Below, one piece after another: positions 1 through 64,000 of a DNA stretch of 64,000 nt. How positions within the stretch are numbered: position 1 is the first letter of the stretch; the number at the start of each line of letters is the position of its first letter. A model generated the notes under the pieces. The model was given only the letters and a program-made list of their open reading frames with translations. It ran no database searches and was not told where the DNA came from. This stretch comes from an uncultured Sphingomonas sp. GTDB lineage: Bacteria; Pseudomonadota; Alphaproteobacteria; Sphingomonadales; Sphingomonadaceae. The position numbers and the translations under genes are program-made. The stretch lies in assembly GCF_913776045.1 (NCBI RefSeq), contig NZ_CAJYOI010000006.1. One strand, written 5' to 3'.

Positions 1-192
1 TCAGCCGATCAAAGAATTCGCGGTGGCGGTCTTCCTGTTCGGCCATGTGCGCGACCTTGCGCCCGGCCGACGTCCGGTCGCCCAGGATCGCAAGCTGCCC
101 GGCGTAGATGCGCGTCGCGCCGAATTCGCCCGCCTGGTCGACGCGAATCATCGCGTGACGCCCTTCGCGCGGGTCGCCGGGCCGCCAGCGAG

Positions 193-669
193 TCATCGCT
201 TCAAGGCCAGCAGGGCGACGACGCTGGCTCCGATCAGGGACATGATCGCGTTGAACCCGGCGAGCGAAATGCCGGCAAAGGTCCATTGGGCGACATCGCA
301 GCGAATCATCGGGGCGTTCATGATCTGGGCCAGCATGTCCTCGGGGCTTCCGGTCGGACGAACGGTCGAGGTGCAGGTCGTGATCCCTGGCCACCAGCCA
401 TATTCGACACCGGCATGGAACACGCCGATCCCGCCGCTGACCGCAATCAGCAGCGCGGCAAGCAGGACGAGCACACGGCGCGTGCCGCCTTGCGTCGCAA
501 AGGCGACCGCGGCGACGAGGATCGCGGCATAATGCGGCCAGCGCTGCCAGTGGCACATTTCACACGGATAGAGCCCGCCGATATATTGCGAGCCGAGTGC
601 GCCAGCCAACAGTGCTGCCGGGACCAGCAGCGCGAGACGGTTGGCGGTGACGAGGGAGCGTGCGGTCAT
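193..669 (-). CDS. dsbB: Disulfide bond formation protein B
   Basis: Membrane protein with YPCEMCHWQRWPH (CxxC) and second Cys pair (TTC...IRCD); start moved to ATG at 669. Confidence 0.9.
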   Translation of the reverse strand: MTARSLVTANRLALLVPAALLAGALGSQYIGGLYPCEMCHWQRWPHYAAILVAAVAFATQGGTRRVLVLLAALLIAVSGGIGVFHAGVEYGWWPGITTCTSTVRPTGSPEDMLAQIMNAPMIRCDVAQWTFAGISLAGFNAIMSLIGASVVALLALKR

Positions 670-680
670 CGACGGCAGCC

Positions 681-2024
681 TCAACGCTTGGCGGTTACCG
701 TCGGTGCCTTGGCGAGCAGCGCGCCACCCAGGCGACCGATCGTCTTCAGCGCGTAATCGAGCTGGAAGTCCTCGACGCCTGCCTTCTTCAGCGCCTCAGG
801 CGTCGCGGTGAAGCGGGGGTCGTCGATCGTGTCTTCCTCCAGCGCCTTATTGTCGACCTTGGCGGTGTTGATCAGGTGGCGGCGCAGGTCGGCCTCACGG
901 AAGACGGGCCGCGACTTGCGGTCGGGGTCGGTCAGCTGCGGCACGGCGATGTCGGGTTCGATCCCACCTTCCTGCACCGACCGGCCCGACGGCGTGTAGT
1001 AGCGCGCCGTCGTCAGGCGCAGCGCCGAGTTCTCGCTGAGCGGCAGCAAGGTCTGGACCGACCCCTTGCCGAAGCTGCGCTCACCCATCACCAGCGCGCG
1101 GTGATGGTCCTGCAGTGCGCCCGCGACGATCTCCGAGGCCGACGCGGTGCCGGCGTCGGTCAGGACGATGACCGGCAGGCCCTTCGCCAGGTCGCCGGGC
1201 TTGGCGTAATAGCGTTCGATATCGGTCTTTGCCCGCCCACGCTGCGACACGATCTCGCCGTGGTCGAGGAACACGTCGCTGACCTCGATCGCCTGGGTCA
1301 GCAGCCCGCCGCCATTGTCGCGCAGGTCGACGACATAGCCGAGCGGCGCATGGCCCAGCGACTTTTCGATCGCCATGACCGCGGCGCGCGTGTCGGCGCC
1401 GGTGTTGGCGCTGAAGGTATTGATGTTGATGATGCCGATGCCGTTCTTTACTTCCCACTTCACCGGCTTCTGTACGATGACTTCGCGGACCAGGGTGACG
1501 TCGATCGGCTTGTCGCGACCTGGGCGGATCAGGGTGATCGACACCTTGCTGCCCGGCGGCCCACGCATGCCCTGGATCGCTTCGTCCAGCGATTGGCCGT
1601 AGATCAACGTGCCGTTGATGTGGGTGATATAGTCGCCGGCCTTGATGCCGGCGCGGTACGCCGGGGTGTCCTCGGTCGGGGCGATGACCTTGACCGCGCC
1701 GTCCTCCATGCTGACGGTAAGGCCCAGACCGCCGTAATTGCCTTCGGTCGCGATGCGCATGTTGTCGAAGTCGAGCGCGTCGACATAGCTCGAATGCGGA
1801 TCGAGCGCCGCCAGCATGCCCTGGATCGCACCCTTCATCAACGTCTTGTCGTCGACCTTGTCGACATATTGCGCCTTCACCTGATTGTAGATGTCCATGA
1901 ACGTGTCGAGTTCACGGTAGGCGCCGGTATCGACCTGCGCGAGTGCGGCGGTCGTCGCGGGGACCAGCGCGATGGTGCCGAGAAGGGCGGCGGCCTGAAG
2001 GGCGGAAGCGAAGGGACGCGGCAT
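681..2024 (-). CDS. ctpA: S41 family C-terminal processing protease (signal peptide, PDZ, protease)
   Basis: Motifs LDPHSSY, GLGL, DLRDNGGGLL, TASASEIVAGALQD, SFGKGSVQ. Confidence 0.95.
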   Translation of the reverse strand: MPRPFASALQAAALLGTIALVPATTAALAQVDTGAYRELDTFMDIYNQVKAQYVDKVDDKTLMKGAIQGMLAALDPHSSYVDALDFDNMRIATEGNYGGLGLTVSMEDGAVKVIAPTEDTPAYRAGIKAGDYITHINGTLIYGQSLDEAIQGMRGPPGSKVSITLIRPGRDKPIDVTLVREVIVQKPVKWEVKNGIGIININTFSANTGADTRAAVMAIEKSLGHAPLGYVVDLRDNGGGLLTQAIEVSDVFLDHGEIVSQRGRAKTDIERYYAKPGDLAKGLPVIVLTDAGTASASEIVAGALQDHHRALVMGERSFGKGSVQTLLPLSENSALRLTTARYYTPSGRSVQEGGIEPDIAVPQLTDPDRKSRPVFREADLRRHLINTAKVDNKALEEDTIDDPRFTATPEALKKAGVEDFQLDYALKTIGRLGGALLAKAPTVTAKR

Positions 2025-2116
2025 CGATGTCCTGACGAATGGCAAGTCTGACGGGCAAGATACAGGTTTGCGAGACGCTTAGCAAAGCGCGCATGTCGAT
2101 GAACCGCGCCTGAGCG

Positions 2117-3232
2117 TCACCCGATCAACTGCGCCAGATCGACCGCCACGCCGCGGCGGCGCAACTCGACGCCGACGCGCGGCGCCTCGGCCATCGCGGC
2201 GCGCCCGATCGGCTCGCCCATCGCCACCGCCGTGCCGGGCGTCACATCGGCGGCGTCGAGACCGGTGAGCGCGCTCGACCAGCCACCCCCGTGATCGATG
2301 ATGACGACCGTGCCGTAGTCGCGGAAACGACGGGCGAAGACGATGCGCCCCTTGGCCGGCGCGACGACCGGGGCACCCGCCGCGACCGCGAATCTCAGGC
2401 CGCGCGAGCGTACGCCGGTGTCGGACAGTTCGCCCAAGCCTTCCACGATGCGACCGCGAACAGGCAGGCGATAGGGCGGGACGGCAAAGGCCGGGGCGGG
2501 CGACGTGTCGCCTGGGCGGGGCAGCGGGCCGCCAAGGTTGGCGAGCGACGTGCGGACGTCGGCCGCCGCGGCGCTTTCGGCCATCATGCCCGCCAGATCG
2601 CGCGCGCGTTCGCCGAGCGCGATCGCCTGCTCGCTTGTCGTTCCGCCGGTGCCGGCGCCGCGGCCGCGTTCCTCTGCCTGCAACCGGGCGAGCATGAGAC
2701 GGCCCGACTGGAGCCGGGCGTTCGCCTCGGCCAGCGCGGCGGCGGCTTCGGCCGCTTCGGCGCGGAGAGCGCGAGTCTGAGCGAGTTCGAGCCGCAGCGC
2801 CTGCGTCCGCGCATGGATGACGGGCAGCATAGTGCCGAGCAGGGCGCGGGCGTGGACGATGTCGCCGGTAGATCCCGGCTGCATGACCGCAAGCACAGCG
2901 GGGCGTCGCGAGAGCGATTGGACGGCGGCGACGAGCTTCGCGGCGGGTTGCTGACGCTCGGCGAGGCGCGCGCCTTCCGCTGCCAGCCGCTGATCGGTCA
3001 GAGCGATGCGCGCCTTCGATGCGGCGATGGCGGCTTCTGCAGCACGGATCCTGGCCTCGATCGCGGCCAAGCGCAGGCGGCTGCGGCCGGCGGCGTCGGG
3101 TTCGGCATCGGCCTGTCGCTCGAGCGCGGCGGCACGATCCGCCGCCGCCGCGGCTATGCGATCGGCGCGTGGCGCATCGACCGCGCCCAGCAGCATCACG
3201 GCCGCGACTGCGAAGGCGAGCCTAGCCCTCAC
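2117..3232 (-). CDS. envC: Murein hydrolase activator EnvC family (coiled coil + degenerate M23/LytM)
   Basis: Signal peptide, Ala-rich coiled coil, C-terminal APAKGRIVFA..YGTVVIIDHGGG; upstream of ctpA. Confidence 0.8.
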   Translation of the reverse strand: MRARLAFAVAAVMLLGAVDAPRADRIAAAAADRAAALERQADAEPDAAGRSRLRLAAIEARIRAAEAAIAASKARIALTDQRLAAEGARLAERQQPAAKLVAAVQSLSRRPAVLAVMQPGSTGDIVHARALLGTMLPVIHARTQALRLELAQTRALRAEAAEAAAALAEANARLQSGRLMLARLQAEERGRGAGTGGTTSEQAIALGERARDLAGMMAESAAAADVRTSLANLGGPLPRPGDTSPAPAFAVPPYRLPVRGRIVEGLGELSDTGVRSRGLRFAVAAGAPVVAPAKGRIVFARRFRDYGTVVIIDHGGGWSSALTGLDAADVTPGTAVAMGEPIGRAAMAEAPRVGVELRRRGVAVDLAQLIG

Positions 3233-3641
3233 GGTGGTAGGGGTGCCCCGACAGGATCGCGGTCGCGCGCCACAATTGCTCGGCCAGCATCGCCCGCGCC
3301 AGCATATGCGGCCAAGTCAGCCGCCCGAAGGAGAGCAGCATGTCGGCCTGCGCGCGCTGGGCGTCGTCGAAACCGTCTGCGGCACCGATCAGGAAACGAC
3401 ATTCGCGCACGCCATTGTCGCGCCACCGCCCGATCCTTTGGGCGAAGGCGACCGATCCGGGCGTCTCCCCCGTTTCGTCGAGCATCACGATCTTCGCGCC
3501 GGCGGGGTCCGGCATCTTGCCGCCGATGTCGGGCAGCTCGGTGACCTTCACTGGCCAGCCGATCCGCTTCAGATAGCGATCGACCAGCTCCCCTTCCGGA
3601 CTCCGGCCGATCCGCCCGCGCGCGACGATGTGGAGGAGCAT
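3222..3641 (-). CDS. rlmH: 23S rRNA (pseudouridine1915-N3)-methyltransferase
   Basis: SPOUT motifs FLIGAADG, LSFGRLTWPHMLARAMLAEQLWRA..ILSGHPYHR; start ATG 3641 overlaps upstream TAA. Confidence 0.95.
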   Translation of the reverse strand: MLLHIVARGRIGRSPEGELVDRYLKRIGWPVKVTELPDIGGKMPDPAGAKIVMLDETGETPGSVAFAQRIGRWRDNGVRECRFLIGAADGFDDAQRAQADMLLSFGRLTWPHMLARAMLAEQLWRATAILSGHPYHREG

Positions 3642-4060
3642 TAGCGCAACTCGCCGCGTCGGTAAGGTCGGTGACGTCCGATGGCCCACGCGGCGTCGTG
3701 CGGCAGGCGCGTTTCGAATCGCCGATATTCGTCCGCCGCCTCGCGATCTCCGGCATCGCCCGCACGCCTTAGCCAGATCCGATATTGCGCGAGCCGACCG
3801 CGGTTGAACGCGTCGATCGCGCGGTTGTAAGCTGCGGTGGAACTGCCGCGCCGCCAGGCAAGCCTGTACATGCGATCTGCGTTGAATTGCGACGTCGCGC
3901 TTTCATCATCAGCGAGCAAAGTTAGCGCCTCAGGCATGTGGGCGTGGGCGAGACGACGGATTACTGGTCGCCAAAACCCGTTCGCCCGCCCCTCATAAAT
4001 CGCGATTGCCCGACGATAGGCACGATCCTGCCACGCATGTCTCTCGGGCTGGGCCAGCAA
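3641..4060 (-). CDS. Hypothetical protein with Sel1-like repeat
   Basis: 139-aa ORF, AGGAGG RBS before TTG, stop coupled to rlmH start; YRIWLRRAGDAGDREAA resembles Sel1 (W.R.AA..GD..A). Confidence 0.65.
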   Translation of the reverse strand: MLAQPERHAWQDRAYRRAIAIYEGRANGFWRPVIRRLAHAHMPEALTLLADDESATSQFNADRMYRLAWRRGSSTAAYNRAIDAFNRGRLAQYRIWLRRAGDAGDREAADEYRRFETRLPHDAAWAIGRHRPYRRGELR

Positions 4061-4069
4061 CGAGCCTCC

Positions 4070-4462
4070 TCAGTTCAGCTCAGCTGCCGGCGTGTCGAAG
4101 CCCCACATGCGTTCCAGATTGTAGAAGGTGCGCACTTCGGGGCGGAACAGGTGGATGATGACGTCGCCGGCGTCGATCAGCACCCAGTCGGCGTTCGGCA
4201 GGCCTTCGATCCGTGCGGTGCGGCGGAACTCGGTCTTGATCTTCTCGGCCAGCTTGTTCGCCATCGACGCGACCTGGCGGGTCGAGCGGCCCGAAGCGAC
4301 GACCATATAGTCCGCGATCGACGATTTGCCGGCTAGCGGAATCGAGACGGTATCGACCGCCTGATCGTCCTCCAGGCTCGACAGGATCAATGCATGCAAC
4401 GCCTCCGCGCTGTCGGCATCGGCCGACGGGCTGTGGGGGGCGGCGGTGGGGGTAGTGGCCAA
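4070..4462 (-). CDS. rsfS: Ribosome silencing factor
   Basis: IADYMVVASGRSTRQV, WVLIDAGDVIIHLFRPEVRTFYNLERMW; likely TTG start after GGAG. Confidence 0.95.
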   Translation of the reverse strand: MATTPTAAPHSPSADADSAEALHALILSSLEDDQAVDTVSIPLAGKSSIADYMVVASGRSTRQVASMANKLAEKIKTEFRRTARIEGLPNADWVLIDAGDVIIHLFRPEVRTFYNLERMWGFDTPAAELN

Positions 4463-4464
4463 GA

Positions 4465-5097
4465 TTACTCCAGTGTCGGATTGGGGCGCCATGCGGGCGA
4501 TGTGGGATGCGCATAGGCCAGATGCCAGTCCGGCGAGGCGGCGCGCACCGCGGTTGCGGAGGTCGGATCGGGGCGGAAGCGCAAGAGCACGAGCGCCGGC
4601 GGACTCCATTCGGTCCAGTGTTTCGCGTGTGACGTCGGTCGCCGGAAGCGCCTGAGCCACGCCATCGCCGGACCCGCGAGGGCATCGCCATCATACCCCG
4701 GACGCGCGATGACCGCAATCGGCATCTCCCGCGCGATCGCCCGCCACGCCCGCCAGCGGTGGAATCCGGCGAGATTATCGGCGCCCATCAGCCAGATGAA
4801 GTCGGTGTGCGGATAGCGCCGCTGGAGCGCCCGCAGTGTGTCGATCGTGTAGCGCGTGCCGAGCTTCGCCTCGATCGCGGTCGCCCGGATGGGGGCGTGC
4901 CGCGTCATCCTGCGGGCGGAGGCCAGCCGCGCGGCTAACGGCGCCATATCGGTCGCGCCGGCCTTCAGAGGGTTACCGGGCGACACCAGCCACCACGCCT
5001 CATCCAGCCCCAGCGCGCGAACGGCGGCGAGCGTGATCGCCCGGTGCCCACGGTGGGCGGGGTTGAACGACCCGCCGAGCAGGCCGATGCGGGTCAT
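4465..5097 (-). CDS. nadD: Nicotinate-nucleotide adenylyltransferase
   Basis: GLLGGSFNPAHRGH, WLVSPGNPLK, WLMGADNL. Confidence 0.95.
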   Translation of the reverse strand: MTRIGLLGGSFNPAHRGHRAITLAAVRALGLDEAWWLVSPGNPLKAGATDMAPLAARLASARRMTRHAPIRATAIEAKLGTRYTIDTLRALQRRYPHTDFIWLMGADNLAGFHRWRAWRAIAREMPIAVIARPGYDGDALAGPAMAWLRRFRRPTSHAKHWTEWSPPALVLLRFRPDPTSATAVRAASPDWHLAYAHPTSPAWRPNPTLE

Positions 5098-5363
5098 GCG
5101 CCTGCCTGATTGCGAGAGGCGTGAAGCACGCGCAGGATGCGCACCTCGGCGGCCGTGACGCGATAGTGCAGCACATAGCGTGTTTTAGGGACGCGCCACT
5201 TTCGACGCCCGCTTGCGATTTCAGGGCCGGCGTAGGGAATGTCTTCTGGAACCAGGCCGGCTGCGACGATCCGTTCGGCCAACACTTTGGCCAACGCCGG
5301 ATCGTCGGCGTGGATCGATTGAACGTCGCGGCGAGCGAGCGATGCATAGCGAACCGGGCGCAT
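5094..5363 (-). CDS. Type II TA toxin, RelE/ParE family
   Basis: 89 aa, basic, ARRD..I N-terminus, YVLHYRV...VRILRVLHASR C-terminus; follows antitoxin. Confidence 0.8.
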   Translation of the reverse strand: MRPVRYASLARRDVQSIHADDPALAKVLAERIVAAGLVPEDIPYAGPEIASGRRKWRVPKTRYVLHYRVTAAEVRILRVLHASRNQAGA

Positions 5364-5366
5364 GGA

Positions 5367-5612
5367 TCAGCGGCCCGACGGCAGGCTGGCGACCCAGGCC
5401 TTCATTTCCTCCTGCGTGTAGAACTCACCCCGATCGATCTGCCGGTCGGCTTCGTCGAGCGACTCCGCCAGCGCCGCTTCGTCCTCGGCAAACCAATGAA
5501 TTGCTTCGGCGACATAGGCTGCGACGGACGTCCCGCGCTCCGATGCCAGGCGTTCGACGAGCGCCGAGGTTTCGGGATCGAGGAGATCGCTGATCTTCAT
5601 CGGCGCGTTCAT
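5367..5612 (-). CDS. Type II TA antitoxin, CopG/RHH-like with acidic C-terminus
   Basis: 81 aa, LVERLASERGTSVAAYVAEAI (RHH helices), ESLDEADRQIDRGEFYTQEEM tail typical of ParE partners. Confidence 0.75.
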   Translation of the reverse strand: MNAPMKISDLLDPETSALVERLASERGTSVAAYVAEAIHWFAEDEAALAESLDEADRQIDRGEFYTQEEMKAWVASLPSGR

Positions 5613-5618
5613 GGATTC

Positions 5619-5647
5619 AGCCTACGCTCGCGCCTCGACCGCATCAA
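5619..5647 (-). promoter_or_regulatory. sigma70-type promoter of the TA pair (likely leaderless mRNA)
   Basis: TTGATG-N17-TAGGCT, -10 ends 6 nt before the antitoxin ATG. Confidence 0.55.
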
Positions 5648-5660
5648 GTCACGGCGGCGA

Positions 5661-6908
5661 TCAGCCACGGATCTGGCCCGTCCCGCGCCCGATCCATTTA
5701 TACGTCGTCAGCCCCTCCAGCGCGACGGGCCCGCGGGCGTGGAGTCGGCCGGTCGAAATCCCGATCTCCGCGCCCAGCCCGAATTCGCCGCCATCGGCGA
5801 ACTGCGTCGAGGCGTTCCACAGCACGATCGCCGAATCGACGCGGGTGAGGAAGGACTCGGCGACGCCCGCATCCTCGGTAACGATCGCGTCGGTGTGGTG
5901 CGATCCGTGCGCGTCGATGTGCGCGATGACGTCGTCGAGCCCCTCGACCAGAGCGACCGAAGCTATGGCGTCGAGATATTCTGTGTCCCAGTCCGCATCG
6001 TTCGCCGCGGCATAGCCAAGCGCCGCCACATCGGCATCGCCGCGCACTTCGCATCCCGCGGCATCAAGCGCGGCGATCAGCGCGTCGCGGTGCGGCCAGT
6101 CGCGGTGGATCAGCAACGTCTCCATCGCGCCGCAGACGCCGGTGCGGCGCAGCTTGGCGTCGATCACGATCCGCTTCGCCATCTCGAAATCGGCGGCGAG
6201 ATCGACATAGACGTGGTTGATGCCGTCGAGGTGGGCGAGCACCGGCACCCGCGCCTCGTCCTGCACACGTGCGACCAGGCTCTTGCCGCCGCGGGGGATG
6301 ACCAGGTCGAGCAACCCTTCGGCGCGCAGCATCGCGCCGACCGCGGCGCGATCGGTGGTCGGGACCAGCTGGATCGCATCGGCCGGCAGGCCGCCTGCGA
6401 CCAGCCCCGCAGCCAGCGCGACATGGATCGCGGCATTGCTCTTCACCGCTTCCGACCCGCCGCGCAGGATGGCGGCGTTGCCCGACATCACCGCGAGCAC
6501 GCCGGCGTCCGCCGTCACGTTCGGGCGGCTTTCGTAGACGATGCCGATGACGCCGATCGGCACGCGGACGCGCGACAGGCGCAGGCCATTGGGGCGCGTG
6601 TCGTCAGAAATGACCGTCCCGACCGGATCAGGGAGCCCCGCGACCGCATCGACCCCATCAGCGATCTGCGCGACACGCGCGTCGTCGAGCCGCAGCCGGT
6701 CGAGCATTGCGCCGCTCAGGCCCCGGGCGAGTCCCGCTGCCATATCCTCGGCATTCGCGGTGACGATCGTCGCGCTTGCATCGCGGATCGCCTGCGCGGC
6801 CAGACGCAGTGCGGCGGCCTTCGTTTCGGACGGCATCCCCGCCAGCACGGTGGCGGCGGCGCGGGCGCAGTGGCCCATGTCTGCGATCAGCGTATCGACC
6901 TCGATCAT
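5661..6908 (-). CDS. proA: Gamma-glutamyl phosphate reductase
   Basis: VPIGVIGIVYESRPNVT, GVCGAMETLL, NASTQFADGGEFGLGAEIGISTGRLHARGP. Confidence 0.97.
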   Translation of the reverse strand: MIEVDTLIADMGHCARAAATVLAGMPSETKAAALRLAAQAIRDASATIVTANAEDMAAGLARGLSGAMLDRLRLDDARVAQIADGVDAVAGLPDPVGTVISDDTRPNGLRLSRVRVPIGVIGIVYESRPNVTADAGVLAVMSGNAAILRGGSEAVKSNAAIHVALAAGLVAGGLPADAIQLVPTTDRAAVGAMLRAEGLLDLVIPRGGKSLVARVQDEARVPVLAHLDGINHVYVDLAADFEMAKRIVIDAKLRRTGVCGAMETLLIHRDWPHRDALIAALDAAGCEVRGDADVAALGYAAANDADWDTEYLDAIASVALVEGLDDVIAHIDAHGSHHTDAIVTEDAGVAESFLTRVDSAIVLWNASTQFADGGEFGLGAEIGISTGRLHARGPVALEGLTTYKWIGRGTGQIRG

Positions 6909-6957
6909 GGTCGCGCCCGGTAGCATGGGGCGCGGCAAGCTGATAGCGTCGCGCGTC

Positions 6958-8070
6958 ATGGGGGAAGTCGACGCAGCGGGCGATATCGTGACCGGGGGGC
7001 TGATGGCGCGCGCCGTCGAGCCGGGGGCAGGGGGACATGGTGGCGATGGCCACGGGGCGTGCGCCAATTGCGGCGCGGCGCTGATTGGTAGCCACTGTCA
7101 CGCCTGCGGCCAGGCGGCGCACGTGCACCGGACGCTCGGTGCCTATGGCCACGACCTGCTCCACGGCGTCTTCCATTTCGAAGGCAAGATCTGGGCGACG
7201 CTGCCGATGCTGGCGCTGAAGCCCGGCGAGCTGACGCGGCGCTACATCGCGGGCGAACGCGCGAAGTTCGTGTCGCCGATCGCACTGTTCCTGTTCTCGG
7301 TCTTCCTGATGTTCGCGATCGTCGCCAATCTGCCGGGCTGGAAGTTCGGGGGCGACGAATGGCTGAAGCCGGGGCTGACCGGCGGCATGGCACAGGCGCG
7401 CGAGAAGCTGGTCGAACAGCGCAAGGCCGCCGATGAGGCGATCGTCGACCTGTCGGCGGAGATCAAGGCCGAACAGGCGGACGCCGAGCCCGATGCGAAC
7501 AAGATCGCGCGGTTGCAAAGGAAGCTTACCGAAACAGTAGAAAGCCGCCGCGGCCTGAGGCACGCTGAAAATATCCTTCCAGCGCCGACCGCGAATGGCG
7601 ACGACTTCGACGTCAAGGCCGCGCAAGGGTCGCCGGGCGGCAGCTGGCTGGTCGCGAAGTGGAACCACATCCGCGAAAACCCGAAGCTGACGCTCTACAA
7701 GATCAAGACATCGGCCTATAAATTCAGCTGGGCGCTGATCCCGATCTCGCTGCCCTTTCTGTGGCTGCTGTTTCCCTTCCGCCGCGACGTCGGATTGTAT
7801 GATCACGCGATCTTCGCGACCTATTCGCTGACCTTCATGTCGCTGCTTGTCATCGTTCTGGCGGTGCTGGGCGCGGTCGGCCTGCCATCGTGGCTGATCG
7901 TGCTGGCGGCTTTCGCCATCCCGCCGTTCCATATGTATCGTCAGCTGAAGGGCGCTTATGGGTTGAGCCGCGGCGGTGCTGTGTGGCGGCTGGCGTGGCT
8001 GTTGTTTTTCATCACGATGACGACGACGCTCTTCGTCATGCTGCTACTGTATCTCGGGGCGGCGGATTAG
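6958..8070 (+). CDS. DUF3667-like membrane protein with N-terminal zinc ribbon
   Basis: CANCGAALIGSHCHACGQ, KPGELTRRYIAGERAKFVSPIALFLF, C-terminal TM helices. Confidence 0.8.
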   Translation: MGEVDAAGDIVTGGLMARAVEPGAGGHGGDGHGACANCGAALIGSHCHACGQAAHVHRTLGAYGHDLLHGVFHFEGKIWATLPMLALKPGELTRRYIAGERAKFVSPIALFLFSVFLMFAIVANLPGWKFGGDEWLKPGLTGGMAQAREKLVEQRKAADEAIVDLSAEIKAEQADAEPDANKIARLQRKLTETVESRRGLRHAENILPAPTANGDDFDVKAAQGSPGGSWLVAKWNHIRENPKLTLYKIKTSAYKFSWALIPISLPFLWLLFPFRRDVGLYDHAIFATYSLTFMSLLVIVLAVLGAVGLPSWLIVLAAFAIPPFHMYRQLKGAYGLSRGGAVWRLAWLLFFITMTTTLFVMLLLYLGAAD

Positions 8071-8711
8071 TCCTGGGCGATCCGAATCGCGGCGCCAGCA
8101 ACGAACGGCGCGCCGGCGACGAGGATCAGGCTGACCGCGCCGAGCAGCTTGAGCGCGCTTCCCGCCCCATCGGACAAAGCGCCCGCGCCGAAGATCACGA
8201 TCGGGATCGCCAGCGGCAGCATGACGAGCCCGGCGATCGCGCCGCCCCCGCGAAGTCCCGCCACTAGCGCGCCCGTTGCGACAGCCAGCGCGGCGAGGCC
8301 CGGCGTGCCGATCAGCAGGCCGATCTCGATCCGCAGCAACGTCTCGCCCGACATCCCGAGCAACCCGGCCGCGGCGACGCTCGCCAGCATCAGCGGTGGC
8401 GCAAAGCCTGACCAATGACCGGTCAGCTTCGCCGCGGCGACCAGCGGCATCGGCACCCCGCGGACCGCCAGCTGATCAAGCGTACCCCCATCGAGATCGG
8501 GCGCGATCAGCCGCTCGACCGGCAACAGCGCGGCGAGCAGCGCGGCGGCCCACACCACGCCGCCGCCGACACGGGCGAGCAGCGCGGCATCGGGGCCGAT
8601 CGCGAAGGGAAAGAGAATCGCGACCAGCAGAAAGAACCCGATCGGCAGCCACAGCCCGCCCGAACTCCACGCACGGCGGACCTCACGCCAGGCAATGGCG
8701 GCGACGATCAC
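8067..8711 (-). CDS. ccmB: Heme exporter membrane subunit
   Basis: Six-TM protein, LFPFAIGPD..LL, DLDGGTLDQL, LPLAIPIVIFG; coupled to ccmA. Confidence 0.9.
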   Translation of the reverse strand: MIVAAIAWREVRRAWSSGGLWLPIGFFLLVAILFPFAIGPDAALLARVGGGVVWAAALLAALLPVERLIAPDLDGGTLDQLAVRGVPMPLVAAAKLTGHWSGFAPPLMLASVAAAGLLGMSGETLLRIEIGLLIGTPGLAALAVATGALVAGLRGGGAIAGLVMLPLAIPIVIFGAGALSDGAGSALKLLGAVSLILVAGAPFVAGAAIRIAQD

Positions 8712-9274
8712 AGCGCCACCGCGAGCGCGCTCGGCAGCGCGAGGGGAAGGTGGGTCGCGACCATTACGATGCCGCCGTCCGTGCGGTGACGCGCGATCAG
8801 CCGTTCGAGCAGCGCCAGCGACCCGGTGTCGAGCCCGTTGGCGGGTTCGTCGAGCAGCCAGATCGCCGCACCGCTCGCGATCGTCCGTGCGATCAGTGCA
8901 CGCCGGCGCTGGCCGGTCGACAGCAGCCGGACGGGCACGTCACCCAGCGTGTCGAGCCCGACATCGGCCAGTGCCTCCGGCACCGCGCCGGCCCGGCCGT
9001 CGATCCGCGCCCACCAGCCGAGCGCATCGGCCAGCGGCAATTCGCCGTCGAGTCCGGCGCTTTCCGCCATCAGGGCCACGTCGCCATTGCGTGCGACCCG
9101 ACCCGCGGCGGGGGTCAGCAACCCGGCAGCGATCCGCAGCAGGCTCGACTTGCCGACGCCGTTCGGCCCGGTGACCACCGCCGCCTGACCCGCCTCCAGC
9201 GTCAGGGAGAGCCCCTCGAGCAGCTTCCGCCCGCCGCGCAGGCAGGTGACGTCGGCGAGCGCCAGCCGGGTCAC
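8708..9274 (-). CDS. ccmA: Heme exporter ATP-binding subunit
   Basis: Walker A GPNGVGKS, signature LSTGQRRR, Walker B WLLDEP; GTG start overlapping upstream stop. Confidence 0.9.
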   Translation of the reverse strand: MTRLALADVTCLRGGRKLLEGLSLTLEAGQAAVVTGPNGVGKSSLLRIAAGLLTPAAGRVARNGDVALMAESAGLDGELPLADALGWWARIDGRAGAVPEALADVGLDTLGDVPVRLLSTGQRRRALIARTIASGAAIWLLDEPANGLDTGSLALLERLIARHRTDGGIVMVATHLPLALPSALAVAL

Positions 9275-9669
9275 GCCGCCGCTTCGAGCGCGTGCATGTC
9301 CTCGTCGCTCAGCCCGAAATGATGGCCGACTTCGTGGACGACGATGTGATGCACCAAAGTTGCCAGATCGACCCCGGTCGCGACCCATTCGTCGAGGATC
9401 GCGCGGCGATAGAGGTGGATGCGGTCGGGCAGGGTGACGCCGTCGAAGGCCGACTTCTCTCCGACCGGGCGGCCGTGGTACAGGCCGGTCAGCTCGTACG
9501 GATCCTCTATCCTCAGCGCATCAAGCGTTTCGTCGTCGGCCCAATCCTCGATCAACAAGACGACGTCGATCAGATGCTCGGCGAACGGTGCGGGGATGCG
9601 CGCCAGGCTGGCACGCGCCAGCGCCTCGATCTCGTCTGCGCCCGGTGCGATCCGCTCTTGCCCGTCCAT
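9271..9669 (-). CDS. Zincin-like metallopeptidase family protein (DUF1025/Zincin_1 type)
   Basis: [28 protein letters not shown] (HExxH); start could be 9687. Confidence 0.85.
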
Positions 9670-9718
9670 GGGGAGCGACATAGGCATGGGGCTACGCCAA
9701 GGGCAAGGACGAGGGGTT

Positions 9719-10009
9719 ATGATCGAGCAGTTGAGCGAAGCCGAACGCGCCGATGCGCTCGATGGGTTGCCCGAATGGGACTATGACGACGGCCGCGACG
9801 CGATCGGGCGCAGCTTCACTTTCGACAGCTTCTCCGAAGCCTTCGCCTTCATGACGCAGGTCGCGCTGCTTGCCGAGAAGGCGGATCATCACCCGGAATG
9901 GTCGAACGTGTACAACCGTGTCGACATCGTGCTGACGACGCATGATGCGGGCGGGCTGTCGACGCGGGACGTCGAACTGGCGGGGCAGATCGACGATCTG
10001 GTGGATTGA
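9719..10009 (+). CDS. phhB: Pterin-4-alpha-carbinolamine dehydratase
   Basis: [33 protein letters not shown]. Confidence 0.93.
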
Positions 10010-10020
10010 GACCCACTCAC

Positions 10021-10116
10021 CGTCATCCCCGCGCAGGCGGGGATCAATTCTGGCTGACCTAACGGAAAGAGCCGCCCGCTCCCCATCAATTGATCCCGGC
10101 CTTCGCGGGGATGACG
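10021..10116. repeat. REP-like inverted repeat element (family A)
   Basis: 29-nt arms CGTCATCCCCGCGCAGGCGGGGATCAATT / AATTGATCCCGGCCTTCGCGGGGATGACG (2 mismatches), each self-palindromic, 38-nt spacer, between convergent genes. Confidence 0.85.
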
Positions 10117-10119
10117 ATA

Positions 10120-10908
10120 TTAGTCCGTAAACACCGCCGCCCGCTTCTGCATGTTCGCCATCGCCGCTTCCATCTGGTTCGGCGAACGCAGCAGGGCGGC
10201 CTGTTCGACACTTTCCTCCATCAGGATGTCGGCGGCATCGGCCTCGACCGCATCGTTCGCCAACCGCTTGATCGCGCGGACCGCCTGCGGGTTGCGCTCG
10301 GCGATCGCGCGGGCAAGCGTCATCGCCTCGGCATGCGGATCGTCCGAAGTCCGCAGCGCGAAGCCCAGATCGACCGCTTCGGTACCGGTGAATTCGCGCG
10401 CGGTGTAGGCGAGTTCGCGCAACGCATCGTCGCGCACGCGGCCGCGCCACAGCGCGAAACCGGCCATGTCGGGGACGATGCCCCATTTGATCTCCATGAC
10501 CGACAGCCGCGTGGTCGGATGGACGATCGTGACGTCCGCGCCGCTCATCACCTGCAGTCCGCCGCCGAACGCGATGCCGTGCACCGCGGCGATCACCGGC
10601 ACGCCGAGCGTCCGCCAGCCCCACGCGATCTGCTGGAAATTATTGGCGAGCCCGTGCGTCCGCACCGCCAGATCGACGCCGGCGCCGGCCGATGCCATGC
10701 TCGCCATGTCGAGGCCGGCGCAGAAGGCAGGCCCTTCGCCCGACAGCACCACGGCGCGAACGCTCTTGTCGCCGCCGACCCGGTCGATCGCGTCGATCAG
10801 CGCGGCGAACATCGCCGGGTCCAGCGCATTCATCTTGGCCGCACGGTCGAGGCGAACGTCGGCGATGCCGGCGTCGATGGCGATGGTCACGCGGGGGTCG
10901 GCGGTCAT
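10120..10908 (-). CDS. Crotonase/enoyl-CoA hydratase family protein
   Basis: LDRAAKMNALD, FCAGLD, AFGGGLQ, MEIKWGIVPDMAG. Confidence 0.92.
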   Translation of the reverse strand: MTADPRVTIAIDAGIADVRLDRAAKMNALDPAMFAALIDAIDRVGGDKSVRAVVLSGEGPAFCAGLDMASMASAGAGVDLAVRTHGLANNFQQIAWGWRTLGVPVIAAVHGIAFGGGLQVMSGADVTIVHPTTRLSVMEIKWGIVPDMAGFALWRGRVRDDALRELAYTAREFTGTEAVDLGFALRTSDDPHAEAMTLARAIAERNPQAVRAIKRLANDAVEADAADILMEESVEQAALLRSPNQMEAAMANMQKRAAVFTD

Positions 10909-10972
10909 GGCGCGCAAGCTACGCCACGGCGGCGATTTGTAAACGGCCGTCAGGCACGATACGGCCGGGCCC

Positions 10973-11419
10973 ATGCAGCCGATCCCGTTCGATCCCGAGC
11001 AGTTCTTCAAGCGCTTCACCTGGGAGCATCACGGATCGACGCTGGGCATCGTCTATCATGCGCATGGCGACGACTGGGCCGAACTCGCGCTGCCGTACGG
11101 TGAGCATCTGATCGGCGATCCGGCGTCGGGCGTCATCGCGTCGGGGCCGATCCTGACGCTGCTCGACCAGGCGACCAGTTCGGCGGTGTGGCTGAAGCGC
11201 GGCGGGTTCCTGCCGCATGCGACGCTCGACCTGCGCATCGATTACCTGCGCCCCGCGACCCCGCACCGCACGGTGATCGGCCGCGGCGAATGCTACCACG
11301 TGACCAAGAGCATCGCCTTCGTGCGGGGTATCGCGCATGACGGCGACCCCGACGATCCGCTGGCGCATGTCGCGGGCACGTTCATGGTGACGCGGATGCC
11401 GACCGGGGTGACGGCATGA
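10973..11419 (+). CDS. PaaI family thioesterase (hotdog fold)
   Basis: GVIASGPILTLLDQA, ATLDLRIDYLRPA. Confidence 0.85.
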   Translation: MQPIPFDPEQFFKRFTWEHHGSTLGIVYHAHGDDWAELALPYGEHLIGDPASGVIASGPILTLLDQATSSAVWLKRGGFLPHATLDLRIDYLRPATPHRTVIGRGECYHVTKSIAFVRGIAHDGDPDDPLAHVAGTFMVTRMPTGVTA

Positions 11420-11793
11420 CGCTGCCCCCCTATGCGACGCTGCTCGGTATCGCGATCGAGCCCGACGACGACGGCACGCGCCGGCTGGCACTGCCCTATG
11501 CCGGCAAGGTCAGCGGGCGGCCGGGATTCCTGCACGGCGGCGCGATCGGCGGGCTGCTGGAGATGGCGGCGATCCTGCGCCTGCGCGATGCGCTGGGCGA
11601 CGAGGCGGCGGTGGTGAAGCCGGTGACGCTGACGGTCGATTACATGCGCGGCGGGCGCGAGAAGATGACCTATGCCGCAGGAATCGTCCGGCGTCTGGGT
11701 TCGCGCGTCGCCAACGTCGATGCGATCGCGTGGCAGGACGACCGCGCCGAACCGATCGCGGCGGCGCGGCTGACCTTTCTCATCCGCCGCTGA
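11416..11793 (+). CDS. PaaI family thioesterase (hotdog fold)
   Basis: GFLHGGAIGGLLE, TLTVDYMRGG; ATGA-coupled to previous gene. Confidence 0.85.
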   Translation: MTLPPYATLLGIAIEPDDDGTRRLALPYAGKVSGRPGFLHGGAIGGLLEMAAILRLRDALGDEAAVVKPVTLTVDYMRGGREKMTYAAGIVRRLGSRVANVDAIAWQDDRAEPIAAARLTFLIRR

Positions 11794-11796
11794 GTC

Positions 11797-12708
11797 CTAT
11801 TCCCCGAACTTGCCGGCGCGGTACAGCAGGGTGATCGCGACGCGACGATTGCGCGCATCGGTGGGATTGTCGACGATCATCGGTTCGCGGTCGGCGACGC
11901 CTTCGATCCGCTCGAAGCGGGCTTCGGGTACGCCGCCCATCGCTAGGCGGCGGCGGGTGGCCTCGGCACGGCCCGACGACAGCGTCCAGTTGTTCATGCC
12001 CTGGCGGCTGCCGAACTGCAGTGCGTCGGTATGGCCGCGGATCATGATCGGATTGGGCGTCGCCTTAATGGCGTCCGCGACCAGGCCGATCAGGGTCGAT
12101 GCCCCGGGCACCAGCGCGGTCGTGCCGGTGGCGAACATCGAATAATCGGCGTCGTCGACCAGATCGATGCGCAGCCCGTCGCGGGTCATCGAGAAGCGGA
12201 CGTGCTGGCCGAGCTTCGCAAGCTTGGTGTCGGCCGCAATCTGCTGTTCGACCTGGCGCTTCATCTTCTCGAAATTGGCCTTGTCCTCGCTGGTCTGGCG
12301 AGGATTGCGCAGCGAGCCCTTCTCTCCGGTGCCCTCGCGGTTTCCGCCCGATGATTCCGAAGGAATCGTCAGCGATCGCGTGCCGGTCTGTTGCGCCTTG
12401 TGGGGGTAATTGTCCTTGTCGATGATCGACGACCCGCCGAACAGACCGTTCGAACCCGCCGACTTCTGCATCTTGATGTCGACGATCGTCGGCGTGAAAT
12501 AGTCGGCGATCGACTTGCGCTGTTTCTCGGTCGTCGCACCCAGGATCCACAGCAGCAGAAAGAACGCCATCATCGCCGTCACGAAGTCGGCGTACGCGAC
12601 CTTCCAGGCACCGCCGTGATGGCCGCCATGGCCATCGGCGATGATCTTCTTGACGATGACGATCTTGGGCGGCTGGTTGTTGCCGTGAGGAGCGCGAGCG
12701 GCGGCCAT
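11797..12708 (-). CDS. motB: Flagellar stator protein MotB
   Basis: GAWKVAYADFVTAMMAFFLLLW, OmpA-like GHTD..NWTLSSGRA, RNRRV. Confidence 0.95.
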   Translation of the reverse strand: MAAARAPHGNNQPPKIVIVKKIIADGHGGHHGGAWKVAYADFVTAMMAFFLLLWILGATTEKQRKSIADYFTPTIVDIKMQKSAGSNGLFGGSSIIDKDNYPHKAQQTGTRSLTIPSESSGGNREGTGEKGSLRNPRQTSEDKANFEKMKRQVEQQIAADTKLAKLGQHVRFSMTRDGLRIDLVDDADYSMFATGTTALVPGASTLIGLVADAIKATPNPIMIRGHTDALQFGSRQGMNNWTLSSGRAEATRRRLAMGGVPEARFERIEGVADREPMIVDNPTDARNRRVAITLLYRAGKFGE

Positions 12709-12711
12709 GAT

Positions 12712-13575
12712 TTAGCGTCCGCGCAGGCCGTCGAAGACTTCGCCGAAGCCGGGCTGGTTGCTGTGCGCGATGCCCGAGCGTGCGGCCTCGATCACCAGCG
12801 GCTGCGGGTGGCCGTGGAGCGAGGCGATGATGATCTGCTTCACGACGTGATAGATCGCCGAATCGGCGTCGATCACCTGCTGTAGCCGGTTCGCGAGCGG
12901 GCCGACGATACCATAGGCGAGCAACACGCCGAGGAAGGTGCCGACGAGCGCCGAGCCGATCATGCCGCCCAGGATCGACGGCGGCTTGTCGATCGAGCCC
13001 ATCGTCTTCACCACGCCGAGCACCGCCGCGACGATGCCGAGCGCGGGGAGCGCGTCGCCCAGCGACGTCAGCGTGCCCTGCGGCCCCTGCACTTCGTGAT
13101 GGTGGGTCTTGATCGCGTTATCCATCACCTCTTCGACCGCGTGCACGTCGAGCGTGCCCGACGACACGACGACCAGGCGCAGCGTGTCGGCGATCAGCGC
13201 GACCAGCGTGTGGTCGGCCAGCAGGCGGGGATATTCGGAGAAGACAGAGGAGGACTTCGGATCCTCGACATGCGGTTCGAGCGCGATCGGCCCGTCGACG
13301 CGCAGCATCTTCATCAGCTTGCTGACGAGGAAGATCGTGTCGAGATAGTCCTGCTTCTTGTACTTCGGCCCCTTGAACACCTTGCCCAGCGCCCCGCCGA
13401 CGGCCTTCAGCTCCTTGCCCGAGTTGCCGATGATGAGCGCGCCGATCGCCGCCCCGCCGATGATGAGCATTTCATGCGGGATGGCGTGGAGGACCGGGCC
13501 GAGCGCACCGCCGGTGATGACGAAACCGCCGAACACCATGCCGAGCAGAACCACGAGGCCGATGGCGACAAACAT
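12712..13575 (-). CDS. motA: Flagellar stator protein MotA
   Basis: Four TMs, LPALGIVAAVLGVVKTM, ALVGTFLGVLLAYG. Confidence 0.95.
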   Translation of the reverse strand: MFVAIGLVVLLGMVFGGFVITGGALGPVLHAIPHEMLIIGGAAIGALIIGNSGKELKAVGGALGKVFKGPKYKKQDYLDTIFLVSKLMKMLRVDGPIALEPHVEDPKSSSVFSEYPRLLADHTLVALIADTLRLVVVSSGTLDVHAVEEVMDNAIKTHHHEVQGPQGTLTSLGDALPALGIVAAVLGVVKTMGSIDKPPSILGGMIGSALVGTFLGVLLAYGIVGPLANRLQQVIDADSAIYHVVKQIIIASLHGHPQPLVIEAARSGIAHSNQPGFGEVFDGLRGR

Positions 13576-13628
13576 GACTTAGGACTTCCCCTTCGCGGCC
13601 GGCGGGTCACGGACCTGTCGGCACTTCT

Positions 13629-13644
13629 CGCGACCTTTGTGCCA
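13629..13644 (-). promoter_or_regulatory. Possible sigma54 promoter upstream of motA
   Basis: TGGCAC-AAAGG-TCGCG; -12 element deviates from TTGC. Confidence 0.4.
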
Positions 13645-13663
13645 AGCGGAGGTGGGGATTTGG

Positions 13664-13690
13664 TTAACGGCCTGACCGAAGTTGTACTTA
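13664..13690 (-). promoter_or_regulatory. sigma28 (FliA) promoter of motAB
   Basis: TAAG-N15-GCCGTTAA vs consensus TAAA-N15-GCCGATAA. Confidence 0.75.
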
Positions 13691-13720
13691 ACGTACCGGA
13701 TCGGGCCGATCGTCGTCCGA

Positions 13721-14626
13721 TCAGCGCAGATAGTTGAACAGGCTGAGCGAGGTCAGCTTGCCGAAGCTCGCCTGCGTCGCGTCGAGCACGGTCATCACCT
13801 TCTTCAGTTCGGTGATCGTCGCCGGAATATCGGCATCCTCGATCGCGGACCGGTCGGCCTCGCGAGTCAGCGCAAGGTCTTCCAGGCGGCCTTTTTCCAA
13901 CTCGAGTCGCGCGCCGCGGGCGCCGATCGAGGTCTGCGCGTTCACGACCGACGTCATCGCGGCCTGGATGTCGACGGTGTCGTCGGTTGCCGGGGCACCC
14001 GATTTCAGCTTGTCCGAAAACGCCTTCACGATCGCAAACATGTCGCTCGGTGGCCCACCGGCCTTTACCGGGATGTTGCCGAAGATATTCTGACCGCTGG
14101 TGGTCGCCGCGATCGTGCGACCGTCGCCGATCGGGACCTGCCCCGCCTCGCCCTTGCCGGTGAAGGTCACCTTTCCGCCGCCGTCGACGACATAGGGCGT
14201 CGCCGTGCTGTCGCCGGAAAACAGCGGCGTGCCGCGGGCGTCGGTGGTGTTGGCGACGCGCACCAGATCCTCCAGGATCACGTCGACCTCGGCCGACAGC
14301 GACTTGCGCTGCTCGTCGCTCAACGTCGAGCTGCCGGCCGAAATCGCGATCGTCTTCACGCGGCTGAGCTGCGATTCGATGCTGGCGAGCGCGGTCGCCG
14401 ACGAATCGAGCAGCGAGGTCGCCAGATTGACGTTGGTCAGCTCCGCATCGGAATTCGCGCCTGCCCGCTTTAGCGCAGTCAGCGCGCGATAGCCCGCGGC
14501 ATCGTCGGACGGCGTCGTGATGCGCTTCGTCGACGACAGTTGGTTGTTGAGCGCATCGGCCTTGTTGCTCAGCGCACCCATGCGGTCGCGGAGCCGGTCG
14601 AATTGAAGGGAGGTCGCGACGCGCAT
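13721..14626 (-). CDS. flgL: Hook-filament junction protein FlgL
   Basis: MRVATS..., KRITTPSDDAA, ADIPATITEL..LDATQASFGKLTSLSLFNYL; follows flgK. Confidence 0.9.
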   Translation of the reverse strand: MRVATSLQFDRLRDRMGALSNKADALNNQLSSTKRITTPSDDAAGYRALTALKRAGANSDAELTNVNLATSLLDSSATALASIESQLSRVKTIAISAGSSTLSDEQRKSLSAEVDVILEDLVRVANTTDARGTPLFSGDSTATPYVVDGGGKVTFTGKGEAGQVPIGDGRTIAATTSGQNIFGNIPVKAGGPPSDMFAIVKAFSDKLKSGAPATDDTVDIQAAMTSVVNAQTSIGARGARLELEKGRLEDLALTREADRSAIEDADIPATITELKKVMTVLDATQASFGKLTSLSLFNYLR

Positions 14627-14637
14627 GTGGGCGGTCC

Positions 14638-15993
14638 TTAGCGAATGTCGAACATGGTTTGCATGATTTCGCGAGCCACCTGGATGACGCGGCTCGATGC
14701 CTGATAGGCCTGCTGGAACCGGATCAGGCTGACGGCTTCCTCGTCCAGGTCGACGCCGGTCATGCCGTCGCGCGCGCTGACAGACGAAATGTGGATGGCG
14801 GTCTGGGCATCGACGACCGCGCGTCGCGTCTTGAGCAGCGCGGCATTTTCGGTCGTAAGATCGTCGAACCTCGATTCCCACTTCGACGAGTCGCGCAGCG
14901 CGGTCAGCTTCGTCATGTTGCCGTTGCCGCGCACGCCCTCCGTACCGACGGCTGCGGCGACGCCTGCGGGGTAGTTCATCACGACGGCGATCTCTGTCGG
15001 CGCCGCGCCGGTGGGTATCTCGAAGATCGCTTCGCCCGGCGCACCACTTAGCGTCTTGCCGCCGGCCTGCCACGCCTTCATTCCCGAGACGAAATCGGTC
15101 GCGACCGCGTTCAGCCGCTGGCGCGCGCCGGCGATCTGCAAGGCCCCATCGACCAGTCCCGCCATCGCACCGCCGGTTGCCTGCACCTTCTGCATCCCGG
15201 TCGAATCGTTGACGGCGATCGCCGCCTCGCCCGAATCGTTGGTGACGAAGCTGACGATGGCGCCGCGTTCGACATTGGCCAGCACCGGGCCGGCGCTTCC
15301 GCCCGCACGAACGGTGGCGCGGCCGAACGCGTCAAACTTCGTATCGATATCGACCAGCGCACTCATCGCCTCGAGCGTCCGATCACGTTCGTCGAGCAGC
15401 TGCACGCGCGACGACGATCCTTCGGCTGCGCGGGTCAGGCTGTTGTTGATCCGCGACATCGAATTGCTGAGGTCGGTCAGCTGCGCCGCCATGTCGCGGC
15501 CCTGCCCGGCGAGTTCCTCGGCGGCACCGGCCAGCGCGCGGCCGGTGCTTGCAAAGCCCGAGGCGAGCGAACGGGCATCTTCCAGGAAGACGGTGCGCGG
15601 GGCGGTGGCGGACGGGTCCGCGGCGACGGTCTTGGCGGTCGCAAAAAATGTGGTGAAGCGATCGGACAGCTGGTTGCCGGCCAGCGCGCCTTCGATCCGG
15701 TCGATCCAGCCGACCGACGCGGAGCTCTTGGCAAGGTCGGACCCGGTCGTGCGCGCCTGTGCCGAGCGGAATTCGTCGGCCGCACGCGACACACCGGCAA
15801 TACGGACGCCGCCGCCGGTCTGCTGGGTCGTCTGGCCCAGGCCGGCCACGCCGCTGGTACGGAATTCCTCGATCGTCGAGGATCGGCGCGTATAGCCCGG
15901 CGTCGCGGCGTTCGCGATATTCTCGGACGTCGTCGACAGCGCGGTCTGATACGCGCGGACGCCGGTGACGCCGATGCTCAGCAGGTCGGTCAT
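14638..15993 (-). CDS. flgK: Hook-associated protein FlgK
   Basis: TTSENIANAATPGYTRR, GVDLDEEAVSLIRFQQAYQASSRVI. Confidence 0.95.
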   Translation of the reverse strand: MTDLLSIGVTGVRAYQTALSTTSENIANAATPGYTRRSSTIEEFRTSGVAGLGQTTQQTGGGVRIAGVSRAADEFRSAQARTTGSDLAKSSASVGWIDRIEGALAGNQLSDRFTTFFATAKTVAADPSATAPRTVFLEDARSLASGFASTGRALAGAAEELAGQGRDMAAQLTDLSNSMSRINNSLTRAAEGSSSRVQLLDERDRTLEAMSALVDIDTKFDAFGRATVRAGGSAGPVLANVERGAIVSFVTNDSGEAAIAVNDSTGMQKVQATGGAMAGLVDGALQIAGARQRLNAVATDFVSGMKAWQAGGKTLSGAPGEAIFEIPTGAAPTEIAVVMNYPAGVAAAVGTEGVRGNGNMTKLTALRDSSKWESRFDDLTTENAALLKTRRAVVDAQTAIHISSVSARDGMTGVDLDEEAVSLIRFQQAYQASSRVIQVAREIMQTMFDIR

Positions 15994-16337
15994 GGCGTAC
16001 CGCCCCCACCGTCTGCGCCGCCGGTGCCTTGCGACTTGGCCAGGAAGTCGGTCATCGCCTTGGCGATACCCATCGGCGAATGCTGCGCCATGCTTTCGGT
16101 CAGCTTGCCGTCGAACATGTCGCGGAACTGCTCGCCCGCCTTGTTGTCGAACAGTCCGTCGGCAAGTTTCGCCGAGCGCATCGACTTCAGCATCATGCCG
16201 GTGAAGATCGCCTCGAACCGCTGGCCCGCCGCGGCGAGATTTGCGTCGGACTTCAGGCGCGATGTGTCGTTCGACACGCCGCCGGCAGTGCCGGTGATGC
16301 CTGTGATGCCGGTGGGCGAGGCAGGAATCTGCGTCAC
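15990..16337 (-). CDS. flgJ: FlgJ, rod-binding domain only
   Basis: QRFEAIFTGMMLKSMRSA..LFD..FRDMFD; 115 aa, no muramidase domain. Confidence 0.85.
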   Translation of the reverse strand: MTQIPASPTGITGITGTAGGVSNDTSRLKSDANLAAAGQRFEAIFTGMMLKSMRSAKLADGLFDNKAGEQFRDMFDGKLTESMAQHSPMGIAKAMTDFLAKSQGTGGADGGGGTP

Positions 16338-17428
16338 AGGACGATCAGCTCCGCCTTCAGCGCGCCGGCCTGCTTCAGCGCTTCGAGGATAGCGACCAGG
16401 TCGGCCGGCGACGCACCGATGGCGTTCACCGCGTTCACGACATCGGCCAGTTTCGGCCCGGGCTCGAACAGGAACATCGGACGCTTCTCTTCCTCGACGG
16501 ACACACCGCTCTTCTGCTCGACCGCCGTCTGCCCCTTGGAAAAGGGCATGGGCTGGCTGACGCGCTGGTTTTCATCAATACGAACAGTTAGTTTACCATG
16601 TGTTACCGCCGCAGGACTCACCCGGACGGCACTGTTGATAACGACCGTACCGGTGCGCGCGTTTACAATTACTTTCGCCGGCGCCTCGGCGGACACCACG
16701 CTCAGGTTCTCGATCCCGCTCATCAGCTGGGCGCGGACGTCAGCACCGGCCGGGGCCGTCACCGCGATCGACACGCCGTCCACGGCCCGTGCGACGCCGG
16801 CGCCGAAGCGCGCGTTGATCGCGCTGGCGACGTTCTGCGCGGTCGTGAAATCGGCCTGGGTCAGGTTGAATGTCAGCGTCGGCGAGCTGGCAAAGCCGGT
16901 GTCGACCGCGCGCTCGACCGTCGCGCCTTCCGGGATGCGGCCCGACGAGGGCACGTTGACGACCACTTTCGATCCGTCGGCGCCTTCCGCACCCAGACCG
17001 CCGACGGCAAGATTGCCCTGCGCCATCGCATAGATCGCGCCGTCCGCACCGTAGAGCGGGCTGAGGATCAGCGTGCCGCCGCGCAACGACTTGGCCTTGC
17101 CCATCGCCGACACGGTGATGTCGAGCTTCTGGCCCGGCTTGGCGAAGGCGGGCAGTTCAGCCGTAATCATCACGACCGCTGAGTTCTTGAGCCCCGGATT
17201 GGCGCCCGGCGGCAGTTGCAGCCCGAAGCGCGAGGTGACGCCCTTCATCGACTGGACGGTATATTCGAGGTTGTCGTCGCCCGTGCCGGGCAGACCGACG
17301 ACGACGCCATAGCCGGTCAGCTGGTTGGTACGGATGCCCTGGAACGTGCCGAGATCCTTGATGCGATCGGCCTGGGCCGGCGTCGCGATCAGCAGGGCAG
17401 TGAGGGCGGCGAAAAGGAGACGAAGCAT
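16334..17428 (-). CDS. flgI: Flagellar P-ring protein
   Basis: RIKDL..NQLTGYGVVVGLPGTGD, AKSLRGGTL, LKQAGALKAELIV. Confidence 0.97.
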   Translation of the reverse strand: MLRLLFAALTALLIATPAQADRIKDLGTFQGIRTNQLTGYGVVVGLPGTGDDNLEYTVQSMKGVTSRFGLQLPPGANPGLKNSAVVMITAELPAFAKPGQKLDITVSAMGKAKSLRGGTLILSPLYGADGAIYAMAQGNLAVGGLGAEGADGSKVVVNVPSSGRIPEGATVERAVDTGFASSPTLTFNLTQADFTTAQNVASAINARFGAGVARAVDGVSIAVTAPAGADVRAQLMSGIENLSVVSAEAPAKVIVNARTGTVVINSAVRVSPAAVTHGKLTVRIDENQRVSQPMPFSKGQTAVEQKSGVSVEEEKRPMFLFEPGPKLADVVNAVNAIGASPADLVAILEALKQAGALKAELIVL

Positions 17429-17439
17429 TCCGACGATCC

Positions 17440-18117
17440 TCAGAACGGGCTGATGGTCTGGAAGAAGCGGTTGAGCCAGCCCTGGCGGCTGGCGCGCTGG
17501 ACGTCGCCGCGACCGGTGTAGGCGATCTTCGCGTCCGCGACGCGGGTCGACAGGACTCGATTGTTCGCATCGATGTCGGCCGGGCGAACGACGCCGCGGA
17601 TCTGAATGAATTCGTCGCCGCGATTGAGCGTCAGCGTCTTCTGGCCCTGAACGATCATGGTGCCGTTGGGCAGCACCTCGGCGACCGTCACGCTGATCTC
17701 TCCCGACAATGCGTTCGACTGGTCGGCGGTGCCGATTCCGTTGAAGTTGCGGTTGCCGCTGGTGCCGATGTCGCTCGGCTTGATCGCCGAGAGCAGACCG
17801 GTCGACGGCGGGGTGATGCCGAAGCCGCCGCCCGAATCAAGCTTGCTGCCCGCCGACTTCGACGCCTGGGTGCGTTCGGTCAGGATGATCGTCAGCGGGT
17901 CGCCGACCGCCCGCGCCCGCGCGCCCTCGTAGAGCCCGCCATAGCCGGCCGACACCTGGAAAATCGCGCCGTTGGCCGGCGGCGCGGCCGGCGGCGGCGG
18001 CGCATAGACCGTGCGAAATTCCGGCGGCGGCACGACCGGCTTCTTCTTGCCGAAGATGCCGGCGGTCGCAGGCGTCGCGAGAACCGCGGTGAGGACGAGA
18101 GCGGAGAGGATACGCAT
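17440..18117 (-). CDS. flgH: Flagellar L-ring protein (no cysteine)
   Basis: RARAVGDPLTIIL, VLPNGTMIVQGQK, GVVRPADI..NRVLSTRVADAKIAY, GWLNRFF. Confidence 0.95.
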   Translation of the reverse strand: MRILSALVLTAVLATPATAGIFGKKKPVVPPPEFRTVYAPPPPAAPPANGAIFQVSAGYGGLYEGARARAVGDPLTIILTERTQASKSAGSKLDSGGGFGITPPSTGLLSAIKPSDIGTSGNRNFNGIGTADQSNALSGEISVTVAEVLPNGTMIVQGQKTLTLNRGDEFIQIRGVVRPADIDANNRVLSTRVADAKIAYTGRGDVQRASRQGWLNRFFQTISPF

Positions 18118-18132
18118 GACGGTCTATCGGCC

Positions 18133-18921
18133 TCAGATGTTCTGGTTGACGTATTTGAGCATTTCGTCGGTCGCCGAGATCATCTTGGAATTGACCTCGT
18201 ACGCACGCTGGGTTTCGATCATGTCGACGAGTTCCTCGACGACGTTGACGTTGGAGCCTTCCAGCATGCCCTGGCGGATGTTGCCGCGGCCGTCTTGGCC
18301 AGCGATGCCCAGGTTCGCAGCGCCCGACGCGCCGGTTTCGATCAGATAATTGTCGCCGACCGACTGCAGGCCGGCGGCGTTGGCGAAGCTGGCGATCTGG
18401 ATCTGACCGAGCTGGGTCGATTCGGTCTGGCCGGGGATCGTCGCCGATACCGTGCCGTCCTGACCGATGGTGATCGCGGTCGCATTTTCGGGCACGGTGA
18501 TGCCGGGCATAACCTGATACCCCTCCGACGTCACGACCAGCCCTTCGGCCGAGCGATTGAAGTTGCCTGCGCGCGTATAGCCGAGCTGGCCGCCCGGCAG
18601 CTGGACCTGAAAATAGCCGCCCCCGTCCAGGGCGACGTCCAGGCTGTTGCCGGTTGTCTGCATCGCGCCCTGCCGGTCGATGCGCGACGTGCCCTGCACG
18701 CGGACGCCGGTGCCCAGATTCAGGCCGGTCGCGTATTTCGTCTCCTGCGTGCTGGCGGAGCCGGGCGCCGTGACGACCTGATAGGCGAGCGTTTCGAACG
18801 CGGCGCGGTCCTTCTTGAACCCGGTCGTGTTCACGTTGGCCAGGTTGTTCGAGATGACCCGCATGCGCGTATCCTGCGCGTCGATGCCGGTACGGGCGAT
18901 ATGGAGTGCGGCAGAACCCAT
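18133..18921 (-). CDS. flgG: Distal rod protein
   Basis: ISNNLANVNTTGFKK, LEGSNVNVVEELVDMIETQRAYEVNSK. Confidence 0.97.
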   Translation of the reverse strand: MGSAALHIARTGIDAQDTRMRVISNNLANVNTTGFKKDRAAFETLAYQVVTAPGSASTQETKYATGLNLGTGVRVQGTSRIDRQGAMQTTGNSLDVALDGGGYFQVQLPGGQLGYTRAGNFNRSAEGLVVTSEGYQVMPGITVPENATAITIGQDGTVSATIPGQTESTQLGQIQIASFANAAGLQSVGDNYLIETGASGAANLGIAGQDGRGNIRQGMLEGSNVNVVEELVDMIETQRAYEVNSKMISATDEMLKYVNQNI

Positions 18922-18952
18922 CGTATCAGTCCTTCAAATTCGGTCGGCCGGA

Positions 18953-19702
18953 TCAGCCAGGGATTCGCATCAGTGACGCGGAGCTTTCGTCCATCGTCTT
19001 GGCTTCCTTCAGCAGGTTGGCCTGCACTTCGTAGCTGCGCTGGTTCTCGATCATGTCGATCAGCGCCTGGGTCAGGTTGACGTTCGACCCTTCGAGCGCG
19101 CCGACCTGCACCTCTGCGTCCAGATCGTCGGGCAGCACGCCGCCGCCCTTCACGTGCAGCAGATTGTCCAGGCCCTTCACCGTCTGCGATCCCTCGGGGT
19201 TGCCGAAGCGGATGCGGTCGATGCGCTGGGGCGGGGTGCCGGGCGCGGAACCCATCGGCACGATCGACAGCGTACCGTCCTCGCTAATGGAAATGTCCTG
19301 CGCGGGAGGTAGGGTGATGGGACCCCCCGATCCCATCACCGGAAACCCGTCGCCGGTCTGCAGCACACCGGTTTCGGTGATCTGCAGGTCGCCGCGGCGG
19401 GTATAGGCCTCGCTGCCGTCGGACGCCTGGACGACCATCCACGATGTGCCGGGGATGGCGATGTCGAGAGTGCGGCCGGTCTGCTGGATGGTGCCCGCGC
19501 GCCGATCGGCGTCGAGCACTTCCTCCGACACCGGCGCCCGCGACTCCAGGCCGCTGCCACCCTTCAGCATCAGCTGCTGAAAGGCCAGGCGGTCGGACTT
19601 GAAGCCGGTCGTCGACGCGTTCGCGATGTTGTTCGCGATCGACGCCTGCGCGGCCATCTGACCCTTGAGCCCGGTGAGGGCGGTATAGACCATCCGGTCC
19701 AT
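18953..19702 (-). CDS. flgF: Proximal rod protein
   Basis: MDRMVYTALTG, YTRRGDL, LEGSNVN; between flgE and flgG. Confidence 0.93.
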   Translation of the reverse strand: MDRMVYTALTGLKGQMAAQASIANNIANASTTGFKSDRLAFQQLMLKGGSGLESRAPVSEEVLDADRRAGTIQQTGRTLDIAIPGTSWMVVQASDGSEAYTRRGDLQITETGVLQTGDGFPVMGSGGPITLPPAQDISISEDGTLSIVPMGSAPGTPPQRIDRIRFGNPEGSQTVKGLDNLLHVKGGGVLPDDLDAEVQVGALEGSNVNLTQALIDMIENQRSYEVQANLLKEAKTMDESSASLMRIPG

Positions 19703-19732
19703 CGGCTACGTCCCTTATCTATTCGCTCAGGA

Positions 19733-21067
19733 TCAGCTGCGCATGTTGAAGATGGTCTGCGAGATCTGGCTCGAGGTCTCGAGGCTCTTCGCATTCGCCT
19801 GGAAATTGCGCTGGGCAGCGATCAGGCTCACCAGTTCTTCAGTGATGTCGACGTTCGACCGTTCGATCGCACCCGTGCTGAGGTTGCCGAAGCCGTTCGC
19901 GCCAGCTTCGCCCAGGCGGGCCTCGCCCGACACGCCGGTCGCCGACCAATAGCTCTTGCCGAGCTGGCGCAGACCCGAGGGGTTCGAGAAGTTGGCGAGC
20001 GCGACCTTACCGAGCGGCTGGGTGTCGCCGTTCGAGAAGCTGGCGCTGACGACACCATATTCGCTGATCGTCACGCTTTCGATCTGACCGATCGCGCGTC
20101 CGTCCTGAACTTCGGCGCTCTTGACGAACGGCGAACTCAGTTGCGTGGTCATCGAGCCGAAATCGATCGACAGTCCCTGCGGCGTCGTCGAGCTGGCGGG
20201 CGTGAAAAAGTCGAAGGCGACGAAAGAGGACGGCGTGGACACGGTGCCATTGCCCGCCGCAACGCTCTGCAGCTTTCCCTTGTCGTCGAATGTCATCGTC
20301 ATCGGGTCTTTTCCCGAACCCGACGTCAGCTGCTCGCTGCCGACGAAGGTATAGACCTTCCAGGTGCTGGTCGTGCCGGGACCGGTCGATGCCGTGTCGC
20401 GGACGTAATAGTTCGTCATGGTCTGGGCGTTGCCCAGCGCGTCATAGATCGTCGTCTGCGACGAATTGTTGTAGGTCGACGGATTGAACCGGTCGAACGC
20501 ATAGGTCTTGCCAGTGCCAGCGGCGAACAGCGTGCTGTCCTTCGGGATCGACGCGTTGGCCGACAGGTTGATCGACAGGTCGATCTTCTTCGTCGCTGAT
20601 GGCACGCCGCTGGTCGCGGGCAGGCGCAGGCTGACCATCGAGTCCAGACCGGTCGCGACGACCGTGCCCGAACCGTCGACCGGATAGACCTGCAGCTTGC
20701 CGCCGTTGGCGTCGGTCACGAAGCGATCGTTGTCGACGAAGAACGCGCCGTTGCGGGTGAACGACACTTTGGCCGAATTCAGGTCCGGCTTCACCGCGAA
20801 GAAGCCTTCGCCCGAGATCAGCATGTCGAGCGAGTTGGTCGACTGCTGCGACCCGCCCTGGCTGAACTGCTGGCGAACCGCCTTCACGACGGTACCCGAA
20901 CCGACCATCTGCGTCGGCGACACCGAAACGTTCGACGCCATGACGTCGGCGAATTCGACGCGGCTCTTCTTGAAGCCGTTGGTCGAGACGTTGGCGAGGT
21001 TGTGCGAGATCGTCGCCATTTCGGTCTGCGATGCCTGAAGGCCCGAAAGCGAAGTGTAGAAGGTCAT
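19733..21067 (-). CDS. flgE: Flagellar hook protein
   Basis: ISHNLANVSTNGFKKSR, ERSNVDITEELVSLIAAQRNFQANAK. Confidence 0.95.
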   Translation of the reverse strand: MTFYTSLSGLQASQTEMATISHNLANVSTNGFKKSRVEFADVMASNVSVSPTQMVGSGTVVKAVRQQFSQGGSQQSTNSLDMLISGEGFFAVKPDLNSAKVSFTRNGAFFVDNDRFVTDANGGKLQVYPVDGSGTVVATGLDSMVSLRLPATSGVPSATKKIDLSINLSANASIPKDSTLFAAGTGKTYAFDRFNPSTYNNSSQTTIYDALGNAQTMTNYYVRDTASTGPGTTSTWKVYTFVGSEQLTSGSGKDPMTMTFDDKGKLQSVAAGNGTVSTPSSFVAFDFFTPASSTTPQGLSIDFGSMTTQLSSPFVKSAEVQDGRAIGQIESVTISEYGVVSASFSNGDTQPLGKVALANFSNPSGLRQLGKSYWSATGVSGEARLGEAGANGFGNLSTGAIERSNVDITEELVSLIAAQRNFQANAKSLETSSQISQTIFNMRS

Positions 21068-21107
21068 GGCGGTTTAGCTCCTGGTAAGATCGAAGATTGG
21101 GACGGGA

Positions 21108-21812
21108 TCAGGCGATGGCGCGGACGGCGGAGGTCGGGATCTTGCCGACGCCGCCGACGTCGAGAACGGGGTCGCCGCCTTGCAGCATCGACACCGAGGT
21201 GACGGGCGCCCAGACGAGCGGATTGGCGATCACGGCGCTGCCCTTGTCGGACGCGGCGACGGTCACGGTGTACGCGCCGGCACCGGCATCGGTCCCGTCT
21301 TCCCATTTGCCGTCCCAGTCGTAGGATGCGGTGCCCGCCTCCTGCTTGCCGAGGTTGAGCGTCCGCACCGTCGTGCCGTCGCTGTTCTTGATCGTGACCT
21401 TGACGTCGCTTGCCGCGGAACCGAGTTCGACTGCGCCGGCGAACCCGCCGCTCTGGCGCGTGTAGGCAGTTTTGCCCGGCGTCAGCACGGTCTTGCCGAC
21501 ATAGGCCGCGGCATCCGCGGCGCCGCCCGAAAGCTTGCCGGAGATCGACTTCAGCGTCGAACCCATCTCCGAAATACCCGCCAGCGACGAGAATTGCGCC
21601 ATCTGGGCGACCATCTGCGAATTATCGACCGGTTCGAACGGATCCTGGTTCTTCATCTGCGCGGTCAGCAGCGCGATGAAGTCGCCCGGGCCCATTTCAT
21701 TGAGCGTCTTGCTGTTCGACGATTTCGCAGCGGCAGCGGCCTTGGCCGTCGCCGCCGTGCTGATGCCGGCCTTGTTCAGCGCGGCGTCGAAGGCGGAAGT
21801 GGTGGTAGCCAT
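21108..21812 (-). CDS. flgD: Hook capping protein
   Basis: DFIALLTAQMKNQDPFEPVDNSQMVAQMAQFS. Confidence 0.95.
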   Translation of the reverse strand: MATTTSAFDAALNKAGISTAATAKAAAAAKSSNSKTLNEMGPGDFIALLTAQMKNQDPFEPVDNSQMVAQMAQFSSLAGISEMGSTLKSISGKLSGGAADAAAYVGKTVLTPGKTAYTRQSGGFAGAVELGSAASDVKVTIKNSDGTTVRTLNLGKQEAGTASYDWDGKWEDGTDAGAGAYTVTVAASDKGSAVIANPLVWAPVTSVSMLQGGDPVLDVGGVGKIPTSAVRAIA

Positions 21813-21815
21813 TTA

Positions 21816-22226
21816 TCAGCGTCCCAGCTTGATGGTGTCGAGGATCAGCGTCTTGGCGGTCTGCATGACCTCGACGTTGTTCTGGTAGCTCCGCGCGCTT
21901 TCGAGCATGTCGACCAGCTCGCGACTTTCATCGACCGCGTTTTCGAAGACGTTGCCGTCCTTGTCGGCCAGCGGATTGCCCGGGTCGTAGCGCTTGGTCG
22001 GTTCCTCGCCCGCGGTGACGATCCGCTCGACGTTGACGGTCGACATCTGCGACGCCTGGTCGAACTGGGTACGGAATACCGGCTTGATCGAGCGATAGGC
22101 GGCCTGCGACGTCGTCGCGACGCCGCCGGCGTTGGCCAAGTTCGACGCGGTCGTGTTCATCCGCACCAGCTGCGCGGACATCGCACGACCGGCGACCTGG
22201 AAGATGTTCATGGGATTGTCGGCCAT
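21816..22226 (-). CDS. flgC: Proximal rod protein
   Basis: RMNTTASNLANA, RYDPGNPLAD, ELVDMLESARSYQNNV. Confidence 0.95.
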   Translation of the reverse strand: MADNPMNIFQVAGRAMSAQLVRMNTTASNLANAGGVATTSQAAYRSIKPVFRTQFDQASQMSTVNVERIVTAGEEPTKRYDPGNPLADKDGNVFENAVDESRELVDMLESARSYQNNVEVMQTAKTLILDTIKLGR

Positions 22227-22230
22227 GCGC

Positions 22231-22578
22231 TTATTCCCCCTTCAGCGCGCGGGTGATCGTGGCGATGCGACCGTTCAGGAACGACAGCGTCGTCTGATAG
22301 GCGACCGCATTCTCGGCAAAGGCGGTCTGTTCGGTCGCGAGCTCGACAGTGTTGCCGTCCAGACTCATCTGCGTCGGCAGGCGGAACTTGGTGTTCGCGG
22401 TGACGCTGGCGTCGAGACGACCGCTCTCCGCACCCTTCAGCGCCGCGGCGAAGTCGATATCCTTCGCCTTGAAGCCGGGGGTCGAGGCGTTGGCGATGTT
22501 GGACGCGAGCATCGCCATGCGCTGCGATCGCACGGCAAGGGCCGTTCCATGTACCCCGAAAAGATCGTTCTCAGCCAT
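22231..22578 (-). CDS. flgB: Proximal rod protein
   Basis: LASNIANASTPGFKAKDIDF, DGNTVEL..EQTAFAENAVAYQ. Confidence 0.95.
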   Translation of the reverse strand: MAENDLFGVHGTALAVRSQRMAMLASNIANASTPGFKAKDIDFAAALKGAESGRLDASVTANTKFRLPTQMSLDGNTVELATEQTAFAENAVAYQTTLSFLNGRIATITRALKGE

Positions 22579-22615
22579 GATGGCGTGGTCCCGCGTTGAT
22601 GACGTGGGACGGCTT

Positions 22616-22631
22616 TGCAACCACCGTGCCA
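22616..22631 (-). promoter_or_regulatory. sigma54 promoter of the flgB-L operon
   Basis: Perfect TGGCAC-GGTGG-TTGCA. Confidence 0.85.
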
Positions 22632-22674
22632 AATGCCCGTTTCGATCCGCTTTGCCATCACCGGCAGGGGTGGG

Positions 22675-22690
22675 CGGCAAGCGGTTGCCG
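22675..22690. promoter_or_regulatory. Candidate enhancer (bEBP binding site)
   Basis: Perfect inverted repeat CGGCAA-GCGG-TTGCCG plus flanking TTGCCG half-sites; resembles Caulobacter ftr/FlbD-type sites. Confidence 0.55.
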
Positions 22691-22735
22691 GTTGCCGGTT
22701 GGGGATTGCCGGGTGGAGCGCTGGCATCGTGACAC

Positions 22736-22850
22736 GCCCTCTCCCCGCTCGCGGGGAGAGGGATGGGGAGAGGGGCGGTGTCGCGAGCGGGCGGTCTCGA
22801 TGAGACACTTGCCCCTACCCCAACCCTCTTTCCACAAGCGGTTAGAGGGC
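22736..22850. repeat. REP-like inverted repeat element (family B)
   Basis: Arms GCCCTCTCCCCGCTCGCGGGGAGAGGGATGGGGAGAGGGGC / GCCCCTACCCCAACCCTCTTTCCACAAGCGGTTAGAGGGC, right arm decayed. Confidence 0.75.
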
Positions 22851-22896
22851 TATGGCTCGTTGCGCCCCATCGCCTTTCCATCATGGTAAACCAAAA

Positions 22897-22912
22897 CGGC
22901 ACGGGCTTTGCA
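22897..22912 (+). promoter_or_regulatory. sigma54 promoter of second stator-flgA operon
   Basis: CGGCAC-GGGCT-TTGCA, 12 nt before ATG 22925. Confidence 0.75.
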
Positions 22913-22924
22913 GGACCTCGCGCG

Positions 22925-23584
22925 ATGTCTTTGATCGCGAGCCTTGCTGCCTTTCTCGATCCCGCCGCCCTCGCCATCGTCGGTGGGGGTACGGTACTGG
23001 CGACCGTCCTTCGCACGCCCGCGCGCGACCTCGCACGCGGTGTCGTCGCGCTGAAGGCGATCGGCCGTACGCCGTTCGATGCCGGGCCGCTCGTCACTCA
23101 GGTCGAGGCGCTAAGCCGGATCACGGCGCGTCACGGTGTGATGCAGCTCGACCGCTCGGTCATCAAGGATCCCGATGTTTCGGCCGCGATGAACGCGATC
23201 GTCGACGGGGCGGATGGCGCCATCGTCCGCACGCTGATCGAGGATCGTCGGGTCGCCCGTTACGAACGCCAGCGGGCTGCCGCCGAAATGTGGGCGGCCG
23301 CGGCCGAATTCGGGCCGGCGATGGGCATGGTCGGTACGCTGATCGGCCTGGTTCGCCTGTTCACCAGCATGACCGACCCGGCCGCGATCGGCGGGGCGAT
23401 GGCGATCGCGGTGCTCGCAACGTTGTACGGCGCGCTGGTCGGCAACCTGATCTGCCTGCCGGTTGCGGCGCGTCTGAAGAGACTTGCGCGCGCGGAATGT
23501 GTCGAGCGCGGGCGCCTGGCCGAACCGCTCGCCCGCCTGGCCACGCGCGAAGCGCCGTGCCTGCGCCCGATGGCGGTCGCATGA
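22925..23584 (+). CDS. MotA/PomA-like stator A subunit, N-terminally short
   Basis: ARHGVMQLD, IVDGAD, PAMGMVGTLIGLV, MAIAVLATLYGALVGN; 219 aa. Confidence 0.85.
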   Translation: MSLIASLAAFLDPAALAIVGGGTVLATVLRTPARDLARGVVALKAIGRTPFDAGPLVTQVEALSRITARHGVMQLDRSVIKDPDVSAAMNAIVDGADGAIVRTLIEDRRVARYERQRAAAEMWAAAAEFGPAMGMVGTLIGLVRLFTSMTDPAAIGGAMAIAVLATLYGALVGNLICLPVAARLKRLARAECVERGRLAEPLARLATREAPCLRPMAVA

Positions 23585-24078
23585 CGATCGACCAGCTGCT
23601 CGAGGACGAACCGCGTCGGCCGATCTGGCTGGTGACGCTGGCCGACGTCATGATGCTGCTCGTCGGCTTCTTCGTCTTCCTCCAGGCCAATCCCAAGGTC
23701 GATGCGACCACGCTCGGCAACGCCCTGCGCGAAGGCTTCGGCCTGGCCGCGGAGGCGCCGATCGCGCTGGAAGCGAATGTCATTCAGGGCTTTGCCGTCG
23801 GGTCCGCCGCCTTGCCGCCGCACGACGTTGCCGGCTGGGTGCGCGCAGTGACCAATGATCCGCGCACGACCATCCGCGTGACCGGCGGCACCGATGGTAC
23901 CCCGGCCGATGTCGATTCCGCCACCGGTTCCGCTGCCATTCTCGCTGTCGATCGCGCCCGCGCGGTTGCCGCAGCCATCGCCGCCGACGTGCCGGCCGGG
24001 CGCATCGCGATCGATGCCCGCACCGGTGCCGGCCGCGCCGTTCAACTCACATTATCTTACGATGGGGAAACCCGATGA
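23581..24078 (+). CDS. MotB/PomB-like stator B subunit, short
   Basis: WLVTLADVMMLLVGFFVFL (conserved Asp), compact OmpA-like C-terminus (VTGGTD..LAVDRARAV); ATGA-coupled; 165 aa. Confidence 0.8.
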   Translation: MTIDQLLEDEPRRPIWLVTLADVMMLLVGFFVFLQANPKVDATTLGNALREGFGLAAEAPIALEANVIQGFAVGSAALPPHDVAGWVRAVTNDPRTTIRVTGGTDGTPADVDSATGSAAILAVDRARAVAAAIAADVPAGRIAIDARTGAGRAVQLTLSYDGETR

Positions 24079-24611
24079 TCCGTCCGCTTCTCTCGCTCGC
24101 CGCTCTAGCCGTCGCGACGCCGGCCGCCGCCCAGGCGATCCGTTTCCAGGATACCACCGCGATCGACGTCGCGGTCACGGCTTTTACCGGCCATGCCATC
24201 GGCGAGGAGGGCGGGGCGCGCACCGCGGTCGATGCCCGGCTGAAGCTGGCGCAATGCCCGTTGCCGCAGCTCGACTGGCGCGGCTCGTTCCAGGACGCGG
24301 TCGTCGTGACCTGCGATACGCCACGCTGGCGTATCTATGTCCCGATCAAGCTGCCGCCCCAGGCCGCCCGTCCACAGGTGGCTGCCGCGACTCCGGTAGC
24401 GGTCGCGCCGCCGCCGAAACCCGAAATGGTCATCAAGCGCGGCGACCCGATCACGATCGAAGCGGGCGGTGCAGGCTTTTCGATCACGCGCGACGGCACC
24501 GCGATGGGCGACGCGCCGGCCGGCGGGCGTCTGCTGGTAAAGATCGATCCGGCCAAGCCACCGATTCAGGCGGTAGCGGTCGGCGCCGGTCGGGCCGCGC
24601 TGCCGAACTGA
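24075..24611 (+). CDS. flgA: P-ring assembly chaperone
   Basis: Signal peptide, DARLKLAQCP, VIKRGDPITIEA..FSITRDGTAMGDA (SAF). Confidence 0.85.
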   Translation: MIRPLLSLAALAVATPAAAQAIRFQDTTAIDVAVTAFTGHAIGEEGGARTAVDARLKLAQCPLPQLDWRGSFQDAVVVTCDTPRWRIYVPIKLPPQAARPQVAAATPVAVAPPPKPEMVIKRGDPITIEAGGAGFSITRDGTAMGDAPAGGRLLVKIDPAKPPIQAVAVGAGRAALPN

Positions 24612-24620
24612 TAGGGACTC

Positions 24621-24647
24621 AGGGTGAAGCCCCCGTTCACCCTCTTT
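24621..24647 (+). terminator. Possible intrinsic terminator after flgA
   Basis: AGGGTGAA-7nt-TTCACCCT followed by CTTT. Confidence 0.4.
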
Positions 24648-24661
24648 GTCGAAAAAATTTC

Positions 24662-24688
24662 TAAAACATGTCTGCCAGAGGTCGTTGT
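24662..24688 (+). promoter_or_regulatory. sigma28 promoter of flgM-flgN
   Basis: TAAA-N15-GTCGTTGT. Confidence 0.6.
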
Positions 24689-24721
24689 AGCGTGTGACGA
24701 AGCCATTCGAGGACGGGAACC

Positions 24722-25018
24722 ATGGTGGATCCGATCGGTATCAAAGGCGCGACGAGCATCGATCGCAAACCGGCGCCAGTCGCGCCGGCAGCGGCCGTGC
24801 AGGTGTCTCAGCCGGCCGACGACACGTCGGTCACCCGGGCGTCGTCGACGTTGCAGGCGCTGTCCCAGCCCGCCGCCGCATCCGCCCCGGTGGACGCGGA
24901 ACGCGTGAGCAAGATCAAGAAGGCCATCCAGGACGGCAAGTTCCCGATCCTGCCCTCGACCATCGCCGACCGTCTGCTGGCCCTCAAGCTCGAATGGAAT
25001 CCCAATGAAGCGGCGTGA
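24722..25018 (+). CDS. flgM: Anti-sigma28 factor
   Basis: PVDAERVSKIKKAIQDGKFPILPSTIADRLL. Confidence 0.9.
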   Translation: MVDPIGIKGATSIDRKPAPVAPAAAVQVSQPADDTSVTRASSTLQALSQPAAASAPVDAERVSKIKKAIQDGKFPILPSTIADRLLALKLEWNPNEAA

Positions 25019-25319
25019 GGCCCTGGTCGGCGTGATCGAAGCGCTGCACGGCGAAATCGACGCGCTGAAGTCGAACGACATCGCGCGTCTGGAGGCCGCG
25101 ACCGCGCGCAAGCTGCGCTGCATCGAGGATGCCGCCGCCTGTGATCACGAGGAACCGACTGCGGAACTGAACGATCTGGCGCGCGAGGCGCACCGGCTGA
25201 ACGAAACCTGCCGCATCTATGTCAACCTGATGACGGCAAACGTCCGCCGTCGCCTGCAGGTTCTTGCCGGTTCGCCCAACGCCCCCTACCGCCCGACCGG
25301 CGCTGCCGCCTACGCATAA
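25005..25319 (+). CDS. flgN: FlgN-like export chaperone
   Basis: Helical 104-aa protein directly after flgM; RLNETCRIYVNL. Confidence 0.7.
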   Translation: MKRREALVGVIEALHGEIDALKSNDIARLEAATARKLRCIEDAAACDHEEPTAELNDLAREAHRLNETCRIYVNLMTANVRRRLQVLAGSPNAPYRPTGAAAYA

Positions 25320-25367
25320 GGGCGTTTAGGCCTAAGCGCCCACCCGCCGTGCCCGGGTTTCGCAATC

Positions 25368-25383
25368 TGGCACGCCTCTTGCT
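25368..25383 (+). promoter_or_regulatory. sigma54 promoter of slt-flhA-fliA
   Basis: Perfect TGGCAC-GCCTC-TTGCT. Confidence 0.85.
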
Positions 25384-25422
25384 GAAACGATCCTCAACAG
25401 GGGTTTCAGGCAAGATTTTCGA

Positions 25423-26304
25423 ATGACCATTCCGAACCTGACGAAGGTCGCCGCGGGGCGGGCAGGGAGCGTGCAGAACGCCATCCAGCTCGCGTCCACG
25501 CGCACGGGGATCGATTTCAACTATCTGCTGGGGCAGGCGCAGGTCGAAAGCGGTCTGAATGCCTCTGCCCGCGCGGGCACGTCGTCAGCGACAGGCCTGT
25601 ATCAGTTCATCGAACAAAGCTGGCTGGGCGTGGTCAAGAACCACGGCGCCGATCACGGCATGGGCTGGGCGGCCGACAGCATCACGCGCACCGCATCGGG
25701 CAAATATGTCGTCAGTGACCCTGGTGTCCGCCGCCAGATCCTGAGTCTCCGCAACGATCCCACCGCCTCGTCGCTGATGGCGGCCGAACATGCGTCGGAC
25801 AACAAGGACAAATTGTCGTCCGCGCTCAACCGCGATGTGACCGGCACCGACCTCTACATGGCGCATTTCCTCGGCATCGGCGGGGCCAAGAAATTCCTGG
25901 CGGCGATGGAGAACAATCCCGGCCAGAGCGCCGCGGGGCTGTTCCCCGGCGCCGCGCGCACCAACCGCAGCGTGTTCTATGCCGCCGACGGCAGCCCGCG
26001 ATCGCTGGGCGATGTGTACACCCGCTTTGCCGCCAAGCTCGACAAGGGCGCGGCTGCATCGGGCGCGACCGGGCTCGCCAGCGGGGCGATCGATGCGCTG
26101 AAGCTCGATCCCGACATGGAGGTCGTGCTGGGCAACGAAGCGCAGGGCGGCGACCGCGCCTGGCTCGCCTCCACGCTGGAGCGCTTCGGCGCCTCAGGCC
26201 GCGCGACCGGTGTGTCGGAAACGGCGGCGACGCTGCTGCGCCCCAACCCGGACAATGCGCGGCTCGCCTATCTGATGCTCGCCCAGCTGGGAGGTAACGT
26301 CTGA
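25423..26304 (+). CDS. Flagellum-associated lytic transglycosylase (SLT domain)
   Basis: IDFNYLLGQAQVES (catalytic Glu), SSATGLYQFIEQSWL, LYMAHFLGIGGA. Confidence 0.85.
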   Translation: MTIPNLTKVAAGRAGSVQNAIQLASTRTGIDFNYLLGQAQVESGLNASARAGTSSATGLYQFIEQSWLGVVKNHGADHGMGWAADSITRTASGKYVVSDPGVRRQILSLRNDPTASSLMAAEHASDNKDKLSSALNRDVTGTDLYMAHFLGIGGAKKFLAAMENNPGQSAAGLFPGAARTNRSVFYAADGSPRSLGDVYTRFAAKLDKGAAASGATGLASGAIDALKLDPDMEVVLGNEAQGGDRAWLASTLERFGASGRATGVSETAATLLRPNPDNARLAYLMLAQLGGNV

Positions 26305-28418
26305 TGGCGTCGCCCGTTCTCGCCAAGGCTTTGCCCGGACTGAAGGGCGCGGCGCTGCCGGCGGCGATGCTGCTGCTGGTGGTGCTGATGGTCGTGCCGA
26401 TCCCGGCCTTCATGCTCGACGTGTTCTTCATCATGAACATCGTCATCAGCTTGGCCGTGCTGATGGTCGCGCTGAACGCGCAGAAGCCGCTTGATTTCTC
26501 CGCCTTCCCGACCGTCCTGCTGTTCGCCACGCTGTTCCGGCTGGCGCTCAACGTCGCGTCGACCCGCGTCGTGCTGGGCAAGGGCCACGAGGGCGAGGCG
26601 GCGGCGGGTCATGTCATTGAGGCGTTCGGCACTTTCCTGATCGGCGGCGATTACGTCGTCGGCCTGTTCGTTTTCAGCATCCTCGTCATCATCAACATGA
26701 TCGTGGTGACCAAGGGCGCAGGCCGCGTGTCCGAAGTGTCGGCGCGCTTCACCCTGGATGCGTTGCCCGGCAAGCAGATGGCGATCGACGCCGATCTGAA
26801 CGCTGGCCTCATCACGCCCGACGATGCCCGCGCCCGTCGCGTCGAAGTGTCGACCGAAGCCGATTTCTACGGGTCGATGGACGGTTCGTCGAAGTTCGTG
26901 AAGGGCGACGCCGTTGCCGGTCTGCTGATCCTGGCGATCAACATCGTCGGCGGGCTGATCCTCGGCACGGTCAGCCACGGGCTGGGAGTCAAGGAAGCCG
27001 CGCAGACCTATATCGTGCTCGCGATCGGCGACGCGCTGGTCGCGCAGCTGCCGGGTCTGATGCTGTCGATCGCGGCTGCCGCCATCGTCACCCGCGTCAC
27101 ATCCAGCCAGGACCTAGCCGGCCAGATCGGCGGCCAGTTCGCCAGCCACCGCACCTGGACGCCGGTCGCCGCGGCGCTCGGCGTGCTCGGCCTGGTGCCT
27201 GGCATGCCGCATCTTCTGATCCTACCGATGGCGGCGGCCGCGGGCTTCGCCGCGTACAAGCTGAAGAAGGCCTCGCAGCGCCCGGTCATCGTCGAACCCA
27301 CGGCACCGGCCGAGCCGCAGGACCTGTCGAAGATCGGCTGGGACGAAGTGACCGACAGCTGCCACGTCATGCTCGACATAGGCTACGGCCTGGTGCCGCT
27401 GGTCGACGAGCGCAAGGGCTCGCCGCTGATGGGCCGCATTACCGGCGTGCGCCGCCAGCTGTCGAAGGATCTGGGCTTCGTCGTGCCGCAGGTACGTGTG
27501 CGCGACGACATCAACCTCGCACCCTATACCTATCGCATCATCATCGGCGGCGTCATCGTCGGCGAGGATCAGGTGTCGCCCGACGAGATGCTGGCGCTCG
27601 ACACCGGGCAGGCGGTCGGCTCGCTGCCGGGTAAGCCCGCCAAGGACCCGACCTTCGGCCTCGACGCCATCTGGATCAACGCGGCCGATTCGGACGCGGC
27701 GACGGGTGCGGGCTATCTGGTGGTCGATGCCGGTACCGTCGTCGCGACGCACCTCAACCAGCAATTGCTCAGCCATTCGGCCGACCTGCTGGGTCCGGAC
27801 GAGGTCCAGTCGCTGCTCGATGGGCTGAAGGAACGCTCGGCGGCCCTCGTCGCCTCGCTTTGCCCGCAGCCGCTGCCGCTCACCACGCTCACGCAGGTCC
27901 TGCGCACGCTGCTGGCGGAGGGCATCCCGCTGAAGGAATTCCGCCGCATCGCCGCCGCACTCGCGAACGCCGCGACCAAGTCTGCGGATGCCGAGGAACT
28001 GGTCGAGCTCATCCGCCCGGACCTCGGCGCGCTGATCATCCAGAAGCTGTGCACCGTGCGCGAGCCGCTGCGGGTGATGACGCTGGAGGGGCAGCTCGAA
28101 GCCTTGCTCGGCCAGGCGATCCGCTCCGATCCCGCGCGCCGCCACGCGATCGAACCCGATCTCGGCCGTCGCATTGCCGACGCCATGCAGCGCGCGGCGG
28201 GGCCGTTCATTGCCGAGGCCAAGCCCTTCGCGCTCGTCGTCCAGCCCGCCATCCGCATCGCGATGCGTAAGCTGGTGAAAACCATTTTGCCGGATACTCC
28301 CGTCATGAGCTTCTTCGAAGTGCCCGAGGACAAGTCGGTCGAAGTCATCGCCGTCATCGGCGCGTCGGATCAGCCGCCGGCGCTCGGCGCCGGCCAGCCA
28401 CAGGCGATTGCCGCATGA
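26304..28418 (+). CDS. flhA: Flagellar export gate protein
   Basis: RVSEVSARFTLDALPGKQMAIDADL, DFYGSMDGSSKFVKGDA. Confidence 0.97.
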   Translation: MASPVLAKALPGLKGAALPAAMLLLVVLMVVPIPAFMLDVFFIMNIVISLAVLMVALNAQKPLDFSAFPTVLLFATLFRLALNVASTRVVLGKGHEGEAAAGHVIEAFGTFLIGGDYVVGLFVFSILVIINMIVVTKGAGRVSEVSARFTLDALPGKQMAIDADLNAGLITPDDARARRVEVSTEADFYGSMDGSSKFVKGDAVAGLLILAINIVGGLILGTVSHGLGVKEAAQTYIVLAIGDALVAQLPGLMLSIAAAAIVTRVTSSQDLAGQIGGQFASHRTWTPVAAALGVLGLVPGMPHLLILPMAAAAGFAAYKLKKASQRPVIVEPTAPAEPQDLSKIGWDEVTDSCHVMLDIGYGLVPLVDERKGSPLMGRITGVRRQLSKDLGFVVPQVRVRDDINLAPYTYRIIIGGVIVGEDQVSPDEMLALDTGQAVGSLPGKPAKDPTFGLDAIWINAADSDAATGAGYLVVDAGTVVATHLNQQLLSHSADLLGPDEVQSLLDGLKERSAALVASLCPQPLPLTTLTQVLRTLLAEGIPLKEFRRIAAALANAATKSADAEELVELIRPDLGALIIQKLCTVREPLRVMTLEGQLEALLGQAIRSDPARRHAIEPDLGRRIADAMQRAAGPFIAEAKPFALVVQPAIRIAMRKLVKTILPDTPVMSFFEVPEDKSVEVIAVIGASDQPPALGAGQPQAIAA

Positions 28419-29164
28419 GCTTCATGAGCCCCATCCAGCCCGCCCCCGGCGCCCCGCTGACCTATGGCGCGCGATCGAAGCCGGGCCCGGACCTTAACGC
28501 GCTGGTCCGCCAGCACATGCCCCGCGTACGCCGCATCGCCTGGCACGTTCACGGCAGCATGTCGTCGTCGGTCGAGGTCGAGGATCTGGTCCAGATCGGG
28601 CTGATCGCTCTGGTCGAGGCGGTCGCCAGCTTCGAGGATCGCGGCGCGGTGACGTTCGAGCAATATCTCAACACGCGTGTCCGCGGGTCGATGATCGACG
28701 AACTGCGCCGCCAGGCGACGCTGACCCGCGGTGCCATGAAGCGGCGCAAACTCTATAACGAAACGGTCGCATCGCTGACCGCGGCCGATGGCCGGCGGCC
28801 CGAGGATACAGCGGTGGCGGAGAAGCTGGGCGTGACGATCGAGAAGCTGCGCACCGACTATGCGACCGCCGAGCCCGTGCGGTTCGAGAATGTCGACGAC
28901 GTGCAGGGCAACGAAGGACCGTGGTTCGTGTCCGACGAACCTTCCCCCTTCGACCTCCTCGCGGAAACCGACCAGCGCGACGTGCTGATCCAGGCGATCG
29001 CCGACCTGCCCGAGCGCGAGCAGATTGTGATCCAGCTCTATTACGTCGAGGAACTCAATCTCGAGGAAATCGGCCAAGTGCTGGACGTCGGCGCCGCGCG
29101 CGTTTGCCAGATCAAGAAGTCGGCGCACGACCGGTTGAAAAAGGCCCTGACGCGGCGGCTTTGA
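28415..29164 (+). CDS. fliA: Flagellar sigma factor sigma28
   Basis: EDLVQIGLIALVEA, RVRGSMIDELR, LYYVEELNLEEIGQVLDVGAARVCQI. Confidence 0.93.
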   Translation: MSFMSPIQPAPGAPLTYGARSKPGPDLNALVRQHMPRVRRIAWHVHGSMSSSVEVEDLVQIGLIALVEAVASFEDRGAVTFEQYLNTRVRGSMIDELRRQATLTRGAMKRRKLYNETVASLTAADGRRPEDTAVAEKLGVTIEKLRTDYATAEPVRFENVDDVQGNEGPWFVSDEPSPFDLLAETDQRDVLIQAIADLPEREQIVIQLYYVEELNLEEIGQVLDVGAARVCQIKKSAHDRLKKALTRRL

Positions 29165-29170
29165 TCCGCG

Positions 29171-29785
29171 TCAGGCCGTCGCCACCGCCCCGACCGGCGC
29201 GACATCCGCCGGTTCGCCGCGCGAATAGGTGCCGGTCAGCAGCCCCGCCGCCAGCACGCGTCCGCGCATCGCGTCGATGATGTCGCTGCGGCTGGGCGTT
29301 GCGCCCGGATCGGCGGCGTTCTTCAGCGCGAAGAGCTGGAAGGCGTAGCGATGCTCGCCGTGCCCGGTCGGCGGATCGGGCGGCAGCCAGCCCTCCCGCA
29401 GATAGGAATTGCGCCCGACATCGCCGCTGGCCGTGCCGTCTCCGTCCGCCACAATCGCGCCTTCGGCCAATTGCCCGTCCTCGGCCGGCAGATCCCAGAC
29501 GATCGCATGGACGAGCGGCGCGGGCGTCGGCGCGTCGGCATCCTCGACCAGCAACGCCAGATGCGTCGCTTCCGCGGGCACGCCGGTCCAGAACAGCGGC
29601 GGTGACACCCCATCGCCATCGGCGGTGAACCGTTCGGGGATGCGAGCGCCGTTGGCGAAGGCGGGCGAGCGCAGATCGATCGCGGTGAAGCTGCCGAGCC
29701 CGTCCTGGACGATCGCGAGCTTGTCGGTGCCGGCGCGCAAACCCTTCAGGGCATTGCCGAGCCAATGGGGAATATGTTCGAGCAT
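29171..29785 (-). CDS. YbhB/YbcL family (PEBP/Raf kinase inhibitor-like) protein
   Basis: SPPLFW, VEDADAP, PPDPPTGHGEHRYAFQLFAL. Confidence 0.9.
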   Translation of the reverse strand: MLEHIPHWLGNALKGLRAGTDKLAIVQDGLGSFTAIDLRSPAFANGARIPERFTADGDGVSPPLFWTGVPAEATHLALLVEDADAPTPAPLVHAIVWDLPAEDGQLAEGAIVADGDGTASGDVGRNSYLREGWLPPDPPTGHGEHRYAFQLFALKNAADPGATPSRSDIIDAMRGRVLAAGLLTGTYSRGEPADVAPVGAVATA

Positions 29786-29800
29786 GGTTACGTCCGCTGG

Positions 29801-30157
29801 TCAGTAGGGATGGAACCAGTAAACGCCATTAGCGACCTTCTGGTGCCGAAACACTGTGTCGGGAGACGGATTGGGAACACGCGGCACATGATACCCCCAG
29901 CCGCCGTCGAGAAAATTTGGCGCATAGATGTCGACGCCGTCGCGATCGACGCTGACGATATCCGGACGCAGCTGTGCGATCGTCAGCGGTAGCCGTCGAT
30001 CGGTATCGCCGGTGGTCCACCAAAAGTCCGGTCCTTGCATCAGCGCGCGGGATTCCACTCGAATCGCTGCCAGCGTCGTCGGATTACCGGTCGGGCCGTG
30101 GCAGCAGGTCGGTGCGAGCAACACGATCATCGCGATCACTGCCCGCCACGGCAACAT
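29801..30157 (-). CDS. Small hypothetical exported/lipoprotein-like protein
   Basis: 118 aa, hydrophobic N-terminus ending in CC, DGGWGY..GVYWFHPY; ATG overlaps GST stop. Confidence 0.55.
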   Translation of the reverse strand: MLPWRAVIAMIVLLAPTCCHGPTGNPTTLAAIRVESRALMQGPDFWWTTGDTDRRLPLTIAQLRPDIVSVDRDGVDIYAPNFLDGGWGYHVPRVPNPSPDTVFRHQKVANGVYWFHPY

Positions 30158-30831
30158 TACAGGTCCAGCTTCTCGTAATCCGCCGGCGGGCTGACGATTT
30201 CCATGCGTTCGGCGAGCAGCGGGCGGAAGCTGGGGCGGCTCTTCATGCCGACGTACCAGCGCTTGGCCTGTTCGTGGCTCTTCCAGTCGATACCGCCGAG
30301 ATAGTCCGCGACCGAGATCTGCGCGGCGGCGGCGAGATCGGCAAGGCTCATCGTCGCGCCGGCCAGCCAGGTGCGGTGGTCGAGCAGATAATCGATGTAG
30401 TCGAGGTGCCCGACCGCCGCGCGCATCGCTTCGCGGAGCAGTGCGGCGTCGGGCGCGGAGCGGTGAACGACGCGTTTCAACATGCGTTCGTTGAGCAGCG
30501 GCGCGGTGATGTCGCGGTAGAATTGCGTGTCGAACCACGCGACAAGCCGGCGGATTTCAGCGCGGTTGGCGGCAGTGCCGTTGATCATCGCCGACTTTTC
30601 GACCGTCTCCTCGAAATACTCGCAGATCGCCATCGAATCGATCAGCGGGGCGCCGGGGCGATCGGTGTCGATCATTACCGGCGTCTGTCCGGCCGGGTTC
30701 ATGTCGAGGAATTCGTCGCGGCGCTCCCACGGCGACTCGCGCACCGGGTCATAGCCCAGGCCCTTCTCGGCCAGCAGCAGCCGCACCTTGCGCGAGAAGG
30801 GACACAGGGGAAATTGATAGAGCTGCCACAT
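30157..30831 (-). CDS. Glutathione S-transferase family protein
   Basis: LCPFSRKVRL, MNPAGQTPV, DSMAICEY, SLADLAAAAQIS. Confidence 0.92.
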   Translation of the reverse strand: MWQLYQFPLCPFSRKVRLLLAEKGLGYDPVRESPWERRDEFLDMNPAGQTPVMIDTDRPGAPLIDSMAICEYFEETVEKSAMINGTAANRAEIRRLVAWFDTQFYRDITAPLLNERMLKRVVHRSAPDAALLREAMRAAVGHLDYIDYLLDHRTWLAGATMSLADLAAAAQISVADYLGGIDWKSHEQAKRWYVGMKSRPSFRPLLAERMEIVSPPADYEKLDL

Positions 30832-30877
30832 GCAGCCCTTATCTACCGCTGGCGTGGCAACCGTCTAGCGGTGGCGA

Positions 30878-31321
30878 TCAATATTCATCGTCGTAATCGG
30901 GCCCCGACAGCGCGCCGCTGGCAAGCAGACCCCCCAAGGGCGCGATGGCGGCTTGCAGGCGGCCGGCGGTGCGGGCGAGTTCGGCGGACATCGCCACCGC
31001 GTCGCCCGCGACCATCCCGGCGCCGGCGACCGCGCGGCGGGTGTCGTCGTGCAACCGCGCCTCGAAATGCGGGTCGCGGCGACGCTCGATGTCGCGCAGC
31101 GTGTCGTTCGGGCGGATGTCGCTCCGCGGATCGGTGTAACGCGCGAGCGGCCCGACGCGGGTATCGAGCACGATACCGGCGAGTGCGCTGACCGCAGCGG
31201 CGATGCCTTCCTGCGCCACAGGATCCTGCAGCGCACGCGCGGCATCGACCTCGGCGCGGGACTGGGCGGCGGCCGGTACGGCGACCACGGACAGGGCCAG
31301 GGCGGCGGACATGAGACGCAT
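30878..31321 (-). CDS. Hypothetical exported protein
   Basis: Signal peptide ending AAA-Q; VLDTRVGPLARY, helical. Confidence 0.65.
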   Translation of the reverse strand: MRLMSAALALSVVAVPAAAQSRAEVDAARALQDPVAQEGIAAAVSALAGIVLDTRVGPLARYTDPRSDIRPNDTLRDIERRRDPHFEARLHDDTRRAVAGAGMVAGDAVAMSAELARTAGRLQAAIAPLGGLLASGALSGPDYDDEY

Positions 31322-31408
31322 GATACTCTCCCGAGTCGGAACAGGAACTCTAGGCCATATCGTACAAAGGCTTAGCCTAGGCTGAACGAGGTTTTCCCTT
31401 CGCCAATT

Positions 31409-31441
31409 CCGTTCGCCCTTCGACAGGCTTAGGGCGAACGG
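31409..31441. repeat. Short palindrome, probably a collapsed REP-like element; may terminate gltB
   Basis: CCGTTCGCCCT-tcgacaggctt-AGGGCGAACGG, 9 nt after gltB stop. Confidence 0.6.
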
Positions 31442-31450
31442 GGGGAAGAG

Positions 31451-35964
<4,514 letters not shown>

Positions 35965-35968
<4 letters not shown>

Positions 35969-36615
35969 TTGGCCTTCCCGGTGGTCGTCTTGGCGCCGTC
36001 CTTTTTGGGCGGCGGGGGTAGATGGGCGGTCGCTTTTTCAGCGCGTGCCATCATTGCGGGCATCGCCTGCATCATCTTCGGCATCGCGCTCATCATTTCC
36101 TCCATGACTTCGGGGTCCATGAAGGTCGCGAGATAGTCAGCGGCGAAGACCTTGCCTGACGGCGTCGCGAAGAAGGCGTTGATGTCGTTCAGCTGATCGA
36201 GCGTGAAGCGACGAGCGAAGGCGCGGGACAGACCGACGCGCATCTCCGGTTCGATGCTCTCGAAGATCTTGCCCATATCCTCCGACATGACCGTCGTCAT
36301 GATGTGCATCCGCTCTTCGAAATGCGGGTCTTCGGTGGCGGCCATCTCACGCAGCGTCTTGCCGCCTGTGTCGCCCTCGGGCGCGCCCAGGTCCTTGGCG
36401 GTCATGCCCATGGTGCGCGCCATTATCGCGTCCATCATCTTCGGGAACTGGTCCCGCATCATCCGCATGTACGTGCCGGGCGGCACGAGGGCGAGGACGG
36501 CCGTTTCGGCTGCGGCCTTGCGCGCCGGATCTACTGTAGCGGTTTCGGCGGCGGGAGCCGGCGCGGCAGCAAGCGGGGTCGCCTGCACCAGCAGCAGGGC
36601 GAGCAGCGCGCTCAT
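35965..36615 (-). CDS. DUF2059-like exported protein
   Basis: Signal peptide, FARRFTLDQLNDINAFFATPSGK; overlaps both glt genes by 4 nt. Confidence 0.75.
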
Positions 36616-38069
36616 GCCGCCACCTTCTGCGCGGGCGTCTGCGCCGTGCGCGCCTTCGTCTTCAGATACGCGTGCATCCGCTCGCTCACGTCGCGGCCGT
36701 CGCGGATCGCCCAGACGACCAGGCTCGCCCCGCGGACGATGTCGCCGGCGGCGAAGACGCCGTCGAGGCTGGTCATCATCGACTTGGCATCGACGCGCAG
36801 CGTGCCCCAGCGGGTGACGCCCAGGTCGCTCGCGCCGAACAGCGTCGGCAGGTCTTCGGCATCGAAGCCCAGCGCCTTGATGACCAGATCCGCCTTGACC
36901 GAGAAACCGCCGTCGGGATCGACTTCGGGCGCGCGACGGCCGCTGGCATCGGCCGCGCCCAGCCGCATAGCGCTGGCCTTCACGCCGGTCACCACGTCGC
37001 CGCCTTCGAACGCCTCAGGCGCGGAGAGCCAGACGAACTCGACGCCTTCCTCTTCGGCGTTCTTCGTCTCGCGCTGCGATCCCGGCATATTCGCACGGTC
37101 GCGACGGTAGAGGCACTTCACGCTCGCCGCACCCTGGCGGACGGCGGTGCGGACGCAGTCCATCGCGGTGTCGCCGCCGCCGATGACGACGACATGCTTG
37201 CCCTCGGCATTCAGCGATCCGTCATCGAATGCGGGCACCGCATCGCCGAAGCCCTTACGGTTCGACGCGGTCAGATACTCCAGCGCCTCGACCACGCCCT
37301 TCGCGCCAACCCCCGGCGCCCTGATCGCGCGCGGCTTGTAGACGCCGGTCGCGATCAGGAGCGCGTCATGCTTCGCCCGCAATGCGTCGAGCGTCGCATG
37401 CTCTCCAACCGAGAAACCTTCATGGAACACGATGCCGCCCGCCTTCAGCCGGTCGACGCGGCGCATGACCACGTCCTTCTCCAGCTTGAAGCCGGGGATG
37501 CCGTAGGTCAGCAGGCCGCCCGCGCGGTCGTGGCGATCGTAGACATGGACCTCGTACCCGAAGCCGCGCAGATATTCGGCGGCGCTCAGCCCCGCCGGCC
37601 CCGCACCGATCACGCCGACCGACTGGCCGCGCGCCGGCCCAGCGACCAGCGGTTCGACCCAGCCCTCTTCCCAGGCGGTGTCGGTGATGAATTTCTCGAC
37701 CGACCCGATCGTCACCGATCCGTGGCCGGAGAATTCGATGACGCAATTGCCTTCGCACAACCGATCCTGCGGGCAGATGCGACCGCAGATCTCGGGCATG
37801 GTCGAGGTGCTGTTCGACAGCTCATACGCCTCGCGCAGGCGTCCCTCGGCGGTCAGCCGCAGCCAGTCGGGGATGTGATTGTGCAAGGGGCAATGGACCG
37901 AACAGTAAGGTACGCCGCATTGCGAGCAGCGCCCGGCCTGATCCTCGGCCGCGGGCGGGTTGTACCGCTCGGCGATCTCGCGAAAGTCTGCGGCGCGGTC
38001 CTGCGCATCGCGCTTGGCCGGATAGGCCTGCTCGCGGTCGACGAATTTCAGCAGCTGCTCGGTAGCCAT
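36612..38069 (-). CDS. gltD: Glutamate synthase small subunit
   Basis: RCSQCGVPYCSVHCP, CGRICPQDRLCEGNC, GAGPAGL, GGGDTAMDC. Confidence 0.97.
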   Translation of the reverse strand: MATEQLLKFVDREQAYPAKRDAQDRAADFREIAERYNPPAAEDQAGRCSQCGVPYCSVHCPLHNHIPDWLRLTAEGRLREAYELSNSTSTMPEICGRICPQDRLCEGNCVIEFSGHGSVTIGSVEKFITDTAWEEGWVEPLVAGPARGQSVGVIGAGPAGLSAAEYLRGFGYEVHVYDRHDRAGGLLTYGIPGFKLEKDVVMRRVDRLKAGGIVFHEGFSVGEHATLDALRAKHDALLIATGVYKPRAIRAPGVGAKGVVEALEYLTASNRKGFGDAVPAFDDGSLNAEGKHVVVIGGGDTAMDCVRTAVRQGAASVKCLYRRDRANMPGSQRETKNAEEEGVEFVWLSAPEAFEGGDVVTGVKASAMRLGAADASGRRAPEVDPDGGFSVKADLVIKALGFDAEDLPTLFGASDLGVTRWGTLRVDAKSMMTSLDGVFAAGDIVRGASLVVWAIRDGRDVSERMHAYLKTKARTAQTPAQKVAA

Positions 38070-38133
38070 GCTCGATCCTTTCGAAGGACGAGCTATGGGC
38101 AGATAGAGGGACTGTCACGCACTATCGCAGACC

Positions 38134-38154
38134 TAGGTCAGCAAGTCTGACCTA
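38134..38154. promoter_or_regulatory. Candidate operator upstream of gltD
   Basis: Perfect inverted repeat TAGGTCAG-caagt-CTGACCTA. Confidence 0.55.
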
Positions 38155-38225
38155 TTTCAGTATCGATTTTGCAGTCATTTCGCGGCAGCGCAATTTTATT
38201 TCAGTATAAAAGTCTCACATCGGAC

Positions 38226-39023
38226 CTATCGCGTTTTCAACCATATCAGTGCGGCACTACCCGCTATGATTCTGTACCAGGCGAACGGCCCGAAACCGTA
38301 TCGCGTCACCACCGCCATGAACGCCTTCACGACGATCAGCGCGACGACGAAGGACACCAGCGCGCCCACCGCGATCAACTGGACGTCACCGGCCGTCACC
38401 ATGTCGCGGTGCTTGTAGAGCTGAAGCACCGTCGCGCCCGACAATGTCGGCAGCGCCAGGAAAAAGCTGAAATCGGCCGCGGTTCGCCGATCGATCCCCA
38501 GCGACATCGCGCCCATGATCGTCGCGCCCGACCGGCTGACCCCCGGGATCATCGCGATGCACTGGACCAGGCCGATCTTGATCGACTGCGCGATCGACAC
38601 GCCCGAGATGCCCAGCACATTGTCGGTCTTCGCCAACCGCTCGACGATCAGGATCGCTACGCCGCCGACGATCAGCGCCCAGGCGACGACGACCGCGTTT
38701 TCCAGCAGCGCATCGATCTGGTCGCCGAAAGCCAGGCCCAGGATGACCGCGGGGAAGAAGGCGAGCAGTAGGTTGCGCACGAACGCAACCGAATTCGCCT
38801 CCCAACTTATCAACCCCTTCGCCACCGCCAGGAAGGTGCGCCAATACAGCACGACGATCGCCAGGATCGCGCCCGGCTGGATCGCGATGTTGAACACCGC
38901 CCAGCGTCGCGCATCGTACCCGAGCAATTCGGTCGCGAGAATCAGATGCCCGGTCGAGGACACGGGCAGGAATTCGGTGATCCCCTCGACGATGCCGAGG
39001 ATGATCGCGGTGATGAAATCCAT
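38226..39023 (-). CDS. uppP: Undecaprenyl-diphosphate phosphatase
   Basis: GIVEGITEFLPVSSTGHL, PGVSRSGATI. Confidence 0.96.
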   Translation of the reverse strand: MDFITAIILGIVEGITEFLPVSSTGHLILATELLGYDARRWAVFNIAIQPGAILAIVVLYWRTFLAVAKGLISWEANSVAFVRNLLLAFFPAVILGLAFGDQIDALLENAVVVAWALIVGGVAILIVERLAKTDNVLGISGVSIAQSIKIGLVQCIAMIPGVSRSGATIMGAMSLGIDRRTAADFSFFLALPTLSGATVLQLYKHRDMVTAGDVQLIAVGALVSFVVALIVVKAFMAVVTRYGFGPFAWYRIIAGSAALIWLKTR

Positions 39024-39027
39024 CGCC

Positions 39028-39957
39028 TCAGGCCGTGGCGCGCTTGGCGAAGCGGCCCTGGCGCCGGAACCGGACCAGCCACTCGGGCGCAACCGCGGCC
39101 ATCGGCGTCGGCGTGATGCCGGCGGCGGCCAGGCCGTTCTCGCCCGTGACGACGTTGTCGCGGGCGAGCATCGCCCACTGATCGCGATTTATAGGCGCGC
39201 CCGGCAGGAAGCCCAGGCTCGCGATCGCCGATCCGACCGCATCGGGCAGGTCGGGCATCGGCGGGTGGCGCAGCACCGCGGTCGCCAGCAGCTCGTGGAT
39301 CTGCCGCATCGTCAGCACGTCCGGCCCGCCCAGCTCCAGCGTGCGCCCGGCAAACGCCTTGGGATCGGCCAGCGCCGCGACGACGACGCGCGCGACGTCC
39401 TTCACATACACCGGCTGGAACTTGGCCGACCCGCGCAGCACCGGCACGATCGGCATCCGCGCGATCATCGCGGCAAAGCGGTTGGTGAATTCGTCCTCGC
39501 GCCCGAAGACGAGCGACGGGCGCAGAATGGTCGCGGTCGGGAACGCCGCGCGCACCGCCGCTTCGCCCTCACCCTTGCTGCGGCCATATTCGGACGGCGA
39601 TTCGGGATCCGCGCCGATCGCCGAGACATGGACCATCGTGCCGACCCCGGCGGCCGTCGCAGCCTCCGCGATCGCCCGGGCGCCTGCGACGTGCAACGCG
39701 GTCATGTCGGCAAAGGCGCCGACCAGGTTCACCACCGCATCGGCGCCCGCCACCGCGCGCGCGACCGACTCGGGCTTGCGCACGTCGGCGGCAACGAACT
39801 GCGTCTGGCCCAGACCACCCAGCGGCTTCAGGAAAAACGCCGCCTTCGGCTCGCGCTGCGCGATCCGCACCCGCGCACCCGCCGCCAGCAAGCCTTGCGC
39901 GACATAGCGCCCGACGAACCCGCCGCCGCCGAACAGCACGACCAAATTGTCCTTCAT
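39028..39957 (-). CDS. Complex I NDUFA9-like NAD-dependent epimerase/dehydratase
   Basis: FGGGGFVG, YGRSKGEGE, LRPSLVFG, FQPVYVKDVA. Confidence 0.9.
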   Translation of the reverse strand: MKDNLVVLFGGGGFVGRYVAQGLLAAGARVRIAQREPKAAFFLKPLGGLGQTQFVAADVRKPESVARAVAGADAVVNLVGAFADMTALHVAGARAIAEAATAAGVGTMVHVSAIGADPESPSEYGRSKGEGEAAVRAAFPTATILRPSLVFGREDEFTNRFAAMIARMPIVPVLRGSAKFQPVYVKDVARVVVAALADPKAFAGRTLELGGPDVLTMRQIHELLATAVLRHPPMPDLPDAVGSAIASLGFLPGAPINRDQWAMLARDNVVTGENGLAAAGITPTPMAAVAPEWLVRFRRQGRFAKRATA

Positions 39958-40061
39958 GCCCGATAATCCTTCGCGCCAATCCGTTTCCGCTCCCATGCCG
40001 CGTGCCCAGGCGCGCTGCAACCCGATGAACCGCAAATCGCGTCATCGTCTGCAAACGGGTG

Positions 40062-40090
40062 TTGACAGCTCCACGATCCCTCCCCTAGAG
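40062..40090 (+). promoter_or_regulatory. sigma70 promoter of tRNA-Leu(CAG)
   Basis: Perfect -35 TTGACA, about 17 nt to CTAGAG. Confidence 0.55.
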
Positions 40091-40107
40091 GCGCCGGCCT
40101 ACCCCGT

Positions 40108-40194
40108 GCCCAGATGGCGGAATTGGTAGACGCACCAGCTTCAGGTGCTGGCGCTCGCAAGGGCGTGGAGGTTCGAGTCCTCTTCTGGGCACCA
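40108..40194 (+). tRNA. tRNA-Leu (anticodon CAG)
   Basis: 87-nt cloverleaf, CCAGC-TTCAGGT-GCTGG anticodon arm, long variable arm, GTTCGA, CCA. Confidence 0.97.
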
Positions 40195-40216
40195 TCGCTT
40201 CCTACAGCGTCGAAAA

Positions 40217-40252
40217 CTCTCGGGGATCGTCGGAAAGACGGTCCCCGGAGAG
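40217..40252 (+). terminator. Strong hairpin downstream of tRNA-Leu
   Basis: CTCTCGGGGATCGTC-GGAAA-GACGGTCCCCGGAGAG; no U-tract. Confidence 0.45.
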
Positions 40253-40256
40253 TGGT

Positions 40257-40359
40257 TGCTACGATAAATGCTACGGGAAAATGGCCCATCGTCAGGCCGA
40301 AAGTCTCGGCAAATCGTCCGTTCCGCAGCCCCATCTGCTATGGGAAGCTGCTACGGGAT
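40257..40359 (+). repeat. Two tandem pairs of TGCTAYG(GGA) direct repeats
   Basis: TGCTACG 40257, TGCTACGGGAA 40269, TGCTATGGGAA 40336, TGCTACGGGAT 40349. Confidence 0.6.
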
Positions 40360-40782
40360 TTGGCCAAGGGCTTGGCTCGACGGGGGCGCAAACTCCACTA
40401 TCGCCATACCATTCCGGTTGACGCTCAACGGCTTCTGAATCGGCTCGAAATCTGGCGCTCGCTCCGGACGGGCAGCCTTGCCATCGCCCTGCGCCGATTG
40501 CCGACGATCATCGCAAGGATTGAGATGGAGATCGAGCACGCTCGCGAGGTGGCGGGCTTGCCGGTCGATACGACGCTGATTCAATCGTTAAAAGACGATC
40601 TTGCCGAGCATGCGATCCCTCTCGTGGTCCAGCACAATCCGCATCGCTCGGGCGCGTACCTCAGGCGAGAACTTGCTCGTCGTGGCCCTTCTTCTCAGGA
40701 GTTAGGGCCTCCGACAAATCCGGGGCGGTTCAGACCGCGTTTTGCCGGGCTATTACCGAATTTCTGCTCGACCAGCCGTTAA
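40360..40782 (+). pseudogene. Truncated tyrosine integrase (DUF6538-like N-terminal domain only)
   Basis: LARRGRKLHYRHTIPVD...EIWRSLRT matches the N-terminal domain of tRNA-targeting integrases; no RHRY catalytic domain; lower GC. Confidence 0.65.
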
Positions 40783-40796
40783 GATATTGAGAAAGC

Positions 40797-40873
<77 letters not shown>

Positions 40874-41052
40874 CGGTGCGTGGAGGCTTGCCTAGCAGTG
40901 GTAACGCCGCCGCGCCAGCCCCCATGTCGCGGCGAGCATAGCGAATTGACCCGGCGGCACAGTCAGATCGGCGCGAGGCCTCTTGAAATTTTATTACAAG
41001 GCTCGCAAAGCTTCTGTCGGGCGTTGTCGAAAACGCCGCCCGAGGAGAGACC

Positions 41053-42339
41053 ATGTCCGACGCGTCCCGTCGATCGAATCTGCCGCCGCTCGCGCTGCAT
41101 GTGCCCGAGCCCAAATTCCGTCCCGGCGACACGGTGGATTTCACCGAAGTCACCGTTCCGCCGGTCGAGGCGTCGCGCCGGCCGGATACGGCGGATGCGG
41201 CGAACGGCTTCCACGATCTCGCCTTCGGCCTGGTCCGCGTGCTCAACATGGACGGCACCGCCGGCGGCCAGTGGGATCCGCGCATCTCGCCCGACCTGAA
41301 ACGCCAGATGCTGCGCAACATGGCGCTGACCCGCGCGTTCGACGAACGCATGTTCCGTGCGCAGCGCCAGGGCAAGACGAGCTTCTACATGAAGTCGCTG
41401 GGCGAGGAGGCGGTGTCGGTGGGTGCCGCCGCGGCACTCGCGTCAGACGACATGGTGTTTCCGTCGTACCGCCAGCAGGGCATCCTCATCTCGCGTGGCT
41501 GCCCGCTGGTCGACATGATGAACCAGATCTATTCGAACCGCGGCGACAAGCTGCAGGGCAAGCAGCTGCCGATCATGTATTCGGAGAAGGGCTACAGCTT
41601 CTTCTCGATCTCCGGCAATCTGACGACGCAGTACCCGCAGGCGGTTGGCTGGGCGATGGCGAGCGCGGCGAAGGGCGACACGCGGATCGCGGCGACCTGG
41701 TGCGGCGAAGGATCGACTGCCGAAGGTGATTTCCACTCCGCCTGCACCTTCGCCAGCGTGTACCGCGCGCCGGTCATCTTTAACGTCGTCAACAACCAGT
41801 GGGCGATTTCGAGCTTTTCAGGGTTCGCCGGCGCCGAAGCGACGACATTCGCGGCGCGCGCGATCGGTTATGGCATCGCCGGTATAAGGGTGGACGGCAA
41901 CGACGTGCTGGCGGTCTATGCCGCGACGCTGTGGGCGGCCGAGCGCGCGCGGACCAACGCGGGGCCGACGTTGATCGAGCATTTCACCTACCGCGCCGAA
42001 GGGCATTCGACCTCGGACGATCCGGGCCAGTACCGCTCGGAGGGTGAACCCAATGCTTGGCCGCTGGGTGATCCGATCAAGCGGCTGAAGGCGCATCTGA
42101 TCGCGTGTCGCGAATGGGACGAAGACCGCCACGAGGCGATGGACCGCGAAGTCGCCGACCAGGTGAAGACCGCGCAGAAGGAGGCCGAGAAGAACGGCAT
42201 CCTCGGCCACGGCCTGCATCAGCCGCTCGATTCGCTGTTCGACGGCGTGTTCGAGGAGATGCCCTGGCACCTGCGCGAGCAGCAGGCGCAGATGATTGCC
42301 GAGGAAGAAGCCTCGGGCCGTCCGTGGGCGAGGAAATGA
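41053..42339 (+). CDS. bkdA1: Branched-chain 2-oxo acid dehydrogenase E1 alpha
   Basis: [24 protein letters not shown] (TPP), [12 protein letters not shown]. Confidence 0.95.
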
Positions 42340-43406
42340 CGATGGCCGACACCGAAACCATGACCGCCGACGTCACCGGCGAAGGCGGCGCCACGACCCG
42401 CATGAACATGATCCAGGCGATCAACAGCGCCATGGACGTGATGATGGACCGCGACGACGACATCGTCGTGATGGGCGAGGACGTCGGCTATTTCGGCGGC
42501 GTGTTCCGCGCGACCGCGGGGCTGCAGGCGAAATATGGCAAGACGCGCGTGTTCGACACGCCGATCACCGAGATTGGGATTATCGGCGTGTCGATCGGCA
42601 TGGGCGCCTATGGCCTGCGCCCCGTGCCCGAAATCCAGTTCGCCGATTACATCTACCCCGCGCTCGACCAGCTGGTCAGCGAGGCCGCGCGCCTGCGCTA
42701 TCGCTCGGCCGGCGAATTCACCGCGCCGATCACCGTGCGCAGCCCGTACGGCGGCGGCATCTTCGGCGGGCAGACGCACTCGCAGTCGCCCGAGGGCATC
42801 TTCACCCATGTCTCGGGCATCAAGACGGTCATCCCGTCGACGCCGTACGACGCGAAGGGGCTGCTGATCGCCGCGATCGAGGACAACGATCCCGTCCTGT
42901 TCCTCGAACCCAAGCGCATCTACAACGGCCCGTTCAACGGCCATTGGGATCGCCCGGCGTCGAACTGGTCGACGCATCCTGCGGGCGAGGTTCCGACCGG
43001 CTATTACCGCGTCGATCTGGGCAAGGCGAACGTCGTGCGCCCCGGCAACGACCTGACCATCCTCGCCTATGGCACCATGGTCCATGTCGTGATGGCGAGC
43101 GTCGAGGAAGCCGGCGTCGATGCCGAGGTGATCGACCTGCGCACGCTGGTACCGCTCGACATCGAGACGATCGAGGCGTCGGTGAAGAAGACCGGCCGTT
43201 GCATGATCGTCCACGAAGCGACCCGCACCGGCGGCTTCGGCGCGGAACTGTCCGCGCTGGTGCAGGAACGCTGCTTCCACCACCTGGAAGCGCCGATCGA
43301 GCGCGTCACCGGCTTCGACACGCCATACCCGCACAGCCTGGAATGGGCATATTTCCCCGGGCCCGTCCGCATCGGACAGGCGCTCGCCAAGATCATGAAG
43401 GACTAA
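42336..43406 (+). CDS. bkdA2: Branched-chain 2-oxo acid dehydrogenase E1 beta
   Basis: MGEDVGYFGGVFRAT, FDTPITE, HSQSPE, WAYFPGP. Confidence 0.95.
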   Translation: MTMADTETMTADVTGEGGATTRMNMIQAINSAMDVMMDRDDDIVVMGEDVGYFGGVFRATAGLQAKYGKTRVFDTPITEIGIIGVSIGMGAYGLRPVPEIQFADYIYPALDQLVSEAARLRYRSAGEFTAPITVRSPYGGGIFGGQTHSQSPEGIFTHVSGIKTVIPSTPYDAKGLLIAAIEDNDPVLFLEPKRIYNGPFNGHWDRPASNWSTHPAGEVPTGYYRVDLGKANVVRPGNDLTILAYGTMVHVVMASVEEAGVDAEVIDLRTLVPLDIETIEASVKKTGRCMIVHEATRTGGFGAELSALVQERCFHHLEAPIERVTGFDTPYPHSLEWAYFPGPVRIGQALAKIMKD

Positions 43407-43410
43407 AGCG

Positions 43411-44751
43411 ATGGCCCGCTTCGAATTCCGCCTGCCCGACATCGGCGAAGGCATCGCCGAGGCTGAGATCGTCGCCTGGCACGTCGCAGTCGGCGACCGT
43501 GTCGAGGAGGACCAGGGCCTCGCCGACATGATGACCGACAAGGCGACCGTCGAGATGGAATCGCCGGTGTCGGGCACCGTCATCGCGCTGGCGGGCGAAG
43601 TCGGCGATCAGGTGCCGATCGGGTCGACGTTGGTGGTGATCGAGACGGAAGGCGAGGCTTCGGCCGAGCCTGAAGCAGCACCGGTGTCGGTCAAGGTTGA
43701 AGAGCAGATCGAGGCCGAGAATCCGGGTGTCGAAGAGGTGTTGGAAACACCGGCTCCGCAGCCCGTCGGTGCCCCGGCGAAGGCCGGGGCCCAGTCGCGG
43801 GACGCTGATGACGGCGCGGCGTCCTCTCCGACAGGGGACAGTGGTACTGGACCTCGGCCTTCGCAGGGGAACGGGAGTGGCGCCCACCATGCTCCGGTCC
43901 TTGCCTCGCCGGCCGTCCGCGCGCGCGCCAAGGATCTCGGCGTCGACCTGTCTCAGGTCCAGCACGACGGCCAGCACATCCGCCACGCCGATCTCGACGC
44001 CTATCTGCGCTACTCCGGCGGCCAGGGCTATCACGCCCCCCACGCCTCCCGTGCGCGCGACGACGTGCCGGTGAAGGTCATCGGCATGCGCCGCCGCATC
44101 GCCGAGAACATGGCGGCGTCGAAGCGTCAGATCCCGCACTTCACCTATGTCGACGAAATCGACGTGACGGCGCTTGAAGACATGCGCGCGGACCTGAATG
44201 CCAACCGCGGCAACCGCCCGAAGCTGACGATGCTGCCGTTCCTGATCGTCGCGATCTGCCGCACGCTGCCCGACTTTCCGATGCTCAATGCGCGCTACGA
44301 CGACGAAGCGGGCGTCGTGACGCGCCACGGCCGCGTGCATCTGGGCATGGCGACGCAGACGGATGCGGGGCTGATGGTCCCGGTCATCCGCGATGCGCAG
44401 GACAAGAACGTCTGGCAGTTGGCGAGCGAGATCGGTCGCCTGGCCGAGGCCGCGCGTACCGGCAAGGCGAAGTCGGAGGAACTGTCGGGCTCCACGCTGA
44501 CCGTCACTTCGCTCGGGCCCCTGGGCGGTATCGCGACCACCCCGGTCATCAACCGCCCCGAAGTCGCGATCATCGGCCCGAACAAGATCGTCGAACGCCC
44601 GGTCTTCCGCGGCGACGACATCGTGCGCGCGAAGCTGATGAACCTGTCGATCAGCTGCGACCACCGCGTCGTCGACGGCTGGGACGCGGCAAGCTACGTT
44701 CAGGCCGTGCGCAAGCTGCTCGAGACGCCGGTCCTGCTGTTCGCCGACTAA
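43411..44751 (+). CDS. bkdB: BCKDH E2 dihydrolipoamide acyltransferase
   Basis: Lipoyl MTDKATVE, E3-binding ASPAVRARA, catalytic SCDHRVVDG. Confidence 0.95.
   Translation: MARFEFRLPDIGEGIAEAEIVAWHVAVGDRVEEDQGLADMMTDKATVEMESPVSGTVIALAGEVGDQVPIGSTLVVIETEGEASAEPEAAPVSVKVEEQIEAENPGVEEVLETPAPQPVGAPAKAGAQSRDADDGAASSPTGDSGTGPRPSQGNGSGAHHAPVLASPAVRARAKDLGVDLSQVQHDGQHIRHADLDAYLRYSGGQGYHAPHASRARDDVPVKVIGMRRRIAENMAASKRQIPHFTYVDEIDVTALEDMRADLNANRGNRPKLTMLPFLIVAICRTLPDFPMLNARYDDEAGVVTRHGRVHLGMATQTDAGLMVPVIRDAQDKNVWQLASEIGRLAEAARTGKAKSEELSGSTLTVTSLGPLGGIATTPVINRPEVAIIGPNKIVERPVFRGDDIVRAKLMNLSISCDHRVVDGWDAASYVQAVRKLLETPVLLFAD
43769..43872. repeat. REP-like inverted repeat element inserted in frame in bkdB
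   Basis: GTGCCCCGGCGAAGGCCGGGGCCCAGT ... ACTGGACCTCGGCCTTCGCAGGGGAAC (about 23/27 complementary), 50-nt spacer. Confidence 0.75.
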
Positions 44752-44820
44752 GCCTCTCAGATCGCTTCCCTCGTCGCCCGCGCCGTGCCACGGTTCGGGC
44801 GACGATATGGGAGAGTGACG

Positions 44821-46623
44821 ATGGGCAAGGCGGTTTCGTGGGTATTGGTGTCGGCCGTGCCGGTGTTGTCGGCCGCAGCGCCCGTGCAGACGGCGACGCA
44901 GACCCAGGACGCGGCGCTGCTCGCCTTCCTCGACCGCGCCTATGACGAACAGGTCGCGCTCAGCCCGGAAACCCAGACGGACCTGGGGCTGAAGACCAAC
45001 TACGACCGGCTCGACGACTATACCGATGCCGCCGCGGTTCGCGCCCGCGCGCTGGTCGCAGCACAGACCAAGGCGATGCAGGCGCGCTTCAAGCCCGATC
45101 GGCTGAGCGAGAATGCGCGAATCAGCTATCGCCTGTTCGAATATGAGAATGCCCGGGCCGCCGACAGCTTCCGCTTCCGCAAGCTACGCTTTCCGGTATC
45201 GACCAACGGCAGCCCGGCGGGCGCCATCCCCGTCCTGCTGATCAACAACCACAAGGTCGACACCGTCGCCGACGCGCAGGCGTATATCGCCCGCCTGCGC
45301 GACACCAACCGGGTAATGCGTGAAGTCGCTGCGACGATGCGCGCGCAGGCCGCCGCCGGCATAGTGCCGAACAAGGTCAATTTCGCGCCCGCGCGCAACG
45401 ATGCGAAGAAGGTGCTGGTCGGCGCGCCGTTCGACGGCGGGCCCGATTCGACGCTGATGGCCGATTTCCGCAAGAAGGTGACCGCGCTGAATGCGCCCGC
45501 CGCGACAAAGGCGCGATTGCTGGCGGACGCTCGCGCCGCGCTGACCGGGCCGTTCAAGCAGGGCTATGACACGCTGATCGCTGCGATCGATGCGGTCGAG
45601 CCGCTGTCGAAGGGCAATTTCGGCGTCTGGGCGCTGCCCGACGGCGCGGCCTATTACGCCGATCGGCTGAAGCAGTCGACGACGACCAGCCTGACTGCCG
45701 ACCAGATCCACGATCTGGGCCTGCGCCAGGTTGCGGCGATCCGGCAGGAGATGGAGGCGATCAAGCGCGAGGTCGGCTTTACCGGCACGCTCGAACAGTT
45801 CTTCGACAAGATCCGCACCGACCCGACGCTGAAATACCCGAATACCGAAGCGGGCCGCGAACAGTATCTGGCCGACGCGCGCGGGGTGATCGGGGCGGTG
45901 ATGGCCAAGGCCCCGCAATATTTCCGCGTCCTGCCCAAGGCGAAGCTCGAAGTGCGCGCGGTCGAGAAGTGGCGCGAGGCGACCGCGTCGACCGCCTTCT
46001 ACAACTCGCCCTCGGCGGATGGATCGCGGCCCGGCATCTACTATGTCAATCTGGTCGATATGAACCAGACGCAGAAGGTGCAGGTTGCCGGCATCGCCGC
46101 ACACGAAGGCGCGCCGGGGCACCACTTCCAGATCGCGCGCCAGCAGGAGCTGACCGGCATCCCGAAGTTCCGCCGCTTCGGCGGCTATGGCGCCTATGCC
46201 GAGGGCTGGGGGTTGTATTCGGAACGGCTGGCGGACGAGATGGGCATCTACAAGACGCCCTACGACCGGTTCGGCATGCTATCGCTCCAGGTCTGGCGCG
46301 CGATTCGCTTGGTGCTCGACACCGGCATCCATTCCAAGCGCTGGACCCGCGATCAGTCGATCGCCTATTTCAAGGCGAACAGCTCGGTGTCCGACACCGA
46401 CATCGCGCGTGAGGTCGACCGCTATTTCAACTGGCCGGGGCAGGCGACCAGCTACATGGTCGGCCAGCTGAAGATCGCCGACCTGCGGGCGAAGGCCGAG
46501 CGCGCGCTGGGGCCGAAGTTCGACATCCGCGATTTCCACGAAACCGTGCTGCGCCAGGGATCGCTGCCGCTGGACGTGCTGGAGGAGCAGGTGAACCGCT
46601 ATATCGCAGAGAAACGGCGCTGA
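44821..46623 (+). CDS. DUF885 family exported protein (putative metallopeptidase-like)
   Basis: Signal peptide, AAHEGAPGHHFQ, AYAEGWGLYSERL, PGQATSYMVG. Confidence 0.9.
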   Translation: MGKAVSWVLVSAVPVLSAAAPVQTATQTQDAALLAFLDRAYDEQVALSPETQTDLGLKTNYDRLDDYTDAAAVRARALVAAQTKAMQARFKPDRLSENARISYRLFEYENARAADSFRFRKLRFPVSTNGSPAGAIPVLLINNHKVDTVADAQAYIARLRDTNRVMREVAATMRAQAAAGIVPNKVNFAPARNDAKKVLVGAPFDGGPDSTLMADFRKKVTALNAPAATKARLLADARAALTGPFKQGYDTLIAAIDAVEPLSKGNFGVWALPDGAAYYADRLKQSTTTSLTADQIHDLGLRQVAAIRQEMEAIKREVGFTGTLEQFFDKIRTDPTLKYPNTEAGREQYLADARGVIGAVMAKAPQYFRVLPKAKLEVRAVEKWREATASTAFYNSPSADGSRPGIYYVNLVDMNQTQKVQVAGIAAHEGAPGHHFQIARQQELTGIPKFRRFGGYGAYAEGWGLYSERLADEMGIYKTPYDRFGMLSLQVWRAIRLVLDTGIHSKRWTRDQSIAYFKANSSVSDTDIAREVDRYFNWPGQATSYMVGQLKIADLRAKAERALGPKFDIRDFHETVLRQGSLPLDVLEEQVNRYIAEKRR

Positions 46624-46648
46624 GGCGCGCCTGCCGGTTTTCTATGTC

Positions 46649-46735
46649 TGGTGCGGTCGAGAAGACTCGAACTTCCACGGGCTTTCGCCCACAACGACCT
46701 CAACGTTGCGCGTCTACCAATTCCGCCACGACCGC
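46649..46735 (-). tRNA. tRNA-Leu (anticodon GAG)
   Basis: 87 nt, CAACG-TTGAGGT-CGTTG anticodon arm, long variable arm, CCA. Confidence 0.97.
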
Positions 46736-46875
46736 ACGTGAACCCCAACCGGACGAGCCGGAAGGTTGGCAAGGAGGGCGCCTCTAGCAAGGTCGCCGGG
46801 GCGTGGCAATGGCGATTTGGCGTTGGTTCGCGACCGGGTAATGATTTCGCTTTAGGGCTGGTCAAACCTCCACCC

Positions 46876-46894
46876 TATTGATAATCACTCGCAT
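46876..46894 (+). promoter_or_regulatory. Candidate Fur-family box
   Basis: TATTGATAATCACTCGCAT, 3 nt before feoA ATG. Confidence 0.65.
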
Positions 46895-46897
46895 CAG

Positions 46898-47161
46898 ATG
46901 ACTGCTCATTCCGCCATTCCTCTGCCGATCGACCTTGCCGCCCTGCCGCGCCATGCGCTGGCGACGGTGGCTGCGATCGATTGGGCGCAGCTGAGCGATG
47001 GGGAAGCGCGGCGCCTGCGCGAGTTCGGGCTGGATGAAGGCGTCGAGATCGAGCTGCTGCACGGCGCGACGCTGGGCGGCGGGCCGCTCGCCTGCCGGAT
47101 CGGGCGAATGACCATCACCTTCCGCAGCCATATCGCCCGGGCGATTCGCGTCACCTACTGA
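46898..47161 (+). CDS. feoA: Ferrous iron transport protein A
   Basis: RRLREFGLDEGVEIE..GGPLACRIGRMTITFR. Confidence 0.9.
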   Translation: MTAHSAIPLPIDLAALPRHALATVAAIDWAQLSDGEARRLREFGLDEGVEIELLHGATLGGGPLACRIGRMTITFRSHIARAIRVTY

Positions 47162-49017
47162 TGAGCGATCTTCCGCTGGTCGCGCTGGTCGGCAACCCCA
47201 ACGCCGGCAAATCCGCGCTGTTCAACGCGCTGACCGGCGCGCGGCAGAAGGTCGGCAATTATCCCGGCGTCACGGTCGAACGTCACACCGGTCGCCTGTC
47301 GCTGAACGACGGCCGCCCGGTCGAACTGGTCGACCTGCCCGGCACCTACAGCCTCGACCCCTCCAGCCCCGACGAGGAAGTGACGCGCGACGTCGTCTAC
47401 GGCCGCCAGGCGGGCGAGCGGCGGCCCGACGCGATCGTCGTCGTGGCGGACGCGACCAATCTCGATAACCACCTGCGCTTCGTCCTGCAGCTGAAGCAGC
47501 TCGGGCTGCCGATGGTGCTGGCGCTCAACATGGTCGACATGGCGGCGCGCGACGGCCTCACGATCGATGCCGCCGCACTGGCCGGCGAACTCGGCCTGCC
47601 GGTCGTCGAGACGGTGGCGGTGCGCAAGCGCGGACTCGATCCGCTGCGCGATGCATTGGGTGAGGCACTGCGCACGCGGGCAGTGCCGCAGGTTGCGGTC
47701 GATTCGATCGATGCCGACATCCGCCATTTCCAGCGCGAGGCGCGCCGCATCGCGCGCGGGGCGAGTACGGAAACGTCGCGGTCGCGCGGCGTCACCCGCT
47801 CGCTCGACCGGTTCGCACTGCATCCGGTGCTCGGCCCCGTCATCCTGCTCGCGCTGCTGTTCGTCATGTTCCAAGCTGTGTTCAGCTGGTCCGAAGCGCC
47901 GATCGCCTGGATCGAGGGCGCGCAAGCATGGCTTGGCGACACCGCCACCGCGTTGCTGCCGGCAGGGTTCTTCCGTGACTTGCTGGTCCAGGGCATCATC
48001 GGCGGTGTCGGGTCGGTCGTCGTCTTCCTGCCCCAGATCGTCATCCTGTTCCTGTTCATCTTGATGCTGGAGGCTTCGGGCTACATGGTCCGGGCCGCCA
48101 TGCTGATGGACCGGCTGATGGCCGGCGTCGGGCTGTCGGGGCGTGCGTTCATTCCGCTGCTGTCGAGCTTCGCCTGCGCGATCCCCGGTATCATGGCGAC
48201 GCGGTCGATCAGCGACCCGCGCGAGCGGCTGACGACGATCCTGGTCGCGCCGCTGATGACCTGTTCGGCGCGGCTGCCGGTCTATGCGGTGATCATCGGC
48301 GCCTTCATTCCGGCGCGGCAGGTTCTGCCGGGCGTCGGCCTGCAGGGTCTGGTGCTGCTGGCGCTGTACCTTGCCGGCATCGTCAGCGCGATGCTGGCCG
48401 CAGTGCTGATCCGCCGCACTGCGACCAGGGGCGTCGGCGGAGGCTTCCTGCTGGAAATGCCGCGCTATCAATGGCCGAACCTGCGCGACGTCGCGATTGG
48501 TCTCGCCCAGCGCGCATGGGTCTTTCTGCGCCGGGCCGGCACGATGATCATGGGCGTGACGATCGCGCTATGGCTGCTCGCGAGCTACCCGGTCGCGCCT
48601 GAGGGCGTGAAGCAGAGCGAATATTCGGTCGCCGGCCGCATCGCGAGCGTGCTGGAGGTCGGCTTGAGGCCCATCGGCTTCAACCACGAGATGAGCCTGG
48701 CCGTCATCCCGGCGATGGCCGCGCGCGAAGTCGCGGTGTCGGCGCTGCAGACCGTCTATGCGATCGACGCGGCGGACGAGGATCAGGGCGCGCAGGAACT
48801 GGGCACGCGGCTCGCGGGCCGCTGGAGTCTGGCGACCGCGCTCGCCTTCCTCGCCTGGTTCGTCTTCGCGCCGCAATGCCTGTCGACGATCGCGGTGGTC
48901 CGGCGCGAAACCAACGGCTGGAAATGGCCGGCGTTCATGATCGCCTATCTGTTCGCGCTCGCCTATGTCGCCGCGGGCGCGACCTACTGGATCGCCGTCT
49001 GGGCGGGGCTGGGCTAA
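47161..49017 (+). CDS. feoB: Ferrous iron transport protein B
   Basis: GNPNAGKS, NYPGVT, DLPG, NMVD, PLMTCSARLP. Confidence 0.96.
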   Translation: MSDLPLVALVGNPNAGKSALFNALTGARQKVGNYPGVTVERHTGRLSLNDGRPVELVDLPGTYSLDPSSPDEEVTRDVVYGRQAGERRPDAIVVVADATNLDNHLRFVLQLKQLGLPMVLALNMVDMAARDGLTIDAAALAGELGLPVVETVAVRKRGLDPLRDALGEALRTRAVPQVAVDSIDADIRHFQREARRIARGASTETSRSRGVTRSLDRFALHPVLGPVILLALLFVMFQAVFSWSEAPIAWIEGAQAWLGDTATALLPAGFFRDLLVQGIIGGVGSVVVFLPQIVILFLFILMLEASGYMVRAAMLMDRLMAGVGLSGRAFIPLLSSFACAIPGIMATRSISDPRERLTTILVAPLMTCSARLPVYAVIIGAFIPARQVLPGVGLQGLVLLALYLAGIVSAMLAAVLIRRTATRGVGGGFLLEMPRYQWPNLRDVAIGLAQRAWVFLRRAGTMIMGVTIALWLLASYPVAPEGVKQSEYSVAGRIASVLEVGLRPIGFNHEMSLAVIPAMAAREVAVSALQTVYAIDAADEDQGAQELGTRLAGRWSLATALAFLAWFVFAPQCLSTIAVVRRETNGWKWPAFMIAYLFALAYVAAGATYWIAVWAGLG

Positions 49018-49193
49018 TCGTCCTCGCGTTTCGCCCCGTCGAGCAGGTCGGCGCGGCGTTTCGCCTCCAGTGCTTCGGCGTCCTTCTGTGCCTTCGTCCG
49101 CCCGAACTTGACGCGGTTGGCGTCGGCTTCGGCTGACTTGGTGGCCTTGGCTTTCGCCTTGCGGGCGCGATTCAGGGATATGATTTCGGCCAT
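49014..49193 (-). CDS. DUF4169 family small protein (below ORF-track cutoff)
   Basis: 59 aa [16 protein letters not shown]...[15 protein letters not shown], manually translated. Confidence 0.8.
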
Positions 49194-49237
49194 CTCGCGC
49201 CTATCTTACTCGTCGATTTCGAACATTTGGAGCGGAC

Positions 49238-49801
49238 ATGGCGGGCAGCGTCAACAAGGTGATTCTGGTGGGCAATCTGGGGCGCGACCCGGAAAGCCGC
49301 AGCTTCCAGAACGGCGGCAAAGTGGTCGAACTGCGCATCGCCACCTCGGAAAGCTGGAAGGACCGCAACTCGGGCGAGCGCAAGGAAAAGACCGAGTGGC
49401 ACACGGTGAAGGTCTTCAACGAAGGTCTGGCCAACGTCGCCGAACGCTATCTGCGCAAGGGCAGCAAGGTCTATATCGAAGGCGCGCTGACGACCCGCAA
49501 GTGGCAGGACCAGCAGGGCAACGACCGCTATTCGACCGAAATCACGCTGCAGGGCTTCAATTCGGTCCTGACGATGCTCGACGGCGCGCCCGGCCAAGGC
49601 GGCGGCGGTGGCGGCTACGGCGGCGGCCAGCGCGATTCGGGTGGCGGCAGCGATTGGGGCAGCGGCGACGACTTCGCCGGCAATTCGTCGCGCGGCGGCG
49701 GTAATTTCAACTCGGGCGCACAGAAGAGCTCGGGCGCTGGCCGTGGTAACGACTTCGGTGGCGGCTATGGCGACGATCTGGATGATGACGTTCCGTTCTG
49801 A
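49238..49801 (+). CDS. ssb: Single-stranded DNA-binding protein
   Basis: [25 protein letters not shown], Gly-rich linker, DDDVPF tail. Confidence 0.98.
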
Positions 49802-49804
49802 GAA

Positions 49805-50106
49805 GTGCGGCAGCGCGCACGCTGCGCGCTGACTCGCACGAGCACGGCCGGCGAACGAAGTTCGGCCGACGGCGTGGGCTTTGCCCACGCCTTTTTTACG
49901 CCGTGCGGCGGCGCGCACGCTGCGCGCCGACTCGCACAAGATCGGCCGGCGGGTGTAACCCGGCCGACGGCGTGGGCTTTGCCCACGCCTTTTTTTATCC
50001 GGCGCTTGGGCAGAATCAGGGCGACGGCAAAGCCGCCGACGTCGGCCGGGCTATGCCCGCCGGCCGTGCTGGCGCGAGTCTGCCGGCGGCACGCCGGCTG
50101 CCGCGC
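49805..50106. repeat. Three copies of an 87-nt three-hairpin element (two tandem on +, one inverted)
   Basis: Units 49805-49891(+), 49903-49989(+), 50020-50106(-); + units end in GGCGTGGGC-TTT-GCCCACGCC-T6/T7. Confidence 0.85.
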
Positions 50107-50689
50107 TGCGCAGCAAAAACACTGCATGCTCCGCCCGAAAATTCGCCGCCGCCGCACTGGTCGCCACACCGCGATTCAAAAACCACGCCCCCTCCACCAC
50201 GATCCCCCGCGTGTCCACGAACGCCCGGAAGTCGTCGATCGTCACATGGTGAATATTCGGCGTCTCATACCACTCCAGCGGCAGCAGCTTCGTCACCGGC
50301 ATCCGCCCGCCCCACAAAAGCGACGCGCGCACCCGCCAGTGCGCGAAGTTGGGGAACGACACGAAGGCCCGCGTGCCGATCCGCAGCAACTGCTCCAGCA
50401 CGACATGCGGCCGCATCGTCGTCTGCAACGTCTGGCTGAGGATCGCGTAATCGAACGCCGCATCGGGGTAATCGGCCAGATCGGTGTTGGCATCGCCCTG
50501 CATCACCGACAGCCCACGCTCCAATGCGGTGGCGACGTCATCGGCGTTGAGTTCCAGTCCCCGCGCATCGCAGCCGCGTTCGTCGCGCAGTGCCGCCATC
50601 AGGGCACCGTCCCCGCAGCCGACGTCTAGGATGCGCGAGCCGGCTGCAACGTTCGCCGCGATGATCGCGAGGTCGGGACGCAGGTTCAT
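50051..50689 (-). CDS. metW: Methionine biosynthesis protein MetW
   Basis: [40 protein letters not shown]. Confidence 0.93.
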
Positions 50690-51795
50690 GCCGCCGCTCC
50701 CAGGAAGCCCGCGATAACCCGGTCTAGCGCCGAATTCTCCAGCAGGAAGGCGTCGTGCCCGAACGGCGACGACAGCTCGACGAAGCTTGCCGGTGCGCCC
50801 GCTGCGTTCAGCGCGTGGACGATGCTGCGCGATTCTGCGGTCGGGTACAGCCAGTCGGTGTCGAAGCTGACGACACAGAACCGCGCTTTCGCGTGCCGGA
50901 ACGCGCTGGCCAGATGCCCGCCATGTTCCTCGGCAAGATCGAAATAATCGAGCGCGCGGGTAATGTAGAGGTAGCTGTTGGCGTCGAACCGGTCGGTGAA
51001 CGACAGACCCTGGTGACGCAGATAGCTTTCGACCTGGAAATCGGCGTCGAAGCCGAACGTCTTAGCGGTGCGGTCCTGCAGCGAGCGGCCGAATTTGGCG
51101 GTCAGCCCCGCCTCGGACAGATAGGTGATGTGCGCCGCCATCCGCGCGACGGCCAGGCCCGCGGTGGGCGGGGCGCCGTCGTAATAGGCGCCGTTTGCCC
51201 AATTCGGATCGGCCATGATCGCCTGGCGGCCGACTTCGTGGAACGCGATGTTCTGCGCCGAATGCCGCGCGGCGCTCGCCAGCACGACGCAAGCGCGCAG
51301 CCGGTCTGGGAAGGTCGCCGCCCAGCTCAACGCCTGCATGCCCCCCATCGACCCGCCGACGACGGCGGCCAGCGTACGGATGCCGAGATGGTCGACCAGC
51401 AACCCTTGCGCGCGCACCATGTCGCGGATGGTGATGACCGGGAAACTCATGCCGTAGGGCCGCCCGGTCGCCGGGTCGATGCTCGCCGGGCCGGAGGAGC
51501 CGAGACAGCTGCCGATGACGTTCGAGCAGATGACGAACCAGCGGTCGGTGTCGATCGGCTTGCCCGGCCCCACCATGCGGACCCACCAGCCGGGCTTGCC
51601 GGTGCGCGGATGGGCCGAGGCAAGATGCTGGTCGCCGGTCAGCGCATGGCAGACCAGGATGGCGTTCGACGCATCGGCGTTCAGCGTGCCGTAGGTTTCG
51701 TACGCGACCTCGACCGACGCGAGGCTCCCGCCGCTGTCGAGCGCGAGCGTGCCGAGTGCGGCTTTGCGGTCGAGGCCATAGCGGGGGTCGGTCAT
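50686..51795 (-). CDS. metX: Homoserine O-acetyltransferase
   Basis: [33 protein letters not shown]. Confidence 0.96.
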
Positions 51796-51830
51796 GGGCG
51801 GGGCTTTGGCATGGATGGGGGCTGGCTAAC

Positions 51831-51968
51831 AATCCTCCCCGCTCGTGGAGAGTAGGACCGCCGCCGAAGGCGGTGGGGGAGGGGGCGTGCCGCAAAGGTT
51901 ACCGCTCGCGGAGATCCCCCTCCACCAGCCTGCGGCTGGTCCCCCTCCCCGTGCCGGGGGAGGAGATT
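51831..51968. repeat. REP-like inverted repeat element (family C)
   Basis: AATCCTCCCC...GGAGGGGG left arm / CCCCCTCCACCAGCCTGCGGCTGGTCCCCCTCCCCGTGCCGGGGGAGGAGATT right arm. Confidence 0.7.
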
Positions 51969-53535
51969 ATCCCATCCGCCGCGCGGGTGCCCGCGCGGCG
52001 ATGATCGCTTGTGCCGCCAGGCGCCCGGTCTGCGCGCCGCCGTTCATGTAGCCGGGATAGGCGTCGGACAGATGTTCGCCCGCGAAATAGACCGGGCCGG
52101 CGGACAGCGGCACCGATGCGATGCCGTTGGCTTCGGTCCAGATCAGCTCGGCGAACTTGGTCAGCTGGCCCGGGCGGAAGTTGACGTAGCCGCCGCGGGT
52201 GAAGGGTTCTTCGTGCCAGTTGGTGCGGCGGACGGGGCCGTCCAGTGCGGCGCTGAGGCCCGGGATCGCGCGGTCCGCCATCCGCGCCCAGCGCTGGCTA
52301 AGCGCGCGCGCATCGGGCAGGTCGGCGGCGCGGACTTCGTTGCCGCCGGTGAACCAGGTCCACACGCTGCCCGGGCCCGTCGTCGGGCGCACGCCGCCGT
52401 CCCAGCCGAGCGAGGCGCCGGCGTCGTGATCGACCTGCCATATCTCGCCACCGCGGCCCATCGGGCCTTCCCACGGCCGTTTCGACGCGATCGCCTGCAG
52501 CTTGCCGTTCAGGCCCAGACCGACTTCGGCGATGAACTGGCGCCATTTGGGCGGCAGCGGCAGAGCATAGTCGATGCGGCTCATGATCGACGCCGGCATG
52601 GTGACGATGACCGCGCCGGCATCGAACGTCTCGCCGTTGGAAAAGGTCAGCCGAGCCCCGCCGCCGGTCCTCGGCGCGATCCGCGTCGCGCGGCGATAGA
52701 GGGTGATGCGCCGCGCGAGCCGCGCGCCCATCGCCTCGACCAGCGCGCTCGATCCGCCGGCCATGACATAGCGTTCGTCGCTGCGGCTGAGCACGTCGAT
52801 CCGCTTGCCGTCGACGTACGGAAGGTTGAAGACCAGCTCGAGCGCGGACGCCTGGTCGGGCTCGACGCCATATTCGGTGCGCGCGGTCGCCTCCATCAGC
52901 GCGCGCGCGAAGCCCTGCGGCATCAGTTTTGCGTAGCGATCGAGATAACCGGTGAACGACATCCGATCGAGCTCGGCCGACACGGTCGCATAGTCGCGGT
53001 CGAGCCGGGCGGCATCGGCGTCGATCTGGCCGGCGATACCGCGCAGGCCGGCGATCAGCCGCTCGCGTGGGATATCGGTCGCACCGTCGATGACCAGCGT
53101 GCGGTGCGGCGCGCCCTTGCGATCGGTCAGCGTCACGCCGAATTGGCGGCACAGGTCGGTGATGTCGCGGTGGTCGGAATTGACGAACTGACCGCCCATT
53201 TCCAGCGCCGGCTGGCCTGCCGTGCGGACGGTCAGCATCCGCCCGCCGAGCCGGGTACGCGCCTCGAACAGCCGCGCCTCGATACCGGCCTGGGTCAGGT
53301 GATAGAGCGCCGAGAGGCCGGCGATCCCGCCGCCGATGATCGCAACCGGGCCGGCGGGGGCAGCGCGTGCGGGGCGGGGGAGCGCGCTCGCGACCGCGGT
53401 CGCCGCGACTGCCGCGATCAGCTGGCGGCGGGACAGACCGTCGGCGCCCGGCACGGGCAGCGCTTCGCCGCGGTCGCGCAGGTTCGCCTGTCGCGCCGCC
53501 TCCAACGCCTGCCAGAAAGCTGTCGGTCCCCGCAT
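51967..53535 (-). CDS. Flavin monoamine oxidase family FAD-dependent oxidoreductase, Tat-like motif
   Basis: SRRQLI + h-region + ARA, IIGGGIAGL, EARTRLGGR, YFAGEH..YMNGGAQTG; start could be 53550. Confidence 0.85.
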   Translation of the reverse strand: MRGPTAFWQALEAARQANLRDRGEALPVPGADGLSRRQLIAAVAATAVASALPRPARAAPAGPVAIIGGGIAGLSALYHLTQAGIEARLFEARTRLGGRMLTVRTAGQPALEMGGQFVNSDHRDITDLCRQFGVTLTDRKGAPHRTLVIDGATDIPRERLIAGLRGIAGQIDADAARLDRDYATVSAELDRMSFTGYLDRYAKLMPQGFARALMEATARTEYGVEPDQASALELVFNLPYVDGKRIDVLSRSDERYVMAGGSSALVEAMGARLARRITLYRRATRIAPRTGGGARLTFSNGETFDAGAVIVTMPASIMSRIDYALPLPPKWRQFIAEVGLGLNGKLQAIASKRPWEGPMGRGGEIWQVDHDAGASLGWDGGVRPTTGPGSVWTWFTGGNEVRAADLPDARALSQRWARMADRAIPGLSAALDGPVRRTNWHEEPFTRGGYVNFRPGQLTKFAELIWTEANGIASVPLSAGPVYFAGEHLSDAYPGYMNGGAQTGRLAAQAIIAARAPARRMG

Positions 53536-53614
53536 TAACCATACCCCCATCCCCGCGGTGTCATAAAGTCGCGCGCTTGCCAAGGCGCCACGCGGCGGCG
53601 ATAGCGCTGGCGCT

Positions 53615-54709
53615 ATGACCGCACCCGCTCCCAAGCCCTGGATCATGGGCATCGCGCCGTACATTCCCGGCCGCAGCACCACCGACGACGGCCGGAAGGT
53701 CGTGAAACTGTCGTCGAACGAAAATCCGCTCGGCACCAGCCCGGCCGCGCGCGCGGCGTTTGCCAGCACCGCCGGGCAGCTGGAGCGCTATCCGGATGCC
53801 GGCGCCAGCGAACTGCGCGAGACGCTGGCCGCGCGCCACGGGCTCGACGCGTCGCGGATCATCTACGGCAACGGGTCGGACGAAGTGCTCCACTTGGCTG
53901 CGGGCGCCTTCGCCGGTCCCGGCGACGAAGTGATCTACGTTCGCTACGGCTTTGCGGTGTACGAGATCGCGACGCGCCGGGTGGGCGCAACGCCCGTGAT
54001 CGCGCCCGACAAGGATTATGCGACCGATGTGGAAGCGATCCTGGCCGCGGTGACCGATCGCACGAAAATCGTCTTCGTCGCCAACCCGAACAACCCGACC
54101 GGCACCTATTCGACCCGCGAGGAGATCGCGCGGCTGCATGCGGGCCTGCGCGAGGACATCCTGCTCGTCCTCGACCACGCCTATGCCGAATATATCGAAG
54201 GCGATGCCGAGGATGGCGGCATGGCGCTCGCCGCCCGCGCGTCGAACGTGCTGGTCACGCGCACCTTCTCCAAGATGTATGGCCTGGCCGCCGAACGGAT
54301 CGGCTGGGGCTATGCGGCGGCACCGATCATCGAGGCGATGCACCGCATCCGTCTGCCGTTTTCGATTACCATCGCCGGTACCGCGGCGGCGGTCGCCGCG
54401 CTGGGCGACCGCGAGTTCGTCGAGAACACCCGCGATCACAATGCGCGCTGGCGGGCGTGGTTCTCCGAAGAGGTCGGCAAGCTTGGCAATGCAGGGCTTC
54501 GCGCCGTGCCGAGCCAGGCGAACTTCGTGCTGGTCCTGTTCGAAGGCGACCTGACCGCTGAGGTGGCGTACAAGGGTCTCATGGACGCGGGCTACATCGT
54601 CCGCTGGCTGCCGGGGCAGGGTCTGCCGCACGGGTTGCGCATCACCATCGGGACCGAGGACGAAACGCGCGGCGTGATGGCGGCGCTGCGGGACCTCGCA
54701 GGCGCCTGA
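53615..54709 (+). CDS. hisC: Histidinol-phosphate aminotransferase
   Basis: [34 protein letters not shown]. Confidence 0.95.
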
Positions 54710-55620
54710 TGCTGCCGTTCGCGCGCGTTGCCGTCCTCGGGCTCGGGCTGATCGGATCGTCGGTCGCCCGCGGCGTGCGCGCGAGCATGCCGAGCGTCGC
54801 GCTGACCGGCTACGACGTCGATCCGCAGGTGCGCGAGACGGCGCGCGCGATCGATCTGGTCGACGACGTCGCCGACACCGCCGGCGCGGCGGTGATCGAC
54901 GCCGATCTGGTCATCCTGTGCGTGCCGGTCGGCGCGATGGGCGCGCTTGCCGTCGAATTCGCCGACGACTTGGCCCGAGAAGCGATCGTCAGCGACGTCG
55001 GATCGTGCAAGGCGAGCGTCGTCGAGGCGCTGACCGCTGCGCTGCCCGGCGCGACGATCGTGCCCGCACACCCGGTCGCGGGTACCGAGAAGAGCGGGCC
55101 GGAGGCAGGCTTCGCCTCGCTGTTCCACAAGCGCTGGTGCATCGTCACCCCCGCGCCCGGCAGCCCCGACGTGGCGGTCGAGCGGGTCAGCGAATTCTGG
55201 CGCCGGCTGGGTGCGGACGTCGAGATCATGGAGCCCGAGCATCACGACCGCGTGCTAGCCGTCACCAGCCACCTGCCGCACCTGATCGCCTATACGATCG
55301 TCGGCACCGCCAGCGATCTGGAGGAAGTGACGTCGAGCGAGGTCATCAAATATTCGGCCGGGGGTTTTCGCGACTTCACCCGCATCGCCGCGTCCGATCC
55401 GACGATGTGGCGCGACGTGTTCCTGGCCAACCGCGACGCCGTGCTCGACATGCTCCAGCGCTTTTCGGAAGATCTGTCCGAGCTGCAGCGCGCGATCCGC
55501 TGGGGCAAGGGCGACCAGCTGTTCGACACCTTCACCCGGACGCGCGCCGTGCGGCGGTCGATCATCGAGCAGGGCCAGGACGACGCGCGCGCCGATTTCG
55601 GGCGGTCGGATCACCAGTAG
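54709..55620 (+). CDS. tyrA: Prephenate/arogenate dehydrogenase
   Basis: LGLGLIGSS, AHPVAGTEKSG, HDRVLAVTSHLPHL. Confidence 0.92.
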   Translation: MLPFARVAVLGLGLIGSSVARGVRASMPSVALTGYDVDPQVRETARAIDLVDDVADTAGAAVIDADLVILCVPVGAMGALAVEFADDLAREAIVSDVGSCKASVVEALTAALPGATIVPAHPVAGTEKSGPEAGFASLFHKRWCIVTPAPGSPDVAVERVSEFWRRLGADVEIMEPEHHDRVLAVTSHLPHLIAYTIVGTASDLEEVTSSEVIKYSAGGFRDFTRIAASDPTMWRDVFLANRDAVLDMLQRFSEDLSELQRAIRWGKGDQLFDTFTRTRAVRRSIIEQGQDDARADFGRSDHQ

Positions 55621-55656
55621 CCCACCTTGCTCCCGCCTGCGCGCGGGCACGGCGGG

Positions 55657-56352
55657 TTAGGTGGCAGCCTCCAACGCATTGATCGCCGCATGCACCTTCG
55701 CCTCGATTTCGCGGCGGGGCAGGCCGGTCGGGATTTCTTCCTGAAAGGCGAAGTGGATAACGCCGTTCGGCACCTTCGGCCCGGTCTTCGGCCACGCGAC
55801 GCCGCTGTCGATCGCGATCGGCACGACGGGCAGCCCCAACGCACGGTAGAGGCCCGAGAAGCCGGGCTTCATCGGCGGTGTCTCGCCCGGTTTCACGCGG
55901 GTACCTTCGGGAAAGATCACGACCGACCGGCCTTCCGCCTTCGCCGCCTCGGCCGCGCGCAGCATCGCCCGCATCGCAGCACCCGATCCGCTGCGATCGA
56001 CGGTGATCATGCCGTAGCGTTGCGCCGCCCAGCCCCACAGCGGAATGCGCGCGAGCTCCTGCTTCATCACGATGACGGGCGAATCGAGCATCGCGACCAG
56101 CTCGAACGTCTCGAACATCGCCTGGTGCTTGGCCGGGTAGAGCGCAGGACCCGACGGAATCGTCCCGGTCTGGCAAATCCGGATGTTCAGGCACAGCCGC
56201 GCGCAATGCCGGTTGTACCGCGTCCAGGATCGCACCCAGGCGCGCAGCACGCGGGGGCCCAGCGCCGCCATGATCGGGGTCGCCAGCACATAGGGCACCG
56301 ACCCGCTGAAGAAGAGGACGTTGAACGCCCAGGTGCGCAGTCTCGCCAGCAT
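55657..56352 (-). CDS. plsC: 1-acyl-sn-glycerol-3-phosphate acyltransferase
   Basis: KHQAMFET, IFPEGTR. Confidence 0.9.
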   Translation of the reverse strand: MLARLRTWAFNVLFFSGSVPYVLATPIMAALGPRVLRAWVRSWTRYNRHCARLCLNIRICQTGTIPSGPALYPAKHQAMFETFELVAMLDSPVIVMKQELARIPLWGWAAQRYGMITVDRSGSGAAMRAMLRAAEAAKAEGRSVVIFPEGTRVKPGETPPMKPGFSGLYRALGLPVVPIAIDSGVAWPKTGPKVPNGVIHFAFQEEIPTGLPRREIEAKVHAAINALEAAT

Positions 56353-56885
56353 CAATACCCCATCCACAGTGCCGCGCGGCGCACCAGATACTTGTTATAC
56401 TCGCGCACCAGCATCCCGAACGGCGGATCGCTGGGGATGGCGTCGCCGATCACCTCGACATCGCCGGTCAGCGCATGTGCCAGTTCCATCCGCGCGCGTG
56501 GCATGTGCCATTCGGTGGTGACGAGGCGCACGGACTTGTAGCCGTTCTCCGCCAGCCATTCGGCGGTTTCCTCGCCATTCGACCGCGTGTCGACCGCTTC
56601 ATAGCCCAGGTCGATGCAACAGGCGAACAGGCGGCGCGGCACGCGATATTCATGCGCCAGTTCGTTGGGCCGGACGGTCGAATCGGCGCCGGAAATCAGC
56701 ATCCGCTTGGCCGCGCCGGCCTCCATCAGCGACAATCCGCGTGCGACGCGGCCGGCGCCGCCGGTCAGCACGACGATCGCGTCGGTCTTCTCCGGGCCCG
56801 CCGGCTTGCCGAGCGACAGCATGAAGGCGGCGAAGCCCAGCAGATAGGCGAGCGCGATGATCGCCAGGACGCGGATGATCGTCAC
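56352..56885 (-). CDS. YdcF/ElyC (DUF218) family protein
   Basis: DAIVVLTGG, AVDTRSNGEE, LVTTEWHMPRA; GTG start coupled to ftsX. Confidence 0.88.
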   Translation of the reverse strand: MTIIRVLAIIALAYLLGFAAFMLSLGKPAGPEKTDAIVVLTGGAGRVARGLSLMEAGAAKRMLISGADSTVRPNELAHEYRVPRRLFACCIDLGYEAVDTRSNGEETAEWLAENGYKSVRLVTTEWHMPRARMELAHALTGDVEVIGDAIPSDPPFGMLVREYNKYLVRRAALWMGY

Positions 56886-57760
56886 AGCCGCGCCCTCAAC
56901 GTCCTGAGCACCGCGACCCGCGCCGCGATCGTCGCAAGCAGCGCGAACAGCAGCGGCAGCAGCGCGAGCACCGCCCAGGCGCCGATGTCGAGGGTTACGC
57001 CCGACACCAGCACCGAATCGATCGCGGACACCTGCCGGCCGATCAGGAACACCGCCCCCATCGCGGCGATGGTGCCGAAGGTGCCCCCGACCAATGTGTC
57101 GAGCGCGATGCGACGCTGGAACAGGCGCGAGACCTGGACGTCGGTCGACCCCAGCATGTGCAGCACATCGATCGTGTCGCGATGCGTGTCGAGGCCCGCG
57201 CGCGCCGCCAGCAGCACGACGGCCGAGGTCGCGAGCGCCATCAGCACGACAACGCCCGCCGCCAGCCAGGCCAGGCTCGCGATGAAGCTGCGCACCGGCG
57301 CCAGCCACCGCGCCGCGCGGTCGACATGTGCGCCCGGCACCGTCCGGCCGATATTTGCGACGACGGCGTCGGCGGTCGCGGTGCTGCCGTCGGCCAGCGT
57401 CACGTCGATCATAACCGGCATCGGCAGGTCGGCGTCGAGTCCGGCGTCGCCCAGCCACGGGCGGACGAGCTCGACCAATTGTTCGCGCGGCACGATTCCG
57501 ACGTCGCGAACGCCGCCCTGGCGGCGCAAGCCATCGGCGACCTCGGTCGCGCGGGCGGCATCGGCGCCGATCAGCTGGACGGTCAGGCGCCCGGCAAGCT
57601 GGCGATCCAGGCTGGTCACCCCCGCCCACGTGCCCAGCCCCAGCGCGGCGGCGAGCACGGTCAGGAACAGCATGACCGCCATCACCCAGCCCATCGCGCG
57701 CGTCCTGCGTCCGTCATCGAGCAGCGCGCGGCGGGCCGCACCGGCAGCGGACGTACTCAT
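56882..57760 (-). CDS. ftsX: Cell division permease
   Basis: Four TMs, LHMLGSTD..VSRLFQRR; coupled to ftsE. Confidence 0.88.
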   Translation of the reverse strand: MSTSAAGAARRALLDDGRRTRAMGWVMAVMLFLTVLAAALGLGTWAGVTSLDRQLAGRLTVQLIGADAARATEVADGLRRQGGVRDVGIVPREQLVELVRPWLGDAGLDADLPMPVMIDVTLADGSTATADAVVANIGRTVPGAHVDRAARWLAPVRSFIASLAWLAAGVVVLMALATSAVVLLAARAGLDTHRDTIDVLHMLGSTDVQVSRLFQRRIALDTLVGGTFGTIAAMGAVFLIGRQVSAIDSVLVSGVTLDIGAWAVLALLPLLFALLATIAARVAVLRTLRARL

Positions 57761-58461
57761 GCGCCGCGCGCCGGCGGGTTGCGCAGCGCGCCGGTCGGGT
57801 CGAGCAGCCGTCCGCCCTCGATCCGCATCAGCTGCGCGCCGTCGATCCGGCCGAGCAGCCCCAGATCGTGGGTCGCGACGACGACGGTGGTGCCCAGGCG
57901 ATTGAGCCCCTCGAACAAATGGATCAGCCGCGCCGCCATCTTGGGATCGACGTTGCCGGTCGGTTCGTCGGCGACAAGCATTTCTGGGCGGCCGATGACG
58001 GCGCGGGCGATCGCGACGCGCTGCTGCTCGCCACCCGACAGCGTTTCCGGCCGGGCGTTCGCGCGATCGGCGAGGCCGACCCAGGCGAGCATTTCGCGCA
58101 CCGGCGTCTCGATATCGCCTTCCGACACCCCGGCAACGCGCAGGGGAAGGGCGATGTTGTCGGCCGCGGACAGATGCGGGACCAGGCGGAAATCCTGGAA
58201 CACGACGCCGATACGCCGGCGGAAACCGGGTAAGCGGTCGCGCGGCAGCATCACCGCATCCTCGCCGAACAGCCGGATGATGCCGCGGGTCGGTCGCTGC
58301 GCCAGGTAAAGGAGCTTCAGCAGCGACGTCTTTCCCGCGCCGCTGGCGCCCGTCAGAAAATAGAAGCCGCCCGCCGCCAGCGCGAAGCTGACGTCGATCA
58401 GCGTCTCGGGACCCGTCCCGTAACGCAGGCCGACATTCTCGAACTGGACGATGTTGGCCAT
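57757..58461 (-). CDS. ftsE: Cell division ATP-binding protein
   Basis: GASGAGKT, RRIGVVFQDFRL, LSGGEQQR, VADEPTGNVD. Confidence 0.95.
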   Translation of the reverse strand: MANIVQFENVGLRYGTGPETLIDVSFALAAGGFYFLTGASGAGKTSLLKLLYLAQRPTRGIIRLFGEDAVMLPRDRLPGFRRRIGVVFQDFRLVPHLSAADNIALPLRVAGVSEGDIETPVREMLAWVGLADRANARPETLSGGEQQRVAIARAVIGRPEMLVADEPTGNVDPKMAARLIHLFEGLNRLGTTVVVATHDLGLLGRIDGAQLMRIEGGRLLDPTGALRNPPARGA

Positions 58462-58530
58462 GCCGGCGGCCGAATTCCTCAATCGGGACGTGGGACCAAG
58501 CCATCGCACAGGGGCGGGCGGCGCTCAAGC

Positions 58531-58550
58531 TGTGGATAAGCCTGTTCACA
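58531..58550. promoter_or_regulatory. DnaA box pair in ftsE/zitP divergent promoter
   Basis: Perfect TGTGGATAA plus inverted weak box CTGTTCACA 2 nt away. Confidence 0.6.
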
Positions 58551-58634
58551 GCCCTTGCCCGCGACTCGTGGAAATGCTTAAGATTCGGCCAATTCGAGCA
58601 CGTGTTTTTTGGCTCACAGGGGGAAGTTCGTCAC

Positions 58635-59417
58635 ATGATCCTCGAATGCACGCAATGCAGCTCGCGGTATCTGGTGCCGGATACCGCCATCGGCCCCGAT
58701 GGCCGTACCGTGCGCTGCGCGAACTGCCGCCACAGCTGGTTCCAGCCGCCGGCGATGATGGACCTGTCCGCCGCGACCCGCGCCGCGGCGTATGAGCCGG
58801 AAGCGCCCGCACCGCAGCCCGTGGCCGCGGCGCCGATTCCCGCGCCGGCGGCCCCGATCGAGGCACCGCGCGCCGCCGAGAGCCAGCCGCTGCCGCGTCC
58901 GGCAATGACGCGGACCTTCGACGACACCTTGGTCGAACCCCGCCCGCAATATGACGCCTTCGCCCACCGCCCGCCGTTCAAGCCGCGCACCAACCCGGCG
59001 CGCCGCTGGACCGCCGCAGCGTTGGTCGCGGGCTGCTCGATGCTGCTGGGTGTCGGCGCCATCCTCTATTCGGGTGCGCCCGGCATCGCCGCACAGCTTG
59101 GCCTGCCGGTCGGCACTGCCGAGACGCCGCTCAAATTCACGGGCGAAGCGATCGAACGCCGCGACATGGGTACCGGCAGCGAGCTGTTCGCGGTCAGCGG
59201 CACGATCGTGAACCCGACAGGCGCCGCCCAGCGCGTGCCCGACGTGCGCGTCGCGCTGCTCGATGCGCAGGGGCGGGTCGTCTACAACTGGACCGTAACG
59301 CCCAAGCAGCGCACGCTGGGCCCGAACGCCTCGGTCGGCTTCGCCAGCGGGCGCACCGACGTGCCAGCGAATTCGAAGATGCTCAGCCTCAGCTTCGCGC
59401 AGGGGATAGAGGGCTGA
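58635..59417 (+). CDS. zitP: Zinc-finger (MJ0042-type) + TM + DUF3426 protein, ZitP-like
   Basis: MILECTQCSSRY...VRCANCRHSW, Pro/Ala linker, one TM, C-terminal beta domain; divergent from ftsE. Confidence 0.7.
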   Translation: MILECTQCSSRYLVPDTAIGPDGRTVRCANCRHSWFQPPAMMDLSAATRAAAYEPEAPAPQPVAAAPIPAPAAPIEAPRAAESQPLPRPAMTRTFDDTLVEPRPQYDAFAHRPPFKPRTNPARRWTAAALVAGCSMLLGVGAILYSGAPGIAAQLGLPVGTAETPLKFTGEAIERRDMGTGSELFAVSGTIVNPTGAAQRVPDVRVALLDAQGRVVYNWTVTPKQRTLGPNASVGFASGRTDVPANSKMLSLSFAQGIEG

Positions 59418-59456
59418 TCCGGCCATGGTCCCGCGCAGGTGGGAGCATGAGGGCGC

Positions 59457-60116
59457 TCACACCGCCGGGTAACGCAGCCGACCGATGAACCGGCTGAGGC
59501 TAGGCACGCGGTCGCGATTGCCCAGCATTCCGGCCTTCACCTTCTCGACCTGCATGATGTTCTCGATCCGCCGGGCCAGGAACGCGCGGGTATCGGCGAA
59601 CTCCTCGCTCTCGTCGTCCAGGAACACCGCGATCGTCGCGGCATAGACCGCGCCGAGCATAGCGCGCTTGGTGTAGTGGTTGTAATCGGTCGCGGTATCG
59701 CCCGCCGCGCGCCACATGACGTCGGCCGATCGCCAGCCGAGCTTGGCCGCGCGCAAGGCATTTTGCGGCAGGGCCAGGATCGCGAGCGCGCGGCGCAGCG
59801 CTTCGCGGTTCGGGGCGGCGATCTCAAGCCGGGTTTCGACGAGTGTGGTGATGCGCTGGCGGATCTTCATCGCCGCCAGCGTGGCCGCCGGCAGGCGCGC
59901 GTGCATCTCGGCATCGATGTGCGCGAACCACGCGTCGATCATGTCGACCGGCCCGCCGGGAAAGGCGAGGCGGGCGACATCGGCGTCGATCCCCAGCGCC
60001 ACGGCCGCCGCATCGACCGCGCGGGTGTTCCAGCCGTCGAACGCGGCATTGGCCGCCACTTCGGGCGCCAGGGCGGAGCGGATTTCGTCGAGCGTCGCGT
60101 CTTCGTAAGCCATCAC
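59457..60116 (-). CDS. COQ9 family ubiquinone biosynthesis protein
   Basis: AFDGWN, MKIRQRI, DVMWRAAGDTATDYNHYTKRAML. Confidence 0.9.
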   Translation of the reverse strand: MMAYEDATLDEIRSALAPEVAANAAFDGWNTRAVDAAAVALGIDADVARLAFPGGPVDMIDAWFAHIDAEMHARLPAATLAAMKIRQRITTLVETRLEIAAPNREALRRALAILALPQNALRAAKLGWRSADVMWRAAGDTATDYNHYTKRAMLGAVYAATIAVFLDDESEEFADTRAFLARRIENIMQVEKVKAGMLGNRDRVPSLSRFIGRLRYPAV

Positions 60117-61054
60117 GCGCCTTTGTGGGCTTCCGCGGGCGCGGGTTCAAGCGTCGAGGGTGCGGTAGGGCCGCCTTTGCGCACCAGCACGAGCGCCAGT
60201 CCGACCAGCAGCGCCCCGGCAACGTCGGGCAGACCCAGCCGCTCGTCATAAGCGATCCAGCCGATCGCGCCGGCGACGACGGGTTGGGTGAGCAGCGCGA
60301 CGCCGACGACCAGCGGGCTGAGATGCCCCAGCGCATAGATCATCAACCCCTGACCGATCAGCTGGCTGACGATCGCGATCGCCAGGATCGGACCCCAATT
60401 GCCCGGCCACACCTGTTCGCCGAGCAGCAGCGCCGCGCCCAGCAGCGGCAGCGTCCCGAACAGCGACGCGAAGGCGAGCGCAGGGACCGGGTGCATCGTT
60501 TCACGCACGCGGGCCATGATGATGAAATACACGGCATAAAGCACGCCCGCGGTCAGGCAGAGCAGGTCGCCGATCAGGTTCTGGGGGCTGAGTTGCGCCG
60601 ACCGCCCCATCAGCAGCGCCCCCCCGATCGCCGCCATCGCGAGAGCGATCCCCTGCGTCCGGCTCGGCCAGCTTTTCGCGACGATGAAGCCGTAGATGGG
60701 GAAGATCAGCGTCGCGACATTGCCGAACAGCGTCGAATTGGCGAGCTGGGTATGGTGGATGCCGGCATGCCACGTCGCGAGGTCGCCGGCGAAGGCGAGG
60801 CCACCGATCGCGAGCACGGTCCATAACCCTCGCGCCTGCGCGACCGGCCGTTGCCCGGCAAACGCTGCGACAACCAGCAGAACCGGCGACGCGAGTCCCA
60901 CGCGCCAGAATCCGGCGGCGACCGGGCCGACGTCGGTCAGCCGCACGAACCACGGGCCAAAGGCCAGCGCGACGTTCGCCACGATCAGCGCGGCCAGCGG
61001 CAACGCTTTGCTTGTGTGCGGTGTAGCGATTGTTTCTTCGGGCACGCGATGCAT
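60113..61054 (-). CDS. DMT/EamA family transporter
   Basis: Ten TM pattern, two EamA repeats. Confidence 0.88.
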   Translation of the reverse strand: MHRVPEETIATPHTSKALPLAALIVANVALAFGPWFVRLTDVGPVAAGFWRVGLASPVLLVVAAFAGQRPVAQARGLWTVLAIGGLAFAGDLATWHAGIHHTQLANSTLFGNVATLIFPIYGFIVAKSWPSRTQGIALAMAAIGGALLMGRSAQLSPQNLIGDLLCLTAGVLYAVYFIIMARVRETMHPVPALAFASLFGTLPLLGAALLLGEQVWPGNWGPILAIAIVSQLIGQGLMIYALGHLSPLVVGVALLTQPVVAGAIGWIAYDERLGLPDVAGALLVGLALVLVRKGGPTAPSTLEPAPAEAHKGA

Positions 61055-61112
61055 GCGGCCCCCTAACGCCCTATCTTCCGCCCGTCGCCACCATTGGACA
61101 CGAGAACTCTAT

Positions 61113-62183
61113 ATGCCGACCCTGTTCGACCCCATTGATTACGGCGCGATCGCTGCGCCCAACCGCACCGTCATGGCGCCGCTGACCCGCGGCCGCGCGA
61201 CCGCGGAGCATGTGCCGACGTCGCTGATGATCGACTATTACCGCCAGCGCGCGACGGCCGGACTGATCGTCACCGAAGGCACCGGCATCAGTCGCGAGGG
61301 GCTTGGCTGGCCGAACGCGCCGGGGCTGTGGTCGGACGAACAGGTGGAGGCTTGGAAGCCGGTCGTCGCCGCGGTGCATGAGGCCGGCGGACGGATCGTG
61401 CCGCAGCTCTGGCACCTGGGCCGCCTGGCACGCAAGGACGTGACGGGCGACGCGCCCTTCTCCTCCTCCGCGACGACCGCCCCGGCGCGGCCGGGCGCGA
61501 GCGAGAACGTCAACGTCGAAGCCCGCGCGATGACGAAGGACGACATCGCCCGCACGCTCGACGATTATTCGCGCGCCGCCCGCAACGCGATCCGCGCGGG
61601 CTTCGACGGCGTCGCGCTGCACGCCGCCAACGGGTATCTGATCGACCAGTTCATGCGCGACGGCACCAATTTCCGCGACGACGACTATGGCGGTTCGGTC
61701 GACAACCGCCTGCGGCTGCTGCGCGAGGTGATGGAGCGGTTGGTCGCCGAAGCCGGCGCAAACCGCACCGGCGTGCGCCTGTCGCCCAACGGCGAAGTCC
61801 AGGGCTGCGACGATTCGAACCCGGAGGCGGTGTTCGTGCCCGCCGCCGCGCACCTCCAGTCGCTCGGCATCGCCTTCCTCGAACTGCGCGAATCGAGCCC
61901 GACCGACACCTTCGCGCAGACCGACGTGCCCAAGCTCAGCCCGAAGATTCGCCAGGTCTTCACCAACCCGCTGATCCTGAACCAGGATTACGATGCGGCG
62001 AAGGCGCAGGCCGATCTCGACAGCGGGGTTGCGGATGCGATCAGCTTCGGCCGGCCGTTCCTGGCGAACCCCGACCTGGTCGAGCGGCTGCGGATAGGCG
62101 CGCCGCTCAACACCCCCGACAAGCGGACCTTCTACACGACGGGGCTGGAGGGCTACACGGATTACCCGACGCTGGCGGGGTGA
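61113..62183 (+). CDS. Old yellow enzyme family alkene reductase
   Basis: MAPLTRGRA, QLWHLGR, LHAANGYLIDQF, FGRPFLANPDL, GYTDYP. Confidence 0.93.
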   Translation: MPTLFDPIDYGAIAAPNRTVMAPLTRGRATAEHVPTSLMIDYYRQRATAGLIVTEGTGISREGLGWPNAPGLWSDEQVEAWKPVVAAVHEAGGRIVPQLWHLGRLARKDVTGDAPFSSSATTAPARPGASENVNVEARAMTKDDIARTLDDYSRAARNAIRAGFDGVALHAANGYLIDQFMRDGTNFRDDDYGGSVDNRLRLLREVMERLVAEAGANRTGVRLSPNGEVQGCDDSNPEAVFVPAAAHLQSLGIAFLELRESSPTDTFAQTDVPKLSPKIRQVFTNPLILNQDYDAAKAQADLDSGVADAISFGRPFLANPDLVERLRIGAPLNTPDKRTFYTTGLEGYTDYPTLAG

Positions 62184-62191
62184 GGTGAAAA

Positions 62192-62309
62192 ATCCTCCTC
62201 TGGAAGGGAAGGTGGCCAGCGTAGCTGGTCGGAGGGGTGTACCGCTATCGAGAGGCTGACACCCCTCCGTCAGGCCTTCGGCCTGCCACCTCCCCTTGCA
62301 GGGGAGGAT
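62192..62309. repeat. REP-like inverted repeat element (family C)
   Basis: ATCCTCCTCTGGAAGGGAAGGTGG...GGAGGGGTGT / ACACCCCTCCGTCAGGCCTTCGGCCTGCCACCTCCCCTTGCAGGGGAGGAT, between convergent genes. Confidence 0.8.
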
Positions 62310-62311
62310 CG

Positions 62312-62734
62312 TTATCGCTCCCTATCGTATCGATCGAGCCAGGCCGTGATCGGCTTCCGAAGCCCGGCGCGAGTCTTCGGATTCGCCAGCGCGACGGCGC
62401 CGATCACCGCGACCGCTATGATCGACGGCGCGAAGATCGCCGCCACGACCGTCAGGACCGCAGTCCCGATTCCCAGGCTCCGCGCATTCTCCAGCCATCG
62501 CGCGGCGCCTTCGTCCAGCACCAGCCGCCGCGGCGCCTTGTCGTCGTAGAAGGGGCGGGTCACGAGCACCGCGCGCCCGTCGAACGCGATACGCTCGGGG
62601 CCGAGCGGCGCGGTGTCCGGTGTCGCCGGCGCACGGTCGCGCGCGGCCGGCGCGCCCGTCCGCGTATCGATCACCACGAGCCGCCGGCCCTGCTCAACCA
62701 CGCGGTAGCGGGACGGGGGCGGCTGGCTGGTCAT
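62312..62734 (-). CDS. Hypothetical membrane protein
   Basis: SRYRVVEQGRRLVVIDT N-terminus, C-terminal hydrophobic hairpin; ATGA-coupled. Confidence 0.6.
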   Translation of the reverse strand: MTSQPPPSRYRVVEQGRRLVVIDTRTGAPAARDRAPATPDTAPLGPERIAFDGRAVLVTRPFYDDKAPRRLVLDEGAARWLENARSLGIGTAVLTVVAAIFAPSIIAVAVIGAVALANPKTRAGLRKPITAWLDRYDRER

Positions 62735-63273
62735 TCGGCGGCCCGGCGTGTGCGCCACTGGTCGGCGCTCTGGCCCCAGGCATCGACGCGGAAATGGGCG
62801 AGCGGGGCGGGCAGGGTGACCGGCCCGCCGTTGGTCGATCCCAGCCGCTCGGCGAGCCGGATCGACGCGGCATTGTCCGGATCGATCGTGTGGATCACAT
62901 GGCTCCAGCTGAGCACGTCGACCGCATAGTCCATCGCCGCCGCGGCTGCCTCATAGGCATAGCCGCGCCCGGCAAATTCGCGAGCGACGCCCCAGCCGAC
63001 TTCGGTGCCCGGCCAGCCATCGGGTTGCCACGGCCCGATCCGCCCGACCCACGCGCCCGTCGCGCGTTCGATGACCGAGAACATCGAAAAACCATGGGTC
63101 AACCAGGCGCCCGCGCGCATCGCCATATCGCGCCAAGCAACTGCGCGCGTCATCGCGCCGCCCAGGAATCGCATCTGTTCTGCGTCCGCGCAGAAACCCG
63201 CCCAGGCGTCGAAATCCTGACGCTCGGGCAACCGCAGCATCAGCCGCTGGGTGAAGAGGATCGGCCCGGTCAG
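62731..63273 (-). CDS. GNAT acetyltransferase, RimJ/RimL-like
   Basis: [40 protein letters not shown]; start either CTG 63273 or ATG 63240. Confidence 0.88.
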
Positions 63274-63692
63274 CCGAACCGTCCGCGCAGGTTCAACATT
63301 GCGATCGCCGCCTTGGCCGCTTCGCCGCCCTTGTCCTTCTCGTCCCGCTTCGCCCGCGTCAGCGCCTGCGCCTCGTTCTCGGTCGTCAGGATGCCGTTGC
63401 CGATGGCAAGGCCATCCATGCTGAGCGCCATCAGCCCGCGCGCGCTTTCGCCCGCAACGATCTCGAAATGATAGGTCTCGCCGCGGATGACGACGCCCAG
63501 CGCGACATAGGCGTCGTAGCGCCCGCTCTCGCTCGCCAGCGCGATCGCGCCGGGGACCTCGAGCGCGCCCGGTACCGTCACCGTCTCATGGGTGTGCCCT
63601 GCATCCTCGATGGCGGCACGCGCGCCGTCGAGCAACAGGTCGTTGAGGTGGTCGTAGAAGCGCGCCTCGACGATCAGAAACTTGGCCATCAA
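63270..63692 (-). CDS. ribH: 6,7-dimethyl-8-ribityllumazine synthase
   Basis: [29 protein letters not shown]. Confidence 0.96.
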
Positions 63693-64000
63693 TGGTCCTC
63701 GGGGATCGGTCGCTCGCCGACGATGCTGAGGCCATAGCCCTCCAGCCCGACGAGCGTGTGGTGGGTGTTGGTCAGCAGCACCATGTCGTGCACGCCGAGT
63801 TCGGTCAGGATGGTCGCGCCGACGCCGTAGTCGCGCAATTCCTCCATGTCGGCGGCATTCGCCTCGCCCGACTTTACGCGCAGCGCCGCGGTGAAGGCGT
63901 CGGCGCGCGGGCTGGACAGCACGACGATGACGCCGGCGCCTTCCTGGCCGATGATTTCCATCGATCGCTGCAACAGCCCCGACCGCTTCGTCGTCTCGCC
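63689..64000 (-). CDS. C-terminus of RibB/RibA-type fusion (partial, runs off window)
   Basis: [25 protein letters not shown]; coupled to ribH. Confidence 0.8.

Follow-up and report, generated by a model that had tools for sequence, protein, structure and literature searches.

A TM1-less PomA-like protein and its short MotB-like partner as a candidate second stator encoded among the flagellar genes of Sphingomonadaceae

Beside a canonical motAB pair, the flagellar gene cluster of a Sphingomonas was found to encode a second, much reduced pair of PomA/PomB-like proteins, here called A' and B'; the A subunit is without a first membrane helix (TM1), and the B subunit has almost no linker. With a probability of about 0.55, we read A'B' as a lineage-specific, streamlined second stator of the PomAB/MotCD 'TGI4' class that has become fixed in the flagellar cluster of the Sphingomonadaceae next to MotAB. 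The window referred to below is the whole stretch of 64,000 nucleotides that was analysed. An initial annotation had proposed a second PomA/PomB-like pair in addition to the canonical one (11797-13575), which is now upheld by family, PDB, and fold matches, and its placing of the A' and B' genes was exact. The two pairs are arranged as follows:

22925-23584, plus strand: A', stator A subunit of 219 aa, PomA/MotC class, without TM1
23581-24078, plus strand: B', MotB/PomB-like subunit of 165 aa, with a TM helix, a plug-like helix, and a minimal OmpA-like domain
12712-13575, minus strand: motA, 287 aa, MotA_N and MotA_ExbB domains, with Ala at the position of PomA T158
11797-12708, minus strand: motB, 303 aa, plug and OmpA domains, lying with motA downstream of flgL
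13665-13690, minus strand: sigma-28-like motif of the canonical motAB, TAAGT-N14-GCCGTTAA

A canonical 287-aa MotA follows flgL in all the related loci that extend far enough.

The A subunit and its missing first helix

A' was matched by the Pfam family MotA_ExbB (PF01618) with an E value of 9e-20, above the cut-off, and its top NCBIfam models were PomA, MotC-like, and MotP, the alignments of which begin only at about profile position 22-30. The scores nevertheless fell far under the equivalog cut-offs of all the named stators, with 130 bits against 341 for PomA, 119 against 237 for PRK09109 (the MotC-like model, second best of the matches), 117 against 394 for MotP, and 99 against 340 for MotA. 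In a sequence search of the PDB, residues 3-197 of A' were aligned with residues 22-217 of PomA (E 1.5e-25) at an identity of only 25-28%, with the Aquifex MotA (8gqy) scoring slightly higher; the best family and PDB matches were flagellar stators only (PomA, Aquifex MotA, MotC-like, and MotP). Because the PomA alignment begins at residue 22, TM1 is missing from A'.

Hydropathy and the AlphaFold model (pLDDT 88) place three membrane helices in A', at 13-30, within 98-147, and within 152-196, and together with the PomA alignment they confirm that the subunit has three TMs and begins at the TM2-equivalent segment, as had been proposed. In the model, an N-terminal periplasmic interface helix (3-8) precedes the TM2-equivalent (13-30), TM3 and TM4 are both present, and the cytoplasmic domain is built of four helices (H33-45, H54-70, H83-93, and the start of H98). 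The 'square fold' of four TM helices, whose outer layer consists of TM1 and TM2, is absent from A' and likewise across its approximately 255 relatives. When the model was compared using Foldseek, PomA was matched with a TM-score of 0.85 and an rmsd of 2.6 Å, and all the solved flagellar stator A chains fell within TM-scores of 0.75-0.85.

Having three membrane helices, an outside N-terminus, and a length of about 220 aa, A' resembles TolQ (230 aa), and homologues are named 'biopolymer transporter ExbB' in some databases, both of which would suit an energiser of the ExbBD/TolQR type ('GIT') that lies in a flagellar cluster by chance. We hold this to be extremely improbable, given that the comparison of the model with TolQ and ExbB yielded TM-scores of 0.40-0.59 and an rmsd of 5.5-13 Å, that no ExbB or TolQ NCBIfam model was matched, that B' carries a MotB plug and an OmpA-like domain rather than the ExbD/TolR fold, and that no TonB- or TolA-like gene lies nearby. 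An ExbB/TolQ identity of A' is thus refuted at the level of both fold and sequence. The Zorya proteins ZorA/ZorB, MotAB homologues with an anti-phage function, were likewise discarded as candidates, with no PADLOC match for A' or B' and a purely flagellar context.

A longer in-frame ORF of 273 aa does begin at 22763 and a few database homologues of A' are called with 245-283 aa, as might be expected if the short A' were a gene-calling artefact and TM1 were encoded upstream, whether behind an alternative start, across a frameshift, or in a small ORF of its own. Such an artefact is scarcely credible: the third-position G+C content (GC3) is 0.57 in the 54 codons ahead of the A' ATG, which hold no hydrophobic segment, and 0.81 within the gene, no hydrophobic or TM-like stretch was found in any frame of either strand over 22560-22960, and the conserved sigma-54 motif described below falls within the extension from 22763. 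The extensions of the longer homologues are hydrophilic and non-homologous, and translate the promoter region. Throughout the family, the N-terminus either lies 5-19 residues ahead of the conserved D12 or bears such a hydrophilic, mis-called extension, with no more than 19 residues preceding D12 in 243 of 255 relatives. An upstream TM1 or a split A' gene was therefore rejected on the grounds of GC3, hydropathy, the hydrophilic extensions, and the frame scan.

The B subunit

B' was matched by the Pfam family MotB_plug (PF13677) with an E value of 1.9e-5, above the cut-off, and scored far under the NCBIfam equivalog cut-offs. Its channel aspartate, D22 in the motif WLVTLAD, aligns with D24 of PomB and was found unchanged in all of 31 homologues and in three distant orthologues, so the ion-binding Asp is indeed kept. 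A plug-like helix was modelled at residues 42-52, within a segment (42-54) that aligns with the PomB plug and whose G54 matches the plug end of PomB, G59; among the 31 homologues, R50, G52, F53, and G54 are nearly invariant.

Between the plug end and the first OmpA core strand there are only about 15 residues in B' as opposed to about 135 in PomB, the linker itself measuring about 8-15 residues, and both the extended linker and the expanded peptidoglycan (PG)-binding domain are absent. The OmpA-like domain itself (61-160) was modelled as beta-alpha-beta-alpha-beta-beta by AlphaFold (pLDDT 79), and was matched by Foldseek to OmpA-like domains, Pal, and the H. pylori MotB-C, with an E value of 7e-6 to MotB-C of H. 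pylori and the OmpA-like domain of A. baumannii; the Pfam OmpA model stayed under its cut-off (13.8 against 27.2 bits). Alignment, model, and fold search hence all agree with the initial description of a compact OmpA-like domain following almost no linker. In the Sphingomonas clade, a putative counterpart of the diaminopimelate-binding Asp/Arg pair is formed by D105, conserved in at least 90%, and by an invariant R125, while the Asp is not obvious in locus L011. Relatives of B' are 145-180 aa long.

Channel and torque residues

The roles of PomA P151, G154-G161, T158, T186, P199, and E96 have been described (PMC10374538), and conservation at the corresponding residues of A' was counted over 255 family sequences. 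P131 (PomA P151), T138 (PomA T158), and T166 (PomA T186) are found in all 255, the Gly zipper that maps to PomA G154-G161 is retained at G134 (255/255), G137 (251/255), and G141 (254/255), and P179 (PomA P199) is kept in 252 members. The position of PomA T185 is occupied by Thr in 158 of the 255 (62%), this being the proportion of the family with a complete Na+-type Thr triad, and by Ala in the A' of the window.

The torque-loop-like 'ARHG..LD' remarked upon earlier was substantiated by the PDB alignment, in which the charges are kept, R69/H70 falling on PomA K89/G90 and D76 on PomA E96, the latter position being D or E in all but one of the 255 members. The conserved charged pair that faces FliG is R90/E98 in E. 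coli and R88-K89/E96-E97 in PomA; in the A' family, the positive charge stands at the K89 or G90 position instead of at PomA R88, and the position of PomA E97 is taken by Arg in A' and by R or K in 246 of 255. Alternative-ion motility, one of the roles suggested for the pair, gains no more than circumstantial support from the PomA-type Thr, and Thr at the T158 position is shared by the C. sporogenes MotA, TolQ, and ExbB. The other suggested roles, in assembly and in energising export, drew no support from the analysis.

Promoter and operon

The region around the A' start contains the following features:

22897-22912, plus strand: predicted sigma-54 -24/-12 motif CGGCACGGGCTTTGCA, with 13 nt between the motif GC and the A' ATG
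22616-22631, minus strand: divergent sigma-54 motif TGGCACGGTGGTTGCA upstream of flgB and the flgB-L operon, from a pattern search and reading of the sequence
22231-22578, minus strand: flgB, first gene of the flgB-L operon
24075-24611, plus strand: flgA, P-ring chaperone (Pfam ChapFlgA), its start overlapping the B' stop (ATGA)
24722-25018, plus strand: flgM (Pfam FlgM), conserved synteny, same putative operon
25005-25319, plus strand: flgN (Pfam FlgN), conserved synteny, same putative operon

The sigma-54 motifs of A' and flgB occupy one common intergenic region. Three such motifs were found in the 64-kb window, all of them in flagellar intergenic regions, a number that was reached in 0/100 shuffles. 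The pattern GGCMC-N5-TTGCA is invariant in seven aligned loci despite diverged flanks, and 12-14 nt separate the motif from the start codon in eight Sphingomonas-type loci. From the 13-nt spacing in the window, the A' mRNA would be leaderless or carry a leader of 2 nt, with transcription starting 0-2 nt before the ATG. The earlier view that a sigma-54 promoter abuts the A' ATG, with no TM1 encoded upstream, is accordingly sustained by the predicted motif and by the lack of a hydrophobic frame in 22560-22960. A search for RNA runs containing the window yielded none. At the Leaf339 locus, contigs from sequencing runs (run type unspecified) displayed a flat, strain-mixed coverage resembling that of metagenomic DNA, and no transcript ends.

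The stop of A' and the start of B' overlap as ATGA in the window, as do the stop of B' and the start of flgA; on account of the latter overlap, flgA is probably translationally coupled to B' and part of the same operon. Start-stop overlaps are retained in the window and in loci L009 and L012, and the order flgB <- -> A'-B'-flgA-flgM-flgN recurs in 12 of 12 related loci from Sphingomonas, Sphingobium, and metagenomes, so that the proposal of an operon shared with flgA stands as a putative one. Co-transcription of A'B' with flgA is suggested by this arrangement, and an early timing by the promoter motif. Upstream of the Sphingobium-type A' orthologues the sigma-54 motif is absent, and early timing would thus not be a trait of the family.

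Conservation and selection

The conservation survey proposed at the outset revealed the TM1-less form throughout more than 250 A' relatives, all of them short, in Sphingomonas, Sphingobium, and Allosphingosinicella. Local decay, which full-length relatives would have betrayed, was not what was seen: all of the approximately 255 members are without TM1, and the nearest four-TM proteins are at most 39% identical to A' and belong to other classes and phyla. A search of genome contigs with one protein as query returned eight loci, of which two were ordinary four-TM PomA-like genes, while tblastn against a plasmid collection yielded no annotated three-TM form and only ordinary 253-aa PomA-like genes with a long MotB (Rhodobacterales and others). 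An unrelated high-GC flagellar operon (fliF...fliN; locus L013) also has a TM1-less PomA-like gene.

Between Sphingomonas and Sphingobium or S. vulcanisoli, A' identity is 32-38% against 78-79% for the canonical MotA and, in the same comparison, 61-68% for FlgG, FlgI, and FlhA; the evolutionary rate of A'B' resembles that of flgA, flgM, flgN, and flgD and not that of MotA. This fast divergence relative to MotA, the truncated architecture, and scores below all equivalog cut-offs could speak for the decaying remains of a PomAB pair gained through duplication or horizontal transfer, in which truncation would be damage and change would be drift without function. Such decay is nonetheless very improbable, as comparison with the closest species gave a dN/dS of 0.14 (A') and 0.08 (B'), similar to that of flgA (0.12), over 250 A' and over 120 B' homologues from at least three genera have uninterrupted reading frames that do not vary in length, the channel residues are invariant, synteny and the gene overlaps are conserved, and both proteins gave confident AlphaFold models. 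The idea of a decaying remnant is largely refuted by these data on selection and conservation.

In the literature searched on Sphingomonas stators, three-TM MotA, Sphingomonas sp. A1, Sphingopyxis FleQ, and sphingomonad motA, motB, and flgA, the A'B' pair is not described. The suggestion of an undescribed motor component holds in this respect, but not for the databases, in which the proteins are already entered under the names 'motility protein A' and 'flagellar motor protein MotB' alongside the ExbB name mentioned above.

Proposed mechanism and competing roles

For A'B' as a second stator, we infer a 5:2 assembly, ion flow, a contact with FliG, and an auxiliary role, along the following lines. 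Two B' helices would be ringed by five copies of A', every one of them crossing the membrane with three helices and having its N-terminus in the periplasm. Ions would pass between B' D22 and A' T138/T166 (TM3 and TM4) and turn the A' ring, whereupon R69/H70 and D76 of the cytoplasmic four-helix domain would push FliG; upon release of the short plug helix, B' would be anchored via its compact OmpA-like domain. TM1, which in PomAB is peripheral and disordered in two of its five copies, would be dispensed with, as it is in the three-TM TolQ and ExbB motors. Three-TM A subunits are known to build working 5:2 motors, TolQ being an example (PMC12965293). In the Sphingomonas clade, the sigma-54 promoter would give rise to an essentially leaderless message of A'B' with flgA, flgM, and flgN. 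Given that they evolve far faster than the canonical MotA, A'B' would probably serve as an auxiliary stator whose use depends on conditions such as ion, load, or stage.

Several points weigh against the stator reading. An A' identity of 32-38% appears unusual for a protein that would have to fit the conserved torque helix of FliG, the Arg at the PomA E97 position and the displacement of the positive charge from R88 are departures from PomA, and the linker of B', being very short, has to be stretched if B' is to reach the peptidoglycan. Little of MotA is reportedly dispensable, judging by the Salmonella MotA deletions of Muramoto and Macnab in 1998. Furthermore, TM1 of PomAB borders the path by which ions enter from the periplasm and has been proposed as the relay of plug release (PMC10374538), such that its loss from A' may change the gating.

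On a rival reading, A'B' is a flagellum-tied, ion-driven 5:2 motor that generates no torque, acting instead as a regulator, brake, or sensor at the rotor, or as an energiser of an envelope step in basal-body assembly, such as P-ring or periplasmic scaffold insertion with FlgA, which we consider possible but on the whole unlikely. It would account for a pair that probably shares an operon and translational coupling with flgA and follows a sigma-54 motif of the early or middle class, whereas the motif before the canonical motAB is sigma-28-like, as is typical of late stator genes, and for an evolutionary rate like that of the accessory flgA, flgM, flgN, and flgD. The reversed charge at the PomA E97 position fits as well, as does the loss of the TM 'square fold' and of the long linker with the expanded PG-binding domain, which are reported to be universal in flagellar stators (PMC12505986). 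On the other hand, neither the R/K...D pair nor any part of the four-helix torque domain has been lost, features for which FliG is the sole known user, no extra domain or partner gene hints at another output, the sigma-54 motif is not kept in the Sphingobium-type orthologues, and the TM1-less homologue at L013 occupies the usual place of the sole stator genes. Doubtful, too, is that the pair is more than a spare stator and constitutes a distinct minimal rotary ion motor associated with the flagellum, with a three-TM A subunit and a B subunit kept near the membrane, using a different ion at a PomA-like, Thr-lined site or performing a non-torque job at the basal body (FlgA assembly, braking, or load sensing); if true, a working stator-type motor would need neither TM1 nor a long MotB linker.

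Significance

To our knowledge, all the solved and classified flagellar stators have a four-helix A subunit and a long-linker B subunit. The A'B' family, carried by a large and ecologically important group of sphingomonads, amounts to a natural experiment in which TM1 and the linker are gone while the channel residues and torque domain are kept under purifying selection. Should A'B' drive rotation as a second stator, TM1 and the linker, both of which belong to features listed as conserved stator hallmarks in a 2025 survey (four-helix A and long-linker B; PMC12505986), would be dispensable for torque generation and stator anchoring, and at 219 + 165 aa the pair would be the smallest stator known and attractive for structural and biophysical work. 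Should it not drive rotation, it would represent a stator-derived motor with a new job in the flagellar regulon.

Comparison with known systems

With the 'flagellar ion transporter' (FIT) as defined by Puente-Lelievre et al. 2025 (PMC12505986), A'B' shares, judging by the models and the gene order, a torque interface made up of four or more helices, a TM3 that continues without a break, a plug and an OmpA-homologous domain on the B subunit, and a putative A-B operon; two of the four conserved FIT traits are altered, with A' having no four-helix 'square fold' and B' no extended linker or expanded PG-binding domain. No such three-TM form is mentioned in that work, whose genome set includes one Sphingomonas, S. 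alpina.

With TolQ/TolR and ExbB/ExbD, the pair shares a three-helix A subunit (N-terminus out, about 220-230 aa) and a short B subunit (TolR, 141 aa), and these 5:2 motors indicate that a three-TM A subunit can build an ion-driven 5:2 motor. They differ from A'B' in their fold and in a condensed cytoplasmic domain of two or three helices, in a B subunit that is not OmpA-like, and in coupling to TolA or TonB.

The best structural match of A' is PomA/PomB of Vibrio alginolyticus, the Na+-driven polar stator (8BRD/8BRI). In common are the four-helix cytoplasmic domain, the TM3/TM4 motifs (P151, Gly zipper, T158, T186, Y188-G189-A190, and P199), the periplasmic D31 kept as A' D12, the adjacent A and B genes, and the aligning B-subunit Asp and plug. 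PomA residues 1-21 (TM1), in contrast, have no counterpart in A', T185 is replaced by Ala and E97 by Arg, and B' (165 aa) is without the linker and the N-terminal extension of the PG-binding domain, together about 120 residues, that are present in PomB (315 aa).

Last to be considered are the dual-stator systems, examples of which are MotAB with MotCD in Pseudomonas aeruginosa, PomAB with MotAB in Shewanella, and MotAB with MotPS in Bacillus, where both A subunits have four TMs and both B subunits are of full length. The Sphingomonas cluster resembles these in combining, within one flagellar system, a canonical MotAB with another pair that is PomA-like, but differs in that its second pair is reduced, stands first in the putative flgAMN operon, and has an evolutionary rate several times that of the first.

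Genomic context of the second stator-like pair

Within the flagellar cluster of the window (11.8-29.2 kb; G+C of the window 67%, Sphingomonas origin), a MotA/PomA-like protein, A', and its MotB/PomB-like partner, B', are encoded in addition to the canonical motA and motB, at exactly the coordinates proposed in the initial annotation. An uncultured Sphingomonas MAG carries a locus with 99% protein-level identity, and plant-metagenome runs also contain the stretch.

Features of the flagellar cluster
11797-12708, minus strand: canonical motB, 303 aa, plug and OmpA
12712-13575, minus strand: canonical motA, 287 aa, MotA_N and MotA_ExbB
Minus strand: flgB-C-D-E-F-G-H-I-(J)-K-L, then canonical motA and motB
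22897-22912: sigma-54 type motif CGGCACGGGCTTTGCA (pattern GGCMC-N5-TTGCW), inside the in-frame extension of A'
22925-23584, plus strand: A', 219 aa
23581-24078, plus strand: B', 165 aa
Plus strand, divergent from flgB: A', B', flgA, flgM, flgN, SLT-domain gene, flhA, fliA

A' and B', and likewise B' and flgA, overlap by ATGA, and the order A'-B'-flgA-flgM-flgN, divergent from flgB, was found in 12/12 loci examined (Sphingomonas spp., S. mollis, Leaf339, S. vulcanisoli, Sphingobium and metagenomes). Every examined locus reaching far enough has flgL followed by a canonical 287-aa MotA with the MotA_N domain. In the window, around 13630-13700 on the minus strand, the flgL-canonical motA gap of 145 bp shows a sigma-28-like TAAGT-N14-GCCGTTAA (13665-13690), with a near match to the sigma-54 motif, TGGCACAAAGGTCGC, immediately downstream of it; canonical motAB may have a late promoter of its own.

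Three matches to GGCMC-N5-TTGCW occur in the 64-kb window, all flagellar intergenic and correctly oriented, preceding flgB, A' and the SLT-flhA-fliA group, and none of 100 shuffles reached three. The third, TGGCACGCCTCTTGCT (25368-25383), precedes the gene for a 293-aa protein (25423-26304) with a weak SLT lytic-transglycosylase domain; the Sphingomonas-type loci L001-L006 keep it between flgN and flhA. As FlgJ of related loci is a rod-binding protein of 106-123 aa only, this gene probably encodes a separate, SltF-like flagellar muramidase.

The motif before A' is invariant across seven aligned Sphingomonas loci with diverged flanks, and in eight loci it stands 12-14 nt from the start codon. 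In the window, 13 nt separate its GC from the A' ATG and, since the GC usually lies at -13/-12, transcription is predicted to start 0-2 nt 5' of the ATG, from which we infer an effectively leaderless message. The proposal that no TM1 (the first membrane helix of four-helix stator A subunits) can be encoded upstream was borne out, given that the in-frame extension back to 22763 is hydrophilic with a GC3 of 0.57 (0.81 within the gene), and that no hydrophobic stretch exists in any frame on either strand of 22560-22960. The region between the divergent sigma-54 promoters is longer than in most related loci because of a nested inverted-repeat element of ~115 bp (22736-22850; 47-nt arms, 72% complementary, with a perfect 12-nt hairpin CCCTCTCCCCGC/GCGGGGAGAGGG), REP- or MITE-like in appearance and single-copy in the window. 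In the Sphingobium-type orthologues (9880-10000 of L009, L012 and L014), the sigma-54 motif is absent beside the A' start codon, so that regulation of the pair differs between subclades; the region contains a TATAAT-like box and a Shine-Dalgarno-like GAAGGGA in L009, and repeated TTGCCGG/CCGGCAA palindromes in L012 and L014.

Structure of the two subunits

A' matches PF01618; among curated families, PomA, a MotC-like model and MotP fit it best, with scores all far under the equivalog cut-offs and alignments beginning only at profile position ~22-30. Among solved structures, PomA 22-217 aligns with A' residues 3-197 and Aquifex MotA 30-241 with residues 5-211, leaving the ~20 TM1-forming residues without a counterpart; the hydropathy profile likewise contains a single N-terminal hydrophobic segment instead of two, with TM3 and TM4 present. 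The AlphaFold model (pLDDT 88, pTM 0.79) comprises a short helix equivalent to the PomA periplasmic interface helix (3-8), a membrane helix (13-30), cytoplasmic helices (33-45, 54-70 and 83-93) and two long helices holding TM3 and TM4 (98-147 and 152-196). Lys/Arg residues are lacking at positions 1-12 and in the TM3-TM4 loop and are numerous past residues 30 and 181, a distribution that fits a three-helix, N-out topology. Foldseek gave TM-scores of 0.75-0.85 against every solved flagellar stator A chain (top match PomA 8BRD, 0.85, rmsd 2.6 Å) and of only 0.40-0.59 against TolQ and ExbB; A' is therefore a PomA-class stator subunit minus TM1, and its assignment as an ExbB/TolQ protein was ruled out.

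B' matches the MotB_plug model, with PomB as its top PDB sequence match. PomB 13-60 aligns with B' 11-55, so that B' D22 falls opposite PomB D24 and LGNALREGFG opposite the plug as far as PomB G59, and PomB 195-242 aligns with B' 70-115; hence, ~15 residues stand in place of ~135. The AlphaFold model (pLDDT 79) contains a TM helix (20-36), a following helix (42-52) and a beta-alpha-beta-alpha-beta-beta domain (61-160), which Foldseek matched at E 7e-6 to 1e-3 to OmpA-like domains, Pal and H. pylori MotB-C. Across 31 homologues, W-L-x-T-L-A-D, R125 of 'LAxDRA' and a number of core residues show no variation, and D105 of 'TDG' is almost invariant; the channel Asp is retained even in the most distant orthologues. 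The structural interpretation in the initial annotation, of an A subunit with three membrane helices and a B subunit with the ion-binding Asp, almost no linker and a compact OmpA-like domain, is thus supported.

Conservation and probable role

Among 5.8 billion proteins searched, homologues in Sphingomonas number in the hundreds, with lengths of 217-225 aa for A' and 163-180 aa for B'. Short A' forms were seen down to ~31% identity in an exhaustive search of cluster representatives, and a profile of divergent short forms recovered 796 further members, all about 221-233 aa (named members: Sphingobium, Allosphingosinicella and 'Sphingomonadales'). The nearest four-helix relatives, ≤39% identical, are PomA-type proteins from Acidobacteriota, Bacillota and Gammaproteobacteria. 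The family has ≤19 residues ahead of D12 in 243/255 members.

Conservation over 255 aligned A' family members
P131 (PomA P151): 255/255
G134, G137, G141 (PomA Gly zipper G154-G161): 255, 251 and 254 of 255
T138 (PomA T158): 255/255
D151 (PomA D171): 255/255
T166 (PomA T186): 255/255
P179 (PomA P199): 252/255
D76 (PomA E96): D or E in 254/255
D12 (PomA D31): D in 219, N in 33 of 255

Full-length relatives would have indicated local decay; the family members recovered are short, and the few longer calls carry hydrophilic N-terminal extensions that are translated promoter region. Against the closest species, A' has a dN/dS of 0.14 and B' of 0.08 (flgA 0.12, flhA 0.05), so both are under purifying selection, and decay or artefact retains a small residual probability.

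The window proteins are 32% (A') and 32% (B') identical to their Sphingobium orthologues and 38% and 41% to those of S. vulcanisoli, a rate like that of flgA, flgM, flgN and flgD, while canonical MotA stays at 79% and 78%; FlgG, FlgI and FlhA show 61-68% in the same comparisons. On this evidence, canonical MotAB would be the main stator, under tight constraint, and the faster-diverging A'B' would serve a more flexible, accessory role. We regard an auxiliary torque-generating stator as the best reading (probability roughly 0.55). Counting against a plain stator role are fast evolution, an Arg where PomA has E97 and the very short B' tether; a flagellum-linked, non-torque function is a less likely alternative.

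As an auxiliary stator, the pair would form an ion-driven A'5B'2 unit, given that A' keeps all but TM1 and that TolQ, with three membrane helices, builds a 5:2 motor (PMC12965293). Such a unit would engage FliG via the pair formed by R/K69-70 and D76 and, following plug release, would be anchored by the compact OmpA-like domain of B'. In PomAB, the PomB dimer is lined by TM3 and TM4 with TM1 and TM2 peripheral; TM1 touches TM2 of the next subunit and flanks the site where ions enter from the periplasm, and intrinsic disorder affects two of its five copies (PMC10374538). At the PomA Na+ site (T158, T185 and T186; PMC10374538), A' of the window reads T-A-T, its A170 matches PomA A190, and canonical MotA has Ala at the T158 position. 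The Na+-type triad T-T-T occurs in 62% of the A' family, although Thr at the T158 position is also found in C. sporogenes MotA, TolQ and ExbB; these residues do not assign the ion.

Comparison with known systems

A 241-aa PomA-like gene without TM1 was also found in a metagenome contig from ENA (L013:8001-9930; 72.7% G+C), with an in-frame stop two codons ahead of its ATG, in a flagellar operon unrelated to that of the window (sigma-54 activator, flgC, fliE, fliF, fliG, fliH, fliI ... fliL, fliM, fliN). It is followed by two short MotB-like genes (201 aa), the channel Asp being replaced by Ser in one (WIETFASV) and kept in the other (WTITFADL), possibly forming a heteromeric B dimer. This suggests that TM1 was lost independently; because the gene belongs to a core fliF-fliN operon in a high-GC organism of no close relation, three-helix stators may be a recurrent and hitherto overlooked solution. 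In Rhodobacter sp. CZR27 (L016:8944-12285; replicon NZ_CP023549.1), an orphan PomA-like gene of the 4-TM type, paired with a long OmpA-family partner, lies outside any flagellar cluster and directly adjoins the nhaD Na+/H+ antiporter gene; its product, 35% identical to A', is among the closest annotated relatives in the plasmid collection.

Dual stators are well known, as in MotAB with MotCD, PomAB with MotAB, and MotAB with MotPS. A literature search found no description of a three-helix stator A subunit or a 165-aa B subunit, and PADLOC revealed no relation to defence systems. Databases already list the proteins under the names 'motility protein A', 'MotA/TolQ/ExbB family' or 'flagellar motor protein MotB', so it is the recognition of the variant, and not the genes, that is new. 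According to a 2025 classification, the four-helix TM 'square fold' and the combination of plug, linker and expanded PG-binding domain are conserved features of flagellar stators (PMC12505986); A'B' retains the torque domain and the plug, whereas it departs from the 'square fold' and from the plug, linker and expanded PG-binding domain arrangement.

Follow-up and report, generated by a model that had tools for sequence, protein, structure and literature searches.

A REP dimer lying in frame in the E2 linker of a Sphingomonas 2-oxo-acid dehydrogenase, probably as a tolerated passenger

Introduction

How does a palindromic repeat come to lie in an intact reading frame within a conserved enzyme gene, and does it serve any purpose there? 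The question is raised by the gene for the E2 component (dihydrolipoyl acyltransferase) of a 2-oxo-acid dehydrogenase in a 64-kb window, a term that denotes here the whole stretch of Sphingomonas DNA that was analysed. A preliminary description of this DNA had reported palindromic arms at 43769-43872 within the gene that leave the frame undisturbed, and both of the arms quoted there were found again inside an intact open reading frame. In what follows, the host gene and the element are described, followed by the family to which the element belongs, the linkers of orthologous genes, and the explanations that may account for a repeat at this place.

Results

Host gene and linker

The window carries genes for a 2-oxo-acid dehydrogenase in the order E1alpha-E1beta-E2 (Table 1). 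Pfam assigns three domains to the E2 chain, Biotin_lipoyl (PF00364, aa 5-77), E3_binding (PF02817, aa 163-184) and 2-oxoacid_dh (PF00198, aa 219-444), and residues of the lipoyl, E3-binding and catalytic domains, all three in one E2 chain, are conserved in an alignment of 121 orthologues. The NCBIfam equivalogs for the E2 components of PDH and OGDH all score below cut-off on the window E2, and no paralogous E2 genes of these two types were present among the fetched orthologous loci. Because public sources name the orthologues 2-oxoisovalerate dehydrogenase or branched-chain E2, and because relatives carry an E1alpha N-terminal domain, the gene is accepted here as putatively bkdB-type.

The segment that joins the lipoyl to the E3-binding domain is the sole hypervariable, non-alignable block in alignments of E2 orthologues, and it is here that the palindromic element lies, read in frame, in agreement with the position first described. 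AlphaFold, supplied with a 34-sequence alignment, gives aa 81-161 a pLDDT of about 28-32 without secondary structure; the whole model is poor (mean pLDDT 40.9), so that its low confidence in this segment speaks only weakly for disorder.

Table 1. Features of the window discussed in the text, with positions counted from its first nucleotide.
Feature	Position	Strand	Description
E1alpha gene	41053-42339		on the directly upstream side of the E2 gene, with E1beta
E1beta gene	about 42336-43406		directly upstream of the E2 gene
Host gene, E2 (dihydrolipoyl acyltransferase) of putative branched-chain-type 2-oxo-acid dehydrogenase	43411-44751	+	intact open reading frame, 446 aa
Inter-domain linker, lipoyl to E3-binding	43642-43896	+	aa 78-162, 85 residues, 33 of them from the repeat
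REP-dimer core, here named family A1	43772-43869	+	98 nt; encodes A121-G153, 33 aa, APAKAGAQSRDADDGAASSPTGDSGTGPRPSQG
Left REP unit	43771-43793	+	stem GCCCCGGC, loop GAAG, stem GCCGGGGC, tail CCA
Spacer between REP units	43794-43847	+	54 nt, varies among family members; encodes SRDADDGAASSPTGDSGT
Right REP unit, inverted, decayed	43848-43870	+	tail TGG, ACCTCGGC CTTC GCAGGGGA
Intergenic relative, REP dimer with terminal CGTC tags, different sub-family	10021-10116		CGTCATCCCCGCGCAGGCGGGGATCAA ... ATGACG
Class C intergenic copy in the window's own genome	51855-51959		
Class D intergenic copy in the window's own genome	22737-22776		
Class E intergenic copy in the window's own genome	31414-31444		

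Anatomy of the element

A repeat search delimits the inverted repeat as two arms of 27 nt, 43769-43795 and 43846-43872, that are 85% complementary and separated by a 50-nt spacer; within them, CCCCGGCGAAGGCCGGGG at 43772-43789 faces CCTCGGCCTTCGCAGGGG at 43852-43869, which is its reverse complement with two mismatches. The RNA of the element is predicted to fold with -76.5 kcal/mol (z = -3.5 against shuffles). Each arm is in itself a small hairpin, composed of an 8-bp stem, a 4-nt loop and a CCA tail, and because each is thus a REP unit like those of the published CGTC-1 family, the element is a REP dimer (REPIN-like), made of two inverted REP hairpin units about 54 nt apart. Its core has a fixed length inside E2 genes, where five of five A1 copies measure exactly 98 nt.

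The two units are unequally preserved. The left one agrees with the family consensus at all 23 positions, and the right one departs from it at three of 23. Two of these three differences are missing from L081, a 96%-identical isolate genome (GCA_016937575) in which the element occupies the same position and its right arm is better preserved. Relative to L081, one of the two changes in the window is synonymous and the other exchanges Pro for Gln.

Both arms are free of stop codons in every frame. Among the intergenic copies of the family, 40 of 66 frame-and-orientation readings are open throughout, and the stops observed in the others never fall in an arm. In the three frames the arms read PGEGRGP / WAPAFAG, PAKAGAQ / GPRPSPG and RRRPGPS / LGPGLRRG, and all A1 copies inside E2 genes use PAKAGAQ...GPRPSPG, the reading that resembles the natural Ala/Pro-rich linker of E2. 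The intact frame suggests that the element is translated as part of E2.

A dispersed repeat family

The arms had been described as REP-like, and the intergenic element at 10021 as a relative in architecture; both points, and membership of a dispersed family, are borne out by several lines of comparison. When the element was compared by short-word BLAST with 80 orthologous Sphingomonadales loci in which the E2 genes had been masked, its left arm was found exact over 22-28 nt in many other genomes, typically as two copies in inverse orientation that are spaced by about 95 nt. Eleven intergenic copies from other Sphingomonas genomes align to the E2 element end to end and gap-free; most are 94-98 nt long, and six of the eleven are exactly 98 nt. 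From these eleven copies alone, with the window sequence left out, a covariance model (R1) with 29 base pairs in its consensus structure was built, and its best match in the 64-kb window is the E2 element itself, found at 43767-43874 with 54.7 bits and E = 2e-10 over the full model (positions 1-108 of 108). The second match is the element at 10021 (47.7 bits, E about 9e-9), whose arms of 29 nt are 93% complementary. Across 1.55 Mb of Sphingomonadales loci, R1 recovers 57 distinct copies at E <= 1e-4.

The sequences that flank the intergenic copies are mutual inverted complements (CACCA/TGGTG, CCCCT/AGGGG and CCGTA/TACGG). No direct target-site duplication, which is a feature of MITEs, is seen around either the intergenic copies or the E2 copy, as the flanks are not direct repeats. 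An Rfam search of the element returned sub-threshold chance matches only and no family. That the element is a member of a repeat family is near certain.

The same multiplicity is seen in metagenomes. Four runs (X1-X4), the only ones to hold most of the stretch, appear to be plant-metagenome DNA; three further runs match it weakly, and none of those listed is identified as RNA. In X1-X4 the summed contig depth over 43773-43793 reaches 315-679 against a baseline of 10-27, an excess of 15-55 fold. Contigs that contain the left arm share the arm only and then continue into differing flanks, with at least five flanks per run in X1-X3. The spike in depth and the several different flanks therefore show that the left arm is multi-copy in the source samples, in a depth that may include related strains. 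The mutated right arm has no such spike, and the assembled contigs of X1-X4 contain no joints, indels or element-free allele at the site.

Linkers of orthologous E2 proteins

The 120 nearest E2 homologues range from 420 to 464 aa in length, and a repeat-type peptide occupies the linker in 108 of the 121 nearest sequences (89%) and in 153 of 198 overall, with linker classes assigned by peptide patterns. At least six classes of repeat-type peptide can be told apart. A1 (PAKAGAQ..GPRPSPG) and A2 (PAQAGAQ..GLPPAREH), a short-spacer variant that is also matched by R1, form one DNA family; the others are B (PLPLAGGAGGG..PPASGRGE), C (ILPGTGRGT..GGGGG..PLHHP..GPPPRAGE), D (SPLRGEGLGEG..PLPxGERE), E (VRAEPVEA..FDKL or STSSGR) and F (VSSEVETP..VSTSLDTNG). 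Intergenic copies of classes C, D and E occur in the window's own genome (Table 1). Counted from the table of linkers, 41 of 79 match DNA outside E2 in other loci with a two-arm pattern, and the plain Ala/Pro linkers L004, L008, L034, L038, L055 and L060, which serve as a composition control, have none. Inverted-repeat scores follow the same division: the medians of the repeat classes are 11-25, and that of plain linkers is 7.

Linkers that carry no repeat have a median length of 62 aa, those with A1 a median of 85 aa, and those of the other classes medians of 70-82 aa; element-free linkers are 9-23 aa shorter than repeat-bearing ones. The palindrome had earlier been estimated to add about 35 aa. 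It encodes 33 aa, but the difference from element-free linkers is only about 22 aa, and the net gain in linker length is about 22 aa or less. Nor is there the clean indel of about 35 aa among orthologues that had been anticipated: most of the orthologues hold a different repeat in place, and even genes that are 94% identical show a wholly swapped linker and not an insertion.

History of the insertion

A tree of E2 was built without the linker and used, over 81 rows, for parsimony; it is only partly resolved, with 10 of its 77 inner branches starred. The window groups with four sequences, all of them bearers of A1 (SH-aLRT 95), and a second A1 clade of ten sequences lies across a branch with a support of 99. 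Parsimony requires 36 changes of linker class on the 81 rows, where the minimum is 7 and the mean for shuffled labels is 49.9. A single clade of A1 bearers is disfavoured by the AU test (p = 0.035, for a group that was named after the tree had been seen).

The linker differs among close relatives. Sphingomonas sp. Leaf33 (88% identical) carries another sub-family, whose 24-nt arms are perfect and which has the same left boundary, and this sub-family is also found intergenic in another genome; S. floccifaciens (87% identical) has an unrelated class C element in its linker. A further clade has genes that share 91-94% identity when the linker is set aside. A plain linker occurs in one of its members and class D or E in others, and the segment between ...GAGGAAGT and AAGGTYCTCGCC... 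is wholly swapped, not interrupted. The class changes are therefore not a count of insertion events. They are made up of insertions, of losses of an older Ala/Pro stretch and, probably, of exchanges of the whole linker by recombination between conserved flanks. No empty site was found in a close relative.

The copies within E2 are also more worn than those outside it. Between their arms, the five A1 copies in E2 genes have 4-5 mismatches in 26 positions, whereas in the intergenic set of eleven, ten copies have 0-3 and one was read out of register. Both of the right-arm changes that the window copy has acquired since its split from L081 break a base pair. This decay fits drift under weak constraint at the protein level and argues against a hairpin maintained by selection.

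Other coding hosts

A screen with linker repeats identified in-frame class C and D repeats in dnaE2, the gene for the error-prone polymerase DnaE2, in L002, L010, L020 and L025. They sit in a loop of the HHH_6 region and form a clean indel relative to six repeat-free genomes in the same block, a case that fits a general "permissive loop" filter. Family A repeats near imuB were rejected as in-frame insertions, since Pfam shows that the elements precede the part with the domains and lie upstream of imuB-like gene starts. A further six open reading frames that span family A repeats were set aside for their lack of Pfam domains. Open frames spanning repeats are common in G+C-rich Sphingomonadales DNA.

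Discussion

The explanation proposed here is that a palindromic, non-coding REP dimer landed in the part of the gene that encodes the disordered lipoyl-to-E3-binding tether. Its arms are G+C-rich and stop-free and can be read as an Ala/Pro/Gly-rich peptide (PAKAGAQ ... GPRPSPG) much like a natural E2 linker, and it is these two properties that would have allowed the insertion to be tolerated. The element would since have been translated and would now be serving as linker material. In the small clade of the window it appears to have been inherited vertically, and it is slowly decaying there; in other Sphingomonas the allele at the same linker changes often between close relatives, by new insertions, by loss of an older Ala/Pro segment and probably by recombination of whole linkers, in an order of events that the present comparisons suggest. 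Taken as a whole, this reading, in which the element is tolerated as a passenger and has come to act as linker, is quite likely to be correct. Within it, the absence of a function of the element's own is less certain than its identity.

The near-universal occupancy of the linker, with a repeat in 89% of the nearest sequences, could also reflect selection or targeting instead of mere tolerance. One such possibility, considered rather unlikely, is that the linker is more than a tolerant site and constitutes a hotspot of renewal, for which selfish REP dimers supply the main raw material of the tether. Renewal of this kind could proceed through targeted insertion, in which REP-like DNA of Ala/Pro codons or a resident REP offers a landing site, through the swapping of entire linkers like cassettes, with recombination at the conserved flanks ENPGVEE and LASPAVR, or through selection for the hairpin or for linker length. 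Selection of the extra peptide at the protein level, with repeats being kept for the length by which they extend or tune the swinging arm, might be read from the 9-23 aa that separate repeat-bearing from plain linkers, from a total E2 length that stays at 420-464 aa despite swapped content, and from the use by all A1 copies of the Ala/Pro/Gly-rich frame only. Yet the larger classes each span a length range of 20-40 aa, close relatives with genes 94% identical manage with plain linkers of 58-62 aa, and the sequence encoded by the spacer is not conserved between clades, and the removal of insertions in stop-bearing, WAPAFAG or RRRPGP frames would account equally well for the use of one frame; selection of the peptide is accordingly regarded as improbable.

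A further alternative assigns the function to the nucleic acid, with the hairpin being kept as a ribosome pause between domains, as an element of bkd mRNA stability or processing, or as a site of protein binding on DNA, and with different repeats recruited convergently because any strong hairpin would suffice. The very stable predicted fold, the presence of some palindromic element at the same place in most of the nearest orthologues, the perfect arms of some copies (e.g., the 24-nt arms of L082) and the view of REPs as RNA elements downstream of genes would all be consistent with such a role. It is nevertheless very improbable, as the A1 copies resident in E2 are more decayed than intergenic ones and the window copy has added two pair-breaking changes since L081, several lineages have plain Ala/Pro linkers with no inverted repeat, the arms are identical to genome-wide families and do not co-vary on their own, and no Rfam family is matched. 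The palindrome could finally be ascribed to chance, as a by-product of the Ala/Pro/Gly codons (GCC, CCG and GGC) of a linker rich in G+C. DNA that codes for Ala/Pro-rich peptide is in part complementary to itself, and a simple motif count in the window alone is weakly above expectation (3 vs 0.54, a value equalled in 4 of 100 shuffles). Chance is refuted for practical purposes by the full-length R1 match, by the gap-free alignment of 98 nt with intergenic copies, by the plain Ala/Pro linkers, which lack matches and have low inverted-repeat scores, and by the spike in read depth on the arm.

By a clean statistical test, the element indicates that DNA repeats generally regarded as extragenic become protein sequence in a free-living soil and plant bacterium, and not only in Rickettsia, and that the disordered tether of a swinging-arm enzyme is a repeated site of such conversion. 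For annotation, the repeats explain why the linkers of Sphingomonas E2 proteins cannot be aligned and why PAKAGAQ, GPRPSPG, PLHHP..GPPPRAGE and GEGLGEG recur in unrelated proteins. For the study of evolution, the plain linkers and at least six repeat-type classes, set in near-identical enzymes, form a natural series in which the importance of linker sequence and length can be asked. The findings do not reveal a new mechanism.

Comparison with known systems

Palindromic repeats within reading frames are the hallmark of the Rickettsia palindromic elements (RPEs), selfish repeats that lie in frame in housekeeping genes, are translated and occupy sites compatible with the protein fold (Ogata et al., 2000, Science 290:347; Ogata et al., 2002, Genome Res 12:808; summarised in PMC10969869). 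The E2 element is likewise an in-frame palindromic repeat in a conserved gene that spares the domains. Unlike the RPEs, it resides in a free-living host with a large, G+C-rich genome, and its 98 nt compare with about 150 nt for RPE-1. The parallel with Rickettsia palindromic elements drawn in the preliminary description is nonetheless apt, since RPE-6 of R. conorii has been equated with CGTC-1, a family with the same unit build (Di Nocera, De Gregorio and Rocco, 2013, BMC Genomics 14:522; PMC3733652); a link in sequence is suggested by this published statement.

REPINs, which are REP doublets that form hairpins and owe their mobility to RAYT transposases (Bertels and Rainey, 2011; PMC3116915), share with the element two inverted REPs around a short spacer, the formation of one long hairpin, and many near-identical, mostly intergenic copies. 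They are extragenic by definition, whereas the E2 copy is coding. MITEs differ in that they have a direct target-site duplication, which is not seen around the REP element.

The closest counterpart is CGTC-1 itself. Its units are defined by an 8-bp stem, a 4-nt loop and a short unpaired tail close to CCA, with a terminal CGTC (or TGTC/CCTC) tag before the stem and A/T at the first two stem positions; they are mostly arranged as inverted dimers and are commonest in alpha-proteobacteria, including sphingomonads (Di Nocera et al., 2013; PMC3733652). One of their frames reads (V/A)xPAKAG(I/A), and a dimer that lies inside a gene codes for 20-30 aa (Di Nocera et al., 2013; PMC3733652). The E2 element has the same unit build, with an 8-bp stem, a 4-nt loop and a CCA tail, and the same arrangement as an inverted dimer, and A1 repeats are dispersed and multi-copy in like manner (57 distinct copies in 1.55 Mb of loci, mostly intergenic). 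The element at 10021, which is tagged at both ends (CGTCAT...ATGACG), is a textbook case of CGTC-1. Unlike it, A1 has no CGTC, TGTC or CCTC tag next to the stem, and its first stem positions are G and C instead of A/T; the flank is GGT in the E2 copy and CACCA or CCCCT in intergenic A1 copies. A CGTC at 43764-43767 was considered as the family tag and is a coincidence, as it stands 3 nt off the stem and is absent in the orthologues L082 and L084. On account of the missing adjacent tag and the G/C start of the stem, A1 is designated CGTC-1-like and not a proven member of CGTC-1.

REPs within reading frames are thus already in print, including in E2 genes of 2-oxo-acid dehydrogenases and in dnaE2. 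Intragenic REPs have been catalogued in many bacteria (Di Nocera et al., 2013; PMC3733652), and the supplementary table of that study lists REP units in the PDH E2 (VAPAQAGA, aa 180-187) and PDH E1 of Sphingopyxis alaskensis (Di Nocera et al., 2013; PMC3733652), as well as in E2o and E2p of Opitutus terrae and in dnaE2 (Di Nocera et al., 2013; PMC3733652). The present case differs from that catalogue in its host, a branched-chain-type E2, and in its subject, as the paper does not treat linkers or the way in which repeats of several families repeatedly refill a single one. Within the literature searched, what is new is confined to this aspect, namely that one linker, in most species of a genus, holds repeats of several families that turn over between near-identical genes.

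Relatives of E2-Linker Repeats and Their Flanks

Intergenic relatives of the repeats that occupy the linker of the branched-chain-type 2-oxo-acid dehydrogenase E2 in other Sphingomonas genomes are present in the window itself (table). One is a copy of the class C repeat, which makes up the E2 linker (ILPETGRGT..PLHHP..GPPPRAGE) of loci L024, L027, L033, and L015, and the arms of the class D and class E repeats share, as a joint range, 87–96% identity with E2 linkers of other genomes. The covariance model of family A, the REP-dimer repeat of the window's own E2 linker, also gives a weak match (25.5 bits) that falls within a long inverted repeat, a separate structured element located after ssb.

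In intergenic copies of sub-family A1, the 3–5 nt directly outside the conserved arms vary from copy to copy, and within any one copy the two outer flanks are inverted complements (CACCA/TGGTG, CCCCT/AGGGG, and CCGTA/TACGG). These complementary flanks could reflect the origin of A1 dimers by inverted duplication of a single unit together with its flank.

Coordinates of repeats and associated genes
Feature	Locus	Position	Remarks
Class C copy	window	51855-51959	intergenic, between metX-like and amine-oxidase-like genes
Class D arms	window	22737-22776	
Class E arms	window	31414-31444	just downstream of gltB-like gene
Weak family A match	window	49954-50055	
Long inverted repeat	window	49892-50117	
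Intergenic A1 examples	L024	3011-3118	
	L029	13702-13808	
	L017	7430-7523	
Hydrolase_4 gene	L081	8075-8749	
	L082	8006-8857	
	L084	8082-8936	
	L086	8101-8943	
imuB-like gene call, repeat included	L085	2400-4340	
	L086	3748-5991	
dnaE2 repeat	L002	2102-2242	gene 1218-5051, - strand

Operon Layout and Repeats In or Near Other Genes

In several close relatives, the operon's E1alpha and E1beta genes are separated by one for an alpha/beta-hydrolase (Hydrolase_4), which is absent from the window (E1alpha/E1beta junction 42339/42336), L085, L088, and L089. In other loci, the equivalent position, ∼1.1 kb before E2 begins, is occupied by a family A repeat.

The open frames of imuB-like genes continue upstream through palindromic repeats, and public calls of these genes range from 613 to 747 aa, with the repeat included in those of L085 and L086. 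Because the Pfam IMS domain begins well past the repeat, these N-terminal extensions are probably non-coding.

In-frame palindromic-repeat peptides (e.g., GGGGAPRR..GGGPPPRAGEDLG and GEGLGEG..) were found within the HHH_6 region of the error-prone polymerase gene dnaE2 in L002, L010, L020, and L025, forming a clean indel relative to L084, L004, L006, L009, L014, and L086, and likewise, bar one residue, relative to L011. This gene is already among those described as REP-decorated (Di Nocera 2013; PMC3733652).

Follow-up and report, generated by a model that had tools for sequence, protein, structure and literature searches.

Integron attC sites lie directly after a stop codon or overlap it, in a fixed orientation, and conserve their structure, with extrahelical bases and a variable terminal part. 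Correia, ERIC and RUP repeats are dispersed, structured and co-transcribed, carry terminal inverted repeats and occur as near-identical copies within each genome; to our knowledge, no member of these three families or of the rickettsial RPE keeps a fixed register with a stop codon. REPs, too, lie at gene ends. Di Nocera et al. (PMC3733652) place GTAG and CGTC REPs mostly less than 20 bp away from ORF 3′ ends; the neighbouring genes are mostly unidirectional or convergent, and tail-to-tail pairs occur. According to the same source, a TAG stop codon often comes from the GTAG terminus, some REPs enter reading frames, S. wittichii is among the carriers of CGTC REPs, and rickettsial RPE sometimes extend reading frames (PMC3733652). 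Ribosomes are reported to stall at REPs that lie within 15 nt of a stop codon (PMC12306157). Here we describe a large family of structured elements of 90-150 nt in the Sphingomonadales that is real and strongly constrained, REP-like in habit and distinct in architecture, and whose register with the upstream stop codon is tighter than the one reported for REPs.

The element came to light in a 64,000-nt stretch of DNA from an uncultured Sphingomonas sp. (assembly GCF_913776045.1, contig NZ_CAJYOI010000006.1), hereafter the window, in which ssb on the plus strand and a metW-metX operon on the minus strand converge on a 300-nt stretch occupied by three units (Table 1). A first-pass annotation had described these as three 87-nt units, two in tandem on the plus strand and one inverted, and the arrangement is borne out by the sequence, by a repeat finder and by TRF (period 98, 1.9 copies, 87% matches). 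A direct count on the layout of that annotation reproduces its comparison of copies 1 and 2, which differ at 12 of 87 positions, eight of these changes being compensatory and four unpaired, with zero pairs broken. Copy 3 is of equal length and has the two mismatches ascribed to it, an A-A and a T-C, among 22 differences of which 14 are compensatory, and the GACTCG sequence and the GGC bulge do recur in all three copies. That the array follows ssb directly is likewise correct, whereas its extent had been drawn too short: the element starts before 49805, the outer helix P0 of copy 1 taking in T49799 and G49800 of the ssb stop codon. Copies 1 and 2 are much more stably folded than shuffled sequences (z scores of -5.0 and -5.8), which is not the case for copy 3 taken alone (-0.85). 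Both plus-strand copies end in GGCGTGGGC-TTT-GCCCACGCC followed by T6 or T7, and a terminator scan detected them. The core GACTCGCRCNAGNNCGGCCGGCG is present within the window at these three sites only, and a covariance model of the family (below) found no copy in the window beyond the three units. Copy 1 itself is absent from the list of covariance-model matches, probably because it shares one base with copy 2 and the lower-scoring of two overlapping matches was dropped. A match at 59696-59802 (-) with a CAAGCTCGGCTGGCG...CCGACG look (19.7 bits, E 0.07) lies inside a 219-aa frame (59457-60116) and was taken as chance. As to the surroundings, we take the gene upstream of metW to be metX-like from its translation; just upstream of ssb are genes that we likewise assume, on reading their translations, to be FeoA/FeoB-like (46898-49017), together with a 59-aa reverse-strand ORF (49014-49193).

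Table 1. Features of the ssb/metW locus, in positions of the window
Feature	Position	Strand	Details
ssb CDS	49238..49801	+	ORF list; Pfam SSB, E 3e-36; TGA stop 49799-49801 overlaps first helix of copy 1
Element copy 1	49799..49897	+	Core 49805-49891; terminator-like site
Copy 1, P0	T49799 and G49800 with C49843 and A49844
Copy 1, P1	49805-49809 with 49835-49839
Copy 1, H1	49811-49831		GACTC at 49831-49835
Copy 1, P2/H2	49845-49868		H3 at 49871-49891; T6 at 49892-49897
Element copy 2	49897..49996	+	Core 49903-49989; T7 at 49990-49996; covariance-model match, 87.6 bits
Spacer between tail-to-tail copies 2 and 3	49997..50013
Element copy 3	50014..50112	-	Core 50020-50106; covariance-model match, 82.5 bits; overlaps metW frame
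Copy 3, P0	50112-50110 with 50067-50069		Intact; copy without T-run
metW-like CDS	50051..50689	-	Last 19 codons and TAG stop (50051-50053, in H2 loop of copy 3) element-encoded
metX-like gene (homoserine O-acetyltransferase)	50686..51795	-	ORF list; upstream of metW, same operon

The consensus fold obtained with RNAalifold from 37 copies, with which the covariance model agrees, consists of an outer helix (P0), two hairpin-bearing helices (P1/H1 and P2/H2) and a 3′ hairpin (H3). P0 comprises 3 bp, its first bases often being the last bases of the upstream stop codon, and is followed by a conserved internal loop in which GYA stands opposite (A/C)A. P1 is a helix with two bulged bases, usually within GACTC, and closes the variable hairpin H1. 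P2 is nearly invariant (CGGCCGGCG ... CCGACG); it contains a 2x1 internal loop and a bulge and closes H2, the length of which ranges from 10 to more than 50 nt, while H3 is a hairpin with a UUU (TTT) loop. Across 111 copies, 96.9% of the cells pair, a value somewhat inflated by the fitting of the alignments to the covariance model, compared with 80.2% after shuffling and at most 39.4% with the partners slid; double changes occur in 25 of the 31 pairs, and none of 500 shuffles reaches the observed values. In another 43 copies, found only by their 3′ half and aligned to the same model, 96.2% of the cells pair against 71.4% in the control, and the 5′ helices, which were not used in finding these copies, covary throughout, including all five P1 pairs (with variants such as GCGCG/CGCGC, GTCGG/CCGAC, GTTCG/CGAAC and GGCTG/CAGCC). 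The slid controls and this independent set indicate that the covariation signal is real despite the model-fitted alignments, and the proposal that the structure is under selection, made from three units, now extends to both sets. A different part of the first-pass annotation, the idea of a conserved CcrM GANTC site, had to be dropped, since copies whose detection did not depend on GACTC have GACAG, GAGAC or ATCTC in its place.

How far the family extends was gauged by two motif scans and the covariance model. Scanning one genome per species with the core motif yielded at least 120 loci; among those listed, all are from Sphingomonadales except seven chance matches, and several genomes gave more than one element locus. 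The covariance model, built from 37 short copies, identified 111 copies at E <1e-4 within the listed loci, about 25 of them without the exact core. A second genome scan with the 3′-half motif only (CGGCCGGCGGG...CCCGNCCGACG) added Allosphingosinicella, Sandaracinobacter, Sphingomicrobium, Stakelama and S. paucimobilis, along with chance matches in actinomycetes. Together, the two scans and the model give more than 150 copies beyond the locus, almost all of them in Sphingomonadales, with Sphingomonas, Sandarakinorhabdus, Polymorphobacter, Glacieibacterium, Allosphingosinicella and others as carriers. The number of copies per genome looks to be in the tens at most: 267 kb of unbiased Sphingomonas DNA contained none, and the flanks of the element loci, about 0.7 Mb in all, contained about 10 further copies that are unlinked. 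Copies from the same genome have the core in common and differ in all their stem sequences, and orthologous copies are retained across species (at polA in six, at EipA in seven); this combination points to long retention under constraint. The plasmid collection contained no match to the element.

The family is apparently undescribed so far. Rfam 15, a comparison that had also been proposed, gave chance matches only, at permissive and at curated thresholds, and no family reached its gathering threshold at the locus or in 17 related loci. The best sub-threshold match, to MIR8670, a plant microRNA precursor, at 49945-50065 (39 bits against a threshold of 150), was rejected as an artefact: the inverted copies 2 and 3 could fold together into one long hairpin. 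ARAGORN detected no tRNA or tmRNA between 49000 and 51000, and three tRNA genes elsewhere in the window (40108-40191 on the plus strand, 40800-40873 and 46652-46735 on the minus strand) are its sole Rfam matches. We found no description of the Sphingomonas element in the searchable literature either, in keeping with the initial impression of a system without a named family.

The most telling property of the family, which the first-pass annotation had missed, is its fixed register with the upstream stop codon. A local codon-periodicity test of the flanks of the 111 copies placed a co-oriented coding sequence upstream of 80 and one of opposite orientation upstream of 6; for the other 25 the flank was too short or gave no clear result. 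Of the 80 co-oriented copies, 73 have a stop codon that ends between -8 and +6 nt from model position 1, and the same register is seen in 21 of 31 copies of the 3′-half set, where the misses seen are truncated alignments or frames running into the element. Under closer inspection, the stop codon even takes part in the fold: its bases pair in 27 of the 28 copies in which its last one or two bases occupy P0, the 3′ arm offering T opposite A (TGA or TAA), C opposite G (TAG), and CT opposite AG. A further 13-18 copies provide the stop codon themselves, in the form of their YAG, and this accounts for an excess of TAG: 53% of the adjoining stops are TAG, as against 21% for these loci (odds ratio 4.4, p 2e-8), and the excess is limited to the GCGYAGCGCGGC subfamily. 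The genes concerned belong to about 47 unrelated families among the listed loci and are mostly housekeeping genes. Pfam confirms DNA polymerase I (polA), Rho, EipA, isocitrate lyase, YbaB, RF1 (prfA), IF2 (infB) and ETF-QO; others, identified by reading C-termini, are presumably rpoA, rpoZ, rpsD, infA, dnaN, dksA and further genes. Adjacent elements on opposite strands are tail-to-tail between convergent genes in 13 of 13 pairs, never head-to-head, and within each pair every element abuts its own gene, which indicates that orientation follows the gene and not the replication fork.

Exceptions to this register are found in six copies without a preceding co-oriented gene. The element at L087:6470-6575 (-) and its orthologue at L115:7529-7633 have no co-oriented gene before them and lie about 200 nt upstream of a gene for an ABC-F ATPase; the former is divergent from a PepSY/response-regulator pair. 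At L301:1258-1358, L279:358-461, L294:852-957 and L206:611-738, the upstream frame enters H1 and stops in its loop or stem.

One could imagine that a stable helix at this position brakes translation termination, slowing or stalling the ribosome and thereby lowering the output of the upstream gene. The stop codon is located in P0 or 0-1 nt away from it in most copies, and the upstream genes are often abundant housekeeping genes whose dosage might need fine adjustment; a reported precedent is that of E. coli REPs located no more than 15 nt from a stop codon (PMC12306157). However, lowering the output of dozens of essential and highly used genes (rpoA, infA, infB, rpsD, prfA) seems costly, and the invariant P2 and H3, at 45-100 nt from the stop codon, would be left unexplained, which is why we regard a brake of this kind as improbable.

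The ssb/metW locus also documents how elements are gained. At empty sites of the same synteny, the stops of ssb and metW are only about 8 nt apart; ssb sites are empty in 80 cases and filled in three. Comparison of relatives shows that the locus was filled stepwise. In Sphingomonas sp. Leaf33 (L102), a single element follows ssb, and metW ends at its natural stop; the MAG SMAG_U848 (L094, about 90% identical to the window) has two copies, the additional one being inverted at metW, where the frame runs 20 codons into the element and stops at a TAA in the same H2 loop; and the window has three, with a tandem duplicate after ssb in addition. Of the other 80 ssb loci from Sphingomonas, followed as far as the stop, 79 have the ssb C-terminus of the window (...DDDVPF). 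For MetW, the Pfam model ends at residue 193 of 212 in the window, the remaining residues and the TAG stop being within copy 3, and MetW of element-free relatives has its own C-terminal end without the element-encoded tail. Gene callers would annotate this tail as protein. P1, H1 and H3 of the metW copy are unlike those of its ssb neighbour, so that this copy came from elsewhere in the genome. On the ssb side, the P0 of copy 2 is broken, and this copy retains a 3′ arm, GAT, that pairs with the ATC of TGA-TC in the SMAG_U848 and Leaf33 loci, while copy 1 has a new 3′ arm (GCA) fitting its own junction; the retained arm marks copy 2 as the older one, which copy 1 displaced from the stop codon. 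In addition, window copy 3 and the Leaf33 ssb copy have an identical H2 (GGGCATAGCCC), as do window copy 2 and the SMAG_U848 metW copy (GGGTGTAACCC), and the H3 hairpins stay on their own side. The H2 modules have seemingly been exchanged, suggesting gene conversion between inverted neighbours.

This comparison also bears on a speculation of the first-pass annotation, namely that the units are an ssDNA signal functionally tied to the neighbouring ssb. What speaks for it is adjacency in the window and in two close relatives; neither the covariance model nor a loose pattern search found a copy in the 80 other Sphingomonas ssb loci, and elsewhere the elements follow about 47 unrelated gene families. 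The link to ssb is therefore local only, and we attach practically no weight to a functional one.

Another claim concerned the 3′ end of the unit, which had been likened to a terminator. This is apt for copies 1 and 2 with their T6 and T7, but it does not describe the unit as such: a T-run of at least four follows H3 in only 12 of the 111 copies, which argues against termination as a general role. A terminator-like structure of another kind is seen in Sandarakinorhabdus-type copies, where the H2 apex consists of A5, a GC hairpin and T4-6 and resembles a nested bidirectional terminator (L010, L024, L028, L043, L061, L065, L066, L069, L101, L106 and L206:1938-2073). In the nine such copies that were counted, the downstream P2 is paired to 100% and H3 to 98%, and H3 covaries; that P2 and H3 are kept downstream of a nested terminator is odd if only the terminated RNA matters.

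The folds are compact and stable, measure about 90-150 nt, contain conserved single-stranded stretches and in some copies end in terminators, and might therefore also be taken for small regulatory RNAs, whether these come from independent genes in tandem, the original proposal, or are cut from the 3′ untranslated region. The position of the unit speaks against the former, since it starts at the stop codon and has no room for a promoter of its own, and the promoter scan found no promoter-like site. Moreover, the conserved unpaired stretches are very short, and it is the stems that vary rather than seed-like loops. Small RNAs of either origin strike us as very improbable.

That strand and register are set by the upstream frame, down to the pairing of the stop base, is most simply understood if the element is an RNA structure at the end of the message. 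We therefore favour, with a probability of roughly 0.5, a REP-like 3′-end element that acts in mRNA as a transcribed stop-codon cap, fixing or protecting the 3′ end; we do not go higher because several tests did not favour RNA. In this scheme, the element would be transcribed together with the upstream gene, as its 3′ untranslated end, and would fold in the mRNA as soon as the terminating ribosome leaves, so that the message would be capped, from the stop codon onwards, by a compact and GC-rich structure. Such a cap could fix the 3′ end of the mRNA and protect it against 3′-to-5′ decay, so that a trimmed message would keep its stop codon, and the invariant P2 would be the candidate binding site of a protein partner. 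At our locus, H3 together with U6 or U7 in copies 1 and 2 would additionally serve as the intrinsic terminator of ssb, and copy 3 closes metW and supplies its stop codon. New copies arise at other gene ends by insertion or duplication, in the manner of REPs.

A weak sign of co-transcription comes from contigs of related organisms that join the 3′ end of rho to the element, in runs whose class as RNA is a guess. At L204:4600-5700 (runs X40-X43), the depth falls from 30-550 over rho to 0-11 over the element and one or two contigs span the junction, a pattern that fits co-transcription with a sharp fall after the ORF, in a mixture of strains and with DNA carry-over as a possible source. Other observations do not favour RNA. 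Wobble pairs are rare and display no strand preference (60 G-U against 43 A-C over both sets, p 0.11), a sense-strand lean in the first set (55 against 29) being reversed in the second (5 against 14). The antisense strand folds slightly better, by 2 kcal/mol on average, and is the more stable one in 107 of 154 copies, a difference so slight that folding energy does not discriminate between the strands.

The lack of a wobble preference and the equally good folding of both strands also suit another reading, namely that of a selfish or recombination element working as folded ssDNA, whose bulges and P2 would be recognised by a HUH nuclease or a tyrosine recombinase. The position at stop codons would then be a leftover of selection or a targeting rule, and a secondary role as RNA would be compatible with it. 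Sites of ssDNA recombination such as attC and IS608 conserve structure rather than sequence and have extrahelical bases, and the element resembles them in both respects. Insertions are documented at ssb sites, with 80 empty and three filled and with a stepwise gain, the metW copy is not derived from its ssb neighbour, and the structure persists downstream of embedded terminators. Furthermore, with G(C/T)AG at the 5′ head and a palindrome behind it, the element recalls the GTAG REPs, whose TAG can act as a stop codon and which lie less than 20 bp from ORF ends (PMC3733652). Against such an element stands the absence of the gene that might be expected alongside: the search for a co-occurring HUH transposase that the first-pass annotation had called for turned up no RayT-like gene, tblastn with E. 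coli RayT giving no match at E up to 1 in 1.96 Mb of element and ssb loci around about 150 elements, and no credible match in the window (best E 3.2, outside the window). There are no near-identical copies within a genome, hence no sign of recent bursts, and the copy number is low, as the 267 kb of unbiased DNA without a copy illustrates. Above all, orientation tracks the adjacent gene even in tail-to-tail pairs and not the direction of replication, and a DNA enzyme is blind to reading frames, yet the register is exact to a few bases and P0 matches the base of the stop codon. We consider the ssDNA element a possibility to be taken seriously, though a clearly less probable one than the mRNA cap; the two may also both hold, as is thought for REPs.

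Among the three options of the first-pass annotation, a REP/BIME-like unit fits best, with dispersed copies at 3′ ends, tail-to-tail pairs and gains by insertion; the build is what differs. Like REPs, the element is GC-rich and extragenic, lies close to the 3′ ends of ORFs, occasionally overlaps reading frames and forms tail-to-tail pairs, and in about 13-18 copies a TAG at its head is used as the stop codon. However, a REP is a single palindrome of 20-40 nt, whereas the Sphingomonadales element extends over 87-150 nt with three hairpins and an outer helix. REPs conserve the stem sequence within each genome, whereas here the stems vary freely and the junctions and bulges are conserved across genera. 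REPs usually number hundreds of copies and flank a RAYT gene, in contrast to the low copy number of the element and the absence of a RAYT gene nearby in our searches. The 5′ head of the element is G(C/T)AG, mostly GCAG, set beside the GTAG of REPs, and is often absent in the 3′-half set. The CGTC REPs of Alphaproteobacteria, S. wittichii and S. chlorophenolicum included, come from the bacterial class of the element, lie near the 3′ ends of ORFs and have no known dedicated transposase, and the H3 of the element is preceded by GACG, the complement of the CGTC tag. On the other hand, their stems of 8-9 bp start with A-T pairs, have loops of 4-5 nt and end in a CCA tail, whereas H3 is all G-C with a TTT loop and no CCA, and the tag would be on the other side relative to the strand if the published tag is at the 5′ end.

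The remaining systems share some traits with the element. H3 and the T6 or T7 of window copies 1 and 2 look like an intrinsic terminator, but copy 3 and 99 of the 111 members have no such U-run, and about 70 nt of conserved structure precede H3. With integron attC sites the element shares the position at the stop codon, the fixed orientation, the conserved structure and the variable terminal part; it differs in that no GTTRRRY/RYYYAAC core is visible at its ends and in that its neighbours are core housekeeping genes in conserved synteny, without a cassette array. Correia, ERIC, RUP and RPE repeats are, like the element, dispersed, structured and sometimes frame-extending, whereas the copies of the element are not near-identical. 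In view of this profile, it is tempting to speculate that the family represents a new class of 3′-end module, in which the outer helix pairs with the stop codon and P2 is read by a dedicated factor, either an RNA-binding protein or an ssDNA enzyme; we put this forward only tentatively.

If the reading as a stop-codon-pairing module is true, an entire bacterial order would share a conserved system to which nothing described so far corresponds. An RNA-binding factor reading P2 would link translation termination to what becomes of the 3′ end of the mRNA, while an ssDNA enzyme reading P2 would have placed the element at gene ends. The covariation signal of the family is among the clearest obtainable from sequence alone, and the family offers a system for asking why structured repeats gather at stop codons, how new gene ends are reached, and whether it is the ribosome, RNases or DNA enzymes that such structures act upon. 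In practical terms, a family model would improve annotation, since gene callers extend frames into the element, as at metW, and the element would provide a defined 3′ module for expression work in sphingomonads. These bacteria are abundant on plants, in air, in soil and in fresh water, and how their messages end is almost unstudied; the family marks the 3′ ends of many of their central genes (polA, rho, ssb, prfA, rpoA, infB) across an order.
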